From the IMG/VR virus record IMGVR_UViG_3300029305_006521, positions 1-64,000 of that record: 64,000 nt of DNA. One strand, 5' to 3'. Below, in pieces: positions 1-64,000 of the stretch. Position 1 is the first letter of the stretch, and each line of letters starts with the position of its first letter. Position numbers and translations under genes: made by a program. The notes under the pieces are model-generated. The model searched no databases. It had not been told where the DNA came from and saw only the letters and a list, made by a program, of their open reading frames with translations. Source of the stretch: a virus (taxonomy: Duplodnaviria > Caudoviricetes).

Positions 1-225
1 ATGGTAAACTATATTGCAAGTCAAGGTTTAACTTATTTTGCTTTTAATACTAAAATTCAAGTATGTGAACATAATCATGCTTTCTTTGGCCAAACTTGCC
101 CAGAGTGCGGCGGCTCTGTTGCGGGAGAATATACAAGAATTGTAGGTTTTTATACACCAATTAAAACCTGGTCTAAAGAAAGAAAAAGCGAATATGCACT
201 AAGGGAGTGGGAAAATGTCAACTAA
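1..225 (+). CDS. nrdD: Anaerobic (class III) ribonucleotide reductase large subunit, C-terminal fragment (truncated by window edge)
   Basis: Zn-ribbon CEHNH...CPECG followed by the glycyl-radical motif TRIVGF; followed by nrdG. Confidence 0.9.
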   Translation: MVNYIASQGLTYFAFNTKIQVCEHNHAFFGQTCPECGGSVAGEYTRIVGFYTPIKTWSKERKSEYALREWENVN

Positions 226-439
226 AGAAAAGAATCTCGATACAGTTAAACTTTCACGAATTGAACATTTTGTTGCCACCGTGCGCCGCACCGTAAAAGA
301 GGAAGATATTGATATTAGTTTTGAAGCGGCAGTAGCCTTTTTATTTCCCAGAGTTTGGGAAAATGTGCGTTCAGCACTTACTCAGGAGTATATAAATGGT
401 TATAACGATGCCAAGAAAGAGATGGAGAATGCTGATTAA
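215..439 (+). CDS. Hypothetical protein
   Basis: 74-aa ORF overlapping both neighbours, SD-like GGGAG upstream. Confidence 0.7.
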   Translation: MSTKEKNLDTVKLSRIEHFVATVRRTVKEEDIDISFEAAVAFLFPRVWENVRSALTQEYINGYNDAKKEMENAD

Positions 440-911
440 ATTTCTTGTTGATGAAGATGTAGTTAACTATAAAAAGACTTCAATGTTTATTGGTTTTCCT
501 TACTGCACTTTTAAATGTGGTAAGGAAAACTGCCAAAATTATAATTTGCAATTCACTGGTAATATTGAAATTGAAGCCAGAGAATTAGTTCATAGATACA
601 TAACTAATCCCTTAACCTCTGCTATTGTAATTGGTGGATTAGAACCATTTGATAGTTGGGAAGAACTTCAATGTTTTATTATGGAATTAAGATATAGAAC
701 ACCAGATGATATAGTAATTTACAGTGGTTATATTGCTGATGAGATTCCAGAAGAAATTCATAAATGGTTAGCACTTTATGCTCAAGATGGTCCAATTATT
801 GTAAAATATGGACGTTATTTACCCAATCAAAATTCAATTTTTAATGAAGATTTAGGAGTTACTTTGTCTAGCGACAATCAATATACAATTAATTATGCGA
901 ATTACAATTAA
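429..911 (+). CDS. nrdG: Anaerobic RNR activating radical-SAM protein
   Basis: CxxxC...CQN cluster motif, GGLEPF and IYSGY motifs; start moved to ATG 429 after GGAG. Confidence 0.85.
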   Translation: MLIKFLVDEDVVNYKKTSMFIGFPYCTFKCGKENCQNYNLQFTGNIEIEARELVHRYITNPLTSAIVIGGLEPFDSWEELQCFIMELRYRTPDDIVIYSGYIADEIPEEIHKWLALYAQDGPIIVKYGRYLPNQNSIFNEDLGVTLSSDNQYTINYANYN

Positions 912-1104
912 TCCTGACAAGAAAAAAGTCAAGGCTATTAAAAAAGCTCTAAAAGAAAATAATGGTTACTGCCCCTGTGCTTTAATTCAGAATCAAGATA
1001 CCAAATGTCAATGTAAAGCTTTTCGTGAGCAAGAAAGTGGTTGGTGCCATTGTGGATTATTTTATAAAGGCGAATTAGATTCAGAATTTGACAATTTAGA
1101 TTAA
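895..1104 (+). CDS. Ferredoxin-thioredoxin reductase catalytic-chain-like Fe-S protein
   Basis: GYCPC...CQC...GWCHCGLF resembles the CPC/CPC/CHC triad of the FTR catalytic chain. Confidence 0.75.
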   Translation: MRITINPDKKKVKAIKKALKENNGYCPCALIQNQDTKCQCKAFREQESGWCHCGLFYKGELDSEFDNLD

Positions 1105-1116
1105 TTATGATATAAT
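1088..1116 (+). promoter_or_regulatory. Sigma-A/70 promoter for the thyX-like/dut/ruvC genes
   Basis: TTGACA-17 bp-TATAAT with TG extended -10. Confidence 0.8.
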
Positions 1117-1131
1117 AAGAGAGTAAAGAAA

Positions 1132-1950
1132 ATGATTAAATTAGAAAATGTAAAGGTTTTTAATTTTGAAGGAGCCTTCCGCGGCCTTCGTAATCCAATG
1201 AATTCATGGCATTTAAGTGATTCTATTTTTGGAATTTTAGAAAGTGATGAGGCAATAGAAGCAACTTCTTTGGTAGCACATCGTTACGAAGAAAGTGAAA
1301 AAATACATAAGTCTTATGATGAAGCTTATGATTTTTTATGGTACAACGGAGTATACAATTCTGCTTTTGATTGTTCTAACGATCATAATTATGGTATTGC
1401 AGCACTGCTTGGCCCAAATGATTTAAATTTAGCACAACGAATGATTTTTGGTGGAACTCCTGAATCAAAATTTTTAAGACAAATTTTTGTGTCAATGGAT
1501 ATTACGGCGCCTTTAGCATGGTGGAAAGAAATGGATACTTATAAAGTTGCTACTGTAGCAAATTCGTGTTCTACTATGCACAAAATTGATGCAATGCCTA
1601 TTACTGAAGAGGATTATTCTTTTGACCCAGAACCAGACATGAAACTTACTGATCTACCACTAGATGATTATATTCGTACTTTAGATATCAAAAAACGTGC
1701 AGTTGAGGACGTTGAGTGGTTAAGAAAAAAGTACAAAGAAACTGGTGATAAGCGTTATTGGAGACTTCTTATCCAGGTTAATCCTGATGGTTGGAATCAA
1801 AAAAGAACTTGGACAGGTAATTATCAAAACCTAAGAGAAATGTGTTATTGGCGTCCTAATCACAAACAAATTGAATGGAGAATTTTTTGCAAAGAAATTT
1901 TAAAACTCCCTTATGGAAAAGAATTAATTGGTTATAGAAAGGATAGATAA
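1132..1950 (+). CDS. ThyX-like flavin-dependent thymidylate synthase homologue (divergent)
   Basis: ThyX-like layout (KFLRQIFV..DITAPL.WW.E...SCSTMH...QKRTWTGNY.NLR) among nucleotide-metabolism genes; canonical RHRx7S motif absent. Confidence 0.6.
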   Translation: MIKLENVKVFNFEGAFRGLRNPMNSWHLSDSIFGILESDEAIEATSLVAHRYEESEKIHKSYDEAYDFLWYNGVYNSAFDCSNDHNYGIAALLGPNDLNLAQRMIFGGTPESKFLRQIFVSMDITAPLAWWKEMDTYKVATVANSCSTMHKIDAMPITEEDYSFDPEPDMKLTDLPLDDYIRTLDIKKRAVEDVEWLRKKYKETGDKRYWRLLIQVNPDGWNQKRTWTGNYQNLREMCYWRPNHKQIEWRIFCKEILKLPYGKELIGYRKDR

Positions 1951-1952
1951 AA

Positions 1953-2165
1953 ATGAAAACTTTAAAAATTACAAGAGAACTTAGAGCATATAGTGAAGAA
2001 GAAGCAAGAGAATTTGTCAATGACTTTAAAGCAAGGGCCGCCAGTGAAGGTTATCTGGTAGGTGCAAATGGTTATACTTACAAAAACAAGAAAGCAAAAG
2101 GCGATATTGTTGATGAAGCATGGATTTGTAAGTGTGTAGAAATTCATAATGAGGTATGGGATTAA
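1953..2165 (+). CDS. Hypothetical protein
   Basis: 70-aa ORF with AAGGA SD, coupled to dut. Confidence 0.7.
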   Translation: MKTLKITRELRAYSEEEAREFVNDFKARAASEGYLVGANGYTYKNKKAKGDIVDEAWICKCVEIHNEVWD

Positions 2166-3043
2166 TGGAAGAAAAACAACTTAATTTAGGTGAAATGCTC
2201 GATTCACTTTCAGAACTTAACGGTGAACAATTTAGTCTTGAAGCCTTTGCTTCTATTTTAGCATTACCAGATGAAGAATTTAAAACTCTATCTGGAATTA
2301 TTCTTGATGAATTAAATAAAAGTTTAAACAATCCTAATGATAGACTCCTTCTGGCTCAAAGTTTTAATGCACAAGGTATTACTTCTGATGAAGTAATTGC
2401 TAATTTCAAGGAATTGGCAACACAGATTGATTCCATTGGGGATGATGTACTTCCCCAAGCCAAACGAGATTTTGTAAAACAAATCGTTGGTTTAATGGTT
2501 AATGCTATTGCAGAAACAGAAGGTATTTCAAAACGAATTATTCAAATTCCTATTGAACTATGTCATCCCAATGCTAAAATTCCTGCTTATGCAAAGCCTG
2601 GTGACGCAGGAATGGACATTTATGCTCTTGAAGATTTTGAGGTTGCGCCTGGCGAACGGAAGATTATTAAGACAGGTCTTAAAGTAGCAATCCCTCGTGG
2701 TTATGAACTACAAGTGCGGCCGCGCTCTGGAACCTCAGTAAAAACTGCCCTTCGTGTTGCCAATACTCCTGGTACCATTGATAGTGGTTACAGAGATGAA
2801 ATTGGTGTTATTATTGAGAATATTGAACCAAAAGTAAAGGATATTGATTATGATTTTGATGAAACTGGCCGTCCTGTAATTACTTCAATTCTTTATGGTT
2901 CAGTATTCAATGTTGGAAAAGGCGAACGTTTTGCACAACTTGTGCTTAATGAAGTACCATCTGCGGCCTTCTATCCAGTTGATTCAGTTGCTCAAATTGG
3001 TGAGAACCGCGGCGGTGGCTTTGGTTCTACCGGGAAGGAGTAA
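2165..3043 (+). CDS. dut: Trimeric dUTPase with ~125-aa N-terminal extension
   Basis: Motifs AGMDI, RPRSG, GTIDSGYRDEI, RFAQLV, RGGGFGSTG. Confidence 0.92.
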   Translation: MEEKQLNLGEMLDSLSELNGEQFSLEAFASILALPDEEFKTLSGIILDELNKSLNNPNDRLLLAQSFNAQGITSDEVIANFKELATQIDSIGDDVLPQAKRDFVKQIVGLMVNAIAETEGISKRIIQIPIELCHPNAKIPAYAKPGDAGMDIYALEDFEVAPGERKIIKTGLKVAIPRGYELQVRPRSGTSVKTALRVANTPGTIDSGYRDEIGVIIENIEPKVKDIDYDFDETGRPVITSILYGSVFNVGKGERFAQLVLNEVPSAAFYPVDSVAQIGENRGGGFGSTGKE

Positions 3044-3799
3044 TTGGGCAGATTAAAATATGAAGAAGTAAAAAACATAATTGAAAGTGCAGGATGGTCG
3101 CTTATAACGGAAAGTTATCAAAATCTTGACCAAGAGTTAGAATTGAGATGCCCCGAAAATCATCGTGTTTTTACTTCATTAAAAAAATTCAGAAATGCCC
3201 CCTATTGTCCAAATTGTAGTACAAACTCTTTTAAAATTGCTGATGATAAAATAATCACAAAGAAAAAAGGAATAAAAAGAGTTTTAGCTTTAGATCAATC
3301 GACTCAAGTATCTGGTTGGTCAGTTTATGATGATAGACAATTAATTAAATATGGTATTTTTTACACTTCGCTTGAAAATCAAGAATTGCGCGACCATGCT
3401 TTAAAAGAATGGTTAGTTAATATGATTCATAATTGGAAGCCTGATTTGATAGCGATTGAAGATATACAACTTCAAGAATTTCGAGAAGGGAAAAAGGTCG
3501 ATTCAGATAATATTAAAGGCATTCTAATTTTCAAGACACTTGCACGCTTACAAGGTGTAATCATTGAATGTTGCATAGAGCAAGGAATTGATTATACTGT
3601 TTGCTCAACAAATACATGGCGTGCCCATTGTAAAGTTAAAGGTAACACACGAAGTGATAAAAAACGTTCAATGCAATTACTTGTAAAAGAATGGCACGAT
3701 GTAACCGTAACTGAAGATGAAGCCGATGCCATTGGAATTGGTTATTATGCTTCTGAGATTTATGGGAAACAAAATACCATAGTAAATTGGGAAGAATAA
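3044..3799 (+). CDS. RuvC-like Holliday junction resolvase with N-terminal Zn-ribbon
   Basis: LALDQS, IAIED and DEADAIGI acidic motifs; N-terminal CPENH...CPNC; TTG start after AAGGAG. Confidence 0.8.
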   Translation: MGRLKYEEVKNIIESAGWSLITESYQNLDQELELRCPENHRVFTSLKKFRNAPYCPNCSTNSFKIADDKIITKKKGIKRVLALDQSTQVSGWSVYDDRQLIKYGIFYTSLENQELRDHALKEWLVNMIHNWKPDLIAIEDIQLQEFREGKKVDSDNIKGILIFKTLARLQGVIIECCIEQGIDYTVCSTNTWRAHCKVKGNTRSDKKRSMQLLVKEWHDVTVTEDEADAIGIGYYASEIYGKQNTIVNWEE

Positions 3800-3805
3800 A
3801 AAGAA

Positions 3806-3835
3806 AAGAGAGACGAATTAACGTCTCTCTTTTTT
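3806..3835. terminator. Bidirectional intrinsic terminator between convergent genes
   Basis: AAAGAGAGACG-aattaa-CGTCTCTCTTT flanked by A and T runs. Confidence 0.8.
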
Positions 3836-4202
3836 ATTGAACTTTGTAAATATTCCAAACGTAGTAAGAAGATGGATCAAATGTGTCATAGATAATACCG
3901 TCTATACAACAAGTTATATGACCTCTCATTGTTATAAGATAAATACCATGAGGAAACATATTGGCAATTTCACCAACAGTTTTTTTATTTTTACAATTTT
4001 GACAGTATACTTTATCAAAATTTCTCTCTAAGTATTCATCTATATAATCTACTTCATCTGGCATTATTGCCTGAGCCTGGGCAAACTTACTTAACTCTTC
4101 ATAAGTGGCGTCCCAAGTTCGCCCTGTGGCTAAGGAGATTGCTCTTACAGTACAATCATTAACCCGTCTGCCGCGAGGGTTGGCATTGTGATAAGTAAAC
4201 AT
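3834..4202 (-). CDS. Small papain-like cysteine-peptidase-fold protein (putative)
   Basis: NDCTVRA (Cys), GHITCC (His), IYDTFD (Asp) spacing fits a Cys-His-Asp triad. Confidence 0.55.
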   Translation of the reverse strand: MFTYHNANPRGRRVNDCTVRAISLATGRTWDATYEELSKFAQAQAIMPDEVDYIDEYLERNFDKVYCQNCKNKKTVGEIANMFPHGIYLITMRGHITCCIDGIIYDTFDPSSYYVWNIYKVQ

Positions 4203-4723
4203 TACATACCACTCATCTTTTGAACATGACGCCTAATAATATCTTTTTCTTCAGGTGTTTCTGCAAAATCCATAGCTGATTCAACAAACATGCATACTGC
4301 ATACATTAATTTTTCAAGTCCTTCATATACACGCTCTTCTGAATCACCATGTTGGTAGCGCTCGCGACCATAATCATACATTTCAACACCATCATTAATT
4401 CTATCAAGATGTTCTTTCATGCGGTTATAACCATTATAATTACTACCACCGCGATTATTATAACCACCTCGATTACTATAATCACCCTCTACATAGTAGC
4501 GCCCGCGGCCTTGATAACCGCCTCCACGATTGCTATAACCGCCATCTCTTCCATAACCTCTCATGTTGTAACTACCTCCCATTTGCTCGACTTCTTGTAA
4601 ATCTTTATACATATCTACAAGTTTTTTAGTCATATCTAAATTACTAGCATTTAAACCCTGCTCACCGATTTCTTTTAATTCTTTTTCTACAGAATTAACA
4701 AGCTTATCTATCATACCACTCAA
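4202..4723 (-). CDS. Hypothetical protein with Gly/Tyr/Arg/Asn low-complexity middle
   Basis: YSNRGG-type repeats; SD AAGGAG. Confidence 0.75.
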   Translation of the reverse strand: MSGMIDKLVNSVEKELKEIGEQGLNASNLDMTKKLVDMYKDLQEVEQMGGSYNMRGYGRDGGYSNRGGGYQGRGRYYVEGDYSNRGGYNNRGGSNYNGYNRMKEHLDRINDGVEMYDYGRERYQHGDSEERVYEGLEKLMYAVCMFVESAMDFAETPEEKDIIRRHVQKMSGM

Positions 4724-4734
4724 CTCCTTTTACA

Positions 4735-5136
4735 TTAAGCGCCAGGTGTCGCAGCGGCAGGTGCGGGTAAGGCGGCTAAATTATTTCCACAACGAGAGCA
4801 TGGAATTTTTCCAAGTAGCTTAAAGACGCCACTTGTTATATCTGTTCTTACAACTACTGAATAACGAGTTCTCCTGTTAATAGAGCAGGCATAAACAGTT
4901 GAACAATCGCAATTCATTAAAGGATAAGTTGTAGCTGTATCCCCACCAATGGTAATTGCAACAGGTGCTGTGATTGTTGTAGTATCAGGCAAATTCTGAG
5001 CAACTACTATACAATACTTTTGTCCATTAGCATAATTACCAGCAGGTAGGTCTATTAATAAAGTATTATCAGCAAAAGTAACAGAATTTGAAATTATCAA
5101 TCTGTCACACATTCTTTTATAAGTACTGCATTTCAT
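4735..5136 (-). CDS. Cys-rich hypothetical protein
   Basis: 133-aa ORF with SD AAGGA and several Cys. Confidence 0.75.
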   Translation of the reverse strand: MKCSTYKRMCDRLIISNSVTFADNTLLIDLPAGNYANGQKYCIVVAQNLPDTTTITAPVAITIGGDTATTYPLMNCDCSTVYACSINRRTRYSVVVRTDITSGVFKLLGKIPCSRCGNNLAALPAPAAATPGA

Positions 5137-5154
5137 TTCCTTTCACCCCTTTTA

Positions 5155-5185
5155 AAAAGAGGGGATATTGTATAATATCCCCTCA
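5155..5185 (-). terminator. Intrinsic terminator after the 274-aa Gly/Cys-rich gene
   Basis: GAGGGGATATT-loop-AATATCCCCTC followed by a U-run on the minus strand. Confidence 0.7.
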
Positions 5186-5213
5186 AAATCACGCTTTCGC
5201 GGAGATATAACAA

Positions 5214-6038
5214 CTAGAAGCAGTCGCCGCAACCACAACCGCTGCCACCGTAGCCATACGCGGCGGAAGGATAGCAACAATTGGGATTAGGTACTACAAA
5301 AGCAGGTACGGGACAATCACGACCAAGCCTGCGAATTAATTCAGCAGTCTGAGCTTCTTGATTTGCAGCGATAAAGGAATTCTGATTTGCTTGAGAGATT
5401 TGATTTTTAAGAGTTTGATTTTCATCTCTAAGCGCATCCAGTTTGTCCTGAACGAGGAAATCAAGAATAGAACGAGTGTTCGCATTTTGACTATCAATAA
5501 TATCGCGAGTAGTAGACTGAATTAAGTTTCTAGTGTCACAAGCCTGTGAAGCCATGTCATAACGCATATCGCAGCAGCACTGAGCTAACTGAGAACTTAA
5601 AGCGTTAAAACCTGCCTGATTCTGGAAACTACTTTGCATTATAGATTTGTCGATTCCACAGAAGCCTTGACTCATATTATACTGAGTCTGGCAGCAACAA
5701 TTTTGAATAGCACTAAGGACACCATTAATAGCATTATTAGTAGCATAGAAGCCATCACAAATACCATTAGAGATAGACCGCAGGCTATTATCAATTTGAC
5801 CAAAGTTAAAGGCATCAGTCATGCCCTGCATTGTAGCAGGTACGCAACAAGCGCTGTATCCGTCGCCTCCTCCGCCGTTGCCTCCAAAACCGTTACGACC
5901 CCAGCCGCCGGCGCCGAAAAGAAGAATGAGGATTATAATCCACCAAGCTCCGTCTCCATCACCAAAACCACTAGAACCATTACCAGAATTGCGTAATGCT
6001 AAAGCATCTGCTACAGAGATTCCTTCATTTCCCATCAT
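5214..6038 (-). CDS. Gly/Cys-rich protein with N-terminal hydrophobic helix (WWIIILILLF) and coiled coil
   Basis: CCC motifs, GCGCG C-terminus, strong SD, codon usage typical of highly expressed genes. Confidence 0.8.
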   Translation of the reverse strand: MMGNEGISVADALALRNSGNGSSGFGDGDGAWWIIILILLFGAGGWGRNGFGGNGGGGDGYSACCVPATMQGMTDAFNFGQIDNSLRSISNGICDGFYATNNAINGVLSAIQNCCCQTQYNMSQGFCGIDKSIMQSSFQNQAGFNALSSQLAQCCCDMRYDMASQACDTRNLIQSTTRDIIDSQNANTRSILDFLVQDKLDALRDENQTLKNQISQANQNSFIAANQEAQTAELIRRLGRDCPVPAFVVPNPNCCYPSAAYGYGGSGCGCGDCF

Positions 6039-6077
6039 ATTAAATTTTCTCCTTTCTTTCTTATTTATTAAAATCGC

Positions 6078-6326
6078 TTACAAACTATTGATATCTCTCA
6101 GTAAAGAGTTCAGAGCAGTTTGAACATCTATACCTTGCGCGCCTAATTGTTGTTGAGCGATTTTTTGCAATGTTTGTACGTCTCCTTTTTGTCCCAAAGC
6201 TAATAAATTTTGCATTTCGGGATTATTACGGAAATTGTTTTGAATAATATAGGAAGCAACCCCTTTTGCATTACCAGATTTTAACTGTTGCAAAAGCTGC
6301 ATTGGATTCATTGATTGGTTTACCAT
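6078..6326 (-). CDS. Gln/Asn/Met-rich small protein
   Basis: 82-aa ORF, SD AGGAGG. Confidence 0.75.
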   Translation of the reverse strand: MVNQSMNPMQLLQQLKSGNAKGVASYIIQNNFRNNPEMQNLLALGQKGDVQTLQKIAQQQLGAQGIDVQTALNSLLRDINSL

Positions 6327-6814
6327 TCCAATGTACCTCCTTTCTTATTCTTTTTACCTTCAAGTGCTTCTAATCTATCTAATATTTCTTTAAGTAAATT
6401 ATCATTAGAAGTGTTCTCAGGTTGAACAGAATTTTCATTTGTAGATTGAGCAGTTTCTACATTTTGATTCATTTGTTCTAATGCGCTTAACCGATATCCG
6501 TTTAAAATAATATTACCATTTTGCATGGCTTTTAAGTAAAGCACTCCTTCTGAAAGTGCTAAACCTACGGAAACTCCATTGTTTGCAATCGGAATGTTAT
6601 TAATTTCTTGAGCAGTATTTAAAAAATAAACATTACCTTGAGATTGTGGGAAGAAAAAATTATTTCCCATATTGTTTCCTAAATTATTTGTGGGGTTTAT
6701 ATTATTTTGAGCAGAATTTAATGAGTTAAGATTATTAGAATTAGGATAATTAAAATTCATCTTATTTGGCATTTGTGGGGCCAAATTTGATGAGCTAGTA
6801 TTATAATAACTCAT
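6320..6814 (-). CDS. Asn/Gln-rich protein, first gene of the cassette
   Basis: ATG 6814 lies 8 nt after GGAGG; low-complexity N-terminus. Confidence 0.75.
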   Translation of the reverse strand: MSYYNTSSSNLAPQMPNKMNFNYPNSNNLNSLNSAQNNINPTNNLGNNMGNNFFFPQSQGNVYFLNTAQEINNIPIANNGVSVGLALSEGVLYLKAMQNGNIILNGYRLSALEQMNQNVETAQSTNENSVQPENTSNDNLLKEILDRLEALEGKKNKKGGTLEW

Positions 6815-6820
6815 AAAGAA

Positions 6821-6858
6821 AACCTCCACTTATCGTTTCCTATATATAAGTGGAGGTT
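6821..6858 (-). promoter_or_regulatory. Perfect 13-bp hairpin that sequesters the SD of the 6814 gene
   Basis: AACCTCCACTTAT (6821-6833) / ATAAGTGGAGGTT (6846-6858); the mRNA 3' arm contains GGAGG. Confidence 0.7.
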
Positions 6859-6939
6859 AGCTTTTATTTAGTATAAAATTTTAACAAAATTTTTTAGGTT
6901 CCCTAACAAATTTTTTGGTTAAGATTCCGTTAAAAAAAT

Positions 6940-7323
6940 TTATTCTTTAATAAAAATCATTAACGGCCGCGCCTCAGCATAAGAAAGAGTGAGTGAATCA
7001 AGCTCTTCAAAAGTAAATGAAATATCAGGAATATCGGTAATTTCAATATTGATTAATTCATTCATTTTACTTTGACACTCAGCAATTTTATCAGGGATAA
7101 TTTTTACTGCTTCTGCAGATTCATCTGTATAAAGATAATTACCATTTTCATCACGTTCTGCATAAATATCTACTAAAGCCTGAAATTGAGTCTGGTAAAA
7201 ATCTTTTTCCTTTCCGACAAGTTTAATTAACTTATCGACCTTATAGAGAGTTCGGATTGGAAGTTCTTTTTGAGTAAGTTTTTGAAGAAGTCCTTCCAAC
7301 TCAAGAATTTCAAACATTTTCAT
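6940..7323 (-). CDS. Hypothetical phage protein following the tail fibre genes
   Basis: 127-aa helical acidic ORF with its own promoter and SD AAGGAG. Confidence 0.75.
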   Translation of the reverse strand: MKMFEILELEGLLQKLTQKELPIRTLYKVDKLIKLVGKEKDFYQTQFQALVDIYAERDENGNYLYTDESAEAVKIIPDKIAECQSKMNELINIEITDIPDISFTFEELDSLTLSYAEARPLMIFIKE

Positions 7324-7356
7324 ATTTGCCTTTTACTCCTTTTAATTCTTAATTAT

Positions 7357-7385
7357 ATTATAACAAAATTTGAAGAAGGCGTCAA
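7357..7385 (-). promoter_or_regulatory. Sigma-A promoter
   Basis: TTGACG-17 bp-TATAAT with TG on the minus strand. Confidence 0.7.
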
Positions 7386-7388
7386 GTT

Positions 7389-8639
7389 TTATTGACGCCA
7401 TTCTTCGTTATTGAATACTTTGGAAATTGATAACTTCCATTCACCATTTTCATAAATGTATGGAATTGCAATTTGCCAGTTTTCATTGGTGTAGACACGA
7501 ATATTACTACCAAGTTCCCAGATGGCATAAAGTTGAGGCTGTTCATCTTTTTCAATTTTTAAAGTTGTTAATGGTTCAATAGCAGTCCAAGAAGTATTCC
7601 AACCTAAAAGATTATAACCTGGATATTTAAAACCTTTATCGCCTAAAGTTTCAAGACTTATATCATATTGTTCACCAAAAGTAAATTTATTAGTAGTATC
7701 TTCCCAAGTTTCTTCTCCTGTTGTTGAATGAATACCGCCATTACCATTATAAAGAACTGAATATTCTTTTGCTTTCCAAACTGCATATAAAGTTGCTGCT
7801 GCATTATTAGTATAAGAACCACCAGCAGAATAAGTTGCAGATGTAGCATTTGATGAAGTGGCCCATCCTAGAAACTCATAACCATCTCTTGTTGGCTTGT
7901 CAGAAGATAAAGTAAGTGTCACATTATAAGTTTTTGTTTGGGAGTTTGGCGCGCCGGAGCCGCCATTGGCATTGTAGGAGATTGTATAAGTTTGTGCTGT
8001 CCAATTAGCATACCAAGTATAATCTGTACCATAATAGCCTGTTCTACTAGCCCCTGCTGAATAAGTCGTACTAGCTGAAGAACTAGTTCCCCATCCTTTA
8101 AAAGTATAACCAGTTTTTGACGGTTTACTAGCTAAATAATAAGTAAATTTATTGCCAGCAGTTCCTGTATTTGTATCATCATAGTCATAAAGAGAAGAGC
8201 CATTATAATAATAAATATAACTAGTAACAGAAGCAGACGTTCCATAAATTGCAGCATCTTGAACATATAAATTACAACTAGTTATTGTACCATTTGGGTC
8301 AGATACTTTTAAGGTTAAACTTCCCGAAAATTGACCACTAATATTACTTATAGTAGCATCAGTATAAGATAACTGTTGACTGGTAGAAAATCTAAGCATT
8401 ATATTACCACTAGCATATCCACCATTAGAACCAGTTAAAGTCCACAATAAACCAGGAGAATCAGTAGAACTTGTACCACTACCGCTACTACGATAGCCAC
8501 TAAAATTAATTGACAATTCGTCAATTGTATATGAATTAGAAAATAAGGCCGAACAAGTACCGGTTGCAGTTGAGCTTCCATTGCATTTCCAACCATCGGC
8601 AGAACTACTATAAGAACCACTAAATGAAAAGTTAGCCAT
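7389..8639 (-). CDS. Tail/adhesin protein with about three InlB B-repeat (Listeria-Bacteroides repeat) domains
   Basis: Repeats of YNANGG...PTRDGYEFLGW...TLYAVW. Confidence 0.8.
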   Translation of the reverse strand: MANFSFSGSYSSSADGWKCNGSSTATGTCSALFSNSYTIDELSINFSGYRSSGSGTSSTDSPGLLWTLTGSNGGYASGNIMLRFSTSQQLSYTDATISNISGQFSGSLTLKVSDPNGTITSCNLYVQDAAIYGTSASVTSYIYYYNGSSLYDYDDTNTGTAGNKFTYYLASKPSKTGYTFKGWGTSSSASTTYSAGASRTGYYGTDYTWYANWTAQTYTISYNANGGSGAPNSQTKTYNVTLTLSSDKPTRDGYEFLGWATSSNATSATYSAGGSYTNNAAATLYAVWKAKEYSVLYNGNGGIHSTTGEETWEDTTNKFTFGEQYDISLETLGDKGFKYPGYNLLGWNTSWTAIEPLTTLKIEKDEQPQLYAIWELGSNIRVYTNENWQIAIPYIYENGEWKLSISKVFNNEEWRQ

Positions 8640-8653
8640 TCTACTTCACCACC

Positions 8654-11600
8654 TTATTCATTCTGAATCCAAAGATAAATATCACCTTCAGCAACACTTC
8701 CATCTCCAAAAGGATTGAATCCATCAGTACCAGGTTCAGCATCTCCATAGGCAATGCGGCCAATGCTACGAATATCGCTTGTTTCAACATTACTACTACC
8801 ATTTATATGACCAAATTCATCATAATTTATTTTAATGAATCCTGCATCTTCGATAGAAGCAACTGGTTTTTCATGTGAAATTATATTGTCTTCAACCGCT
8901 ATGTAATCGCCACCTTCAGGTACTAATTTCAAAGCAGTCATTGTACCAGTAGCATCTGCATTATAGAATACATAAGGTTCATAAGAAAGTACTTCTTCTG
9001 AATTTTCTTTAAAAGTCATCCCTAATCCAATAGAACCCATTAAAATTCTATTACCACCGTTTCTAGATGAATCATCATAAAAACCAACAAATGCACCAGA
9101 CATTCCATTTATTTTATTATGAATTCTATCTGCTTCAAGACCAAGAATGTTGGGATAATTATCATTCGCCGCGCTAGTATATTTTTTATCAATAATATAC
9201 AAACTTTCTTCAACTTCATTAAGCTCAGGCTGATTTATACCAAGCTTACCTTGTTGAATCATAAAAGTCTTTTTATTTTGAGAAATATAAATGCTATAAT
9301 TTTCTAATTCAAGTGAATGATTATAAAAACTAATAGTGTTATCAGCATTTACTTTAACACGTTTTACGTTACCGGTTATTGTTACTTCAGCATAAAAATT
9401 AGTAGAACTTTCTTCAGTGCCTTTTATTGGAGAAGGTAAATTAATATAAAGTGTTGTACCAGAAGTTACAACTGGTAATTTAGTTGCACCTTCAACTCCT
9501 TCATATTCTACAATATATTTTCCTTCTAAAGCATCTTGCATCGCCTTGAAGTTATCATAATAATCTTTATATTCTGCGGCGAGTGTGTTATAATCCATCT
9601 CTTGTTGAGAACCAACTAAATACTTTCTTTCTAAAGTTGGGATTAATTCACATTTAATTTTTCCATTTAAAATATTTTCTAAATTAGAATCAGTATATGA
9701 AGTTTTATTTAATTTATTAAAATCTTCAAGAGATAAATTATAATTTACTAAAATATTATTTAAAGTTTCATTTTCTATTTCAATATATTTTCTTGCGCGT
9801 ATTTTGTCGGTCTCTCCATCTTTATTTATAATTTCTTCATAGTAATTAATCGAATAAGTCAAATCAGTTAAACGATTAAATTCAATTAATTTATCTTTAT
9901 CAAGTTTTTCACCACCAATAAATTGGTGCGTAATACCCCAATCAGTTACATAAAGTTTTAATTTTGGTAAAGTAAAGCCAAAATTATCTTTAGTAACACC
10001 AATTCGTTCAATACCAGTTACTTGAATTTTTGGAGAACTTAAACGAGAATTCCAAAAAATAGCATTTGTATCTTCATCTTGACCAATATTGAAGTTATTT
10101 GAATTATTTTCATAATAATAAATACGACTAATTCTTCTACCTTCTTCATCATGATAAACTGGAATAATTTGGAAATATTCAATTTCATCAATATCTTGTT
10201 TATTTAGATTAAAAGATAAATCATATAAATAATAAGAAACTTCTACATTACTATCAATTATTTCTTCTTGTTTTGCTAAATAATTAACATTGGCATTAGA
10301 AGGGTCAAGAGTAATTGGATTTTCACTATTTTTTGATAATTCTATTTTACCTTCAGGTGTTCTTATAAATTTATAAAGAAGATAATAATTAGGATCTATA
10401 CTTTCAGATTTTAGATAATATTTTTTTTCTTTTTCAGAATAATAATAAATTTCATTATTAGTATCACTTTCTTGAAGTTTAGGTTTAATTCCAGGATAAA
10501 ATTTTATAATTAAACTATCTTTATTAAAAACACAAATGGGTTTTATATTTATTTCTTCGTTATAAGGATTTATTGTTTCTGGGCTTAATAATTCTTGAAT
10601 ATTTGAAGAAAAAATAATAGGTCTATGATCAAAATAAGAAGGTTTTCTACAATCATAATAAAAATTATATTCATAGTAATTTTCACTTTCTTGACCATAA
10701 TCATCTACAGCATGAATATGATAACTTATATTGAATTTTTCTCCGTAATTCTGAATCGTTTGATTTTCTAATCCATGAGAAATAAATAAATTATTTAAAT
10801 GAGTATTTTCTTGAAGAATATTTAATTTAAAATCAACTTTATTATCAATTTGTATGGTGTCACCAAAGCCATCTTTCTTTTCCCAAATTGGAATAAATAA
10901 TCCTACCTCTTCAGTAGGAACTTCTCCTTCTGAAGCAGTAAAAACTTTATCTTCCACTAATTGATATTTATCTAACCAAATATTATTTAAATAGATATTT
11001 GCATAAGCTTTATAACCATAAATACCTATGTTTTGCGAGTGAGTACCTTTTATACCAGCAATAATTAAATCTTCAAAATTATCTGCAATTGGCTCTTGAT
11101 TACCTTCTTTGAAATTTACCGGAATAATTTTAGATATTGGTGAAATTTCTCCTAAACTAGTCATTGTTGGTAATTTAGCTATTTGAATATCTTCACCTTT
11201 ATAAGTATAACTATTTAATTCAGTGACAATAAAAAATTCTTCTTCTTGTGTTTCTGAAGCTTGTGTAAGTATTTTTTTAACAATACTAGCAATACTAAGA
11301 GTTAATTTATTAGTAGTATCCCAAAATTTTTCAGGAAAATTATCTGTATTAGATAAATCAACTGTTAATTCATTTGCTCCAAAATTAGTAGTTATAATTG
11401 CTACACCACTATCTTTCCCTTTACTCCAATTAATACGAACTCCTTGCTCATCGTAACCTTCTAAGGTATTTTCATTAAACCCAATAGTTAATTTAGTATC
11501 TTTTGTTAAATATTTACAATTAGAATCTTCTCTCCAATCATAATTATCATTAATTATTTCATAAACTGATTCTAAATCTTTGTTCTTTTTAGTTGTATAA

Positions 11601-13141
11601 TTTAATTTAATAAAATTTAAAGATTTAGGTTTCTCACCAGCAAAAAATAAAAAATTATCCTCTGTATCTTCTTCAGTTTTAGTTGAAATCTGGAAAATTT
11701 CCGAATTATTATATAAAATTTGATTAGCTATTTTAAAACGAATAAATTTACCATTTAAAGTCTCTCCCGTAGGGACTAATGTTGTTATATCATTAATAAA
11801 ATATTCAGGTGTAGTTAAAAATTCAGTATTAAGAATAGACCATTTATTTTCTTCACCAGTTCCATCTTTCCAAATTTTTTTATCTAATGAATATTGATAA
11901 GAAATTTGATATTTAATAGTAAATTTTTCTTTTACTTCATCATGAACTAATATTTCTATAGGGTCCCATTTAATTGTCGCAGATCCAGATGAAAAAGTTG
12001 GATTATCATAATTATAAATTTTCTGCTGGGGTTTTGCATATAAAGTATAAAGATAAAAAGGATTAGAAATAGAATTATAATCAGAAGTAGGGTTACCTCT
12101 TGAAGCTAAAGCTATGATTTGATGAGAAATTTTTTCACCATTTAAATTATAAACTTTAGAGCCAATAGAATAAGAATAATTATTATTATTAGAAGTTATA
12201 TTATCATTACCTATTAAATTTTCATTAATTTTAATATTATAACCACTAACTGAATTATTTTTTATACCTGTAAGTCCAGTCCAATTTACTGAATAATTAG
12301 CTTCATAATTATCATTTAATAAAAGAAATTCTTTTTTTATAGAACTACCAGAAAAAGAAATATCAGTAACTTTTGATAATTGATAAGCAGGGCCAAGAAC
12401 AGTAAAAGTTTTAGTATCACCACTAATATTATGACCTTCTTCATCTGTATCAAATACATCAATATCATAAGTAAATTTTTCATCATCACCATTATTTATA
12501 GGTGTTATTGTAAATGAACCATCTTTATTAGAACTACTATGAATATAACCATAATCATCTGTATTTGCTTTTTTTCCCCAAAGGTCTACTGATAAAATAT
12601 CTGTATTTTCAGCATCAACAGAATAACTAATTGTAATAGAATCTCCAGAATTAATAATTCCTCCATTAGGAGAATAAGTTACTGAACCAGTAACTTTTTT
12701 TTCTGCTTCTTCGCCTCCGCCTCCGCTTTCGGGATCATAATCTAAATTTGCATAATAACTCATGGCGTCTAAATATATAGTCGCATTTTGAGAGCCATTA
12801 TTGATTCTTAAAATAATATATTGACCAGCCTCAAATCGTCCATCTCCTTTATTGGCATCTCTTTTTAATGTAATAACATGATCCCCTTTCTCATATAACG
12901 TTTCACCCGCAAAAGCGTATCGAGTATCACCGTCATCAATTTCATTATCATTACTTACATACATTGCAGCAGAAACTTTCGCTTGCCCATTGCAATGAAA
13001 ATAGACGTATCCGTAATCTAAATATCCACCTACACTACGGGCGCCTTCGCCAAATTTATCTTCTACTTTATTACCCGAAGGTATAGATAAATTTCCATCA
13101 TGGTCTTCGTTGTTATATAAATATATAGTTTTATAAACCAT
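8654..13141 (-). CDS. Large tail fibre / receptor-binding protein (paralogue A)
   Basis: 1495 aa, Ig/FN3-like beta-rich segments, C-terminal EGDIYLW fibre-like motif, position after Tal. Confidence 0.65.
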   Translation of the reverse strand: MVYKTIYLYNNEDHDGNLSIPSGNKVEDKFGEGARSVGGYLDYGYVYFHCNGQAKVSAAMYVSNDNEIDDGDTRYAFAGETLYEKGDHVITLKRDANKGDGRFEAGQYIILRINNGSQNATIYLDAMSYYANLDYDPESGGGGEEAEKKVTGSVTYSPNGGIINSGDSITISYSVDAENTDILSVDLWGKKANTDDYGYIHSSSNKDGSFTITPINNGDDEKFTYDIDVFDTDEEGHNISGDTKTFTVLGPAYQLSKVTDISFSGSSIKKEFLLLNDNYEANYSVNWTGLTGIKNNSVSGYNIKINENLIGNDNITSNNNNYSYSIGSKVYNLNGEKISHQIIALASRGNPTSDYNSISNPFYLYTLYAKPQQKIYNYDNPTFSSGSATIKWDPIEILVHDEVKEKFTIKYQISYQYSLDKKIWKDGTGEENKWSILNTEFLTTPEYFINDITTLVPTGETLNGKFIRFKIANQILYNNSEIFQISTKTEEDTEDNFLFFAGEKPKSLNFIKLNYTTKKNKDLESVYEIINDNYDWREDSNCKYLTKDTKLTIGFNENTLEGYDEQGVRINWSKGKDSGVAIITTNFGANELTVDLSNTDNFPEKFWDTTNKLTLSIASIVKKILTQASETQEEEFFIVTELNSYTYKGEDIQIAKLPTMTSLGEISPISKIIPVNFKEGNQEPIADNFEDLIIAGIKGTHSQNIGIYGYKAYANIYLNNIWLDKYQLVEDKVFTASEGEVPTEEVGLFIPIWEKKDGFGDTIQIDNKVDFKLNILQENTHLNNLFISHGLENQTIQNYGEKFNISYHIHAVDDYGQESENYYEYNFYYDCRKPSYFDHRPIIFSSNIQELLSPETINPYNEEINIKPICVFNKDSLIIKFYPGIKPKLQESDTNNEIYYYSEKEKKYYLKSESIDPNYYLLYKFIRTPEGKIELSKNSENPITLDPSNANVNYLAKQEEIIDSNVEVSYYLYDLSFNLNKQDIDEIEYFQIIPVYHDEEGRRISRIYYYENNSNNFNIGQDEDTNAIFWNSRLSSPKIQVTGIERIGVTKDNFGFTLPKLKLYVTDWGITHQFIGGEKLDKDKLIEFNRLTDLTYSINYYEEIINKDGETDKIRARKYIEIENETLNNILVNYNLSLEDFNKLNKTSYTDSNLENILNGKIKCELIPTLERKYLVGSQQEMDYNTLAAEYKDYYDNFKAMQDALEGKYIVEYEGVEGATKLPVVTSGTTLYINLPSPIKGTEESSTNFYAEVTITGNVKRVKVNADNTISFYNHSLELENYSIYISQNKKTFMIQQGKLGINQPELNEVEESLYIIDKKYTSAANDNYPNILGLEADRIHNKINGMSGAFVGFYDDSSRNGGNRILMGSIGLGMTFKENSEEVLSYEPYVFYNADATGTMTALKLVPEGGDYIAVEDNIISHEKPVASIEDAGFIKINYDEFGHINGSSNVETSDIRSIGRIAYGDAEPGTDGFNPFGDGSVAEGDIYLWIQNE

Positions 13142-13250
13142 TCATAAACCTCCTTTTTTAGGTTTGTTTTAAATAAATTAATTATTTAAAGTCTAAATCT
13201 CTTTTTAAAAGTAAAAAACAGTATATTGAAATATAATAAAAAGGAGATGT

Positions 13251-16200
13251 TTAACCATCTCCTTTAATAATATAAACAAAATCTTCATTACCAAGTTTAA
13301 CAGTACCAAGATTTGGTAGAGTATCTTTTCCTAATATTTCTATTAACGTAGAATCATTATCCGCTGTTAATTTATCACCATTACAAACATACCAAGTTTT
13401 ATAATTATAATATTTTCTTAAAATATCTGTTGGCGTATATCCCTCTCTAATTAAACCTGCTTTTGGGAATAATATAGTAGTTCCAATAGGAATAGGTAAA
13501 TTAGCTAAACTAATTTTTTCAAAAAAATCTTTATTATCATATTTTTTTGCTATTTTCCCTTCACCATAATCATTTTCATTACCATCATCTTTAACTTCAT
13601 CTTCGGTAAAATATTTTCCTTTATAAACAAAATAAGGATAACCAGCTTCCATACCAAAACTTCCCATACGAAAAGGTATGTTTTTTTCATCCACACTATA
13701 GAAACCTATATAAACACTATAATCTGAAGCAGTAGCTTGAGGATTATACTTTCCATCATTTCTATTAAATTGTGGCATTTTAGTATTTTTATCACCTTGT
13801 ATAGAAAAAACATGAGGATAAGTATCATTATATACTGCAATATTACCTATATAATTTCCCGAATCAATTCTATCTTTTGCTACAACATAAAGAGCTTCTT
13901 CAGTTTTTTCAAGATTTGAAAAATTAATACCAACTTTATTTTTTCTTAAAGATAAAGTTGAAAAATCTGCTGGTATATAATGTTTTAGAATTGAAGAAAT
14001 TATTGAAGTTATACTATTACTGCTATATTTATACCCCTGTGCCGCATCTGTTTCAATTGAAAAACGAGTAATTTTAGAATTAGTAGTAACTTCAGCGGAA
14101 AAAGGCATATTATCATAAATTAATTTTAAATCGTTTTCAGTGAAAGTATAAGTTATTAAGTCATCAAAATAATTTCCTTCACCAATTAAATATTTATCAT
14201 TATTATTTAAACTTGTATTAGAAATTTTAATAGAAGATTCTAAGACAAAATTTTTATCATTTTTATTTAAAATACCTTTATCTATTATTTTAAATTTAGG
14301 TTTATAAGTTTTAGAATTATCTTCATTTTTTCTAATAATTTCTTCATATTTTAAAGTTACAGGTACAAAACGACTTAAATGAAAAAAAACAGTGTTACCT
14401 TTTTCCTTAATAGGATAAAGTGTAGATATAGCATTCGCGGCCTTTTCTTCATTATATTCGTCAATATAAGAAGGCATTAAAGTTAAATTAAAATATTCGT
14501 TATTATTATTATTTTTTAAATTCATGCCATAACAACCGATATATTTTTTTACTTCTATTTCTTTTCCATTTTTATCATTTACCTTTCCTATAATTTCTTT
14601 ATAATCACTATCTAATATTAATCTTTTTGAATAAAAATTATTTTCAGTCCATTTATAAAGAGTATAAAGATTCGGGTCTGATGCCTCAGTTGTTAAATAA
14701 TACTTAATTTCACCTTCTTTAACTTCTATTCCTATATAATTATTTTCATGATTTAAATAATCATTTCTATTAAAAGCAGGATACCATTCAAATAAAATAA
14801 AATCTTGTTCTAAACCATCTTTTCCTTTAGTTTGATCATATAATAAATATCCATCTCTAAAATTATCATCTATATAAATAGTAAAATTATCATTTTTTAT
14901 TAATTCTGGCAAACCATTTTCAAATGTTGCTGCTAAACGAAAATCATATTTAACTTCTAAAGTATAATTAATAACACTTTCTTGTTTTAGAATATCAATA
15001 GCGGTAATAACATAATAAAATGTTTCAACTGTTCTTAAAGTTTGTAAAGAAGGAGGATTTTCTTCAATATTAAAAAACATTCGTCTTAAATATTCATCAT
15101 CTCTTAAAATTTGAGGGTAAAACCCGATAAAACCTAGGGTATTAGAATCTGCTGTTTCATTTCCTGATGGAATTAAATTAGATAATACAAAAATTCCATC
15201 TTTTAATTCTACAGGAGTTAATTCAGTACTACCATCTTTTTCAATTGTTTGAAAAAGATAATTTTTATCTACTAGGCAGCCGTTGGTATAATTTTGTTTA
15301 TCTTTAGTGGCATAAATTTTAAAACCATAAATAGGCGCACCACTAGTTATTGTATCAGCACGCAAATCAGATAATCTATAATCCATTTCCCATATTTTAT
15401 TTCCTTCTTCTCCAATACCAGAAATACTATTAATTTGGTTATTAAAGAAATCCACATTACGAATAGCATTTGAATTTAAAGAAGGAATAGTAGAGCCATT
15501 ACTAAACATTTTTGGTGTTGCCGCACGAGTAAATTCATAATTATTTACTTCACCATTTATAGTAATTTTTGGAGAATTATCAAAATTTAAACTTGGACCA
15601 TCTGAATAAATATAAATACCACTACCTTCATCATTTTTTATTATTTCATATAAAGAATAAATTTCAAATCTAACTGAATCTCCAGATTGTGAAAATAATT
15701 GTTTAGCTTCTTCTTCTCTTAATTCAATTTCAAAATATCTATTACCTTCTTCAATTTTTTGAATTTTTTCGCCGGTATATAAACCTTTTTTCCATTTAAT
15801 TTTTACACAATCAAAATAATTAGTACTTGGCTCCCAATCATTATTATGAGTGCATTGAATTAATAAACTATTTTTAAAATTTAAAATACCATTATTTAAA
15901 TCCCAACTATCATTTATAACATTATAAACAACGTTCATAGGACTATTAGCACCATAATAATCACCTTGCGGAATGGAAAAAGTAATTATCTCAAATTTTT
16001 TAGGTAATTCACCTTTAAAAAGCTTTTTGTCTTCATCACTTTCTATTGTTGTTTGGTTATCTAATATCTGACCTTGATAAGTAATAATTCCAGTAACTTG
16101 TAAAGAAACTAATTCGTCATTATTAATATTTTCAACTTGCCAATTATAAAAAGTTTCTGTTAAATTCTCTTCAATAAGAGTATATTCTATTTCATTTAAT

Positions 16201-17411
16201 AAAGCTTGATCAATAGTAGTTTCTTTTTTATATCCTAAATTATAGGTTTTAGTTAATAACTCTGCACCTATACCTTCAATTTGTAATTCTCCCCAGCTAA
16301 TAAAAGTATTTTCAAGCAATACAGCACTTTTTCCAACAGGACCTAAATTTGCATTAAAAGATGGTTTAATAAAATAAAGATAACAAATATCTGAATCTAC
16401 ATAACTTCCACTTTCATCATAAGTCCGAACTTTTATTGAATAAGTTTTATTCAAATTAGGTTTATTAATTATAATTTCTGTTTCAGTTTTTTCTTTGATT
16501 AAATTATCAATTTCAAAATCATCAATTATAATTTTATAACCATTTACTTTGTTATTTTCGCCAGGTGAAGCTTCTGACCATTTAATTGGAATCGATATAT
16601 TTTCTTCGTTTTTAAAAATACAAAAACCGGGGTTGGAAAAAATCTTTCCAACCCTAATATTACTAGCGGGATTATTTGCATTACGAATTCCTAAAGTTAA
16701 AAGATTACTAGGAGAACTATAACCTGCTGTATCTTCAACAACTATTTTGTAAGTAGTTTTTGCAGTTATAATATCCTCAGCAGTAGTTGTATTAATATTA
16801 TATTCTTTATAAATTTTATTATTTTTATAAAGAATATATTTACTTAATGGATTTGTTCCTTGAGCGGCGCCAGACCAACTTAATTTTACTGTAGAGCCAT
16901 TAGTATAAACATTACTAGAAGCTTTTAATGTTGGTGCAGTAGGACCATAAACAGGAGGTACATATACATCCCAATCTACATTAATTTGGATTATATTAGA
17001 AGAACCATTATAATCTTTTCCCAACCAAGTCATGGGAGATCCATTACTTCCATATGCGTTATTTGCATAATTATTAGGGGAATATTCAGCTATATAACAA
17101 TTATAAGTTTTAGAACCACTTCCACTAGTATTAACTGGAATAGAAACATTAACACTAGTATTATAAGTTGCCCCTTTAGTAAAAGTTGTATAATTACCAA
17201 AAATTTTGCCAGAGTAATAACTACCTCCAACATCTATATAAAAACTAAGTCCATTTACCCAAGTTCCACCGGTAGCACTACTTAGACTAAAAAATAAAGG
17301 TATATTTATTTTTATTGTATTTGAATTTACTCTTGTAGATGTAATATTTTTACCATTGGCGGGCACTTCAACATATGTAGTTTTAGACGAAGCAGCATAA
17401 TATATGCTCAT
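13251..17411 (-). CDS. Large tail fibre / receptor-binding protein (paralogue B) with C-terminal tail-collar-like motif
   Basis: 1386 aa, FN3-like PTAP...LSWS module, C-terminal PIGTTILF...WYVCNG...LPNL collar-like motif. Confidence 0.65.
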   Translation of the reverse strand: MSIYYAASSKTTYVEVPANGKNITSTRVNSNTIKINIPLFFSLSSATGGTWVNGLSFYIDVGGSYYSGKIFGNYTTFTKGATYNTSVNVSIPVNTSGSGSKTYNCYIAEYSPNNYANNAYGSNGSPMTWLGKDYNGSSNIIQINVDWDVYVPPVYGPTAPTLKASSNVYTNGSTVKLSWSGAAQGTNPLSKYILYKNNKIYKEYNINTTTAEDIITAKTTYKIVVEDTAGYSSPSNLLTLGIRNANNPASNIRVGKIFSNPGFCIFKNEENISIPIKWSEASPGENNKVNGYKIIIDDFEIDNLIKEKTETEIIINKPNLNKTYSIKVRTYDESGSYVDSDICYLYFIKPSFNANLGPVGKSAVLLENTFISWGELQIEGIGAELLTKTYNLGYKKETTIDQALLNEIEYTLIEENLTETFYNWQVENINNDELVSLQVTGIITYQGQILDNQTTIESDEDKKLFKGELPKKFEIITFSIPQGDYYGANSPMNVVYNVINDSWDLNNGILNFKNSLLIQCTHNNDWEPSTNYFDCVKIKWKKGLYTGEKIQKIEEGNRYFEIELREEEAKQLFSQSGDSVRFEIYSLYEIIKNDEGSGIYIYSDGPSLNFDNSPKITINGEVNNYEFTRAATPKMFSNGSTIPSLNSNAIRNVDFFNNQINSISGIGEEGNKIWEMDYRLSDLRADTITSGAPIYGFKIYATKDKQNYTNGCLVDKNYLFQTIEKDGSTELTPVELKDGIFVLSNLIPSGNETADSNTLGFIGFYPQILRDDEYLRRMFFNIEENPPSLQTLRTVETFYYVITAIDILKQESVINYTLEVKYDFRLAATFENGLPELIKNDNFTIYIDDNFRDGYLLYDQTKGKDGLEQDFILFEWYPAFNRNDYLNHENNYIGIEVKEGEIKYYLTTEASDPNLYTLYKWTENNFYSKRLILDSDYKEIIGKVNDKNGKEIEVKKYIGCYGMNLKNNNNNEYFNLTLMPSYIDEYNEEKAANAISTLYPIKEKGNTVFFHLSRFVPVTLKYEEIIRKNEDNSKTYKPKFKIIDKGILNKNDKNFVLESSIKISNTSLNNNDKYLIGEGNYFDDLITYTFTENDLKLIYDNMPFSAEVTTNSKITRFSIETDAAQGYKYSSNSITSIISSILKHYIPADFSTLSLRKNKVGINFSNLEKTEEALYVVAKDRIDSGNYIGNIAVYNDTYPHVFSIQGDKNTKMPQFNRNDGKYNPQATASDYSVYIGFYSVDEKNIPFRMGSFGMEAGYPYFVYKGKYFTEDEVKDDGNENDYGEGKIAKKYDNKDFFEKISLANLPIPIGTTILFPKAGLIREGYTPTDILRKYYNYKTWYVCNGDKLTADNDSTLIEILGKDTLPNLGTVKLGNEDFVYIIKGDG

Positions 17412-17424
17412 TTAATTCCTCCTT

Positions 17425-20400
17425 TTAAATAACAAAATCGATACCACGATCAAATTCAACTTCTTCATTGTAATATCTTTTTATTTGAACTACAACTTCA
17501 TCTGTTTCTGTAATAAAATTTAAATAATTTAAAGTATCAATTTCATCATCTACTCTTATTTTACCTTTTACTCCTAATTTAACTTCATCATTATTTCTTT
17601 CAAAAGTGACTAAATTATTTTCTTTTTCTTTAAATTTATTTCCAATATTAAGTATTCCTTCAGTATCAGAAATATACCAATCAGGTTCAGTATTAAAAGC
17701 TTCTTTTTCTAATTTTTCAAAAGAAATAATTTCATTAGTTGTATTAGTATTATTATATCTAATAAAAGAAATATTACCATTATTAATTTGAATAAAAGAA
17801 TTTATTTTTTCTTTTTCAAACTTTCCAATATTTAATCCAGTACTATATAACCTATAATTTTCTGCGTCAATAGCTTTAATATAAGGGAATGGATCTTCTT
17901 TAGTAAGCTCATTATTATAACCATAATAATTTTCTAAAAATTCTTTTGATGGTTCAATTTGTAAATTATCACGCCAACCAGTAGCATAGTCACTATAGAT
18001 ATTAAGACCGCCTTCCCAAATTGAAAGTCCTTTTTTATCAATTTGAAGAATCTTATCTCTATTTTCAGGTATTTTGTTTATATCATCTTTATCATAGGCG
18101 ACATAAAATACACTTTCTGGAGACTTATTATCATCGCCTATATTAAAAATTAATTTTTCAGTAAGTATATCATCATATTTATAATTTGTTCCATTATATT
18201 TATTAAAATCATTTATATCAAGTTGATACTTTGTAAGAAAAGTTTTTATATACTTACAATTAATTTTATTATCTTCTTTATAATATAAAACTAATTTATT
18301 TTTTAAATCTTCTGGTATATTATTACTAATTTCATATTCTGTAGAATTAATTGTATTAAAAATTGTCATATCTAAATCAGATAAATTAGATACATTCTCT
18401 TTTAAATCTGAAAAAACAAAAATACTGCTTGACAAAGCTAAAATAATTGTATATTCACCTATAATTACAATATCATTATTTTTTAAAGAATCTGATAAAA
18501 CATCTTGTAATTCTTTAACAGTATTATTAATTTTTATTGTAGTTTCATTTATATTAGGTAAATAATTTTTTATTAATTCTTCAACTGTAATTTTATAATC
18601 TGATTCTATAATAAAATATTTTTTATTTGTTTCTTCAATATAAATTTCATCTAATTCATAAGTTTTTTGATTATCATCAATTAAAATACCAGTTGTTTGC
18701 AACCAACCACTAAAAGTGCTGTTAGTAGCTTGAATAATACCGCTAAATATACCTTTAGACGCGTAAAGAGAACCATCTTGTGTAACAACAAAAGGAGCAG
18801 TAGATTTTTCTTTCGGGACAGAACCAGCCCACATACGAATTTGCTGTCCTTCTCCACTACTTATTTTATTTTCACCATTATATTCTTCTTCATCATTAGT
18901 AATACCAGCATTGGGTAAATAAACTTTTCCAGTTAAATAGACATTTTGACCATAAAGACCATATCCATCCAATGGTTCAGTAAAAATATCATCTTGAATA
19001 CCAGATAAACGTCCTAATTGGGTAGTAACCTGGCCATTTTTACTAATATCAGTGATAATTATTGCTGGTCCTAAAATATTACCAGCGGTTAAATCAATAC
19101 CACAACCTGCAGTAAGAGCAATTGAAAAATTAGAAATTTTGCCATAAGTATTAGCTATTTTAGGTATTTCATTAGAATCTAAATTTTCTAAATTCTGTGG
19201 ATAATAATAAATATAAAAATAATAATTAATATTATCTGTGACTTTAAATAATCTACCTTCATTATTATTATATTCAATAGGATATTCTTCAGTAGAAATA
19301 AAATTAAATTTTATATTAACATATTCATTTAATTCGCTATTAAAAGGATAAGTATTTATTTTATCTTCAAATTTTATTACTATTTCATTTTCTTTTTCTT
19401 CTAATAAATAAATTTTATCTCCCCAAATATCTCTATCAAAAGTTTCTTTATCTACTTTTATTTTAAATATTAAAGGCGCCTGATTTATTAAAATAGTTGT
19501 ATTATTATAATCATAATAAGTTGGTGCAATATATAAATCACCACCCATAGTATTAACGCTATTATAAGTAAAAGTAGCTGATACAATTTCACCACGAGCA
19601 TTAATATTAGAGAAATAAGCATCTCCCTTCATATCAATTTTCCAACCATAAGCCGAATTAAAGTTAGAAGTGCTTATACCTTTATCATTATCAATAATAA
19701 TATAATTTTCTTTTCCTTTTCCAACTAACAATTTTCCTTCTAAAGAAGCATTATTAGCAATTAATGAACCATCTCCAAGATTAATAGAATTAGCAATTAC
19801 TTTACCATCTAATCCTACAGAAAAAGCTGAATTTTTATAATTATTATTTTTTGCACCTGCCCAAAAAGCTAAATCATTATTATTTTTAATATCAGCACTA
19901 TTCTCTAAATAATTAATACCAGCTTTATAGTAAGTATTTGTTACTATAATAGAATTACCATTTTCATCAGTGATAGTATCTTTTTTATTATCTTCTCCAA
20001 TTAAAATTGATTTTTTCAAATAAATATTAGAAGCATACAAATCACCAGTATTAGTAACATAAAAATTACTATCAGTTTTTGAATTTAAACTATTATCCTC
20101 ATGAATCCAAAGAATAACTTCATCTTCTGAAGTAATACCAGCGCGGTTATCTGGAATTAATAATTCTTTTATAATACCATTTTCAGCTATAATTGAACCG
20201 CTAATATCAGCGTTTTTAGCATGAAGTTTACCAGTATAATCTACACTAAATTGATAATTTATTTCCTCATTTTTTTCGGATTTTCCGCCCCAAAGAATAT
20301 AACCATTTTCTACGGCAGAACCATCAATACCATGCCTACCATCACCAATAGTTAATAAACCACTGATATTACCAGAGTCTGCCTGAATATTACCTTTAAT

Positions 20401-23400
20401 ATAAGCTTTTTCAGCAATTAGAGTACCATTTTCTAAAATCAAAAAAGGTGAACTACTAATTTTTAAATTTTCGGCGCCAGACCAAATTCTAATAGATCTT
20501 TTACTTAAATAATCATTTGTAATTTCTTCTGCAGCAGGTTCTAATTTTGATAAAGCATTTTCTAAATTTTTAATTTCTTCTTCTGAAATAATTTTAGCAT
20601 TTAAACCAACTGTGGTAGATAGTTTAGACGAATCATAAAGATTACCCCAAGGCCCAACAAAAATTCTATCTTGAACCCAAAGTTCACCATTATTGTCCGT
20701 AGTAAGAGTTACATAACCTTCTCGATTTCTTAACCGCAAACCATAAACCGGTTCTTTTTTAATAATAATTGTATTTCCTAAATCATCTTTTTTCTCATAA
20801 GGAGTACAAGGCATATCAGGAAATTGACCAACCGCAAGAATTGGGAAAAAGCGATTATCACCAGTATACTCATATGAAGTACCATCTCCCTTTCCAAACC
20901 TAGCAAAATAATAAGGCATTTGATTAAGAATATCTGTTTTATTTGCTATTTCTTCTGCTGTTGCTTTAAAGCTATATTCTTCATTTATTAACCTTAAGCC
21001 TTGTCCGGCATCAAGTTTTACGGCTTGCCACTCACTATAATCACCGCCGCTAGCCACTAAACTTAAGCCTTTCCAAGTCAAAGCAAAAGAAGCATTTTTT
21101 TCAATTACTTCTAATTTTTTATCTAAAGTGGATTCATTTGCAATTAATTTATCTAAATCAGAACCATTAATGCTTCCATTTACAATTGGACTATCCGCGC
21201 CTATTGCATAAATACCATATTGATTAAAACGAACATATCTATTTGTATCATAAGTTTCGCCTGTAATTTGACCATCTTTAATTACACTATCAACCTTAAA
21301 AGCAGTAATACCATTAGTATCCCATCTAAAATAAGGAACAGTACCATTAACAATATTAACTTTACTTGCATCAATTTGCCCAGCAATTAAATATTTGGTA
21401 TTAATTCCATTACCAGAAATAGCATTACTCCAAGTAACACCGCCATCACTTGAAATGAATACACCGCCGCCGACTACTCGGACACGATTGTTGCTACTTC
21501 GATTATCAATAACTTCAATACCAGTACCAGTATCCCAAATGACACTTTGGTTATCTGAGCCGGAAAGAATTAATGAGTTATTCTGGAAAGATTGTTCAAG
21601 AGTCGAAACTTTAATCTCACCAGTGGGAGTTACAACACCGGCCGCCCTAGCATATTCGCCAACTTGATATTGGAGGCTTTGAGTCGTTGCGGTAATTTTT
21701 TGAAAGAGTTCTTCAAATTGATTTTTATAGTTTTTAATGGTAATTGTTGTCTTAGAAGCATCATCAAGATTTTGATTGCGCTCGCTGACAATAACTTCCA
21801 TTCGATATGGAGTTTTTGCACTCATACCATTAAATTCTTTTGTTACATAACCAAAGAACTCAACATCCTCAATATAAGTTCTATCACCGACATTAAACTT
21901 ATAAGCTTCATATCCATCTACATCTTCAACACTAAGAACGTTAATAGTATAAGAAACTTGCGGATAAGCAGAAGTGTTAGAAATTTTTACAGCATCAAGA
22001 TAATAAAGTTCATCATCTACATAAGATTCATCTGTCCAAGTTCCTTCTTGAATGAAGCGAGAGTATTTGGTATAGAATTTTAACTTTAAATCTTCTTTTT
22101 CTTCTTGTAATTTTTTAATTCTTTCTTCCGCAACATCAATTAAACCTTGATATTTACTTAAAGTTCCCGTAACAGTATCATTCTCTTTTTTCTCAATTGC
22201 ATCACGATTTTGTAAAGCAACATTTCTTAAAATTTCTAAACGTGCAATTTCATTTGCATATTGTGTTCTCTTTTCATCATTAACATTTAAATTATTAAGA
22301 TAAGAAGTTAATTCAGAAATTTCATTGTCATATGCTAAAATCTCAGCATTATATAAATCATATTGTCCTTCTAACTCAGAAACCGTATTACTATAAGCAT
22401 TTACATAAGTTGCTTCTTCATTAATCTGTTTATTAAGATTCTTCAACTTAGCAAAATATCTTAAATCAGTCGCGCCAGTACCATAAAGGTCATTTATAAC
22501 TTGACCATAACTAATTAAACCCTGATTGATATAATAATCAAAATTAATAATTTCTGTTTCACCAGTTTGATTAGAAGGCGCGCGAGCGATTGTGCACATA
22601 CCATCTGTCGCATATTCTTGATTATTTGGTTTTACAATAACTTTAGAAGCGATGGAATTTGAATCAACAGTGCGCTTAATACCTTTTAAATTAATACCAT
22701 ACTTAAAACCAGCATGATTCTCTGCACTGTTAGGTGAATACTGAGAGAATTTAACCGTTTTAACCGGTTTGCCATTCTCAAGCCAAATTTGACCATTCTT
22801 CTTATGTTTTATATGGAAGCTAACCCATACTTCGAATAGTTCAGCAAGAGATTGAATGTTGTTGAAATAGTTAGATTCTTGAGTTTCAAAGAAACGAACT
22901 GAATGATAACCATCCTCATGCAAAGGTTCAAAATTTGAGCCATCATAATAGACAGCTTTACCGTTTTCAACTTTATAGAAATATCTTTTATCTTCAATAG
23001 TAGAAGTAGGAGCATCACCGGGGAAAATAATCTCTCCGTTTTCTTCTTGATATTTAAATAATTGAATATCATAAAGATAAAAGTCATTCGCAGCGGATAT
23101 TGTAAAAATTAATGATTGTTTTGAAGTTGAAGATTTTCCTTTTTCAATTGTTAAAATACAATATTTATAAGTTTTTTCTTCTTCCTCTCCATTTATTTGT
23201 ATTACTTTGTTTTTTAAATCAGAAAAATTAATTATAACATTTCCAAAATAAAAATTTTCATCAGTAGTTTCTTTATCTCTATCTGCTATTCCGAAGTTAA
23301 AACTATCTGGAGAATTATCCCAATCTCCTAAAATATTAACTATATATTTCTCGCCTTCAATTACCTTTAAACCAGCATTAGTAGGCCCACTATTCTTATA

Positions 23401-24693
23401 AGTTTGACCGCCTTCTAATACCAAACTATTTTTTGAATTTTCCCATATAACTTTATCTCGGCCATTTTCATCTTTACCAATAGTTGGCTCAGGGTAAAGA
23501 GTTAAAATTGGGTCTTCTTGTTCTTTATTTAAATTTTTCCAACCAGCATTTGAAGTAAAATTAGTTGAATTAGTTAAATAATTTTGAACAAGAGGGCTAA
23601 CATGATATTCTGTTTCAGTATAACTAAAATATTCCTCAGAACCATTAGTGTAAACTTCAACATACTTATCTAATGTAGACTCATAAACAGTACGTGTTCT
23701 ATCTTGAATTCGATAACCACTATAACCAGTTACTTCTACGTTGACTGCGGCAGATGCTATCTTGTAGTTGAATAAATAATTATCATCAATTACTACTCGA
23801 CCATCATCAATAGCGACCGGATTAGTTTCATCATCAATTCTTCTACCGAAATAAAGAATTTGAACAGATTCTTTTGCTTTAATTCTCCATTGACCATCTT
23901 TTCCACTTTCTTCTGGCTCAGAAAATTCGGCATCATCATAGAAGAAATAAATATATTCATTCGCAGAAATAGTGATTTCTTTATTGTTACCATCATCACC
24001 TTTTCTCATGGCGACGGCCGCAATCGACGTACCTTCTGGAATTTTATACTCAAATAATGGCTCTTTAATTCTTTCAATAGGAGAATAACCTTTTTTTACT
24101 TTCCAATCTGAACCATCTAATACCTTTTCAGCTAACCGCTCAACAGTACCGTAATTATTTTCTAATTCTGTATTCAGCGTTACTGACCAACCATTTTTCC
24201 CAAGTTCATTAACAAATATCTCTTTTGCAACAATATTAGCAACATGAGTATTCGAATCTTTATCTATTGTTTTAATAACAAAATCACGCCAACGGTTGTC
24301 ATAGTCTACACTTGTATCTTCATAATTTGGATTTTCTTCATTGAAATCTATTTCACCATTTAAAATAGTAAAATCAATTTCACCTTTTGAATTAATAAAT
24401 CCATACTCTTCGCCACGGCGCAACTTTAATTTAATTTCATTCTTTAATAATTCAAATAATGGATTGTTGACCCTTTCGCCATCTTTTTCATAATCATAAA
24501 GCATAGAAAAGGTAAGTGTACAATCACCATTTGTTAATTCCTTTAAAGATACATCATAGGCTTTCAATGGAGAATCCATTGAATCAGAACCAATGATAGC
24601 AACTTTCTCATCTGTAAAATATCCATCTGTTTCAAGAGTCCCGGCAATCGGCACGTCTCTCCAGACAGATAATTCATAGGGTTGTTTACCCAT
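17425..24693 (-). CDS. Tal-like tail tip / central fibre protein
   Basis: 2422 aa directly after Dit; hub-like N-terminus, coiled coil, repeated APFVVTQDGSLYASKG-type beta-helix units. Confidence 0.75.
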   Translation of the reverse strand: MGKQPYELSVWRDVPIAGTLETDGYFTDEKVAIIGSDSMDSPLKAYDVSLKELTNGDCTLTFSMLYDYEKDGERVNNPLFELLKNEIKLKLRRGEEYGFINSKGEIDFTILNGEIDFNEENPNYEDTSVDYDNRWRDFVIKTIDKDSNTHVANIVAKEIFVNELGKNGWSVTLNTELENNYGTVERLAEKVLDGSDWKVKKGYSPIERIKEPLFEYKIPEGTSIAAVAMRKGDDGNNKEITISANEYIYFFYDDAEFSEPEESGKDGQWRIKAKESVQILYFGRRIDDETNPVAIDDGRVVIDDNYLFNYKIASAAVNVEVTGYSGYRIQDRTRTVYESTLDKYVEVYTNGSEEYFSYTETEYHVSPLVQNYLTNSTNFTSNAGWKNLNKEQEDPILTLYPEPTIGKDENGRDKVIWENSKNSLVLEGGQTYKNSGPTNAGLKVIEGEKYIVNILGDWDNSPDSFNFGIADRDKETTDENFYFGNVIINFSDLKNKVIQINGEEEEKTYKYCILTIEKGKSSTSKQSLIFTISAANDFYLYDIQLFKYQEENGEIIFPGDAPTSTIEDKRYFYKVENGKAVYYDGSNFEPLHEDGYHSVRFFETQESNYFNNIQSLAELFEVWVSFHIKHKKNGQIWLENGKPVKTVKFSQYSPNSAENHAGFKYGINLKGIKRTVDSNSIASKVIVKPNNQEYATDGMCTIARAPSNQTGETEIINFDYYINQGLISYGQVINDLYGTGATDLRYFAKLKNLNKQINEEATYVNAYSNTVSELEGQYDLYNAEILAYDNEISELTSYLNNLNVNDEKRTQYANEIARLEILRNVALQNRDAIEKKENDTVTGTLSKYQGLIDVAEERIKKLQEEKEDLKLKFYTKYSRFIQEGTWTDESYVDDELYYLDAVKISNTSAYPQVSYTINVLSVEDVDGYEAYKFNVGDRTYIEDVEFFGYVTKEFNGMSAKTPYRMEVIVSERNQNLDDASKTTITIKNYKNQFEELFQKITATTQSLQYQVGEYARAAGVVTPTGEIKVSTLEQSFQNNSLILSGSDNQSVIWDTGTGIEVIDNRSSNNRVRVVGGGVFISSDGGVTWSNAISGNGINTKYLIAGQIDASKVNIVNGTVPYFRWDTNGITAFKVDSVIKDGQITGETYDTNRYVRFNQYGIYAIGADSPIVNGSINGSDLDKLIANESTLDKKLEVIEKNASFALTWKGLSLVASGGDYSEWQAVKLDAGQGLRLINEEYSFKATAEEIANKTDILNQMPYYFARFGKGDGTSYEYTGDNRFFPILAVGQFPDMPCTPYEKKDDLGNTIIIKKEPVYGLRLRNREGYVTLTTDNNGELWVQDRIFVGPWGNLYDSSKLSTTVGLNAKIISEEEIKNLENALSKLEPAAEEITNDYLSKRSIRIWSGAENLKISSSPFLILENGTLIAEKAYIKGNIQADSGNISGLLTIGDGRHGIDGSAVENGYILWGGKSEKNEEINYQFSVDYTGKLHAKNADISGSIIAENGIIKELLIPDNRAGITSEDEVILWIHEDNSLNSKTDSNFYVTNTGDLYASNIYLKKSILIGEDNKKDTITDENGNSIIVTNTYYKAGINYLENSADIKNNNDLAFWAGAKNNNYKNSAFSVGLDGKVIANSINLGDGSLIANNASLEGKLLVGKGKENYIIIDNDKGISTSNFNSAYGWKIDMKGDAYFSNINARGEIVSATFTYNSVNTMGGDLYIAPTYYDYNNTTILINQAPLIFKIKVDKETFDRDIWGDKIYLLEEKENEIVIKFEDKINTYPFNSELNEYVNIKFNFISTEEYPIEYNNNEGRLFKVTDNINYYFYIYYYPQNLENLDSNEIPKIANTYGKISNFSIALTAGCGIDLTAGNILGPAIIITDISKNGQVTTQLGRLSGIQDDIFTEPLDGYGLYGQNVYLTGKVYLPNAGITNDEEEYNGENKISSGEGQQIRMWAGSVPKEKSTAPFVVTQDGSLYASKGIFSGIIQATNSTFSGWLQTTGILIDDNQKTYELDEIYIEETNKKYFIIESDYKITVEELIKNYLPNINETTIKINNTVKELQDVLSDSLKNNDIVIIGEYTIILALSSSIFVFSDLKENVSNLSDLDMTIFNTINSTEYEISNNIPEDLKNKLVLYYKEDNKINCKYIKTFLTKYQLDINDFNKYNGTNYKYDDILTEKLIFNIGDDNKSPESVFYVAYDKDDINKIPENRDKILQIDKKGLSIWEGGLNIYSDYATGWRDNLQIEPSKEFLENYYGYNNELTKEDPFPYIKAIDAENYRLYSTGLNIGKFEKEKINSFIQINNGNISFIRYNNTNTTNEIISFEKLEKEAFNTEPDWYISDTEGILNIGNKFKEKENNLVTFERNNDEVKLGVKGKIRVDDEIDTLNYLNFITETDEVVVQIKRYYNEEVEFDRGIDFVI

Positions 24694-24707
24694 GCCTTTT
24701 CCTCCTT

Positions 24708-25856
24708 TTATAGATAGAGATAATCATAATCAATATTAGAAAATTCAGCAGAACCTTCATAACCTTCAGGTAAAGAAAAAATTGAAAGTTTTAAATTATT
24801 ATTATCTTTTGGTGTCAAATATAAAAAAGTACTTGCTAAAATTAAATTATTGACAGGTTTGTCTCCGTCTAAAATTAATTGTAAATTTGAATCAATTTTA
24901 TAATTTTTATTAGGCTCCATTTTTGAGGCATCAAAATACATATAATATTGACCAATCTCTAAACCTATTACTCCTTTTTCTGGAGCTTTACTAGTTGTAT
25001 AATAATTACGAGGAAGTAAAATATCCATATTAGAACTATAATTAGTTCCATGAATTATATTAAACAATTCAAGATTAATTCCTAAAACATTTAAAGCGTC
25101 TTGCACTGTTTTTTCTTCCCCTTCTTCAACTTTAAATCCAATTTTTCCTCTTAAAATTAAATCTCCTTTTATAGGACTTATAATATCACCAGCATAATAT
25201 AAGTCAACATTATTGCCACTAATAACTCCCGTATTAGGAGAATTTTCCGTAATTTTACCTGCTATATTCCATTCATCTTGGCTACCAAAACCACCTTCTT
25301 TAGTATTAGAATTATAATAAGAAAGTTCTTTGGATGGCGCCTTCGCATAAGGATAATAAGCCGTTAATCCAATTGCACCTTCTCCTTTATAAATACGTCC
25401 GCTACTTGTCACAATACTTGGTAGATAAACTACTGGTGGGTCATTTTCGCCACGTTCAGGATCTGTCGTAGTTATCTCTCTATCAAACACCAAATAACTC
25501 AACTTTGGTTGAGTGTTCGGTTTTACCATATAAGCCTTATACGGCTCTTCATCAAAAATTAATTCTCCTTGTTCCAATGGATTCAGCCATTCGCGCAATT
25601 CACGCACGTCTTCTTCAGCCAAATCATCATAAGCAAAATTAATTGTAAATTGTCTTTGTTGTATTTGTGTATTAAAATAATACAATCCTTTACCTCCAGG
25701 AACTTCAGCAGTTGAATCCTTAAAAGAAGGGGAAAGGGGCATTTCTGCCCGATTCCCCGTATTGATTCTTACAATGCCGAGTTCTGAAGAATGGCGGCCG
25801 TTGTATGTAAAACCAAGAAACGGTCCTTGGAAATCTTTTTTAGCTTCTCTTGCCAT
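24708..25856 (-). CDS. Distal tail protein (Dit)
   Basis: FTYNGRHSSELG...EVPGGKG...LIFDEEP...AYYPYA; follows the tape measure gene. Confidence 0.8.
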   Translation of the reverse strand: MAREAKKDFQGPFLGFTYNGRHSSELGIVRINTGNRAEMPLSPSFKDSTAEVPGGKGLYYFNTQIQQRQFTINFAYDDLAEEDVRELREWLNPLEQGELIFDEEPYKAYMVKPNTQPKLSYLVFDREITTTDPERGENDPPVVYLPSIVTSSGRIYKGEGAIGLTAYYPYAKAPSKELSYYNSNTKEGGFGSQDEWNIAGKITENSPNTGVISGNNVDLYYAGDIISPIKGDLILRGKIGFKVEEGEEKTVQDALNVLGINLELFNIIHGTNYSSNMDILLPRNYYTTSKAPEKGVIGLEIGQYYMYFDASKMEPNKNYKIDSNLQLILDGDKPVNNLILASTFLYLTPKDNNNLKLSIFSLPEGYEGSAEFSNIDYDYLYL

Positions 25857-25868
25857 TCTTTCCTCCTT

Positions 25869-28800
25869 TTAACGGATTAGATTGATTGCATTTGTATTAC
25901 GATAACGAGCATCGTCATTAATAATCCGTTTGACTTTGTCTGCTACTTGTTCAACATCATAATCGTTGCTCAAGGTGTCTACTTCTATGTGAATTTCGAA
26001 GTAATTATCTCCACCAGAAGTCTTTCCATCTGAAACTAAATTCATATCGCGGAGAATGTCGCGAAGTTCAAGGAAATTTGCGGTGTCGCGAGCATTCAGG
26101 ACGATTTCAGGATGAGTTTTGGTGCCATCGAGCCATGCAGGACCGGTAAAGTCAGCAAGACCACCAGTCGCATATTTACGATATTCAGAAGCCATTACCG
26201 CTGCATGCGTATCTTGACCGTAATACCCATCTACTTTTACGCCAAGTATCTTCTGTAAATCTTTAACAGCTTTTTCCGTTTTTGAACCATATATGCCATC
26301 AATTGCCCCTGAGTAAAGACCTATACTTGCTAAAGCATTTTGTAGAGTTTTAATTTCATCTGAACTCATGCTTTTTGTAGGTTTTTTCGCTGCTGGTGCT
26401 AATTGAGCAAAATAACCTCCGCCGCTACCAAAATCGCCAGAGCCATAATTACCATTACCACCTTGCGCGCCGCCAATTGCAGCATCAACATCAGTTGGAT
26501 TCATCCACTCTTTCAAGCCGGCCATTGCTTCTGCAACAGTTTTCTGAAGATTTGTCCACCAGTTCTGTTTTCCAAAATCGCTCAAAGCTTTATAACCTTC
26601 AGTAGATTTTAACAATTCAACCAATGGAGAATTATTATTCAAACTACCATCTGGATTAATTGCCGAATGAAGAAGTTCATTAACTTGACCCCAGAACTTA
26701 CCATTTTCCTTGTCCCAATCAAGTTGATGTTGGAGTAAATCAATTTGTTGTTGACGTTGTTCTTCTGCTTTTTCATTTGCATTTCCCATCTCGTCAATTG
26801 CTTGGTCAATTAATGCATCAGTATAGCTTTGTTGTGCATCACCAATCTGCTCTTCAAGTGCCCTAATCTCCAAATCGCTCGCGCCGGAAGTGTCTTGACG
26901 CAACATGGCCAAGCGGCGTTGCATTTCTTCGATATCGGCCTTTTGTTCTTCTAATTCACGAAGCGCACGCTGTTCGCTAATAACGTCTTGAATTGCGGAA
27001 AGAATTGAACTATTTGATTCAGAAATTAAATCATAAGTTTCTTGAAGTTCATCAATTTCAGCCTGACGTTGTGCAACCAATGCTTCAACAACTCTATCTT
27101 CAAAATCAAGATAGGCTTGTTTGAGTTCTTCGAGTTTTTCACGAAGGTCTTCCTTCATTTCCTCGATTTGCTCTTCTGCGTCAAACATTGCGTCTTCAGC
27201 GTCCCACATCGCATCGCGCAATTCTTCAAGTTTGCTGACGTAATCTTCTATCTTTTGGTCTTTTTCTTCATCTTTTACTTTATCAATTGCATCCCAATTA
27301 ATAAAGATTTGTTGGCTACCGCTATCATAGTAAGCATACTTGCGCAGTGAAGAATTTTTTGCCATGTAAGATTGTAACTGCTCACCTTTGCCTCGATACA
27401 TAGAAGACTGAAGAGCGTAATCTCGACGTAATATATCTGCCTGTTCTTTTAAATTTTGAATTTGAGCAGAAATATTTCTTGCATAATCAGTAGTATTAAG
27501 AATTTGAACTTGTTCGCGTAGAAGTTTATTATATGTTCTTTCTAATTTTTCACGTTCACGAAGGTTACGATTGATTGCTTCAGAAAGGTTGTAAAGTTTA
27601 TCAAAAACGTTTTCCCAAACATTCTCATTTTTGGAATCTTTGCTAGAGGTTTTTCCAGGAGTAGTATCTCCATATGCACTAACTGCGGCATTGCCTGAAA
27701 CAAGAGCTCCACTGGCTCGAGAATTAATTGAGCCATGTTTTAAAAGTTCTTCTGTTTGTAAATGATTAAAAACTATTGGATTATTAGGTAAATTAACAAA
27801 TTCTGCGCCATTATTGCCAACAGTTGTCCATGTGTTTGTTGCTGGGTCAACAACCATTTCTGGACCAAGTTCCCCAACAAGAGTGCCAGAAACTTTAGCA
27901 TTACCAGAAACTCTTGATAATCCACGAGAACGTCCCGCAAGAGTTTTTCGTTGATTGGGAGTAAGGTTAGAAGTAGTATCTGTATTTAAAGTTGTTGATA
28001 CTAATGGTATGGTGCCATCCTTAGAATCATAAACAATCTCAATTGTTTTTGTTTCTGTTTTAAGTAATTCTTCTAAAGTGGCTTTTGCTTCACTATCATC
28101 TAAATAAACTTGAATTGGTGATTCTTCCCAAACTTGTTTTTCAATTTCAGCGGCAATTCGTGCTTCTTCTTCAATATGTTTTTTATCAATTTCAGGTTTT
28201 AAGTCTTTTGGGTCTTTAATTTCTATAGTCTGCATTTCGCCGTAAACAGGAACTTTGATAGAATATATACCATCTTTATTTGTTCCATATTCGGCTAAAA
28301 TTTCCTCTGGACTAAAACCAGTAACTTCAGAAACTTCAACTAAAGCTTGATAAGATAATACGCGTCCACTAGTGTTTCTTCCAATTGTAAAATCTTCAAT
28401 GGTAATTCCTGCATCAGCTAAAGCCGAGCCTAAAGTTTTATTTGGGTCTTTAAGTTTAAAGTCAACATCAAATTCAAAAATTTGCTGTTCTTTATTTAGT
28501 TCTTTTAAATCTGCTAAAATTTCTTCTTTGCTTTTTCCCCAAACAGAAGCTAAACCTTCAACTGTTTTTGAAGTTATAATAGTTTTACCGTTAACTTCAT
28601 CTAAAGCTTCGGAAGCCAATTTTAAACCTTTATTATAATCTTCTTTTTCCATAAACTGAGCCATATTTGGAGAATAGTCTTTGGCATCAGTTATCATCAT
28701 ACCGGCGCCCTGCTCAGTAATATCTAGGGCCTCAGAAATAAGTTTTCTAAGTTCATCTCCAGTATAATTTTCAAGATTATTAAAAATTAATTCACCATTT

Positions 28801-31800
28801 TTATTACTAATATCTAAACCAGCTTGCTGAAGTTTTTCTAAATTGTCAATCCAGAATTGTTCCATGTTACTAGAATTTTCATCAAACATGGATTGAGCTT
28901 CTTTTAAACGAGCCTTATAAGCATCATCACTAAGTTTTTCACCGTTTTCGTCTTCTAAGAAATCTGCACCATAAAAGAATTTAGCGGCATTGGCTAGTTG
29001 AGCATTACCCCAACGACCTTCATCCATTAATTCTTTCATGTTTTCGGCTTGGTCTTTAAACCAATTACTTACATCTCTTCCGTCTAAACCAGCTTCGTAA
29101 TCTTCAATAGATTGTATAGTGTCTTTTATAACTTCATCTAATGAATCAAATGCTCCAAGTGATGCTAAAACAGCATCTGTCATATGGGTAATATTTAATT
29201 CACCAGTAGTTAATTTAGTTAAAGTTTTTGCTAAACCGCTTACAGAGATTTTATTTTGTTTTAAAAATTTATTTAAAGTCTGACTTTCTTCTGCTAATTC
29301 CCGAATATTATCAGCACTTAATTCATCATTGGCTTCTAATATTCCATTTAATTCTTCTTGGACTTCTTGGAAATCGTCAGAATTAAGCCAAGATTTAAAC
29401 TGCGCAGACGTACTAAAAATATCAGCATTTAAATCTAAAAATTGCTGTGCAAGGGCCTTTACATTTCCAGTCCCATATTTAACTTGATTGCTTAATTGAC
29501 TTATTGCAGCAATTGGGTCACTCCAAGAAATACTATTAATTAAACTTTCTGCTTCAGCAATGGATTCAGTATTTAAATTTAAGCTTAATTGAGCAGATAA
29601 AATATCAACCCCAGTTTGGCCTAGATATTGGTTAATATTATCATATAAACTACTTAATTTTTGAACATCTTCTTGAGATAAAGATGGAAACTGATTAATT
29701 AATGATTCTCTTATTTTCCCACCAGAAGACTCAAAATATTTTTGTAATTTTGCTTGATTTTTAGCTTGTTGTTTAATAATTGCTGCGTAGTTTTTGGCAA
29801 AAGTCGATTTTAATTCACCAACATCTATACCTAAAGCATCAGCATATTTTTGAGCTATTTCATCATCGCTTATTACTTCATTAAAAACATTCCCAATTTC
29901 TTCTATACTAGTAGATGCATCTTGTTGCCAAACTTGAAGGAAATCATCAAAACGAGAGGTGCCTTTTTCTGCAGTCATAAAATCATTAAATTCTATGCCT
30001 ATTGTTTCGGCAGCTTCAATAGATGCAATTTTTTCTAATATATCCCTAGTATTTAATCCTTTATCAACATCTTCGGCACTTTCTAAACCAGCAATGGCAG
30101 CATAAACTACTGCAGCATCATGTCGTTCAACACCATTAAATTTAGCAGTGTCTACTCCATATTTTTTTGCTACCTCTAAAAATTCTTTGTTTTTAGATAG
30201 GTCATCAAACCAAGTAAGGTCTCCCTGTGCCCTTGTACCAAAACCCCATTTTAAAGTATACTCGTCTAATACATCTTGAGAAATACCATCTTGTTGAGAA
30301 AAATTTTTAGAAAAAACTTCTGCCGCTGCGTCAAAATTTTTATCTTGTTTATTTTCTTCAGAAACTGTAGTATGATATACTCCTTTTATAAAGCCAGACA
30401 TTTCAGCCTGATTTGTTTTTAATTCTTCAGTATATCCAACAAGAGCTTCTTGTGCAGTTTTTAATTGTTTGGAAGTTAACTGGGTTTCAATACCCATTGT
30501 TTTTAAACTTCCTTCTACATCTTTCCAAAAATCAGCATTATCTATATTTTCAAGAAAAGCTCTTTGTACATCTCTTTCTACTACAAGGTCATTATTTTCA
30601 AATTTAGAGTCAAACTCTTTATTTATTAATTCTTTTTGAAAACTTGAGTTTTGTAGTTGAGCAGATAAGTTTCCTAAAGCAGTAGCCCTTACTATGCGTT
30701 GCTGTTGATTAATTACTTCATTCCAACCATTGTCACTAATGACCATTTGTCCATGTTCACCAGTTTCTAAATATTTAGCTAATGTTGGATATTTAGTAAT
30801 TAATTCTAAAACTTGTTGATTAACTTCTGCTAGTTTTTCTCGCCAAGCATCTGTGCCTTCAACTAATTCATCTAAAGTATTTTGTAAATCATCATACTCA
30901 GATTTATCACCTAAAAGTTCATCATAAGCAGCTTTAGCATTTTCTGCGGCCTCTGCCGCCTGCTTCATATTTTCGTTTAAACGCTCTTGTTTTTCTGCAT
31001 CGGTTTCAATTGCGTTGGCCAATAAAAGTGCGCCCGCCGCGACCGCAGCAATTGCCGCAAAAATCCACCCAAGAGGACAAGCTAAAAATGCAGCAGTTAA
31101 GGCATTTGTTGCCCCTGTTGCGACACCTTCTGAGGCAGCTAGGCCAAGGGTTGCAACTGCACCTTTTCTTTTTTCTGCATTACCAAATAATAAAGCAGCT
31201 ATATTACTTAGTTTAGTTAATACACCTACTCCTTGGACCTGATTTAAGCTAGCCTCTGCTGCCATTTGTCCATAAGTTGTAGCTATTTCATTAAGACGAT
31301 TTTTTATTTCTTCTTTTGATAGCCCGTTAGCTATCATATCTACCTTGTGTTGTAATAGTTTTTGAGCTATGGCTTTATTTGTTAGGGCTATTTCTTGATT
31401 ATCTAAAGTTAAACCTAATGCTTGAATTGCTTGCTGTTGTTTTTCAGATATTCCTACCGCACGAAGAGCATTATTTAATTGTTGACTTGCTGCTGTTAAT
31501 TTTATTTGGTCATCTGCGGCCTCTCTTAGACCATTAAAAGCATCTTTTACTCCATCAAAAGCATCTTTTGGAGGATGAATACCAACCCAAAAATCTTTTT
31601 TAAAGATTTTTTTAACCTTGGTTAAACCAGAATTAAGATTATCAGCAAAACTTTTACTAGCTTTTGCTCCTGCTCCACCAAAAGCTTCCGAAACTCCACC
31701 AAGTATTTTGTTAAAAACATTTTTGCCAATTTTTAAACCACCAAAAGTTAAACCAATACTTAAAATACTTTTAATTAATCCATTTTTACCAGAAACACTA

Positions 31801-34028
31801 TCAATTATTTTATTTATAGTAGTAATTAATTTTGTTAATAAATCTACCGCGCTCTTGATAAAATCAGAATTAGCCAACCCCATTGAAAACGCATCCCATG
31901 CGTTTTTAAGATTATTTAATTTACTTTCTAAACTTTCAGTTGTTTTTTCAAATTGAGCTTGACTCGCGCCGGCGCTATTATTTGCAGCACCAACTAATTC
32001 CATTGTACGGTCATAGTTGCTCATCATAGCAATAAAACGAGACTGTTGACGAGAACCTGCTGCCATAGTGGCAATATAGCGCTGAGTATTAGTATCTAAT
32101 CCATCCCATTTCTGAGCGATTTCAATGAAAACATCATCTAAATCGCGGAACTGACCGCTTGTATCACGAAGGGAAACATTGATGGTTCTTAACGCTGTTT
32201 CAATTTTGTTAGCATCAACAATTTCACCATCAACTTCACCAATTTCTGCTGGGTCTTTCTTTAATTCCTGGAAACGAGCAACAACAGTTTTCATTGCTGT
32301 ACCAGCAGTTTCAGCAGATTCACGAGTGGTTTCAATAATCTGTGACAAGAAAGCCGCAGTAGTTTCAAATTCCATATTTGCGCTATCTGCAATAGAAGCA
32401 GTCTTCGTCATAGCAGTAGCAATTTCTTCAGTATCTGCTGCAGTAATAGCCGCTAATTCAGAATAAACATCATTTACACGCTTAGCGCTAGTTTCATTTA
32501 ACTCCATATTAAAACCACGAAGGGCAGCAGTCATTTTGTCTGTTGCATCAGCATAATCCATGCCAGCAATTCGTGCCATCTTCATGGTTTCAGTGCCTAT
32601 TTCAAAAACTTCATTGGTTTCAAGACCCTGTTGATAGAACAAAGTCATAGTTTCATAGGCACCAAGTGTTGTAGTTCCTAATTTATTAGCAGCTTCAGTA
32701 TATTGAGGTAACTGGTCCCACATATCACTAACTGAAAAGTCAGTAACTACTGCGGTTTCAGTCATCGCTTTATCAAGTTCTTTTACCGTTTCAAAAGCGC
32801 TTCTAACAGTACGCTTAAATATTTCAACAGCGTTACCAATTGAGAAGAAATGAAGTAGGTTATTTCGTAAGTTCTCAATATCCTTCTGCTTATCCGTCAT
32901 TTCTTTTAAACCATCGCCAGCTTCATGACTTGCGCGGCCAAGACCTCTAACTGGTTCTTCAGCACTATCGGCAGTTGCGCGAACTTGTTTTAAAGCTTCA
33001 GCTGCACGTGCGGCAGAATCGGTACCTAATTGTTCAAGAACTCTCTCAAATTCTTCCATTGAATTTATGGAAGAAACATCTATTCCAATTTCATCCCAAT
33101 TAATACCAGTTAATTGGGTTAAAGAATTTTTTAAATTATCAAAAGCTTCGGTTTTTACAGATTTGCCTTGAGTTTCATTAAAGGTTTTTAATGCCTGTTC
33201 TGCTTTTACTACATTTTGTTCTAAAGCTTCATATTCTTTATCTAAATCTGATTGAAGAACAAATTGTTCGGTTTTGGCTAGTTGTTCATTATAAGCTTTT
33301 TGCGCAGCATCAAGGTCTTTGGTTGTTTTAACCAACTCTTTACCTTCTTTGGTTTGATTAAAACCCTTACTACCAAAGTTTTCATATTTTACATTGCCGT
33401 TTTTATCAGTCTCTTTTTTAGCAATTCTTTCATTTGCTGCAGATAATGCTTCATCTCTTAATTTGGCCGCTTCTTTAAGATTTTTCTTTAAAATTTCAAG
33501 GTTATTTATTTCATTTTGATATTGGTTTTTAGCATTTATATCACTATCTTTAATAACTATTTTTTTAGCAGATTTAGAACCTTGTTCTAAAGCTTTTTTT
33601 GCCTTTTCAAGATTTCTATTTAATTTATTTTGTTCAGTATTAGTACTCTTAACACTTTCATTATAAATTCTTTGTAACTTTGCCATTTCTGTCAAAGCTT
33701 TTTGGTCTTCTTTTAAAAGAGAGGTTTTAACACCATGTTTTTCTAATTTATTAATTAAATCATCATAAATATTTTCTATATTAGAAACTGTTTTTTGAAA
33801 TACTTTTTCATCAACTAGTTTTAATTTACCACCAGCAGTTAATTCACTAGCTTTTTCAATTTCTTTAAAAGCCTTTTTAAAACTTGTTGTAAAACTTTCT
33901 GACAATTGAGGTCCTAAATTTAGATTCCCCAACTGGCTTTCCATGATTTTTAGTGCTTTGGAAAAATTATCTAGCTTTCCAATAACATCAACATTAACCG
34001 CAATGGTACTTGTCTGCTTATTTGCCAT
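25869..34028 (-). CDS. Tail tape measure protein with C-terminal peptidoglycan-binding domain
   Basis: ~2720 aa helical; TP901-type TMP core (ELDKAMTE...SAETAGTAMKT...AAGSRQ); C-terminal LQNAL...IDGIYGSKT...VDGYYG PG-binding repeat; start moved to ATG 34028 after GGAGG. Confidence 0.9.
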   Translation of the reverse strand: MANKQTSTIAVNVDVIGKLDNFSKALKIMESQLGNLNLGPQLSESFTTSFKKAFKEIEKASELTAGGKLKLVDEKVFQKTVSNIENIYDDLINKLEKHGVKTSLLKEDQKALTEMAKLQRIYNESVKSTNTEQNKLNRNLEKAKKALEQGSKSAKKIVIKDSDINAKNQYQNEINNLEILKKNLKEAAKLRDEALSAANERIAKKETDKNGNVKYENFGSKGFNQTKEGKELVKTTKDLDAAQKAYNEQLAKTEQFVLQSDLDKEYEALEQNVVKAEQALKTFNETQGKSVKTEAFDNLKNSLTQLTGINWDEIGIDVSSINSMEEFERVLEQLGTDSAARAAEALKQVRATADSAEEPVRGLGRASHEAGDGLKEMTDKQKDIENLRNNLLHFFSIGNAVEIFKRTVRSAFETVKELDKAMTETAVVTDFSVSDMWDQLPQYTEAANKLGTTTLGAYETMTLFYQQGLETNEVFEIGTETMKMARIAGMDYADATDKMTAALRGFNMELNETSAKRVNDVYSELAAITAADTEEIATAMTKTASIADSANMEFETTAAFLSQIIETTRESAETAGTAMKTVVARFQELKKDPAEIGEVDGEIVDANKIETALRTINVSLRDTSGQFRDLDDVFIEIAQKWDGLDTNTQRYIATMAAGSRQQSRFIAMMSNYDRTMELVGAANNSAGASQAQFEKTTESLESKLNNLKNAWDAFSMGLANSDFIKSAVDLLTKLITTINKIIDSVSGKNGLIKSILSIGLTFGGLKIGKNVFNKILGGVSEAFGGAGAKASKSFADNLNSGLTKVKKIFKKDFWVGIHPPKDAFDGVKDAFNGLREAADDQIKLTAASQQLNNALRAVGISEKQQQAIQALGLTLDNQEIALTNKAIAQKLLQHKVDMIANGLSKEEIKNRLNEIATTYGQMAAEASLNQVQGVGVLTKLSNIAALLFGNAEKRKGAVATLGLAASEGVATGATNALTAAFLACPLGWIFAAIAAVAAGALLLANAIETDAEKQERLNENMKQAAEAAENAKAAYDELLGDKSEYDDLQNTLDELVEGTDAWREKLAEVNQQVLELITKYPTLAKYLETGEHGQMVISDNGWNEVINQQQRIVRATALGNLSAQLQNSSFQKELINKEFDSKFENNDLVVERDVQRAFLENIDNADFWKDVEGSLKTMGIETQLTSKQLKTAQEALVGYTEELKTNQAEMSGFIKGVYHTTVSEENKQDKNFDAAAEVFSKNFSQQDGISQDVLDEYTLKWGFGTRAQGDLTWFDDLSKNKEFLEVAKKYGVDTAKFNGVERHDAAVVYAAIAGLESAEDVDKGLNTRDILEKIASIEAAETIGIEFNDFMTAEKGTSRFDDFLQVWQQDASTSIEEIGNVFNEVISDDEIAQKYADALGIDVGELKSTFAKNYAAIIKQQAKNQAKLQKYFESSGGKIRESLINQFPSLSQEDVQKLSSLYDNINQYLGQTGVDILSAQLSLNLNTESIAEAESLINSISWSDPIAAISQLSNQVKYGTGNVKALAQQFLDLNADIFSTSAQFKSWLNSDDFQEVQEELNGILEANDELSADNIRELAEESQTLNKFLKQNKISVSGLAKTLTKLTTGELNITHMTDAVLASLGAFDSLDEVIKDTIQSIEDYEAGLDGRDVSNWFKDQAENMKELMDEGRWGNAQLANAAKFFYGADFLEDENGEKLSDDAYKARLKEAQSMFDENSSNMEQFWIDNLEKLQQAGLDISNKNGELIFNNLENYTGDELRKLISEALDITEQGAGMMITDAKDYSPNMAQFMEKEDYNKGLKLASEALDEVNGKTIITSKTVEGLASVWGKSKEEILADLKELNKEQQIFEFDVDFKLKDPNKTLGSALADAGITIEDFTIGRNTSGRVLSYQALVEVSEVTGFSPEEILAEYGTNKDGIYSIKVPVYGEMQTIEIKDPKDLKPEIDKKHIEEEARIAAEIEKQVWEESPIQVYLDDSEAKATLEELLKTETKTIEIVYDSKDGTIPLVSTTLNTDTTSNLTPNQRKTLAGRSRGLSRVSGNAKVSGTLVGELGPEMVVDPATNTWTTVGNNGAEFVNLPNNPIVFNHLQTEELLKHGSINSRASGALVSGNAAVSAYGDTTPGKTSSKDSKNENVWENVFDKLYNLSEAINRNLREREKLERTYNKLLREQVQILNTTDYARNISAQIQNLKEQADILRRDYALQSSMYRGKGEQLQSYMAKNSSLRKYAYYDSGSQQIFINWDAIDKVKDEEKDQKIEDYVSKLEELRDAMWDAEDAMFDAEEQIEEMKEDLREKLEELKQAYLDFEDRVVEALVAQRQAEIDELQETYDLISESNSSILSAIQDVISEQRALRELEEQKADIEEMQRRLAMLRQDTSGASDLEIRALEEQIGDAQQSYTDALIDQAIDEMGNANEKAEEQRQQQIDLLQHQLDWDKENGKFWGQVNELLHSAINPDGSLNNNSPLVELLKSTEGYKALSDFGKQNWWTNLQKTVAEAMAGLKEWMNPTDVDAAIGGAQGGNGNYGSGDFGSGGGYFAQLAPAAKKPTKSMSSDEIKTLQNALASIGLYSGAIDGIYGSKTEKAVKDLQKILGVKVDGYYGQDTHAAVMASEYRKYATGGLADFTGPAWLDGTKTHPEIVLNARDTANFLELRDILRDMNLVSDGKTSGGDNYFEIHIEVDTLSNDYDVEQVADKVKRIINDDARYRNTNAINLIR

Positions 34029-34048
34029 CTTTTCCCTCCAAAATAAAA

Positions 34049-34079
34049 AAATAGACATTAATCAAATTAATGTCTATTT
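34049..34079 (-). terminator. Terminator-like hairpin upstream of the tape measure gene
   Basis: AAATAGACATTAAT-caa-ATTAATGTCTATTT followed by a U-rich tract on the minus strand. Confidence 0.6.
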
Positions 34080-34084
34080 AACAC

Positions 34085-34894
34085 TTACATATCAGCATCT
34101 ATATCTTGGTTGAGGATTATATAATCAACTACTTGTTTATCGCCTTTTCCGCCAACTGGATAAGCTACTCCATAAAAATTTGCTACAACTGGATTAGCTT
34201 GCGGCCCCAACCTCATAGATAAATCAGACATTAATTTAAATCTTGGCATTGTGATTAATGCCGTGACAGTTCGTCCTGTATTATCATCTTTAAGTCGGGT
34301 TTTTCCTTCTAGGCGTAAATAACCTTCAATTAGTCTTTGACCAATTCTAATAACAGTGCCGCCATCATCATAATTATAACAATAACGCACCAATACATCA
34401 ACGTAAGGCTTATCTATTTTAATTAGATTATATTCACCATCAACAAAACCATAATTCATAATGCGATTCCCAGTTTCTTTCTCATAAATAAACAAATCAC
34501 AATATGGAACATGGTCTAGTTTAATTACGCCATTTTCGTCGCTTTCCTTTTCTTCTTTCATTGGCACATAAATGATTTCTTTCTTTGGAACTTCTATTAA
34601 TCTTGAATTACTTAACAATCCAAATTGTGCCTTTGAAAAAACGCCCTGTGAAAAATAAAACCCAACTTCCTTTGTCTCATCCCAATTTACCCAAGCGCGA
34701 TTATCAAATCCACCGCGGGCCGCAACATGGGACTTTAATTCTTGCGTGGTCGAGATAAAGATTTTGTCAAATTCAAATACTGTTTCGTTGGGAACAAATT
34801 CTCTATCTCCGACCTTCATGTTATAAGTGGCTTTTAAGCACACGTCGTATAATTCTTTGAATGAATAATTATCAGTTACACCAAAATTTTGCAT
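34085..34894 (-). CDS. Tail tube protein paralogue (minor)
   Basis: Aligns by eye to the upstream gene: KELYDV/KEVADV, ARGG..N...W.W..KEV/ARGG..N...SW...KEI, GVFS/ALFS. Confidence 0.65.
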   Translation of the reverse strand: MQNFGVTDNYSFKELYDVCLKATYNMKVGDREFVPNETVFEFDKIFISTTQELKSHVAARGGFDNRAWVNWDETKEVGFYFSQGVFSKAQFGLLSNSRLIEVPKKEIIYVPMKEEKESDENGVIKLDHVPYCDLFIYEKETGNRIMNYGFVDGEYNLIKIDKPYVDVLVRYCYNYDDGGTVIRIGQRLIEGYLRLEGKTRLKDDNTGRTVTALITMPRFKLMSDLSMRLGPQANPVVANFYGVAYPVGGKGDKQVVDYIILNQDIDADM

Positions 34895-34907
34895 TGGGTT
34901 CTCCTAT

Positions 34908-34943
34908 TAAAAAAAAGGAGGATGGTTTCCACCAACCTCCTTT
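34908..34943 (-). terminator. Intrinsic terminator after major tail gene
   Basis: AAGGAGG..GG/CC..CCTCCTT stem with a U-run on the minus strand. Confidence 0.65.
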
Positions 34944-34966
34944 GATTATTATTTGATTTGATTCGA

Positions 34967-35902
34967 TTAGCCGCTAGCCTGTTCATCAGGATTAGAAGCT
35001 TGTAAATCAGCCATATTGTTAGTAATTAAAATATGGTTATGGTCAATATCTTTATAAGTACCACCACTTGTACTGGTATCCACAGCATCAACTAAGTCAT
35101 ACTTAACAAGCTTCATCATCTTACCATCAGAAGGACGAAGAACCTTAAGACTCATATTAAATACAGAAGGATCACCTTCAGCTTCAAGAGTAATAGTATT
35201 TTCAGACTGAACCTTAGCCTTAGGTATAATAAACTGGAAGAATTCATCAGTACCAGAAGCTTCAGAACGAGCATAAGTATCACCAGTTACATAATAAGTA
35301 CCAGGGAAAGAATCAGCAGAAACTTCAATAACAGCACCATCAACCTTTAAGTCATAAGAGCAGAAATATCTCTTCTCATTTTCAATTTTAGTAACGGGAG
35401 CTGCTACTTCTACATCACTACCAGACTTAAATGCAGCATCGGCCTCATAAAATTTAGGATTATGTTTTACATAACGCTTGCCATCGGGAGCAGTAAAGTA
35501 AGGATCCCAACCAAAAGTTTTTTCAGTAATCATACTATCCTTAGTAGGAACTGTAGCAGAATCTGCATCAGCCAGAAATACTTCAGACTTCATAATATAA
35601 GCCTGATCACCAGTATATTCATTAACCTTACCATTACCAAACATAATAGCCATGGACTTAGCAGAGAAAAGAGCATCTTCAAGAGTTACGTTAATTTCCT
35701 TACCATAGTCCCAAGAAATAAGTGCGGCATTACCTTTACCACCACGAGCATCAGAACTCTCAGCGGTCTGTTCGATAGTAGAAACCTTAAGAGTATCTAA
35801 ATAAAGAACAGGAAAAGCAGGCTTACCAAGCTTATTTAACTCATAAAACACGACATCGGCAACTTCCTTAATGCCGTACTTAGCAAGAATATCAATAGCC
35901 AT
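34967..35902 (-). CDS. Major tail (tube) protein
   Basis: ARGGKGN.ALISWD, IPKAKVQS..TITLEAEGDPSVF; high-expression codon usage; position before TMP. Confidence 0.8.
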   Translation of the reverse strand: MAIDILAKYGIKEVADVVFYELNKLGKPAFPVLYLDTLKVSTIEQTAESSDARGGKGNAALISWDYGKEINVTLEDALFSAKSMAIMFGNGKVNEYTGDQAYIMKSEVFLADADSATVPTKDSMITEKTFGWDPYFTAPDGKRYVKHNPKFYEADAAFKSGSDVEVAAPVTKIENEKRYFCSYDLKVDGAVIEVSADSFPGTYYVTGDTYARSEASGTDEFFQFIIPKAKVQSENTITLEAEGDPSVFNMSLKVLRPSDGKMMKLVKYDLVDAVDTSTSGGTYKDIDHNHILITNNMADLQASNPDEQASG

Positions 35903-35916
35903 TTAAAATAGCCTCC

Positions 35917-36666
35917 TTAATTATCTAATTGTCTAATCCAATATTTTGGTTTTATTTTTTTCGGGTCAGCACCAGCTTGTAAGGAGCGAACTTCTGTTTC
36001 ATACTTCTCTTTTTCTTGATAAGTATCAACTAACACCTTCACCGATGCATAACTAATCTCTCCGATATTAAGTGGGTTTAATCCCATATTCATACAACAA
36101 ATTGAAGCAAGTAAAGTACCAAAATCAATACCTAAACCTTTCTTCGCTTTAATGTAATCCCTATATCGGGCTTTTGCTTTCATTGCTTTAATTCGTGGAT
36201 GTTCATTAGGATTAGGTGGTTCAAGAGGTTTATCACCTAGAGAACGGCGAACCGCATTTTGGAACTCTAAAAATTCATCCTCTTTAATTAATCTCAACTT
36301 TTCCACACTTTTAGCTTTTTTAATTTCTTTTTCCAAACTACCAATAACCACCATTTTCGGTTCAGGAAGAAAATTAACTTCCTCATGTAAAAAGAACTCA
36401 AAAGCTTTTTTTGCAATTGCCGCAAATTGTATATTTTGTTTTATATTTATAAACAAATAATCATATACAGAAGGAACTGTTTCTTTTAAATTACCTTTCG
36501 CAGCACGAGTAAATTCATCTTCTAACTCTTCTTGACTTATCGTTAAAAGTCTCCTATATTGTGGAAACATTTCGTCCGATAGCGTCTGCCGCACTGTAGG
36601 TGGATAAATCTTGCATTTTCCTTTATAAGAAAAAGGAATTGCTAAAAAACCATTTAAATCAATCAT
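35917..36666 (-). CDS. Tail assembly protein (putative chaperone)
   Basis: Position in the head-tail block; no specific motif. Confidence 0.5.
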   Translation of the reverse strand: MIDLNGFLAIPFSYKGKCKIYPPTVRQTLSDEMFPQYRRLLTISQEELEDEFTRAAKGNLKETVPSVYDYLFINIKQNIQFAAIAKKAFEFFLHEEVNFLPEPKMVVIGSLEKEIKKAKSVEKLRLIKEDEFLEFQNAVRRSLGDKPLEPPNPNEHPRIKAMKAKARYRDYIKAKKGLGIDFGTLLASICCMNMGLNPLNIGEISYASVKVLVDTYQEKEKYETEVRSLQAGADPKKIKPKYWIRQLDN

Positions 36667-37153
36667 AAGTAACTATATTGAAAAACATTTCAAAAGCAGA
36701 GATTTCTTCAGTATTAAAATTTGACTGAAAATCTCCACCTTCAATTCGACCCAAACCATTAATAGTTTTTCCTTCTAATGATTTTTGTATTTCTCCCATT
36801 ATTAAAAAGGGACGCAAATTATCACTTTTTAAAGTCCATTGACTTAAAGGTACAAAAACTTCAATACCTAAAGATAAATTCTTAAACTCTTGATTCTCGG
36901 GATTTTTTACTCCATTAATTACCTTTAAAGCAATTACTGAATTTGCTTTTTCTTCATTATCAAGTTTAGGAACAATCTTTATTAATTTCTGATAAACTTT
37001 ATGGCGAATTTCATCATCGGTTAAATCTGGATTATCCAAAGGGTCTTTATCAGTATAATATAAATATTTCACCAAAGTTTGATTTGCCATTAATCGTTTA
37101 ATAATCTTTTGAAGATTTTCACCTAATTCATTTAAATATTTAATTCCTGCCAT
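36659..37153 (-). CDS. Head-tail joining / tail terminator protein (putative)
   Basis: Size and synteny. Confidence 0.5.
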   Translation of the reverse strand: MAGIKYLNELGENLQKIIKRLMANQTLVKYLYYTDKDPLDNPDLTDDEIRHKVYQKLIKIVPKLDNEEKANSVIALKVINGVKNPENQEFKNLSLGIEVFVPLSQWTLKSDNLRPFLIMGEIQKSLEGKTINGLGRIEGGDFQSNFNTEEISAFEMFFNIVTYD

Positions 37154-37908
37154 TATTGATCTTCACCACCATCTAGCCAGAAGAATTCATCTGGTTCATT
37201 ATAAGGTTCTTTGTTATCAGGTATATCTTCTTCTCCACGTTGCGGTGGAGCGGTCAAATCATGAATATATGTTGGGTCAATAGTTACATATTCAACACCA
37301 AGTGAAGAATTAAAATCGTAACCAGTAACTTGATAATGCTCTAAAAATGGAGGTTCACCAACCTCAATAATTACATCCTTTCTAATGAATTCATTTCTTG
37401 GTATTACTAAGAAGTTGGACTTCAGATTTTCTGCATAAAGAACATCCATACGAGAACGCGACCTAACTTCATTTTTCAACATATTATTCTGCTGACCATA
37501 AAGATAAGCATAACTACAACATCTATGGCCCTCATATTCCCAATGAATTTCATGGGTCATTCTTAGCATTTTATAATTATTATACCCTCTATCAACTAAA
37601 TCCTCTTGATACCAAACAAGCCATGGCCGCAAGTCGCCAGTTCTCTTATCTGGAATAAAAAGAATTTCACCTTGATCAATTTCTGTTTCAACTCTTGTTA
37701 ATAAATCAAAAGTTACCTGTGTTTCATCCTGTTTATCAGGTTCAAAACACGCAGGAATTATCTTATTCTTATATGAAAAATCAATTCTATAGACTGATTT
37801 ATTCAACAGATTCTCAAATTCTAATTCACGTTTATTCTGAACTCTTGTTTGATGGTCATATCCAAATCTATTTAATCGCCGCAGATAAACATCATCAAAG
37901 TATTTCAT
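37153..37908 (-). CDS. Head closure / neck protein (putative)
   Basis: Size and synteny. Confidence 0.5.
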   Translation of the reverse strand: MKYFDDVYLRRLNRFGYDHQTRVQNKRELEFENLLNKSVYRIDFSYKNKIIPACFEPDKQDETQVTFDLLTRVETEIDQGEILFIPDKRTGDLRPWLVWYQEDLVDRGYNNYKMLRMTHEIHWEYEGHRCCSYAYLYGQQNNMLKNEVRSRSRMDVLYAENLKSNFLVIPRNEFIRKDVIIEVGEPPFLEHYQVTGYDFNSSLGVEYVTIDPTYIHDLTAPPQRGEEDIPDNKEPYNEPDEFFWLDGGEDQ

Positions 37909-38167
37909 CGCCTATTTTACTCACTAAAGTCATACAATCAAAGATTGTAGTTCTGAAATACTTATAACTTAAGTATTTAAGAGAACTAAGTTTGTGGAAA
38001 AGTATGTAATAGTTAATCGTCTTTTCTTCTTCTGAATAACCCATTAATTCAATCAAAATTGAATCTAGGAACTTTTCCCATTCTCTTCCTCTTTCATACT
38101 CTCTTAATAAACCAAAAAGACGACTTTTTAGTTTATTATTGCTTGCTTCAATTACATCAGGAAGCAT
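37895..38167 (-). CDS. Hypothetical morphogenesis protein
   Basis: Coupled ORF in the structural operon. Confidence 0.6.
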   Translation of the reverse strand: MLPDVIEASNNKLKSRLFGLLREYERGREWEKFLDSILIELMGYSEEEKTINYYILFHKLSSLKYLSYKYFRTTIFDCMTLVSKIGDEIL

Positions 38168-38610
38168 TAATCTACGCGACTGGCAAGACGAGAATATTTA
38201 AAAGGTTTACCCTTAATAGAACGATAATAAACCGCCTCTAAACGTAAAGCATTTTTCTTTTCATTTTCAAGTGTTTCATTGAATTTATCAAGCAAATTCG
38301 CCTGTGAAAAATCTCTTTCATCGTAAAGAGGTTTAATATTCTCCCAAGAAAGTATAGTACGATTTAGCCACTCACATTTCATATAAGTAGCCAAGATTTG
38401 GACTTCTTCAGGGCCGAGTTCAGCATAAAACCCTTCATCATTCCTATCCAAATCAACTCTTGGAAACTTAAACCAAGGAATTCCTCCCTCTAATAACTCC
38501 CTCAAGTCAATTTGAATTTCTTCCCATTCCCAATGTGCCCATTCATCATCGAGAATTTTTGCTAAAAAAGCATTAAACACTCTTTCGTAAGGAGTCATTA
38601 CCGTTTTCAT
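38167..38610 (-). CDS. Head-tail adaptor protein (putative)
   Basis: TPYERVFNAFL...EVQILA..M..EW...DFSQAN helical adaptor-like pattern; start moved after GAGGAGG. Confidence 0.6.
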   Translation of the reverse strand: MKTVMTPYERVFNAFLAKILDDEWAHWEWEEIQIDLRELLEGGIPWFKFPRVDLDRNDEGFYAELGPEEVQILATYMKCEWLNRTILSWENIKPLYDERDFSQANLLDKFNETLENEKKNALRLEAVYYRSIKGKPFKYSRLASRVD

Positions 38611-39088
38611 CAGGCAGAACCTCCTCATTCTGTTTCTTTAAGTTATAAATCTTTAAAACATCCATGCCACAAAGACTCTTCATAATCTCAGCCTTATTCA
38701 TATCAATCATAGCATGGTCAACAGCATACTGAGCAACTTCCTTCATCTGAATATCAGTAAGCTTTTTAAATTCCGCTCTAAATTCAGCAACAGGCATATT
38801 AGTCAGCATACGTTCAATCATTTTATCTTCAAGTAAAACAATAGTTTCTTTTACTGCATCATAAGGCTCTAAACCAATCTCTTTTTTAAAGTCTAAATCT
38901 TCAATATAAAGAATACCCTTTTCAAAAAGATAAGAAACGCCAGGATTAAAAATTGCTTCACGAAGCACATCCTTTGGTACAGGGAACCTAGCTTTTTTCT
39001 TCTGCCAAACTCTCTTAAATCTTAGTTCGGGAATAGAAAAACCTACATTACCATTAACAGTACTTACTACAAAAACATTATCTGTCAT
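38573..39088 (-). CDS. Hypothetical protein after the major capsid gene
   Basis: 171-aa ORF with SD AAGGAG. Confidence 0.7.
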   Translation of the reverse strand: MTDNVFVVSTVNGNVGFSIPELRFKRVWQKKKARFPVPKDVLREAIFNPGVSYLFEKGILYIEDLDFKKEIGLEPYDAVKETIVLLEDKMIERMLTNMPVAEFRAEFKKLTDIQMKEVAQYAVDHAMIDMNKAEIMKSLCGMDVLKIYNLKKQNEEVLPDENGNDSLRKSV

Positions 39089-39125
39089 ATTTAATTACTC
39101 CTTTTTACGCCTATATTTATATAAA

Positions 39126-39153
39126 ACAAGGGAGAGGGATTACCTCTCCCCTT
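39126..39153 (-). terminator. Intrinsic terminator after major capsid gene
   Basis: GGGAGAGG-loop-CCTCTCCC stem followed by TTGTTTT on the minus strand. Confidence 0.7.
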
Positions 39154-39163
39154 TAACTAACAA

Positions 39164-40213
39164 TTACAGATTGGGGTAAGGGAATTCAGAAGTATCTGCA
39201 ATAGCAGTATTCTGATAAACAGCCCAATTGTGATGATGCATAATAGCAGCGCCCATCTTCTTATAAGCATGTACTTCAACAGACTGATCGCGGTTTACGA
39301 AGTCATACATTTGAGTTTCGCCCTCAAGAACAACCTTAACAACCTTTTCTTTACCAGAAGGAAGAATGTAAGCGAACTGAGGATTCATCCAAGTCTTAGT
39401 ATTGGTTTCATCAAGATAGGATTGTGGAATCTCAATAATGGGAGTACCACGGAAAAGATTGATGCGGCCAACATTGTGAATACGATCGATATCCTGGGGA
39501 TGATAAACACCCTGAGCGCCAGAAACGGCAGGAACAATAGCATCAGGACCCATAGCATCAACGAATTCAGGGCAAGCAAAAATTACAACGCTCTGACCAT
39601 AATTCTTAACTGTGGTAACGAGCTTCTGCATTTGTTCGGCATCAAAACCAGCAAAAATAACCTTGTTAGCAGCAGGACGACCAACTGCATCAACTGCAGC
39701 GATAAGAGCCTTCTGAATTTCACCGAATACTGCATCGGTAAGACCTTCAGTAAGAACATCCATTAATTCGCTTAGACTTTCAGCGCCATCAAGGAAACGC
39801 TCGAAGTCCATGGTGATAGCTCCACCAACAGCCTTTCCTTCAAGAGTAAAGGTATCAGTATCAAGACGGAATGTCTCGTATACACCAGAAAGACCAACCT
39901 GGGTCAGGAACTTACGGGCACGATTCTTACCCATAATACCACGCTTGAAGATAGCTTTCTGTCCCTGAGGAACACGCTGTACTTCAGCAAAAGCACCAAC
40001 TGCATCAAGAACCTTGTTAGGAACGATTTCGTCAGCGTTCTTAATAATTATTTCATAAATATCATACTTGTTCCGCATGAAGTCATTAACAGAACCACAG
40101 AGTTCCTTAAGACCGTCAGCAAGAGCAGCATTAACATTTTCACATTCAAAATTAGCAGGAGCAGTACCATGAGCGGCATGACGAGCTAACTCTTTTAACT
40201 GTTGAATAGTCAT
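39164..40213 (-). CDS. Major capsid protein
   Basis: 349 aa, strongly biased codons, FRGTPIIEIP HK97-like motif, follows portal and scaffold genes. Confidence 0.85.
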   Translation of the reverse strand: MTIQQLKELARHAAHGTAPANFECENVNAALADGLKELCGSVNDFMRNKYDIYEIIIKNADEIVPNKVLDAVGAFAEVQRVPQGQKAIFKRGIMGKNRARKFLTQVGLSGVYETFRLDTDTFTLEGKAVGGAITMDFERFLDGAESLSELMDVLTEGLTDAVFGEIQKALIAAVDAVGRPAANKVIFAGFDAEQMQKLVTTVKNYGQSVVIFACPEFVDAMGPDAIVPAVSGAQGVYHPQDIDRIHNVGRINLFRGTPIIEIPQSYLDETNTKTWMNPQFAYILPSGKEKVVKVVLEGETQMYDFVNRDQSVEVHAYKKMGAAIMHHHNWAVYQNTAIADTSEFPYPNL

Positions 40214-40236
40214 ATTCTCAATTCCTCCTATTAAGA

Positions 40237-40794
40237 TTAAGCCTTAAGAGCCTGAAGCATTACACCAGGCTGGCCGTCAGGCATAGTGGTGAACTCAACA
40301 ACCTTAAGTACAGGACCTTCAGCAGGCTGAGTAGCAGACAACTTAGTAGCGCCACCATCAACATCGAGACCACCATAAACAGGAGTCTCCTTGCAAGCTT
40401 CGAGAGCTTCAATCAGAGCATCGTCATCAGCAAATTCGCCATCATCATAGCAGAGGCAATTAGTAGTCCACTTATCACCAACAGCAAGCAGACCTATACG
40501 AGGTAAGAAAGAACCACGCTTTAAAGAAAAGTTCTTCAGACCAGGTAGACGCTCATCATACATATGCTCGGTAGAATAATGTAAACCGATAGGAAGAAGT
40601 TCGCCAGCATCAGGGAAGCGAACTACGCGATTAGCACGGTCAATAGCTAAAAGCATGCCGTTCTCGGCAGGAAGAGTTTCAAAATCAGTAGCATCAAGAT
40701 GGCACTGTGCTTCAATGCGGCCATCACGACGGAAAGCGACGTTATTTAATTCAATCTGACCGTAACCGTCAATTGTAAATCTTTTGGTAGCCAT
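40237..40794 (-). CDS. Capsid decoration / cement protein (putative)
   Basis: 185 aa immediately before MCP with the same codon bias; AENGM...GDKWTTN pattern. Confidence 0.6.
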   Translation of the reverse strand: MATKRFTIDGYGQIELNNVAFRRDGRIEAQCHLDATDFETLPAENGMLLAIDRANRVVRFPDAGELLPIGLHYSTEHMYDERLPGLKNFSLKRGSFLPRIGLLAVGDKWTTNCLCYDDGEFADDDALIEALEACKETPVYGGLDVDGGATKLSATQPAEGPVLKVVEFTTMPDGQPGVMLQALKA

Positions 40795-40810
40795 TTATAT
40801 TCCTCCAAAA

Positions 40811-42181
40811 TTATTTCTTATACTTAGATAAAATTTCTGACAAACCATCAGTAGGAACATCCTTAGGAACGAACTGAGGTGTCTTAGTGAAAACTGAAGG
40901 ATTAGTATTAACTAATTCAAAAGCTAATTCCTTCTCAATAGAGTCAACAGTATATTCAGATAGATTTTCAGTATACTTAGAAATAATACTATCATCAAGC
41001 AGTTCGCTGTAACGATCAACAACAGCCTGCTTCTGAGCATTCTCACTGTCAAGCTTATATTGAGCTAATTGCTCGTTTTCAGTCTTTAAAGAATTAAGAG
41101 AGTTATTCGCTTCGTCTAATTGAGTCTGAATTTCTCCCTTTTCTGTTGTTAAAGTAGAAACTGAAGTATTAAGTTCTTCAATTTTTGATTCAAAATTCTG
41201 TCTATCTTCATCAAAAGAATTTGCGGCAACGAAATTTTCGTTTACCATTTCAAAAGTACCACCATTCATTGCATGGAGAGCTTCAAGGGCGGCCTTTTCA
41301 TTTTCAGTAATATCAACTATGAAGCACTTGCGGCGCTCACCGATTGTTACTACATCAGCGGCATCATCTTTAGTATAATCAACTTGCTCATACTGACCAG
41401 CTTCATAATTATAGCAAAGAGCGTACTTTTCATAAACATCAAGTACGGTATAAGTAATTGTCCAATTACCTTCTTCATTAAAAGAAGGATTAAGTCCCAT
41501 AAAAATGGCACTATGCTTTTCTGAGTCAGAAAGCTTGAAATTTACATTAGGCATTTCAGCTTGTCCTCCTTTATTATCATCTTGTTTTAAAGTAAAATCT
41601 TTTATATTATCTAAAGTTTCTTTTAAAGAAGTATAGAGACTATAAAAGGCGCTTCCTTCAAAACAAGGTTCAACTAATTCACCCAATGCTTGCAAGCCTA
41701 AGAAACAAGCATCGGTATATTCAAAACATCTACGTCCATCACGTATAATTACTGAACCCTGAATAGAAGGCTCATAAAGCTCCATTGATTGGCTTTTACC
41801 AGGAATTTCTTTGGCTTCTTCATAAAGACCTGTCCAAAGAAGTACGTTGGCGCAAGCATATTCACGCTCTATTCCATCTTCATCTAAATGAGTTTCCCAA
41901 GAAAAATCTAAATCATCTGGCCCCATAACCACACCATATGCCCGACCTTCGGTGCGGGCTTCTCCGTGTGTAGTAAAGTCGCCATCTTCGTAGATGCCCT
42001 TTACCGGTGCATAGGGAAGAGTTTTTAGTAATTTTTCAGCAAATTCATCTGTTATATAAGTACCATTTCGATTGTGCCCTTTATAAAAAATACGCACACG
42101 CGCTTTAGAAAGTACTTTATTATATTCTTCTAAATTATTGTATATAACAACTGGAAACTCTTTTATTTTATCAAAATTCAT
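40811..42181 (-). CDS. Prohead protease / scaffold fusion
   Basis: NRNGTYI...QSMEL...PCFEGS N-terminal domain plus acidic coiled-coil C-terminus; between portal and capsid genes. Confidence 0.7.
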   Translation of the reverse strand: MNFDKIKEFPVVIYNNLEEYNKVLSKARVRIFYKGHNRNGTYITDEFAEKLLKTLPYAPVKGIYEDGDFTTHGEARTEGRAYGVVMGPDDLDFSWETHLDEDGIEREYACANVLLWTGLYEEAKEIPGKSQSMELYEPSIQGSVIIRDGRRCFEYTDACFLGLQALGELVEPCFEGSAFYSLYTSLKETLDNIKDFTLKQDDNKGGQAEMPNVNFKLSDSEKHSAIFMGLNPSFNEEGNWTITYTVLDVYEKYALCYNYEAGQYEQVDYTKDDAADVVTIGERRKCFIVDITENEKAALEALHAMNGGTFEMVNENFVAANSFDEDRQNFESKIEELNTSVSTLTTEKGEIQTQLDEANNSLNSLKTENEQLAQYKLDSENAQKQAVVDRYSELLDDSIISKYTENLSEYTVDSIEKELAFELVNTNPSVFTKTPQFVPKDVPTDGLSEILSKYKK

Positions 42182-43656
42182 TTAGAGCCTCCTTGTCCAG
42201 TTTTTTCCTGTGACTCTTTGTTTTTAATTGTCTTAGGAGATTGCTCTGTTCCTTCTTTTGCTGGGCGGCCGGCACCTTCAGCAGTTTGAGTATAAGCAGT
42301 TTGTAGAGGAATTAATATCTTTTCTAATTTCAAAACATCATTCTCAAGCATTTTAATGTTAACTAAATCACGTTGAGTCAGTCCCAATGCCATTGAGGGA
42401 ATTAAGAAGCTATAGCCCATACCAGCAAGTTTAAAACTTTCTTCAACATATTCTTTTTCGTTATACCAAGTGATTGGTAAAATTGTATATTTAAAATTAA
42501 CGTTTGAATTAGCATAAAGCATATTTATGAGATTAGTTAGGAAATTGGAATATTTATTACCTAGTACCATCATTAAAGCAGTATCATTCTTAATACTCTT
42601 ATCCAATGAAGAACTACCAGTTGCCGCAAATAATTCTTTACTTGCGCCAGCTTGGTCATAAATATTTTGAACCATCTTCTCTAAGCGATTTGTTGTTGCT
42701 TCACCAGAAGTTTTTGACACAATTGCATCAACATCGTCATAAGTAGTTAAAACGGAAATATTCTTATTACCTCTTAACATACCGACGGCCGCCATATGCA
42801 TTTCTTCTGCTTCTTCAGGTTCAAATAATAAACTTCCATCATTTAAATGAGGTACTTTTTGAACAATAATTTTTCTGATTTCATCTAAATCTCTTTCTCT
42901 TTCTGTATCAACCGCCATATCATACTCAATTGCGGCAGGAATAACATCTAAAAAAATGGGTCTTCCATCAAAGAAAGGAAAACATATACCTACATCAGAA
43001 GGAATCATTACAAATTTCTTTGCTTTACCTTTTTTAAATTTCCTGTAAGCATTACTAATAAAATCAGGATAAACATCTAATGCTTCTTGCCTTGCCGCTT
43101 TATCAAAAATTGTATCAAAATAAGAAACATCAAATTGAATTATATCATTTCCATGAATATCCTTAAAATTAGAAGAACAATATCCAACAGGTAAATCTAA
43201 AATACATAAAGAATTTTTATCTGCAGAAAGTAATAACCCATAGTAACTACCATCTACCAAAGCCCTATAAGAACAATTAGTTAAAAGCGATGGAAGTTTT
43301 GCACGTTCAATAAAATCAAGCGCTGAATGATATCGTTTTTGGATGTGTTCTTGGGAGAGATTTTTACCAAAACTTGGATTAGCGATTAATACACCCGAAT
43401 ATTTTAATATCGTGGCGTAATAAATTATCAAACGTTTATAAAATCCATCTTTATAAAAGTAATTTCTTGAAAGTTTTTGTTGTTCTTCTAAAGAACCAGA
43501 TTCAATAATTTTTTTAACTTCTTCTAAACTATAGTCCTTAATTCTTGTAACTCGACGATAGTTCCATGAACTATCTTCATATGCATTTGGGGTGGTTGCA
43601 ACTCTTTTACCCAAAGTGCGTTTAAATTCAGATAAAAACTTAGTATCCTTCTCCAT
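42178..43656 (-). CDS. Portal protein
   Basis: 492 aa directly after TerL; C-terminal TAYTQT...AGRP tail. Confidence 0.75.
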   Translation of the reverse strand: MEKDTKFLSEFKRTLGKRVATTPNAYEDSSWNYRRVTRIKDYSLEEVKKIIESGSLEEQQKLSRNYFYKDGFYKRLIIYYATILKYSGVLIANPSFGKNLSQEHIQKRYHSALDFIERAKLPSLLTNCSYRALVDGSYYGLLLSADKNSLCILDLPVGYCSSNFKDIHGNDIIQFDVSYFDTIFDKAARQEALDVYPDFISNAYRKFKKGKAKKFVMIPSDVGICFPFFDGRPIFLDVIPAAIEYDMAVDTERERDLDEIRKIIVQKVPHLNDGSLLFEPEEAEEMHMAAVGMLRGNKNISVLTTYDDVDAIVSKTSGEATTNRLEKMVQNIYDQAGASKELFAATGSSSLDKSIKNDTALMMVLGNKYSNFLTNLINMLYANSNVNFKYTILPITWYNEKEYVEESFKLAGMGYSFLIPSMALGLTQRDLVNIKMLENDVLKLEKILIPLQTAYTQTAEGAGRPAKEGTEQSPKTIKNKESQEKTGQGGSK

Positions 43657-45460
43657 AAGTAAAACCTCCTGAGAAGAAAGTTAGCTTACGCTTAACTCCT
43701 CCACCACGGCGGCGAATCTTCTTAGCTGATTCTTCTTCGAGTTCCTTTATACGCCATAGCCCATAAACGAAAGAATAATATTTATCGTCAGGGAAACGGG
43801 TATTAATCGGTTCGAGAACAATGTCCAAAGATGCCCCGGTACGTTTAAGACGTAAATTAGACATTTCTTCAAATAGTTTGGTAGTCATCTCATGCGGCAG
43901 TAAGCGTCGAACACGCTGTTCTGGCGTCATTTTTTGACCTACTTTAGTGGCCATGAGGGCATTTTTTGCTTCTTGTTCTTTAATTAAGAAACGAACCATA
44001 CCACTGTTTATTCTAGAAAAAGCGTTACCGTTAATCTGTGATTTAAGTGGTCCATTAGCTTTGATGCCATAAAGAATTTTAGGAGCATCTTTTGGTTGAA
44101 TTTTCTTGTAGTTATCGTCATTAATAAAACCATAAGCAGGAAGAATGTTTCCTTCAATGTCATATTGTTGACGAATCATTTCATCACCAAGACCAACACC
44201 AAGACCATTGGTATCAATAACGCATTCTTTTACGTTATAGGCCGCAATCATCTTCTTTATGTCGATTGCTTGTTGATGGAATGTTTTTGTTTCGGCAGTG
44301 CGACCGAGTACAACAAGATTAACCAAAGTAGCATAATATTTACCATTTAAAATATTAACTCGAAAAACGCAAACAACAGTTTGGTCATTTAAACGACCTA
44401 CGTCCACTGACATTAAGTAGAAATAGTTACTATCGGGTCTTCGAATTTCGCGTAATTCTGGATTTTTTAATTTACGGTAATTTTGAAGTTTGTCATATTG
44501 GAACCAAGATTCTTCAGAACCACCAGACCAAATACCAAGATATTCGCGGGCGAAGGATTCTTCATCATATGAGGGTGACATTTGAAGGTCACGAATGTAG
44601 TCTATATCTAAAAGACCGTGCTTCGCGGGAATACGATAATCACAGCCGATGTTGATTGCTTTGGTTGGATCAATAATTGATTTTTCAAAAACATCAATTA
44701 ATTTATCAAAAGCAAATGAAGTTTTGACTCCGGCAGATGTACACATTATTTGTTGCTGGTTTGGTTCATTAGGATTAACTGTATTGTCAGGAAGACGACG
44801 TGAAACGTTCATCAATGGTAAAACAACTTCATTAATCGGTTCTTCTTCGTGGTCACGTATCTCATCAATTAGTCCGCCATGACGGCGGCCGCCACGAGTA
44901 GTATCTAAAGCACCAACAACGTCAAGTACTGAACCATTTCTGAATTTAAGTGTAACATAATCTTTACCGAAATTACCTGGAGTATCTGAAATTTCACCGC
45001 CTACCACTTCTTTTCTCAAAAGCGGCCAATGATCATAAATTTCAACAATCTTTTCTTTTGCAATTTGTGCAGATTGATTTTTGTTGGGAGCACAAATAAA
45101 TCGTTTAGTCTTTGGCATGAATACACATTGTAGCATCATTCCAAGAATTGTAAGAAATGACTTTGAAAAAGCACGGCAAGCAGTAATGTAAATGCTCTTA
45201 TAACGCATGAGCGCACGCAGTACAATTCTTTGATAAAAGAAAAGGTCAAAGTTTGAATCAACTGGTTTAATCATATCCAGATAAAGGTCTGGATAAGCAG
45301 TGAAAAATTCAGCATATTGAATGAATAAATCTTCGTGTTGCTTTAAATATTCTTCTGTGATGACCACACCTTTTTCTAATTCAACATCGTCGCGTATTGC
45401 AAGTTTAAGCTTTCCTTCTTCAATTGCCGTAGTATTAGTTGTTAAAAAGGCATTACTCAT
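43640..45460 (-). CDS. Terminase large subunit
   Basis: LFFYQ adenine-binding motif, variant Walker A ACRAFSKS, RGGRR..GLIDE Walker B, SVDVGR and PDDKY nuclease motifs. Confidence 0.9.
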   Translation of the reverse strand: MSNAFLTTNTTAIEEGKLKLAIRDDVELEKGVVITEEYLKQHEDLFIQYAEFFTAYPDLYLDMIKPVDSNFDLFFYQRIVLRALMRYKSIYITACRAFSKSFLTILGMMLQCVFMPKTKRFICAPNKNQSAQIAKEKIVEIYDHWPLLRKEVVGGEISDTPGNFGKDYVTLKFRNGSVLDVVGALDTTRGGRRHGGLIDEIRDHEEEPINEVVLPLMNVSRRLPDNTVNPNEPNQQQIMCTSAGVKTSFAFDKLIDVFEKSIIDPTKAINIGCDYRIPAKHGLLDIDYIRDLQMSPSYDEESFAREYLGIWSGGSEESWFQYDKLQNYRKLKNPELREIRRPDSNYFYLMSVDVGRLNDQTVVCVFRVNILNGKYYATLVNLVVLGRTAETKTFHQQAIDIKKMIAAYNVKECVIDTNGLGVGLGDEMIRQQYDIEGNILPAYGFINDDNYKKIQPKDAPKILYGIKANGPLKSQINGNAFSRINSGMVRFLIKEQEAKNALMATKVGQKMTPEQRVRRLLPHEMTTKLFEEMSNLRLKRTGASLDIVLEPINTRFPDDKYYSFVYGLWRIKELEEESAKKIRRRGGGVKRKLTFFSGGFTYGEGY

Positions 45461-46437
45461 TAAACATCCACCTCAAATTCTTCATCACTATAAAGCTCAT
45501 TAAAAGCTTCGTTTTCAAAAGCATCAAGGTCGTAAGTCTTATCAGTATCATATAAATTTTCAGCATCGGCCGCAATCTTCAAAGCTTCTATGCGGCGAGT
45601 AATTTCTTCACCAATACCGGTTTCATTGGTATAAAGTCGCTGATTAAAGGCTTGGAAGTTTTTTAATGTTTCATCTACTACGTCTCTGGTGACGTTGTCG
45701 TAAAACTTATTCTTCCAACCTCTCTTCTCCAACCACTTAAACAATTCTCCGACTGAATCAAAATCTGAAGCATTTTTGGTGTTCTTTGGAGTAAATTCTG
45801 CAATTTTAACCAGCTTATCATAGGAAGCAAGAATCTTATCAAAATCTGTTCCCGCCCGAATACGTGAATCAATTTCCAAAGAAATCTTGCACAACTTTTC
45901 TGCTTGGTCAACTTGAAGAGCGCCATTGATGTTTTGACTCTGTAACATACCATTGTACAGTGTATCTAAATAGGAAAGTTCTTCTTCCGAATAATTAGCC
46001 CCCCACTTATCTCTCATCTTTCCTAAGCGTTCTTCTTGAATAAGGGGTAATTCCTGCTCGATGAGTTCCATCTTTTCGAGTTTCTTGAACTCCTCAAAAT
46101 ACATCCCCCAGTCTAAGTGTTCATACTCTTCCTTAAAGAATACTGCGGCATATCGTTGAAAAGCATCATCGGGGTTTTCTTCATAAAAGCGTATCCATTC
46201 TTTGGGAATGAAGGGAATGTTCAGTGCAGCGCAAATTTGATTGACAATTTTCCAATTAGAGTCGTTTTCACGGAGAATGCGGCCGATGCAATCATTACAA
46301 ACATCGGCAAACCCATCTGCCGCAAGAATTGATTTGCTTCTAACATAATGCGCGGCAGGATGGTCTTGGCCGCAACAAGTGCAGGTTTTGGTTAAAAAAG
46401 AAGCCCGAACTCCGGGCATTCTGGGAGCAAGTCCCAT
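45460..46437 (-). CDS. Zn-finger protein upstream of TerL (possible small terminase)
   Basis: CTCCG...VCNDC N-terminus; stop overlaps TerL start. Confidence 0.5.
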   Translation of the reverse strand: MGLAPRMPGVRASFLTKTCTCCGQDHPAAHYVRSKSILAADGFADVCNDCIGRILRENDSNWKIVNQICAALNIPFIPKEWIRFYEENPDDAFQRYAAVFFKEEYEHLDWGMYFEEFKKLEKMELIEQELPLIQEERLGKMRDKWGANYSEEELSYLDTLYNGMLQSQNINGALQVDQAEKLCKISLEIDSRIRAGTDFDKILASYDKLVKIAEFTPKNTKNASDFDSVGELFKWLEKRGWKNKFYDNVTRDVVDETLKNFQAFNQRLYTNETGIGEEITRRIEALKIAADAENLYDTDKTYDLDAFENEAFNELYSDEEFEVDV

Positions 46438-46686
46438 TTATTTGTTTTTGGTAGCGGCACGCAAAGCACGAAGAATTTCACGACGTTGCGGCCGACCGCA
46501 TTTTTCAAAATGATCAAGGACGTCATCGAGCAAATCTGCAAAATCTCGGTTACGTTCTCCGTCAAGCAATGGCACACAGAGAATTTTGGTCAGCCCCAAG
46601 AATTCAACTGCATTAAGTTTGCTGACAAGCATTAAAAATTCTTCAAAAGACTTTGAATGGTCTTTTTGTTTTACATTAAAGTTCAT
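46438..46686 (-). CDS. Hypothetical protein
   Basis: Start moved to ATG 46686 after GAGGT. Confidence 0.65.
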   Translation of the reverse strand: MNFNVKQKDHSKSFEEFLMLVSKLNAVEFLGLTKILCVPLLDGERNRDFADLLDDVLDHFEKCGRPQRREILRALRAATKNK

Positions 46687-46693
46687 TAGTTGT

Positions 46694-48019
46694 TTACCTC
46701 TTGTTCGCTGTGCGGCGTTGACGGTCTTTCTTGTCGCAAATCTTACACTTCGAGGCGAAACCGTCTGATGAATTGGCTTTCCGCACAAAGTTGTTACTAT
46801 CTATTAAGTACCATTTGCCGCAACAATTACACTTCTTGAAGTTTTCTTCAAAGAAGACATTTTCCATCAATTTTATATGGTAGGCCGCAGTATTGCAAAT
46901 TCTGCCGATGACTTTTTGGCGGAAGATGGTGGAAATGTAATTGGCGGTGTAGGTCTTGGAGTATTTTTCATTGATGTGGTCTGCGATTTCTTGATTTTTG
47001 TATTTTCTTGCTTTCATGTGGAGGATTTCTAATTGATAAGGTTCGAGATAAGTTTGTTCTTCGTAGAATTTAAGTGTTTCAAGAAGTGCAGAGTGTTTTT
47101 CTTTTTCGATTTCCTCAAAGGTGATGTCATAGAAGCCCAAGTAAAGTTCTGCAACATGCGCAGGATTGGAGAAGTCGAAAAAGAGGGAGGACGAGGGTTT
47201 CTCTCTCCAAAGATAATCTGAGATGACCTTGAGGTCATCTTCGCTGTAGATTTCAGTATGGACTTCTTCAAAAGGATGGAAGAAGACTTCTGCGGCGCAG
47301 TTGCCGTTTTTCAATCCAAAGGGGAATACAGGGATTTCTGCGTCAAATTCAGGAACCAAATATTCAGCAGGTCGCCGCAGCATTTGGGTATTCATAATGG
47401 GATCAACGAAGGAGTCACGAATTGAGTATTGCTCACTTCGGTATTCAACGAGAAGATGTCGACGCTTCAAGTATTGATACTGGTTGAGGTGAGCGGCTTT
47501 TTCATGCGCTTCGGCAATTTGTTCTTCGGTGAATTTTTCGAGTAATTCGGGGCGAATGGGCTTTTTGCGCTTGCCGTGCCGCAGGTCGTAGCAGTTAAGG
47601 AGAAGGTCAAGTGCGTCAATTTTTTCCCAGAGTGGTTCCAGAAGGGAACGCATTTCAGGATTAAGGGATGCTTCTTCTCGGGAGAAGGCTTCTCTGCGTA
47701 CTTTGGGTGCGGCTGGTGCATTGATAGGAAAGATTTGGTTTTCGTTGAAGGAGGGGTTTTCGAGGATTGCCTCGTAGGATTCTTCTTCTTTGCGGTCCCA
47801 TGTGCCGTAACGAGTAGCGATTTGGACATCTTTGTGTTGGACGGCATTTTTGCCGGATTCATCTTTTCCATAGAGAAGATAATTGCCGATGGTTTCGAGT
47901 TCATCGGGGGTAAGTGGGCTAATCTTCCATTGGGGAAGTGCCAAATATTTTTCAATGAATTCCACTCGCTCCACGTTGGTGGGGAGTGAGAAGTCTAAGT
48001 TAAGTCGATTTTTTGCCAT
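46694..48019 (-). CDS. Putative transcription regulator: sigma-region-4-like HTH plus C-terminal Zn finger
   Basis: QLEILHM..RKYKNQEIAD.I...YIS HTH-like segment; CNCCG...CKIC; first gene of the morphogenesis strand. Confidence 0.55.
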   Translation of the reverse strand: MAKNRLNLDFSLPTNVERVEFIEKYLALPQWKISPLTPDELETIGNYLLYGKDESGKNAVQHKDVQIATRYGTWDRKEEESYEAILENPSFNENQIFPINAPAAPKVRREAFSREEASLNPEMRSLLEPLWEKIDALDLLLNCYDLRHGKRKKPIRPELLEKFTEEQIAEAHEKAAHLNQYQYLKRRHLLVEYRSEQYSIRDSFVDPIMNTQMLRRPAEYLVPEFDAEIPVFPFGLKNGNCAAEVFFHPFEEVHTEIYSEDDLKVISDYLWREKPSSSLFFDFSNPAHVAELYLGFYDITFEEIEKEKHSALLETLKFYEEQTYLEPYQLEILHMKARKYKNQEIADHINEKYSKTYTANYISTIFRQKVIGRICNTAAYHIKLMENVFFEENFKKCNCCGKWYLIDSNNFVRKANSSDGFASKCKICDKKDRQRRTANKR

Positions 48020-48096
48020 CTATAGGTGAGCTTCGTCGTTGGCGAAGTAAAGGTTTGCCAGCGGCAAAGCAGGTCTCCTTTTTTAATTACACTTGT

Positions 48097-48125
48097 AGTA
48101 TAACACAATTTTGGGGAGTTGTCAA
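48097..48125 (-). promoter_or_regulatory. Sigma-A promoter for the leftward (morphogenesis) strand
   Basis: TTGACA-17 bp-TATACT with TG. Confidence 0.8.
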
Positions 48126-48255
48126 ATTTTCAAATTAGTTTCGTGGGACGAGTTTTCCAGGTAGGGGTATTTGATTGTTAAAAAATTCACAATTTCCCAC
48201 AAACCACCCGCCCCTTTGTTAAAAAAATAACTAATAAAAAAAATAATAAAAAGTG

Positions 48256-48284
48256 TTGACATATTTAGATGTATGCTGTATACT
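48256..48284 (+). promoter_or_regulatory. Sigma-A promoter of the first rightward unit; a palindrome half-site lies in its spacer
   Basis: TTGACA-17-TATACT, A-tract UP element upstream, TTTAGATGT at 48264-48272. Confidence 0.85.
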
Positions 48285-48332
48285 AATACTCGTAAGGAAC
48301 ACCAAACAAAACAAAGAAAGGAACACAAAACC

Positions 48333-48851
48333 ATGAGCAAAATCTATGTATTCAAGGCAACCGACAAGGGTATCATTGGCAAAGCCTTTGAAATGGCTAT
48401 CAAAGACAGCCTGAACCGCAAAAATGCTGACAGGGTCAGCCCCTGCGGAACTTGCGATTTCCGCTATAATCGCAAAGCCTATGATACTAAACAGAACGGC
48501 TCTGTTCTCAAGTATGACGGCGTAGACGGCTATGTTCGCGGCTCTTCCCGTGTTATCTATGCAACCCATGTTGCCCACACCATGAGCGTGCAGGGTGAGC
48601 AGGCTTTCATCTCTATCGACCTGATGAACACTGAAATGTTCGTCCTTGACAAAAAGGACTTTGTGGAAGAGCTTGAGCGCATGAACGCTATGAAGTACAA
48701 TGCCGCAAGGCATGAAATCAATATCCAGACCATGTACAACTACAAAAAGGACGCCTACCACGGCAAGAAAGGCAAGGACCTTGAACAGTGGGCATGGGAG
48801 AACTGCCTTGAGGATGATATCCTTGACGCAATCATTGAGGGGCTTGAATAA
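48333..48851 (+). CDS. PD-(D/E)XK restriction-endonuclease-like nuclease (putative)
   Basis: GKAFE helix...CD...YDTK arrangement; start ATG 48333 after AAGGA. Confidence 0.5.
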   Translation: MSKIYVFKATDKGIIGKAFEMAIKDSLNRKNADRVSPCGTCDFRYNRKAYDTKQNGSVLKYDGVDGYVRGSSRVIYATHVAHTMSVQGEQAFISIDLMNTEMFVLDKKDFVEELERMNAMKYNAARHEINIQTMYNYKKDAYHGKKGKDLEQWAWENCLEDDILDAIIEGLE

Positions 48852-48859
48852 AGCCCCTT

Positions 48860-48907
48860 TGGGTCAGCCGGTAAGAGTCCGGCTCTGATGAGCAAGAGCG
48901 AAACCCA
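48860..48907 (+). ncRNA. Type III hammerhead ribozyme
   Basis: UGGGUC|AGCCGG-loop-CCGGCU-CUGAUGA-GC-AAGA-GC-GAAACCCA: intact core, GUC cleavage triplet, stems I, II and III all pair. Confidence 0.85.
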
Positions 48908-48929
48908 TAAAAGAAAGGAAGCTAAGAAA

Positions 48930-49238
48930 ATGAAAGAAGCCTATACTGATATCTGCAAGATGATTGTCAAGATGATGGAGAAAGAAGCTAAGTATGAAGC
49001 TGAATATGATGCCGCATATGAAGCCTTTTTCGACCAGAACCACGCTGTCACCTACTGGGAAGAACGGTATAAAGAAGAAGGGGAAGCCGTAGGTAGTGAA
49101 CTGGATGCCGCCTATGATGCTAACCATGAAGCTTGGCAAAAGCAGAGTGATGCTGGTGATAAACTTGATGTAGTCCGTGATATTCTAAGGCACCTTAGAG
49201 AAGCCGCCGAACTGATTGAAGATAATGAGGGGATATAA
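48930..49238 (+). CDS. Acidic helical hypothetical protein
   Basis: ATG 48930 after GAAAGGA, immediately downstream of the ribozyme. Confidence 0.8.
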   Translation: MKEAYTDICKMIVKMMEKEAKYEAEYDAAYEAFFDQNHAVTYWEERYKEEGEAVGSELDAAYDANHEAWQKQSDAGDKLDVVRDILRHLREAAELIEDNEGI

Positions 49239-49277
49239 ATCCCCTTTTTATTTATTGTTTAGTTTCTCAATAGGAAA

Positions 49278-49335
49278 CTTAGATGTAGCACATCTAAATC
49301 CCAATGTTGACAAATGGGAAACTATGTAGTACAAT
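49278..49335 (+). promoter_or_regulatory. Palindrome plus sigma-A promoter (gap 8)
   Basis: TTGACA 49307, 17-bp spacer, TACAAT 49330. Confidence 0.85.
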
Positions 49336-49367
49336 GTATATACAGTAAAGGAAAGGGGAACACGAAC

Positions 49368-49826
49368 ATGAGTAACTATACTATCTACTTTGACATGGAC
49401 GGTACCATTGCAAACCTGTATGGGGTTGACAACTGGCTTGACAAGCTGAGGGCTGAGGATGCAAGCCCATATGTAGAAGCTGAGCCTATGGTCGATATGT
49501 GTGAACTGAGTCGCCTCCTGTGTAAAGCTGTTGAGATGGGCTACAGGCTGGGTATTATCAGTTGGCTGAGCCGAGAGGCATCGCAGGAGTATAAGAAAGA
49601 AATCCGAGCTGCAAAGCGTGCATGGTTGGAAGAAAATCTCGATGTAGATTTTGATGAAATTCATCTTGTGCAGTATGGCACAAGAAAAGATTATGTGGCA
49701 CAGGATAAACAGGGAATTATCTTTGATGATGATGAAAGAGTGAGAAATAATTGGAAAGGTTTTGCAATCAATCCAGAGGAAACAAATATGATTGATTTTC
49801 TGAAATTTATTGTAATGGACGAGTAA
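49368..49826 (+). CDS. HAD-superfamily 5'(3')-nucleotidase-like hydrolase
   Basis: FDMDGTIA motif I, IIS motif II, K and IFDD motifs. Confidence 0.8.
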   Translation: MSNYTIYFDMDGTIANLYGVDNWLDKLRAEDASPYVEAEPMVDMCELSRLLCKAVEMGYRLGIISWLSREASQEYKKEIRAAKRAWLEENLDVDFDEIHLVQYGTRKDYVAQDKQGIIFDDDERVRNNWKGFAINPEETNMIDFLKFIVMDE

Positions 49827-49851
49827 TCGTCCATTTTTTTTGAGAAAAAGA

Positions 49852-49909
49852 TTTAGATGTGGAACATCTAAATTGGGGTATTGACAAAATTGTCCCGAAA
49901 TGGTATACT
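49852..49909 (+). promoter_or_regulatory. Palindrome plus sigma-A promoter (gap 8)
   Basis: TTGACA 49881-17-TATACT 49904. Confidence 0.85.
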
Positions 49910-49942
49910 TTAAGTACAGTAAAGGAAAGGAAAAATAAAAAA

Positions 49943-50221
49943 ATGAAAAAAGCATTTGAAATGAACAAAATCGCATCTGAGGCAGTTATGGAAAAAATCG
50001 AAAAAATGGAAAAAAATGCCGTAGAAACCGTAGAAAAGAAAATTTTCCCTCAGATTGAAGCCGAAGCAAAAAAAGGTTTCTACAATGTAAAATTTCATGT
50101 AGATAGCAATATTGAAAAAAATATTGTTGTAAAAATTTTGGAAGAAAATGGTTATGTAGTAAAAGCAAATGGATACCATCTTTCTATTGATTGGTATATG
50201 GCAAGAGAAATTGGGGAATAA
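49943..50221 (+). CDS. Hypothetical protein (paralogue of 55291-55566)
   Basis: AKKG...L.E.GY.V....I.W pattern; SD AAGGAAAGG. Confidence 0.75.
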   Translation: MKKAFEMNKIASEAVMEKIEKMEKNAVETVEKKIFPQIEAEAKKGFYNVKFHVDSNIEKNIVVKILEENGYVVKANGYHLSIDWYMAREIGE

Positions 50222-50238
50222 TTTTCCCTTTTTCTAAA

Positions 50239-50306
50239 TTTAGATGTACCACATCTAAAAACAAAATAATTTTCCTATTGCTTTTTTCAGAAATATCTGT
50301 TATAAT
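50239..50306 (+). promoter_or_regulatory. Palindrome plus sigma-A promoter (gap 18)
   Basis: TTGCTT 50278-17-TATAAT 50301. Confidence 0.8.
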
Positions 50307-50373
50307 TTAATTACAGTAAAGGACAGGGAAAAACAAAATCCCGAAATTAAAAGAAAGAAAAGGAGAAAAGAAA

Positions 50374-50766
50374 ATGCGAGTAACTAAGACTGTCAGGGAG
50401 TATATCGAAAAGAAGGTAGCCGAAAAGGTATATGTAAAGTATGAAGCTGAGAAGCTGGAAGCAAAGCTGCAGAATGAAGAAATTCATAATTTTGTCGAAG
50501 AACTTGAAGATACAATGAATGAATATGTTGACAAACATATCAAGATGTTTGTTGAAGAACATCCTTATGCCGAAAGAAGCGCACGAGAAAGACTGGTTTC
50601 TTTTTACAGTCCTATTAACATTATTGACCGTCATATGAATTCTTCTGTTCATAACTGGCAGAGTCGTGCCCGCGCAGAAATCAAGGAAAAAGTTGATGAT
50701 ATCATCGTCACTCTTGAACTTGGTGGTACTAAGGCAGATTTGGAGCGGATGATTTCTGAAATTTAA
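50374..50766 (+). CDS. Hypothetical protein
   Basis: 130-aa ORF, SD AAGGAG. Confidence 0.8.
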   Translation: MRVTKTVREYIEKKVAEKVYVKYEAEKLEAKLQNEEIHNFVEELEDTMNEYVDKHIKMFVEEHPYAERSARERLVSFYSPINIIDRHMNSSVHNWQSRARAEIKEKVDDIIVTLELGGTKADLERMISEI

Positions 50767-50843
50767 TTTCTGCAAAATGGTTGATATAGATGTTCCTTTC
50801 TTTGGAGAGAGTCGGGAGAAATCCCGATTTTCTTCTAAAATAA

Positions 50844-50911
50844 TTTAGATGTACTACATCTAAATTTGACATTCTTTTTTATTTGACAAAATTTCTAATT
50901 TGTGTTATACT
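50844..50911 (+). promoter_or_regulatory. Palindrome plus sigma-A promoter (gap 18)
   Basis: TTGACA 50883-17-TATACT 50906. Confidence 0.85.
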
Positions 50912-50943
50912 AATTACAGAAAAAAGGAAAGGAAATCCCGAAA

Positions 50944-51111
50944 ATGATTAACGAAATTAAAATACTATTTGCAGATGATTATATTAAAGTTGGCCGCAAG
51001 GTAATACGACCTTTCTCCTTCGCTTGGTGGTGTATTCAGCTAAGCAAGGTTTTGATTGGTGTCCTTTCTTTTTATTTCCTTTACTGTTCCTTGTGGATGC
51101 TGGCGGCATAA
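50944..51111 (+). CDS. 55-aa membrane protein (absent from ORF track)
   Basis: MINEIKILFADD...VLIGVLSFYFLYCSLWMLAA; own promoter, SD and a hairpin over the stop codon. Confidence 0.75.
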   Translation: MINEIKILFADDYIKVGRKVIRPFSFAWWCIQLSKVLIGVLSFYFLYCSLWMLAA

Positions 51112-51127
51112 GCTGCCAGCTCCAATA

Positions 51128-51185
51128 TTTAGATGTTCTACATCTAAATTCCTTTGTTGACAAAATAAGATTACTATGGTACAAT
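51128..51185 (+). promoter_or_regulatory. Palindrome plus sigma-A promoter (gap 8)
   Basis: TTGACA 51157-17-TACAAT 51180. Confidence 0.85.
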
Positions 51186-51216
51186 GTATATACAGTAAAG
51201 GAAAGGAAACAAAACA

Positions 51217-51459
51217 ATGAAGATTATTGATGTTATTAATTTTTACTATACTAACCATGAAGTTATTAAAGTCAAAGTAGAGGCTAATGAAGGTATTGAA
51301 GGGAGATATCATAAGCTCACAAAGCAGGAAGCATATGATTTTCTTGATGGTTTTTACGATGAAGAAGTTGTTGTAATTATTTTCGAAACTCATACTACAT
51401 TTTGTGGAAAAATTTCTCGTGAACTTGAGATTCCTCTTTTGTATATTCTTTACAAGTAA
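51217..51459 (+). CDS. Hypothetical protein
   Basis: 80-aa ORF with SD and terminator. Confidence 0.75.
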   Translation: MKIIDVINFYYTNHEVIKVKVEANEGIEGRYHKLTKQEAYDFLDGFYDEEVVVIIFETHTTFCGKISRELEIPLLYILYK

Positions 51460-51487
51460 TAATTTAGGGGATTATTCCCCTTTTAAT

Positions 51488-51545
51488 TTTAGATGTTCTA
51501 CATCTAAATTCTTCTATTGACTTTTAATATTTATTGTGATAGAAT
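51488..51545 (+). promoter_or_regulatory. Palindrome plus sigma-A promoter (gap 8)
   Basis: TTGACT 51517-17-TAGAAT 51540. Confidence 0.8.
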
Positions 51546-51574
51546 TATATTAACAAAAGAAAGGAAATAAAAAA

Positions 51575-52039
51575 ATGATTTCATTCATTGTATTTAATGT
51601 TATCAATGTTATTATTCAAACTATTAAATCTATCGTTACTATCAAATGTAATAAGTATGTTGCCGCAGTTGTCAATGCAGTTGCTTATGGTCTTTATACT
51701 TATATTGTAGTATTGACTGCAAGTGATTTGGATTTGTGGTTTAAGATTACAGTAACTGCCGCCGCGAATCTTGTTGGTGTGTTTGTAGTCAAATGGGTAG
51801 AAGAAAAGAAGCGCAAGGATAAACTTTGGAAAGTAGAAGCAACAGTTTATGATGTTTATACTGAAAGTTTGCATAATGATTTGAAGAAAGCCGAAATTCC
51901 CCATAATTATATTACAGATATCGGAAAGTATTCTATTTTTAACATCTATTGTGAAACTCAAAAAGATAGCGCAAAAGCAAAACAAATTCTTGATTATAAT
52001 AAAGCAAAATATTTTGTTAGTGAGACTAAAATTTTGTAA
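51575..52039 (+). CDS. Membrane protein, DUF5698/DUF2179-like
   Basis: Three N-terminal TM helices (NVIIQTIKSI...K..K..AA...NLVGV) plus a soluble C-terminal domain. Confidence 0.6.
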   Translation: MISFIVFNVINVIIQTIKSIVTIKCNKYVAAVVNAVAYGLYTYIVVLTASDLDLWFKITVTAAANLVGVFVVKWVEEKKRKDKLWKVEATVYDVYTESLHNDLKKAEIPHNYITDIGKYSIFNIYCETQKDSAKAKQILDYNKAKYFVSETKIL

Positions 52040-52049
52040 GAGGTAAAAT

Positions 52050-52154
52050 ATGAAAGGAATTTTTATAGAAATAATTTTAAGAATATTATACGTATTAACT
52101 ATATTTTTGTGTTGGGGATTGGTTGTTATTGGTATTTTAACACTTTTCGTATAA
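52050..52154 (+). CDS. 34-aa single-TM peptide (absent from ORF track)
   Basis: MKGIFIEIILRILYVLTIFLCWGLVVIGILTLFV; SD GAGGT; followed by a terminator. Confidence 0.6.
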   Translation: MKGIFIEIILRILYVLTIFLCWGLVVIGILTLFV

Positions 52155-52188
52155 GGCGGGCAACCGTCTTTTTTTTTGTAGAAAATTA

Positions 52189-52246
52189 TTTAGATGTTCT
52201 ACATCTAAATTCTCCAGTTGACAAAATTAAAATAAAATGTTATACT
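52189..52246 (+). promoter_or_regulatory. Palindrome plus sigma-A promoter (gap 8)
   Basis: TTGACA 52218-17-TATACT 52241. Confidence 0.85.
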
Positions 52247-52279
52247 AAATACAACAAAAAGGAAAGGAAATTAAAAAAA

Positions 52280-52651
52280 ATGAAGGCAACTGGTATTGTA
52301 AGGCGTATTGATGATTTGGGTCGTGTGGTTATCCCTAAGGAAATTCGGAGAATGATGAATATCAAAGAAGGTGAAGCTCTGGAAATTTTTACCGAAGATA
52401 AAAAGGTAATTTTTCAGAAATATTTTACTCCCGAAGAAAATATTTCCGAAGCAAGTGCGGAATGGGTGAGGTCTCATGCAAAGGAAATCAAGTTTGTTAA
52501 TTCTGTTGAAGGTGTAACAACTTGCGGTTTTAACAGTGGTTCAATTCGTATGGCGTGCGTCAAGCATAATCCTTCCGATAAATTTGATTTGAATGTTGCA
52601 ATTTGTTACTGTGCAAAGAAAGCAGGTTATTATGTAGAGCATTTGAATTGA
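52280..52651 (+). CDS. AbrB/SpoVT-family DNA-binding protein
   Basis: MKATGIVRRIDDLGRVVIPKEIRR matches the SpoVT N-terminus as I recall it; C-terminus too short for the GAF domain. Confidence 0.88.
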   Translation: MKATGIVRRIDDLGRVVIPKEIRRMMNIKEGEALEIFTEDKKVIFQKYFTPEENISEASAEWVRSHAKEIKFVNSVEGVTTCGFNSGSIRMACVKHNPSDKFDLNVAICYCAKKAGYYVEHLN

Positions 52652-52680
52652 TAAAAGGGGATTTTCCCCTTTTTTTATTT

Positions 52681-52748
52681 TTTAGATGTTCTACATCTAA
52701 ATTTATTTTTCAAAATCCGTTGACTTTTTCCCTATTATTTGGTATACT
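52681..52748 (+). promoter_or_regulatory. Palindrome plus sigma-A promoter (gap 18)
   Basis: TTGACT 52720-17-TATACT 52743. Confidence 0.85.
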
Positions 52749-52818
52749 TAATACAACGAAAGGGGAACAAACCCCAAATAAGGGTAGCGACCTAACCGCT
52801 AAATGAAAGGAAACTAAA

Positions 52819-53190
52819 ATGGAAAACACTGCTAACAAGATGACCGCCCGCAACTTCTACAACGCAATCGCCGCCGGCACTATCAACAGTGAGCTGATGG
52901 AGTACGCCGCCGAAGCTCTCCGTAAGATGGATGAAGCCAATGAAAAGCGCAAGACGAAGATTTCTCCCTCTCAGCTCGAGAATGAGAAGCTCAAGAATGA
53001 AATCGCAGAAAAGATGGTTGGCATGGGTTATACTACTGCCGCGACCATTGCAGAAATGATGGGTATTTCTCCCAACAAGGCAAGCGCACTTTGCCGCATG
53101 ATGGCGGATGAAAAGGATGGTCGTTTCGTAGTCACGGAAGTGAAGAACGAAAAAAAGAACAAGGTTAAGGCGTACAAACTTGCAGACTAA
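52819..53190 (+). CDS. Winged-helix DNA-binding protein (paralogue of 56885-57226)
   Basis: TAATIAEMMGISPNKASALCR HTH followed by a beta-wing ending KAYKLA. Confidence 0.7.
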   Translation: MENTANKMTARNFYNAIAAGTINSELMEYAAEALRKMDEANEKRKTKISPSQLENEKLKNEIAEKMVGMGYTTAATIAEMMGISPNKASALCRMMADEKDGRFVVTEVKNEKKNKVKAYKLAD

Positions 53191-53232
53191 TAAAAGTGGG
53201 GACGGAAGTCCCCATTTTTTTTAACGAAAAAA

Positions 53233-53300
53233 TTTAGATGTTCAACATCTAAAAAATAAATAATTTGACTATTGCAATTTATTCCCCGTTGTGGTATACT
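53233..53300 (+). promoter_or_regulatory. Palindrome plus sigma-A promoter (gap 18)
   Basis: TTGCAA 53272-17-TATACT 53295. Confidence 0.8.
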
Positions 53301-53332
53301 TTAAGTACAGTAAAGGAAAGGAATACCAAACC

Positions 53333-53995
53333 ATGATTGATAAGCGTAAGACCTATTATCTCACCATTGACACCGAAACCGCAAATAATCTTGACAATCC
53401 TTTTGTCTTTGATATTGGCGGAGCTGTGCATGATAAGCATGGAAATGTGGAAGAAACTTTTTCTTTCATTGTCCGTGAAGTTTTTATCGAAATGCCCGAC
53501 CTGATGAAAGAATGTTTTTATCAGTCTAAGCTACCTGCATATCGTGAACAAATCCGGCAGGGCGAACGCATTGTAAAAAATTATTATGAAATCCGCAAGC
53601 ACATCAACAACTTGTGTGAAAAGTATAATATCAAGGCAATTATTGCCCATAATATGCGCTTTGATTATCGTTCCACCACTACCACTCAGCGCTATATTAC
53701 TTACTCAAAGTATCGTTATTTTTTCCCTTGTGATGTTGAATTGTGGGATACTTTGAAAATGGCGCAAGATACAATTTGCAAGCAAAAAACTTATATCCGT
53801 TTTTGTGAAGAAAATGGATATACCAAAAAGAACGGAAGTCCCAGGGCAACCGCCGAAATTCTTTACCGTTATATCAGCGGAAATAATGATTTTGTTGAAA
53901 GTCATACAGGTTTGGAAGATGTTTTGATAGAGAAAGAAATTTTTGCCAAGTGTATGGCACAACATAAAAAAATGAGAAAAAACGTTTGGGAGTAA
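53333..53995 (+). CDS. DEDDh 3'-5' exonuclease
   Basis: IDTET (ExoI), AHNMRFD (ExoII), HTGLED (ExoIII). Confidence 0.85.
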   Translation: MIDKRKTYYLTIDTETANNLDNPFVFDIGGAVHDKHGNVEETFSFIVREVFIEMPDLMKECFYQSKLPAYREQIRQGERIVKNYYEIRKHINNLCEKYNIKAIIAHNMRFDYRSTTTTQRYITYSKYRYFFPCDVELWDTLKMAQDTICKQKTYIRFCEENGYTKKNGSPRATAEILYRYISGNNDFVESHTGLEDVLIEKEIFAKCMAQHKKMRKNVWE

Positions 53996-54019
53996 TCCCA
54001 AACTTTTTTTCAAAGACAA

Positions 54020-54097
54020 TTTAGATGTTCTACATCTAAAAAGTCTTTTAGAAAATTATAAAAAGGGGTTGCAATCTATCATTTATTGTGGTATACT
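54020..54097 (+). promoter_or_regulatory. Palindrome plus sigma-A promoter (gap 28)
   Basis: TTGCAA 54069-17-TATACT 54092. Confidence 0.8.
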
Positions 54098-54129
54098 TAA
54101 TACATCAAAAGGAAAGGAAAATAAACCAA

Positions 54130-54459
54130 ATGAAAAACACCACTGCTAATGTAATCCGTGAACGCTATCTGTCCGCAATCATGTCCTATTTCACCGATGA
54201 AGATATCGGGCGTATTACCTCTAACAGCTTTAACTTCCCCATTGTAGAGGGTGATGAAGAGGGCTGGGTTGAAATCGTGGTGAAAATTCCCAAAGAATCT
54301 GGGGATGAGGGCTACGACAAGAGGGAAGAATATCGCCTGAAACTTGAAGAAAAGGCACAGAAAGCGGAAGAACGGCAGAAAGCCAAGGAAAAGAAAATCG
54401 AGCGGGATAAGAAATTGAGAGAAGAAAAGAAAAAGAAAAAGGAAGAACAGAGCGAATAA
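54130..54459 (+). CDS. Hypothetical protein with highly charged K/E C-terminal helix
   Basis: ATG 54130 after AAGGAAAGG. Confidence 0.75.
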   Translation: MKNTTANVIRERYLSAIMSYFTDEDIGRITSNSFNFPIVEGDEEGWVEIVVKIPKESGDEGYDKREEYRLKLEEKAQKAEERQKAKEKKIERDKKLREEKKKKKEEQSE

Positions 54460-54501
54460 AAAAGAATGGGGAGCAATCCCCATTTTTTTTTGAAAAGACT
54501 T

Positions 54502-54558
54502 TTTAGATGTTCTACATCTAAATTTGTTGTTGACAATTGGCGGCCGACAGTGTATAAT
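54502..54558 (+). promoter_or_regulatory. Palindrome plus sigma-A promoter (gap 7)
   Basis: TTGACA 54530-17-TATAAT 54553. Confidence 0.85.
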
Positions 54559-54581
54559 AGAACTATCGAAAGGAGATAAAA

Positions 54582-54893
54582 ATGGAAAAGAAAGATTTTG
54601 TTTACTTTATACGAATAGGCGAACCCGAAGAAAATCTATATAAGATTGGAACGACCAACAATATGGATAGGCGGATGAAAGAACATCAGCGATATTATAA
54701 AAAAGAAATTACTGTTCTTTGGCAGTCGCCGCCCTATTCAAAATGGACTACATTGCGCGTAGAAGAGAACACCAAAGAAATTTGGAAAAAAACTGAAGGT
54801 TTTGAATATTTGAGGAATGACAGATTTATAATTAATCCCGAAATTAGACAGGTGAAAATTAAGGTTAGAAAAGAATGGGTGATAGACTTTTAA
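54582..54893 (+). CDS. GIY-YIG superfamily (T5orf172-like) nuclease
   Basis: FVYFI...YKIGTT.N..RR..E motif. Confidence 0.75.
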   Translation: MEKKDFVYFIRIGEPEENLYKIGTTNNMDRRMKEHQRYYKKEITVLWQSPPYSKWTTLRVEENTKEIWKKTEGFEYLRNDRFIINPEIRQVKIKVRKEWVIDF

Positions 54894-54918
54894 GGTCTAT
54901 CACTTTTTTTTGAAACAA

Positions 54919-54975
54919 TTTAGATGTTCTACATCTAAATTTATTGTTGACAAACTGCCGCCAATGATGTAAAAT
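54919..54975 (+). promoter_or_regulatory. Palindrome plus sigma-A promoter (gap 7)
   Basis: TTGACA 54947-17-TAAAAT 54970. Confidence 0.85.
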
Positions 54976-55007
54976 GGTATTAAAGAAAAGGAAAGGAAAT
55001 AAAGAAA

Positions 55008-55268
55008 ATGAATGAAATTAAAATGCTTTGGTTGATGTTCATAAGTCTGTGCCACGACACTGGACAGCACATTATTTTTGATGTGCGGATGTGGTGGGAA
55101 TCTCGATTCAACCATAAGAATTTTGGCTATTCTCACACTTTTGGCAAAAATGGTTATTTCATTAATTGCAATAATTGGTTTGTTCCTTGTGATAAGTCTT
55201 TCTCTTATGGTTGCGTAGATACAATGGTTGAATGGCGAAATGGAAACCCTTATTTTGTAAAAAGTTAA
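55008..55268 (+). CDS. Hypothetical aromatic-rich protein
   Basis: 86-aa ORF with SD. Confidence 0.7.
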   Translation: MNEIKMLWLMFISLCHDTGQHIIFDVRMWWESRFNHKNFGYSHTFGKNGYFINCNNWFVPCDKSFSYGCVDTMVEWRNGNPYFVKS

Positions 55269-55290
55269 AAAGGAAAGAGAGGTAAATAAA

Positions 55291-55566
55291 ATGTTCTATC
55301 CCTTCACCGCCCCTATGGCATGTGTCGCTTCCAAAACTTCTGTTGATGAAACCAAATTCGAGACCGAAATCCTTATTAAGGCTTATGCGGAAATTGCTCA
55401 TGTGTGGATTAATCGTGCCGCAAAAAAGGGTTGCTTCAGGACTACTATTTATGTCCCTTACGAAGCCCGCAGGCTTCTCGATGATTTGAAAGAATCTGGT
55501 TTTGAAGTCAAGCATCTTGAGAAAAATTATTATGGTGTTCATTGGGGTGATGGTGCTATTCTCTAA
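55291..55566 (+). CDS. Hypothetical protein (paralogue of 49943-50221)
   Basis: AAKKG...LKESGFEV....VHW. Confidence 0.75.
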   Translation: MFYPFTAPMACVASKTSVDETKFETEILIKAYAEIAHVWINRAAKKGCFRTTIYVPYEARRLLDDLKESGFEVKHLEKNYYGVHWGDGAIL

Positions 55567-55612
55567 ATAATGAAGTATCCCATTGGGATACTTCTTTTTT
55601 TTGAAAAAGTTT

Positions 55613-55669
55613 TTTAGATGTTCTACATCTAAAGAATCATTTGACATTTGCGGCGGTATGTGGTATTAT
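55613..55669 (+). promoter_or_regulatory. Palindrome plus sigma-A promoter (gap 7)
   Basis: TTGACA 55641-17-TATTAT 55664 with TG. Confidence 0.8.
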
Positions 55670-55698
55670 ATACTTACAGAAAGGAAGGAGATAAAAAA

Positions 55699-55860
55699 AT
55701 GAAAGAATACAGGATTTATTTCACCAAGTATTATACCTATTATGTAGAAGCAGAAACCGAAGATGAAGCAATCGAAATTGCGGAAGATGATTTTGAAGCA
55801 GATATGCGTTGTCCCATTGCAGATACAACTTATGACGAAGTAGAGGTAGAAGAAGTATGA
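55699..55860 (+). CDS. Small acidic protein (VEAE.EDEA motif)
   Basis: ATG 55699 after AAGGAG. Confidence 0.7.
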   Translation: MKEYRIYFTKYYTYYVEAETEDEAIEIAEDDFEADMRCPIADTTYDEVEVEEV

Positions 55861-55988
55861 GTTACTGTGAACAGAGCAATTGCGGTTACTACTGGAAAGA
55901 AGAGGGAGAAGACTTCCCTTGTTGCCATTTTGAAGGATGGATTGCACCATGTGAATATGAGGATGATTATGAGGAGGAAGAGGAATGA
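55857..55988 (+). CDS. 43-aa Cys-rich acidic protein (absent from ORF track)
   Basis: MSYCEQSNCGYYWKEEGEDFPCCHF...EEEEE; ATGA overlaps at both ends. Confidence 0.65.
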   Translation: MSYCEQSNCGYYWKEEGEDFPCCHFEGWIAPCEYEDDYEEEEE

Positions 55989-56173
55989 AAATTGCCGAAT
56001 GTCCTTATTGTAAAGAAGAACTTGAAATTGATGAAAGTTATGATATCGATGTTGAAGATATCGATATGGTAATAAATAGAGTAGCAGGACATTGCCCCAA
56101 TTGCAATAAAGAATTTCAATGGGAAGAAATTTATAAATACAGTCATTTTTCTAATTTGGAGGAAATTTGTTAA
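55985..56173 (+). CDS. Zn-ribbon protein
   Basis: CPYC...CPNC. Confidence 0.7.
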   Translation: MKIAECPYCKEELEIDESYDIDVEDIDMVINRVAGHCPNCNKEFQWEEIYKYSHFSNLEEIC

Positions 56174-56355
56174 TGAGATTTATACAAAGTGAAAAAATTG
56201 TTTTGTCTCAGAGTGAAAATAACACTTTCTATGATTTCTTTAATCTCATTACAGGACTTGCAAGAGGTACACGAAATCCTAATACTGAAAGAGCAATTCT
56301 AAAAATTCAGGAACTTGTTAGTGATTTGTGGGAAGGATTGGAAGTAGAAGAATAA
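56173..56355 (+). CDS. Hypothetical protein
   Basis: TAATG coupling, SD GGAGG. Confidence 0.65.
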   Translation: MRFIQSEKIVLSQSENNTFYDFFNLITGLARGTRNPNTERAILKIQELVSDLWEGLEVEE

Positions 56356-56611
56356 AAATTTGGGTCTTAACAGACCCTATTTTTTTACAAAAAAAATTTA
56401 GATGTGTCACATCTAAGTCAAATTTTTTCTTTTTCAAATTTTCTCCACCGGTGGCGTCGCGTCAAATTTTTTCTTTTGTCAAATTTTCAAATGAGCTGCA
56501 AATGAGCTGCGATGTCAAATTTCAGCTGCTAAGCTGCGAATCGCGGCGGTTGTCAAATTTTGTGTGGTTGAGCTGTGAATTGAGCTGTAAAAACTTGACA
56601 GCAGCTGCGAT

Positions 56612-56751
56612 TTGAAAAAACTGCAATTTTTTATTATAATATATATAGAAAGTGAGAGAAAAATAATAAAAAGGAGACACCCCTTTCACAGTGTTCTTTA
56701 CTCACTTTCTGCACGGGATCTTTTGCAAATGAGTTGCGGGTTCGCCCGCAA
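56612..56751 (+). ncRNA. Candidate small non-coding RNA with its own promoter
   Basis: TTGAAA-17-TATAAT; AGAAAGTGAG (56647) pairs with CTCACTTTCT (56701); ends in GCGGG-UUCG-CCCGC; no SD-linked ORF. Confidence 0.5.
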
Positions 56752-56771
56752 AATGTTAATAAAGCGAAAAT

Positions 56772-56800
56772 TTGAAAAACATTCAAAAATGCGCTATAAT
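56772..56800 (+). promoter_or_regulatory. Sigma-A promoter of the second wHTH gene
   Basis: TTGAAA-17-TATAAT followed by ATAGAAAGTGAGA. Confidence 0.75.
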
Positions 56801-56884
56801 ATTTATAGAAAGTGAGAGAGAGATAGTAACTCTCTCCGCAAATAAAAAACTGGGTGGCGACCGACGCTGAAAGGATAATAAACT

Positions 56885-57226
56885 ATGACTAACCGTGAAT
56901 TCTTCGAAGCTATCGTATCTAACACTTCCCTCTCTGCTGAAATGCATGAGCACGCCGAAAAGGAAATCGCTCGTATTGATGCCGCCAATGAGAAGGCCGC
57001 CGCGAAGCGTGCTGAAAAGGCAGCTGAAGATCAGCCCCTGCTCGATGCACTGACTGCTGCGCTGACCACTGAATTCCAGACCGCCTCCGATCTGAAGAGT
57101 GTAATTGAGTGCTCTGTACAGAAGACCTCTTCTCTGCTTCGTAAGCTTGTTAAGGCAAACGTAGCTGTTGATGGCGAAGTAAAGATTCCCAAGAAGGGTA
57201 TGCAGAAGGCTTATAAGCTGGCTTAA
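56885..57226 (+). CDS. Winged-helix DNA-binding protein (paralogue of 52819-53190)
   Basis: TASDL...SVQKTSSLLRKLV HTH, ends KAYKLA; strongly biased codons. Confidence 0.7.
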   Translation: MTNREFFEAIVSNTSLSAEMHEHAEKEIARIDAANEKAAAKRAEKAAEDQPLLDALTAALTTEFQTASDLKSVIECSVQKTSSLLRKLVKANVAVDGEVKIPKKGMQKAYKLA

Positions 57227-57243
57227 CGTATACGAATACATAG

Positions 57244-57274
57244 AAAAAGACACCGAAAGGTGTCTTTTTTTTTT
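57244..57274 (+). terminator. Intrinsic terminator
   Basis: AAAAAGACACC-GAAA-GGTGTCTTTTT plus long T-run. Confidence 0.9.
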
Positions 57275-57426
57275 TGATTCAAAAAATTTTTTTATTTTGA
57301 AAAATTTGCAAGGGGTTTGAAATTTTGCCAGGTATTTTTACTCCCCACTGCCAATCATCTCTCTTTTTGAGCATCGCCCCGTCATGTGAACCACCACACC
57401 ATTTTTTAACCACCAGCAACATAATC

Positions 57427-57780
57427 TACGTATTCTACTACGTAGAGCACTGCGTCGAAACCTGCGTTGATGACAACTGGATAACTTTCTCCGCTACTAT
57501 CCCCTTGGCCCTCGCCCTTAATAACGTAATTAAATACGTATACTTCTACGTTGTCGTGAATTTGCCTTTCCGCCCTTGGCGAAAGTCAAATTCAGCGCTG
57601 CGCGCATTGTCTTGACTGACCCTAGATTACCCTTTATCCTACCTGGCCCTTAATTACGTTTAAGTATAAATATACTATTACGTATACTACTACGTTTATT
57701 AATACGTTAATAATTAATTATATTACTATATATATTAATACGTACTTAATAACGTATACTAATACGTATTCATCTACGTA
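57427..57780. repeat. Degenerate 12-bp-periodic repeat with WACGTW core
   Basis: Cores start at 57427, 57439, 57523, 57535, 57547, 57655, 57679, 57691, 57703, 57739, 57751, 57763, 57775; all in the same phase modulo 12. Confidence 0.8.
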
Positions 57781-57968
57781 TTAAAGTCTTTTTTCTCTCT
57801 TGGTTCCTCTACAATTTTCCGAAAATTTTTCTCTCTCAAATTTTACATTATGATTTTCTGCAAAATTTTCCTCAAAATTCCATTGGACTCTGCGGCCGAT
57901 GCTATTCTCAACGCTGATTTTTCCCAGAATTTTTTATCATTAGCCGCAACCAACAAAAAAAAGACTGC

Positions 57969-58127
57969 TTAATCAAGCAGCCATTCATCTTCAACTTCAA
58001 TCAATCTAACATCTCGCCTTGGAGCAGCATACTTTACACCATGATACTCCCAACTTACCATACCATTCTGCTCCATAATATTCTCAATTTCAGAAAAATT
58101 AAAATAACTAAACCTTTTCTCGTCCAT
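57969..58127 (-). CDS. 52-aa hypothetical protein (absent from ORF track)
   Basis: MDEKRFSYFNFSEIENIMEQNG...; coupled to the upstream stop; hairpin plus U-run over its stop. Confidence 0.65.
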   Translation of the reverse strand: MDEKRFSYFNFSEIENIMEQNGMVSWEYHGVKYAAPRRDVRLIEVEDEWLLD

Positions 58128-58351
58128 TATCTCCCTCTTCTTCCTACAACTATCTGCTCATCATCAGGAAAACAATCAACCAATGATTCAATACAATCAA
58201 CACAGTAAACTCTTTTTGCTTTTTCAACATCATTTTTTGTTTTCAAAAGCTGCCACTGAATTGCACCACCTTCATTGGGATTAATCACTTTTGTAATAAC
58301 TGCCGCGAAATCAGTAACAGAAGTTTCACAACGACAACAATATTTAGCCAT
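58127..58351 (-). CDS. Small Zn-finger protein
   Basis: CCRC...CVDC. Confidence 0.65.
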   Translation of the reverse strand: MAKYCCRCETSVTDFAAVITKVINPNEGGAIQWQLLKTKNDVEKAKRVYCVDCIESLVDCFPDDEQIVVGRRGR

Positions 58352-58702
58352 TTATTTTCCTTCCTTTCTAATTGATTCAAGTTCTTCGATAACAATTTCC
58401 ATTATTGTTCTTTTATCTTGATCAGTAATCTTATAACCAAGCTTATTTAATCTTTCATCAACTTTAGTATAAACATCATTCAAATGTTTTTCATAATAAA
58501 CATTAATATTTGTTTCATCAATTAAACCTGCTTGCTTTCTCTTTAAATATTCCAGAAAATATTCACCAGATAAAGTTAATTGAGATTTAAAAAATGCTTT
58601 CCTTACGCTCTTTTTCAAGTTCAACCAAAATATTTCTAAATTTAATTTCACGTTGTTCCACTTGCTCTTCATCATCTTTGTATATATATCCTGCATAATC
58701 AA
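58352..58702 (-). CDS. Hypothetical protein
   Basis: ORF overlapping the kinase 3' end; start uncertain. Confidence 0.5.
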   Translation of the reverse strand: MIMQDIYTKMMKSKWNNVKLNLEIFWLNLKKSVRKAFFKSQLTLSGEYFLEYLKRKQAGLIDETNINVYYEKHLNDVYTKVDERLNKLGYKITDQDKRTIMEIVIEELESIRKEGK

Positions 58703-59333
58703 TAATTACCAAATTATCATTATCATCATAACCTACATTACCACAATGTAAATCATCAATTTCAGCAAAATTAAGAAATTGAAAAAGCCTATCAGCTTCT
58801 TTATCACCATAATAATCCAGAAAAGCTTGATTCACTGCAGTGGTCTCATCAAAATTGTGATTATACCAAATTTCAACGTCATCATCATCTTCAGAATCAC
58901 CATCATAAAGAGAGTAAAAATGGTCACTTACTCGAGTTTCATCAACATATACTTTCTTCATCACATACACTGGAATCGTTCCCCATTCACATTCAAATGG
59001 TACGAGTTCTGCGGCCGCTGCAAAAAAGTTATCAAAACCCATTTTCTCAGCAAGTTGATAAGTCATTACTTCAATAATACAGTCATTAGGCTTTTCACTA
59101 AATCTGGCCAATCGAGGAATTTTCAACACCCAATCAAAATCATCAAAAACAAATACTGTTCGATAAAGCCCAGATTCTACAGAAAAATCATAAAGTCTCG
59201 TCAACTTTCTATCAGCATCACGCAAACTGTTATCACTGTAATAACCAGTGTCAGGCCGCACCAACCATTCTCCAAGACCACAATCAACCGCGTCTTTCAA
59301 AAAATGATGCATGAATTTCTGAACTTCCTTCAT
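58587..59333 (-). CDS. Protein-kinase-like (PKL fold) enzyme
   Basis: SGLYRTVF Gly-loop, VLKIP lysine, helix-C Glu, DLHCGN catalytic loop, IIDYAG (DFG equivalent). Confidence 0.75.
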   Translation of the reverse strand: MKEVQKFMHHFLKDAVDCGLGEWLVRPDTGYYSDNSLRDADRKLTRLYDFSVESGLYRTVFVFDDFDWVLKIPRLARFSEKPNDCIIEVMTYQLAEKMGFDNFFAAAAELVPFECEWGTIPVYVMKKVYVDETRVSDHFYSLYDGDSEDDDDVEIWYNHNFDETTAVNQAFLDYYGDKEADRLFQFLNFAEIDDLHCGNVGYDDNDNLVIIDYAGYIYKDDEEQVEQREIKFRNILVELEKERKESIF

Positions 59334-59674
59334 TATTCAATCTCCATTCGATCAATTGCTTTAAGAATTAAATAGCTGTAAAACTGTTTATAAAAAGAAG
59401 TATAAAGTTTTGTATTAGCCTTTAAACCATTCTCTTTACAATAATCTCTGAAATAACAACGGAACAAAGCAAAAGTTAAACTATCAAGTTCTTCTTGTTT
59501 AAAAAATATACCATCGGCTGCTTCTCTCCAAATAATATAAACATTTTTATACTTAGTAATTTGAAAAGAACTTTTAGGTGTAGTAATATACCATTTACTT
59601 CCATCCCATTCAATGCAACCATAATCATGATATTTAATCATATATGACGCAAATTCTTTTGCTTCTTTAATCAT
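59333..59674 (-). CDS. Hypothetical protein
   Basis: Start moved to ATG 59674. Confidence 0.6.
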   Translation of the reverse strand: MIKEAKEFASYMIKYHDYGCIEWDGSKWYITTPKSSFQITKYKNVYIIWREAADGIFFKQEELDSLTFALFRCYFRDYCKENGLKANTKLYTSFYKQFYSYLILKAIDRMEIE

Positions 59675-59957
59675 AATTAACCAGCACCCACTCACAATTA
59701 TCCATTTCAGGATTATGCCACTGAAGAACCCAAATGCCGCAATCTTCATAATAAAGACGCATTTCAGTATATTCCATTTCCTTTAGAAGAGGAATCATCT
59801 GAGAAATCTGTTCCCATTTCCCAGACACATGAGAGACTGTTTCATTCAACTGTTCATCAAAAGGTATCGCTACAATTTCACTTTCATCATAAGCATGACT
59901 TTCCATCAACTCTTGAACTACTTCTTCTTTAAAATCACTTAGAAAAAAATCTCTCAT
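59667..59957 (-). CDS. Hypothetical protein
   Basis: SD AGGAG. Confidence 0.7.
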   Translation of the reverse strand: MRDFFLSDFKEEVVQELMESHAYDESEIVAIPFDEQLNETVSHVSGKWEQISQMIPLLKEMEYTEMRLYYEDCGIWVLQWHNPEMDNCEWVLVNYD

Positions 59958-59958
59958 T

Positions 59959-60282
59959 TTATTCTCCTAAATCAATATATTTTGTTAAAAATAAATCTTC
60001 AATAGTAAAGGTTGGCAAAGTTAAAACTTCTTCTTCTTTAATGCCTGTGCCAATAATAAGATTAACAAAGTCATATTCTTCAATCTTACCGCAAATAGGA
60101 CAATAAGAAGCTTTTACCAACTTATAAACCGGAACTCTTCCATGGACTTCGTCAAAAGAAGGTACCGGCGCCCTCAACATACAAGGTTGATATTCATGTT
60201 TATGTTTGGACTTCTTCGGCGGCCGACGCTGTGATTTCTTTCGATACTTTACTTCTTCATCTTCGTACATAGTCATCACCAA
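59959..60282 (-). CDS. Hypothetical protein with basic N-terminus and HKH...C...CPIC motif
   Basis: ORF track; coupled to neighbours. Confidence 0.7.
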   Translation of the reverse strand: MVMTMYEDEEVKYRKKSQRRPPKKSKHKHEYQPCMLRAPVPSFDEVHGRVPVYKLVKASYCPICGKIEEYDFVNLIIGTGIKEEEVLTLPTFTIEDLFLTKYIDLGE

Positions 60283-60506
60283 ATAAAATTATGTTTTATC
60301 TCAGAAAAAAATTCATAAGTAAGACCATCTAATTCATAAACCATAGAATCGCCAATGGGAGAAAGATAAAAAATTTCTTCAATACCTTCAAAATTATTCT
60401 CAAGATTCTTTGCGGCATCACTCAAACTATCACCCATTACAATACCCATCTTATCAGCAAGTTCATTATCTTCCCAAACAGTGATTTTAAACAGATTCAA
60501 ATTCAT
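60276..60506 (-). CDS. Hypothetical acidic protein
   Basis: ATG 60506 after AAGGAG. Confidence 0.7.
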   Translation of the reverse strand: MNLNLFKITVWEDNELADKMGIVMGDSLSDAAKNLENNFEGIEEIFYLSPIGDSMVYELDGLTYEFFSEIKHNFIW

Positions 60507-60670
60507 TCTCTTTCTCCTTTCTTCTTTATAAAGCAAGAAGATAATCAACCTAAGAGCGTACTCAGCACAAATGCCTTATGGGTGTTTCAGGGTTGCTCGT
60601 ATTGACTGTTTAAGAGCAAGCTACTATCAACTATCCTTTTTCACTTTCTCTCTTCTCACTTTCTATAATT

Positions 60671-60699
60671 ATTATAACACAAATTTCAAAAAAAAGCAA
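60671..60699 (-). promoter_or_regulatory. Sigma-A promoter with the ATAGAAAGTGAGA leader
   Basis: TTGCTT-17-TATAAT with TG on the minus strand. Confidence 0.75.
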
Positions 60700-60753
60700 A
60701 TTAAATGCTTTTATCTTCCAAACAAAAACACTCAATTTGCTTTTAAAATTTTA

Positions 60754-60996
60754 TTAAATATCTCTAAAACAAAATTCTCCACCACACCTACACTTAACTA
60801 CAGCAATATCACCAAGAGAAGTAGGAGTAAACTCATAAGAGAAGCGGGCGCCGTAACCCATATAATTTTTTGCATAATGTATTTCTTTAATATGTTTTTC
60901 TTGCCAAGCTATTATTTTCTCTGCTTCTTCAGGAAAAACACCAAAAAGCCAACCTTTTTTATCCATTATCATAACGTCGCTGCCTCTCTTATACAA
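60754..60996 (-). CDS. Hypothetical protein
   Basis: GARFSYEFTPTSLG..VKC.CG; true start probably near 60972. Confidence 0.65.
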   Translation of the reverse strand: MYKRGSDVMIMDKKGWLFGVFPEEAEKIIAWQEKHIKEIHYAKNYMGYGARFSYEFTPTSLGDIAVVKCRCGGEFCFRDI

Positions 60997-61370
60997 TCCT
61001 CACAAAGATACTTCTCTTTAGATTTTTCTTTTCCACAGGCTGGACAAATGCCAATAGTAGATTTACAATAAGAATTAATAACTTCTTCTACTTGTGCATA
61101 AGTTGTCCCATATTCATCAACTTCATTATCTGTTAAAATATAAACCCTAAGTTGGCCATACTTTTCTTTTATTTCAAGAATTTCAAAATCTTCTTTAAAG
61201 GGTTCCAGTGTTTGACACATACACAGAAAACTTTCCTGCCAACCTATGGGGACAGAATCCAACCAAGTAAAATTATAAGTGCGGTCGCAATCAAGAAAAG
61301 GATAAAGCCTACAAAGCTCTCTATTTTCTTTTACTGTATCATTCATCCAATCTTTCATTTCATTACTCAT
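60969..61370 (-). CDS. Hypothetical protein with KEKYG.LR motif and C-terminal Zn-ribbon
   Basis: GW...IKEKYGQLRVY...CPACG...LCEDC. Confidence 0.7.
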   Translation of the reverse strand: MSNEMKDWMNDTVKENRELCRLYPFLDCDRTYNFTWLDSVPIGWQESFLCMCQTLEPFKEDFEILEIKEKYGQLRVYILTDNEVDEYGTTYAQVEEVINSYCKSTIGICPACGKEKSKEKYLCEDCIREAATL

Positions 61371-61617
61371 TTTCCACCTCTATTAACTGGCCGCAAGTAG
61401 GACAATAATTATAAACAATAGAAGGTTCTATATCTACAACAGGCTGTTCTTCTTCTGCAAAACTATTAATTCCAATTATTGCTATCACTATAGCAACAAC
61501 CATTAATCCTGCTACTAAATAATTTTTATCTGCAACTGAGAAACAAAAAATTACAACAAACAAAGCAATAAGCAATCCAGGAATAAAAATACTCAAAAAA
61601 GTTCCAAAAATTGTCAT
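61363..61617 (-). CDS. Two-TM membrane protein with C-terminal CPTCG
   Basis: Start moved to the ATGA overlap at 61617. Confidence 0.65.
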   Translation of the reverse strand: MTIFGTFLSIFIPGLLIALFVVIFCFSVADKNYLVAGLMVVAIVIAIIGINSFAEEEQPVVDIEPSIVYNYCPTCGQLIEVENE

Positions 61618-61772
61618 AGCTTCTTCAACTCCCATGTCATAAGCAACCACACAGCACGGCAGAGGCAATAAATGATATCATTCTGCCAAATCTCGGCACG
61701 AGTACCGCCAAGCCTTTCCATTGCAGTTTCCATTTGTTGAAGAACTTCAACTATATATTCACGCTTAGTCAT
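61614..61772 (-). CDS. 52-aa hypothetical protein (absent from ORF track)
   Basis: MTKREYIVEVLQQMETAMERLGG...; SD AAGGAGG. Confidence 0.65.
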   Translation of the reverse strand: MTKREYIVEVLQQMETAMERLGGTRAEIWQNDIIYCLCRAVWLLMTWELKKL

Positions 61773-62100
61773 TATATTCCTCCTTATCCATCTTTGCGCC
61801 GCAATGGGGACAGTATTTTGTTGTTTCCCCCTTTTTTTCTACATTACATTCTGAACATTCGTGTACACGCCAGCAATTACCACGCCCATCAATCTGCCAA
61901 CTCGAATCCCCGTACCAACCTTTGTCTATCCACCGTCCATGCCGCACTTCCACTACATCGGCGGCGGGAGTATTTTTTATAGCCCGTTTTGCACTCAGAT
62001 ATATTTCCCTATATTCAGAATTAAAGTCAAAGTCATGTCCCATTGCTTCAAGAAATATTTGTCTTAGTGCTTCTTCACGCTCTATATATTCTTTACTCAT
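61765..62100 (-). CDS. Zn-ribbon phage protein
   Basis: YIEREEAL...PAADVVEVRHGRWI...CSEC...YCPHCGAKMD. Confidence 0.75.
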   Translation of the reverse strand: MSKEYIEREEALRQIFLEAMGHDFDFNSEYREIYLSAKRAIKNTPAADVVEVRHGRWIDKGWYGDSSWQIDGRGNCWRVHECSECNVEKKGETTKYCPHCGAKMDKEEYND

Positions 62101-62383
62101 AAACATAATCCTCATCTACATGAACAAATTCTTGATAAATCTTCTCTTCAAGAAGGAATTTCTGCCCATCTTTTGCTAAGTTTAACATTTCATCAATCAA
62201 TGATTTAAGTCCTTCAACAGTGGTTTCACCATCGTAATCAAATGCTATACCTCTAATAAGTTCAAGGCAACTCTCTACGCTATTAGGTACAGAGATATGA
62301 TTTTTATAAATTTTCATATTGTTATCCCTATAAGGATTAGTATATGAAGGATAACAATAATTTCCATCGTTATTGACAGACAA
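62093..62383 (-). CDS. Hypothetical protein
   Basis: ORF track; start uncertain. Confidence 0.55.
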   Translation of the reverse strand: MSVNNDGNYCYPSYTNPYRDNNMKIYKNHISVPNSVESCLELIRGIAFDYDGETTVEGLKSLIDEMLNLAKDGQKFLLEEKIYQEFVHVDEDYVYE

Positions 62384-62483
62384 AGATATGTTATTTTAGA
62401 AAAACGACGGTAGTTTTTATAATAAAGCACCGCATTGATTTGCCATATTATTGCTGCAACTATATTAACTATAATTTCAAACA

Positions 62484-63404
62484 TTATGCGTTCTCCTTAT
62501 CTGCTTCATTAAGTTCCTGAATCAAACCAACAATTTCTTCATCATCAATCCATTCATACAAACTCTTCAAAGCTTTTTCATCCCTCAGAAAAGGTTCCAT
62601 ATGATACTGAATTACCATAGCACGCTTATACTTTTCAAAACCATCGGTATCATTTTCATCAACAAGCAAACTCAAATAAGCACCAACAAAACCATGCCCA
62701 TAATAATGAGCCTGCCCATCAACCTTGCCATTCAACTTTTGGAAATCCTTTGTAAAAGGTTTCCCGAAATCATGAAGTGCGCCAACTTTCCAATATTTCG
62801 AGAAAGGTTCACCCATCGCGGCCGCCACTTTCAAAGAATGTTCAAGTACATCATACTGATGGTGCTCATTGTTGTGAGGAATATCAATTACTTTCAATAC
62901 ATCACCCCAAGGAATAATCTGACTGTTAAGATAATATGCAATACTATCCCAACCTTCATCATACCAAGGAAGACAAATCGTCTTAAAATGATGTTCAATT
63001 ACACAAATTGGTACGTGACGTCCTCTTTTCTGGTTATTCTTCAAACAATCTTCAAAAGAAGTAACCATAACCACAGCAATAAACTTTACTTCAATGTCAT
63101 GCGCTTCACAAAAAATCTTGAAAGTTTTAAGTACTCCGCGGCGACGCTTGCGAGAAAGATTAGTAGCATCATAAATTACATTATGCCCTGCTTGCAAAGA
63201 ATCCATGATGCGATTATGAAGAATATTAAAAACATACTGAGGATTCTGCTGATTATTTGCATTACCCCAAAGTTCTTCACGAAGATCATCAGAAGAATGA
63301 ATATCCCATTCCTCACCATCACATTTCCTATTATAGATATAATCTTTTGCCCAAGTAGACTTACCACAACCACTGGGACCAATAAGCATAATGAATTCTT
63401 GCAT
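62484..63404 (-). CDS. Polynucleotide kinase (AAA_33-type P-loop) fused to an HD phosphohydrolase domain
   Basis: GPSGCGKST, SSDDLR, YDATNL; C-terminal H...LHDFGKP...HYYGH...YHM...D. Confidence 0.8.
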   Translation of the reverse strand: MQEFIMLIGPSGCGKSTWAKDYIYNRKCDGEEWDIHSSDDLREELWGNANNQQNPQYVFNILHNRIMDSLQAGHNVIYDATNLSRKRRRGVLKTFKIFCEAHDIEVKFIAVVMVTSFEDCLKNNQKRGRHVPICVIEHHFKTICLPWYDEGWDSIAYYLNSQIIPWGDVLKVIDIPHNNEHHQYDVLEHSLKVAAAMGEPFSKYWKVGALHDFGKPFTKDFQKLNGKVDGQAHYYGHGFVGAYLSLLVDENDTDGFEKYKRAMVIQYHMEPFLRDEKALKSLYEWIDDEEIVGLIQELNEADKENA

Positions 63405-63417
63405 TATCTTCTCTCCT

Positions 63418-63723
63418 TTAACGAAGTACTACACCATTAAGTTTTTCATTGGTATGAAGTATTTCAGGTTCTTTGCGCTCTTCACTACGTTCACGCCAAC
63501 CATATTTTACCAGTTCCATATACTGTTCTTTATTAAGAGATACAATAGTTTCACCAAGACAGTCTACTACGAAACTCAACATTGAACCATTATAATACTT
63601 TGAAACAATACTGGCGGCCTCATCAAAACTGTAGGCTTCAAGACAATGATAACCAACTTCCTTCTTACGCGTGGCTTCGCTCCAATAACAAACTTTAAAA
63701 AGATAAGTAAATCTCTGTTCCAT
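63418..63723 (-). CDS. Hypothetical protein
   Basis: SD GAGGAG. Confidence 0.7.
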   Translation of the reverse strand: MEQRFTYLFKVCYWSEATRKKEVGYHCLEAYSFDEAASIVSKYYNGSMLSFVVDCLGETIVSLNKEQYMELVKYGWRERSEERKEPEILHTNEKLNGVVLR

Positions 63724-63724
63724 C

Positions 63725-63868
63725 TTATTCTATCTCCTCTATAATCACTTCATCAACAGAATTAAACCAATTACAATAATCAGAATCACAATATTCTTGA
63801 GCTTTTTCTAGTGCTTCCCAAGGATTATCTGCTTCGACTTCTTTATTGAAAGTTACTTGATACTTCAT
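63725..63868 (-). CDS. 47-aa acidic protein (absent from ORF track), resembles 55699-55860
   Basis: MKYQVTFNKEVEADNPWEALEKAQEY...; SD GAGGT. Confidence 0.6.
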   Translation of the reverse strand: MKYQVTFNKEVEADNPWEALEKAQEYCDSDYCNWFNSVDEVIIEEIE

Positions 63869-64000
63869 CTTTCTACCTCACAATAATCCTTCAAAATAAT
63901 ATCTACGCAGTTTTCAAAATCAAGTTCATCAAGTTCTTCTTCAGTAGCATTGGGAAAATATTCCCTAATAATTTTATCATATTCGCTACCACAAAACATC

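Follow-up and report, generated by a model that had tools for sequence, protein, structure and literature searches.

The two short motifs that precede paralogous winged helix-turn-helix (wHTH) genes in a 64,000-nt stretch of phage DNA (the window, part of a genome of 144,568 bp) are, as judged from homologous leaders, copies of a conserved, structured and portable RNA leader module of ~20 nt that abuts the Shine-Dalgarno (SD) sequence. The same element was found in ~105 of 148 homologous leaders (roughly 70%), the remaining ~30% of the family leaders being without it, and many gut and rumen phages place this small folded RNA directly before the ribosome-binding site (RBS). The element is uncatalogued in that it is absent from Rfam; Rfam 15 gave no match at gathering score in the window, and none on the leaders at E values up to 10. 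We consider that the best reading, with a probability of about 0.5, is a portable cis-acting module that abuts an extended AGAAAG-type SD and acts via host machinery.

According to this model, the core of the module would be a 4-5 bp hairpin (S2) in which U-NNCG is paired with CGNN-A, and the 3′ arm of S2 would end 0-4 nt before the extended AGAAAGG-type SD. An invariant GGG directly precedes the hairpin, and two C residues at the start of the hairpin loop could pair with it (S1), such that S1 and S2 together would adopt an H-type pseudoknot layout with almost no connecting loops. The positions of these parts in the two leaders are given in Table 1.

Table 1. Features of the two leaders and their genes, numbered by position in the window.
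Feature	Position	Strand	Basis
Gene A promoter, TTGACT-17 nt-TATACT with TG extension	52720..52748	+	consensus scan, 10/12 matches
Leader A 5′ hairpin, GGGG/CCCC, 6-nt loop	52762..52775	+	MFE and centroid fold
Putative mini-pseudoknot module, copy A: S1a GGG 52782-52784; S2a UAGCG 52785-52789 (U 52785, AGCG 52786-52789); A 52790; S1b CC(U) 52791-52793 (ACC 52790-52792); loop up to 52796; S2b CGCUA 52797-52801 (CGCU 52797-52800)	52782..52801	+	sequence; CM match 26.2 bits; S2 covariation in relatives
Gene A SD GAAAGGA 52805-52811 and start codon 52819-52821	52805..52821	+	sequence
Gene A, 123-aa protein: N-terminal helix, long helix, winged helix-turn-helix	52819..53190	+	ORF; family profile E 1e-36
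Gene B promoter, TTGAAA-17 nt-TATAAT	56772..56800	+	consensus scan, 11/12 matches
Leader B 5′ hairpin, GAGAGAG arm, loop ending GUAAC	56812..56839	+	MFE fold
Putative mini-pseudoknot module, copy B: S1a GGG 56852-56854; S2a UGGCG 56855-56859 (GGCG 56856-56859); A 56860; S1b CC 56861-56862 (ACC 56860-56862); loop GA; S2b CGCU(G) 56865-56869 (CGCU 56865-56868), abutting the SD with one nt in common	56852..56869	+	sequence; CM match 35 bits; S2 in fold
Gene B SD GAAAGGA 56869-56875 and start codon 56885-56887	56869..56887	+	sequence
Gene B, 113-aa winged-helix protein	56885..57226	+	AlphaFold2 model

The letters that a first-pass annotation had given for both leaders were confirmed by position, and its assignment of the outer hairpin pair as A-U in one copy and G-U in the other was correct. 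Searched over both the window and the full genome of 144,568 bp, the 11-mer with R at position 5 has exactly two copies, which lie on the + strand; its reversed control pattern has none. A whole-genome pattern search also revealed no reverse-complement copy elsewhere in the genome. When a covariance model (CM) built from relatives was run on the phage genome, copies A and B were the sole significant sites; the next-best match scored 16 bits and lies inside a GyrA-like reading frame. The two downstream proteins, which had been described as diverged wHTH paralogues, share 33% identity (E 5e-10), and a family profile search identified their genes as the only family members in this genome. The family itself comprises ~2,200 clusters at 90% identity. 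The AlphaFold2 model of protein B (pLDDT 92.9) consists of two helices (residues 3-12 and 18-59) and a wHTH domain (residues 64-112), and its structural matches were to generic wHTH proteins only.

A sigma-70-like promoter is found ~60-85 nt upstream of the AUG in both leaders, with predicted transcription starts near 52755 for gene A and 56807 for gene B; each motif lies within the transcribed leader of its paralogue. Both genes have a strong SD sequence and an AUG start codon, and the near-consensus promoters and SD sequences suggest that the wHTH proteins may be abundant. The upstream hairpin and CAAAUAA that had been noticed before both copies are present in both leaders. The 5′ hairpin is directly followed by an A-rich linker, AAAUAA (52776-52781), in leader A, and by an A-rich linker at 56840-56851 in leader B. 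Most relatives have an equivalent 5′ hairpin and A-rich linker, and the leader B hairpin is kept in close relatives. A 5′-terminal stabiliser would be a structure a few nt from the transcript 5′ end; it is this separate 5′ hairpin that occupies that place, rather than the module, which starts ~27 nt (A) or ~45 nt (B) downstream of the predicted transcription starts. The module could still have such a role once the transcript has been processed. Folding predictions placed S2 of copy A in the MFE structure (-5.0 kcal/mol) and left the gene A SD mostly unpaired, with a mean P(unpaired) of ~0.8 for positions 52806-52812, the SD shifted by one nt. The fold of the whole of leader B had a z value of -2.4. 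An alternative long-range fold was also predicted for leader B, and by eye this fold looked unconserved in a few relatives.

A central feature of the model is the S2 hairpin, in which the RGCG sequence pairs with the downstream CGCU. Among 46 unique leaders of the main sequence class (class I), a 4-nt complement of the leader's own S2a was present downstream in 35, as compared to 17% when S2a was matched to the downstream sequence of other leaders. RNAalifold predicted S2 on an ungapped alignment with three of its five pairs compensatory. Across 49 distinct rows, 97% of the S2 cells were paired versus 26-60% in slid controls; the outer pair occurs as GC, CG, UA, GU and AU, and three of the four variable pairs covary. 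This analysis of homologues was one of the checks that the first-pass annotation had suggested, and this helix proved to be the best supported of those that it had proposed. We also carried out a database-wide pattern search in which both variable S2 pairs were left free. With AGAAAG in the pattern, both free pairs were complementary in 58 of 69 matches (14% expected by chance), whereas a control pattern in which AGGAG replaced AGAAAG gave complementarity at the chance level (5 of 55). From this covariation we conclude that the S2 pairing is real.

The S1 helix was examined in the same leaders. In class I, S1 is GG and CC throughout (47-48 of 49 scorable rows), and a scan with S1 left free revealed no compensated S1 variant in this class. 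A second sequence class (class II) differs in its letters but preserves the order S1a-S2a-S1b-loop-S2b. Of 20 class II leaders, 11 (55%) have four or more S1 pairs in a row flanking S2a, versus 2.9% in slid controls, and at least eight different S1 letter combinations occur, all of which are still complementary directly beside S2a. Both helices covary on a selected ungapped alignment of seven rows, including two S1 pairs. Additional module variants were found in MAG contigs, and there is a variant in which S1 is entirely A/U (L215). These comparisons make S1, and hence the pseudoknot topology, plausible. The S2 hairpin and the interleaved layout of class II argue for the H-type pseudoknot proposed in the first-pass annotation; the invariance of GG and CC in class I does not.

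It is also possible, although at distinctly less than even odds, that only the S2 hairpin forms, with GGG and the loop CC serving as single-stranded contacts, the S1 complementarity being coincidental and no pseudoknot being present. The invariance of S1 in class I is consistent with this alternative, as is the weak result of a class II cross-test, in which 82% of own pairs and 60% of cross pairs were complementary. Mismatches are frequent among the candidate pairs on the flanks, where U4 and N9 fail to pair in 6 of 48 rows and G1 and X12 in 19 of 47, and one relative has a plain hairpin at the place of the module. Furthermore, the connecting loops L1 and L2 amount to zero as written, and loops of zero length prevent some of the proposed pairs from coexisting in a standard coaxial H-type pseudoknot. 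A pseudoknot would be feasible only if the junction pair opens; most rows have G-U or mismatched nucleotides at this pair, which fits such opening. Taken singly, the helices are weak (-1 to -6 kcal/mol), which weighs against the favored model of the module. What argues against a lone hairpin is class II, with its many complementary versions of S1 and its excess of helices over the slid controls, together with the two covarying S1 pairs and the all-A/U variant. The invariant GGG and CC could be contacts for a factor instead of a helix. As a structural alternative, the lone hairpin is compatible with either function, whether the module acts through host machinery or as a protein operator.

The position of the module with respect to the start codon was also compared. 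Of 43 unique class I leaders, 29 have the end of the 3′ arm of S2 (S2b) at a distance of 15-19 nt upstream of the AUG. The spacing of S2b to the SD core is not constant, being 0, 1 or 3-4 nt in the window and most relatives. In leaders with an inserted extra GNRA-type hairpin, it is the end of that hairpin that adjoins the SD instead.

Comparison of near-identical genes revealed that the module behaves as a cassette. Leaders L148 and L149 differ by a precise cassette swap: their proteins are ~93% identical and are one residue apart in the predicted recognition-helix stretch, yet different pseudoknot cassettes stand in front of them. Similarly, class II letters replace nearly all of the conserved ones within otherwise near-identical leaders. 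In the database, ~12 matches that keep both pairs and a proper SD-AUG spacing precede small ORFs that are not matched by the family profile. Some of these unrelated genes are in replication or recombination modules; one such ORF, next to a protein-primed DNA polymerase, has a weak, sub-threshold match to phi29-type SSB, and another copy of the motif lies upstream of an Erf-like gene. In addition, three phage genomes rated 100% complete contain one motif copy each and no detectable family gene. The earlier statement that the motif precedes no other gene therefore holds within this genome, which has only the two copies, but not across phages. By this distribution, the module is shown to be portable between unrelated genes and independent of the family protein. 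Given that it also stands before unrelated genes, the module probably serves gene expression in general, instead of being a switch that the winged-helix protein operates.

An alternative explanation, which we regard as unlikely though worth weighing, is that a trans-acting protein uses the module as its translational operator. This protein could be the encoded winged-helix protein, a RegA-like protein that represses several early genes, or an RNA-binding protein of the host; its binding to the folded module would then sterically block the 30S subunit at the adjacent SD. Conservation exceeds the needs of pairing, in that class I hardly varies at GGG, at the central G-C/C-G pairs or at CC, and the SD-adjacent position is that used by known protein operators, with precedents in the ribosomal-protein operators and in T4 gene 32 (PMC535899). 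No gene of this genome other than the two paralogues has the module, and ~80% of the database matches still precede members of the winged-helix superfamily, which would leave room for a family-linked regulatory role. However, near-identical proteins lie behind different cassettes, the module also precedes unrelated genes, and the three complete-rated genomes have the module without a family gene. Phages as unlike as phi29-like and ~145-kb ones would be unlikely to share a phage regulator, and the winged-helix fold gives generic DNA-binding matches only.

We find it highly improbable that the module is a ligand-sensing riboswitch, of the very small preQ1-I size class, controlling the adjacent SD. 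The compact pseudoknot-like fold beside the SD and the handful of unpaired nucleotides that are conserved (G, U, A9 and the loop A) would suit a riboswitch, but the leaders match no Rfam family, the SD is not sequestered, and class II exchanges almost every conserved letter. Moreover, the genes downstream of the module have no common metabolic theme. A site that functions at the DNA level, either an operator for the winged-helix protein or a minus-strand terminator, is scarcely credible. The winged-helix fold is typical of DNA binders and a terminator scan flagged the S2 hairpin on the minus strand, but two interleaved inverted repeats with a variable loop (2-7 nt) are a misfit for a dimer operator, the sense strand includes G-U pairs, and it is always on that strand, between promoter and SD, that the element is found. 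The three complete genomes with the element and no family gene argue against the DNA operator as well. As for termination, the minus-strand hairpin is followed by CCC and then by an interrupted T-run, and no minus-strand transcription unit enters it.

In the favored model, that of a portable module, action would be in cis on the mRNA and would probably rely on the host's machinery for translation or decay, not on the winged-helix protein. Most likely, the strong SD would be kept exposed and insulated from upstream sequence. The helix end may stand next to the SD/anti-SD duplex, resulting in efficient 30S loading, and the module may shield RBS-proximal mRNA from 5′-to-3′ decay. We infer the effect on translation or stability, as well as its direction. 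A more specific version of this model, which we offer only tentatively, is that of a natural RBS insulator and enhancer, portable and ~20 nt in size, whose effect would depend on shape: a minimal pseudoknot would place a helix end exactly where the 16S rRNA 3′ tail ends on the extended AGAAAGG-type SD, and this end could stack on the SD/anti-SD duplex and/or halt 5′-to-3′ exonucleolytic decay before the RBS. Bacillota phages would move this cassette, in at least two interchangeable sequence versions, between early genes. With this finding, the leader elements at bacterial RBSs gain an uncatalogued member, a structured RNA of very small size, and its compactness, portability and interchangeable versions make it easy to test by compensatory mutagenesis. 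Should the module turn out to boost or insulate translation, it could be used in Bacillota as a short genetic part.

Several known leader structures resemble the module in part. At about -15 to -40 from the AUG, there is room on the 30S platform for structured leaders, and the E. coli rpsO/S15 and alpha operon/S4 pseudoknot operators are each bound by one specific ribosomal protein, with the RBS partly within the fold. The present module is likewise a compact fold at about -15 to -40 from the AUG. In contrast to these operators, the SD lies outside the fold.

The first-pass annotation had drawn on T4 gene 32 in proposing an autoregulatory operator of the wHTH protein. In T4, a pseudoknot of ~28 nt is followed by more than 40 nt of an unstructured UUAAA/UAAA lattice containing the RBS, over which gp32 spreads cooperatively, resulting in autogenous repression (PMC535899). 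The likeness consists of a phage mRNA leader, a small pseudoknot-type fold 5′ of the RBS and a gene for a small nucleic-acid-binding protein. However, the fold described here ends 0-4 nt from the SD with no lattice, the protein is a winged-helix protein rather than a cooperative ssDNA binder, and the module also serves unrelated genes and phages that do not have the protein. The absence of a lattice, together with the cassette swap, the ~12 unrelated ORFs and the three genomes lacking a family gene, argues against autoregulation of this type, such that an attractive but unsupported analogy is corrected.

In the case of B. subtilis hbs, mRNA structure and initiating ribosomes set the access of RNase Y and RNase J1 (PMC5737220). 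The likeness lies in a structured leader with a strong SD ahead of the gene for a small DNA-binding protein, which is abundant in the case of hbs and may be so in the phages. The hbs leader is long and folds differently, and no SD-abutting pseudoknot is described for it (PMC5737220). The pseudoknot in the rep leaders of IncI-alpha, IncB and IncL/M plasmids is an activator of repZ/repA that favors translation. The plasmid pairing is long-range, is triggered by translation of a leader peptide, is blocked by antisense RNA, and unfolds an inhibitory structure that covers a weak SD and a GUG start codon (PMC4705826, PMC8053102). In the phage leaders the pairing is local, the SD is strong and is followed by AUG, the SD of leader A is predicted to be free, and no antisense promoter is predicted in either leader region. 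The two systems nevertheless have in common a CGCC-type tract immediately upstream of the SD that pairs with a GGCG-type loop, leaving the SD unsequestered.

The letters of both copies of the motif, which lie immediately 5′ of the SD sequence GAAAGGA (AGAAAG-type) in the leaders of the winged-helix paralogues gene A and gene B, were confirmed when the sequence was re-read. Two copies of the 11-nt core were found in the window, and the rest of the 144,568-bp virus record adds none; both are on the plus strand, and the opposite strand of the record has no copy. Both copies are in leaders of monocistronic genes that have their own sigma-70-like promoter and their own terminator. Sequence and fold also bore out the description of a hairpin followed by an A-rich linker with CAAAUAA 5′ of each copy. 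The claim that the motif precedes no other gene held for this genome, as none of the other of its 141 SD-led ORFs carries the motif, nor was a comparable GC-rich interleaved structure found before any of them. Across phages the claim failed, since unrelated ORFs are preceded by the motif as well. A third match to the covariance model (CM), at 16 bits and inside a GyrA-like ORF, was attributed to chance, as was a match within a coding sequence of a relative (L134).

Several other features were observed around the two genes. Gene A and the next cassette each have a 21-bp palindrome of the TTTAGATGTT-N-AACATCTAAA type 19–20 bp 5′ of the −35 box, and the two palindromes are near-identical. A four-codon mini-ORF (AUG AAA GGA AAC UAA) overlaps the gene A SD and ends 1 nt 5′ of the AUG; an AUG directly 5′ of GAAAGGAG is present in 11 of 43 unique leaders with the same motif letters, some of them out of frame. 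In leader B an alternative longer fold could pair the SD with conserved Glu-Phe-Phe codons (AAGGAU/AUUCUU), although this pairing looks unconserved by eye in a few relatives with other codons.

Positions of features in the window, the whole virus record and relatives' loci (L numbers)
Feature	Location	Strand
Motif copy A	window 52782–52801	+
Gene A	window 52819–53190	+
Motif copy B	window 56852–56869	+
Gene B	window 56885–57226	+
21-bp palindromes	window 52681–52701, 53233–53253	
Mini-ORF, leader A	window 52803–52817	
Alternative fold, leader B	window 56869–56905	
5′ hairpin	window 56812–56839; L004, L108, L120, L138, L148, L149 near 1415–1450	
Chance CM matches	record 127634–127661 (outside the window); L134:1073	
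Swapped cassette	L148:95–123; L149 about 1460–1485	
Class I with extra hairpin	L011, L033, L050, L086, L099	
Class I with extra hairpin	L158 2328–2355	−
Unrelated small ORFs behind module, other phages	L271:4125–4490; L278:380–822; L281:6629–7138; L223:2073–2398	

Proteins A and B are 33% identical (E 5e-10), and a family profile search identified their genes as the sole family members in the genome. The AlphaFold2 model of protein B is confident (pLDDT 92.9): a short helix is followed by one of 40 residues and by a winged helix-turn-helix at the C terminus. In PDB, neither Foldseek nor a sequence profile search matched anything beyond generic winged-helix regulators (PadR, MarR, TFE-alpha, DnaD-N). 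Neither protein had a significant family in Pfam or PHROGs, and no relatives of protein B were found in INPHARED phage records. At an E below 1e-5 the family comprises 2,187 clusters (90% identity), which are unnamed or auto-named ‘HTH regulator’; binning of MAG contigs weakly suggests Bacillota hosts.

Protein-guided searches of viral and metagenome collections yielded about 160 loci, from which 148 leaders were sorted into classes. Class I (84 leaders) has the letters of copies A and B, arranged as GGG-U/C, four variable-or-CG letters, N-CC, a 2–7 nt loop, a four-letter complement and the SD. In class II (21 leaders) the letters differ and complementary segments follow in the same order; a pattern scan for this class added a few leaders and one unrelated group. 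The remaining 43 are short leaders without any such element. Genomes with two paralogues often have one leader of each class (L036/L038, L040/L039 and L064/L020). In the 5′ hairpin the loop end GUAAC or GGAAC is kept while the stem letters change, and a conserved A-rich linker (AAAUAAAAA) follows directly 3′; the whole leader may be a single structured unit.

Pairing of the RGCG segment with the downstream CGCU, as proposed in the first-pass annotation, is well supported by compensatory changes. A complement to the leader's own 5′ arm of this hairpin helix (S2) was found downstream in 35 of 46 unique class I leaders, compared with 17% when the downstream sequence came from other leaders. From 26 rows aligned without gaps, RNAalifold predicted a 5-bp hairpin in which three pairs show compensatory changes. 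As MAFFT left the 3′ arm ungapped and misaligned in leaders with variable loops, the alignments used were a subset of equal length (A5) and one guided by the CM (A7). Among 49 distinct rows of the CM alignment, 97% of S2 cells were paired (26–60% in slid controls), the outer pair took the forms GC, CG, UA, GU and AU, and the covariation score was reached by none of 500 shuffles; because this alignment is fitted to the model, the cross-leader complement test and RNAalifold carry more weight. An independent pattern scan of the whole viral collection fixed the invariant letters and the SD AGAAAG and left two variable pairs free. Both free pairs were complementary in 58 of 69 matches, where chance predicts 14%. 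When AGGAG abutted the hairpin as a negative control, two, one or no pairs formed in 5, 30 and 20 of 55 matches, which is the chance level, indicating that the module goes with the long AGAAAG-type SD. We put the probability that the S2 hairpin forms at about 0.9.

The second helix of the proposed H-type pseudoknot, S1, would pair the GG(G) 5′ of the hairpin with CC at the start of its loop. Both GG and CC are invariant in class I, where 47–48 distinct rows could be scored. With S1 left free, a scan returned mostly noise; among the matches listed, the real sites had GGG with ACC (at least 23 unique) or UCC (at least one), and none was a compensated class I variant. Since GG and CC never vary in class I, S1 pairing was judged on leaders outside it. 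Candidate pairs neighbouring the class I S1 are often mismatched. Across class II and other variants, the letters that immediately precede the hairpin complement the first loop letters in many versions, including GC-only, mixed and all-A/U ones. At least four consecutive S1 pairs were present in 11 of 20 class II leaders versus 2.9% of slid controls, and both helices covary in a seven-leader ungapped alignment whose rows were chosen for fitting one frame (95% of cells paired versus 30–56% when slid). The class II cross-test of S1 between leaders was weakly discriminating. Either helix alone is weak (−1 to −6 kcal/mol). As written, both short loops of the module have zero length, and in a classical coaxial H-type pseudoknot zero length is impossible for the loop spanning the deep groove. 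Most rows have G-U or a mismatch at the junction pair, which is thus probably open and would leave loops of one nucleotide. We consider it moderately likely that S1 forms together with S2. In sum, the hairpin is well supported, and the H-type pseudoknot as a whole is plausible.

The first-pass annotation had suggested that the winged-helix protein autoregulates its translation through this element, as in T4. An ORF matching the family profile is indeed downstream of 46 of the 69 database matches, and a few more were cut by locus ends. T4-like autoregulation is nevertheless disfavoured by the distribution of the leader classes, the unrelated ORFs downstream and complete genomes without a family gene. 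Leader classes are interspersed on the protein tree (18 changes, 127 rows), and one tight protein clade contains class I together with two class II versions. In the relatives L148 and L149, the promoter, 5′ hairpin, linker, SD and coding start are near-identical and the proteins are about 93% identical, with one residue differing in the predicted recognition-helix stretch; only a cassette of roughly 20 nt is swapped between class I and class II. About 12 matches with both pairs kept have normal SD-AUG spacing and a downstream ORF unmatched by the family profile. For four such ORFs, comparing their profiles with that of the family gave a probability under 1%. One module-led ORF has a weak phi29-type SSB match (E 2e-4, below the curated cut-off) and adjoins a protein-primed DNA polymerase gene, another precedes a gene of that kind, another is just upstream of an Erf-like annealing protein gene, and another encodes a small, hydrophobic-looking (by eye) protein of 97 aa. 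Moreover, exactly one module copy each is present in three phage genomes with a completeness rating of 100% (47.6, 36.8 and 41.1 kb), and a search at E up to 0.01 found no family gene in them. Carrier phages this different make a common phage regulator unlikely; a host factor acting on the module is possible.

The module is always on the sense strand, 5′ of the SD and 3′ of a promoter (or of a stop codon upstream); a reading of the site as a minus-strand terminator was rejected. Fold prediction leaves the SD of leader A unsequestered. Among 43 unique class I leaders, 29 have the end of the hairpin's 3′ arm 15–19 nt 5′ of the AUG, and AGAA directly follows the arm in about 20. Where an extra short hairpin (GNRA-type; GAAA- or AAA-type loop) intervenes, its end adjoins the SD instead; in one relative a plain hairpin takes the module's place. 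Sense-strand placement, the predicted free SD of leader A and a hairpin end beside the SD lead us to read the module, most likely, as a portable cis-acting element that would work through host machinery. Such an element may both insulate a strong SD and present it, perhaps with the helix end beside the SD/anti-SD duplex, and may shield RBS-proximal mRNA against 5′-to-3′ decay. A precedent for combining structure with an initiating ribosome is the B. subtilis hbs mRNA (PMC5737220).

The module is a real, conserved and uncatalogued leader RNA: the leaders had no Rfam match at the gathering score or at E up to 10, and no relevant description of an SD-abutting pseudoknot enhancer turned up in a literature search. 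In the T4 gene 32 operator, a pseudoknot of ~28 nt is joined to a long unstructured lattice containing the RBS (PMC535899); no such lattice is present here. The repZ/repA plasmid pseudoknot activates translation and, like the module, pairs a GGCG-type loop with a CGCC-type tract that directly precedes the SD. That pseudoknot, however, forms over a long range, unfolds an inhibitory structure and is opposed by an antisense RNA (PMC4705826), none of which was seen for the module. The module adds to a known kind of system, structured leader elements at the ribosome-binding site.
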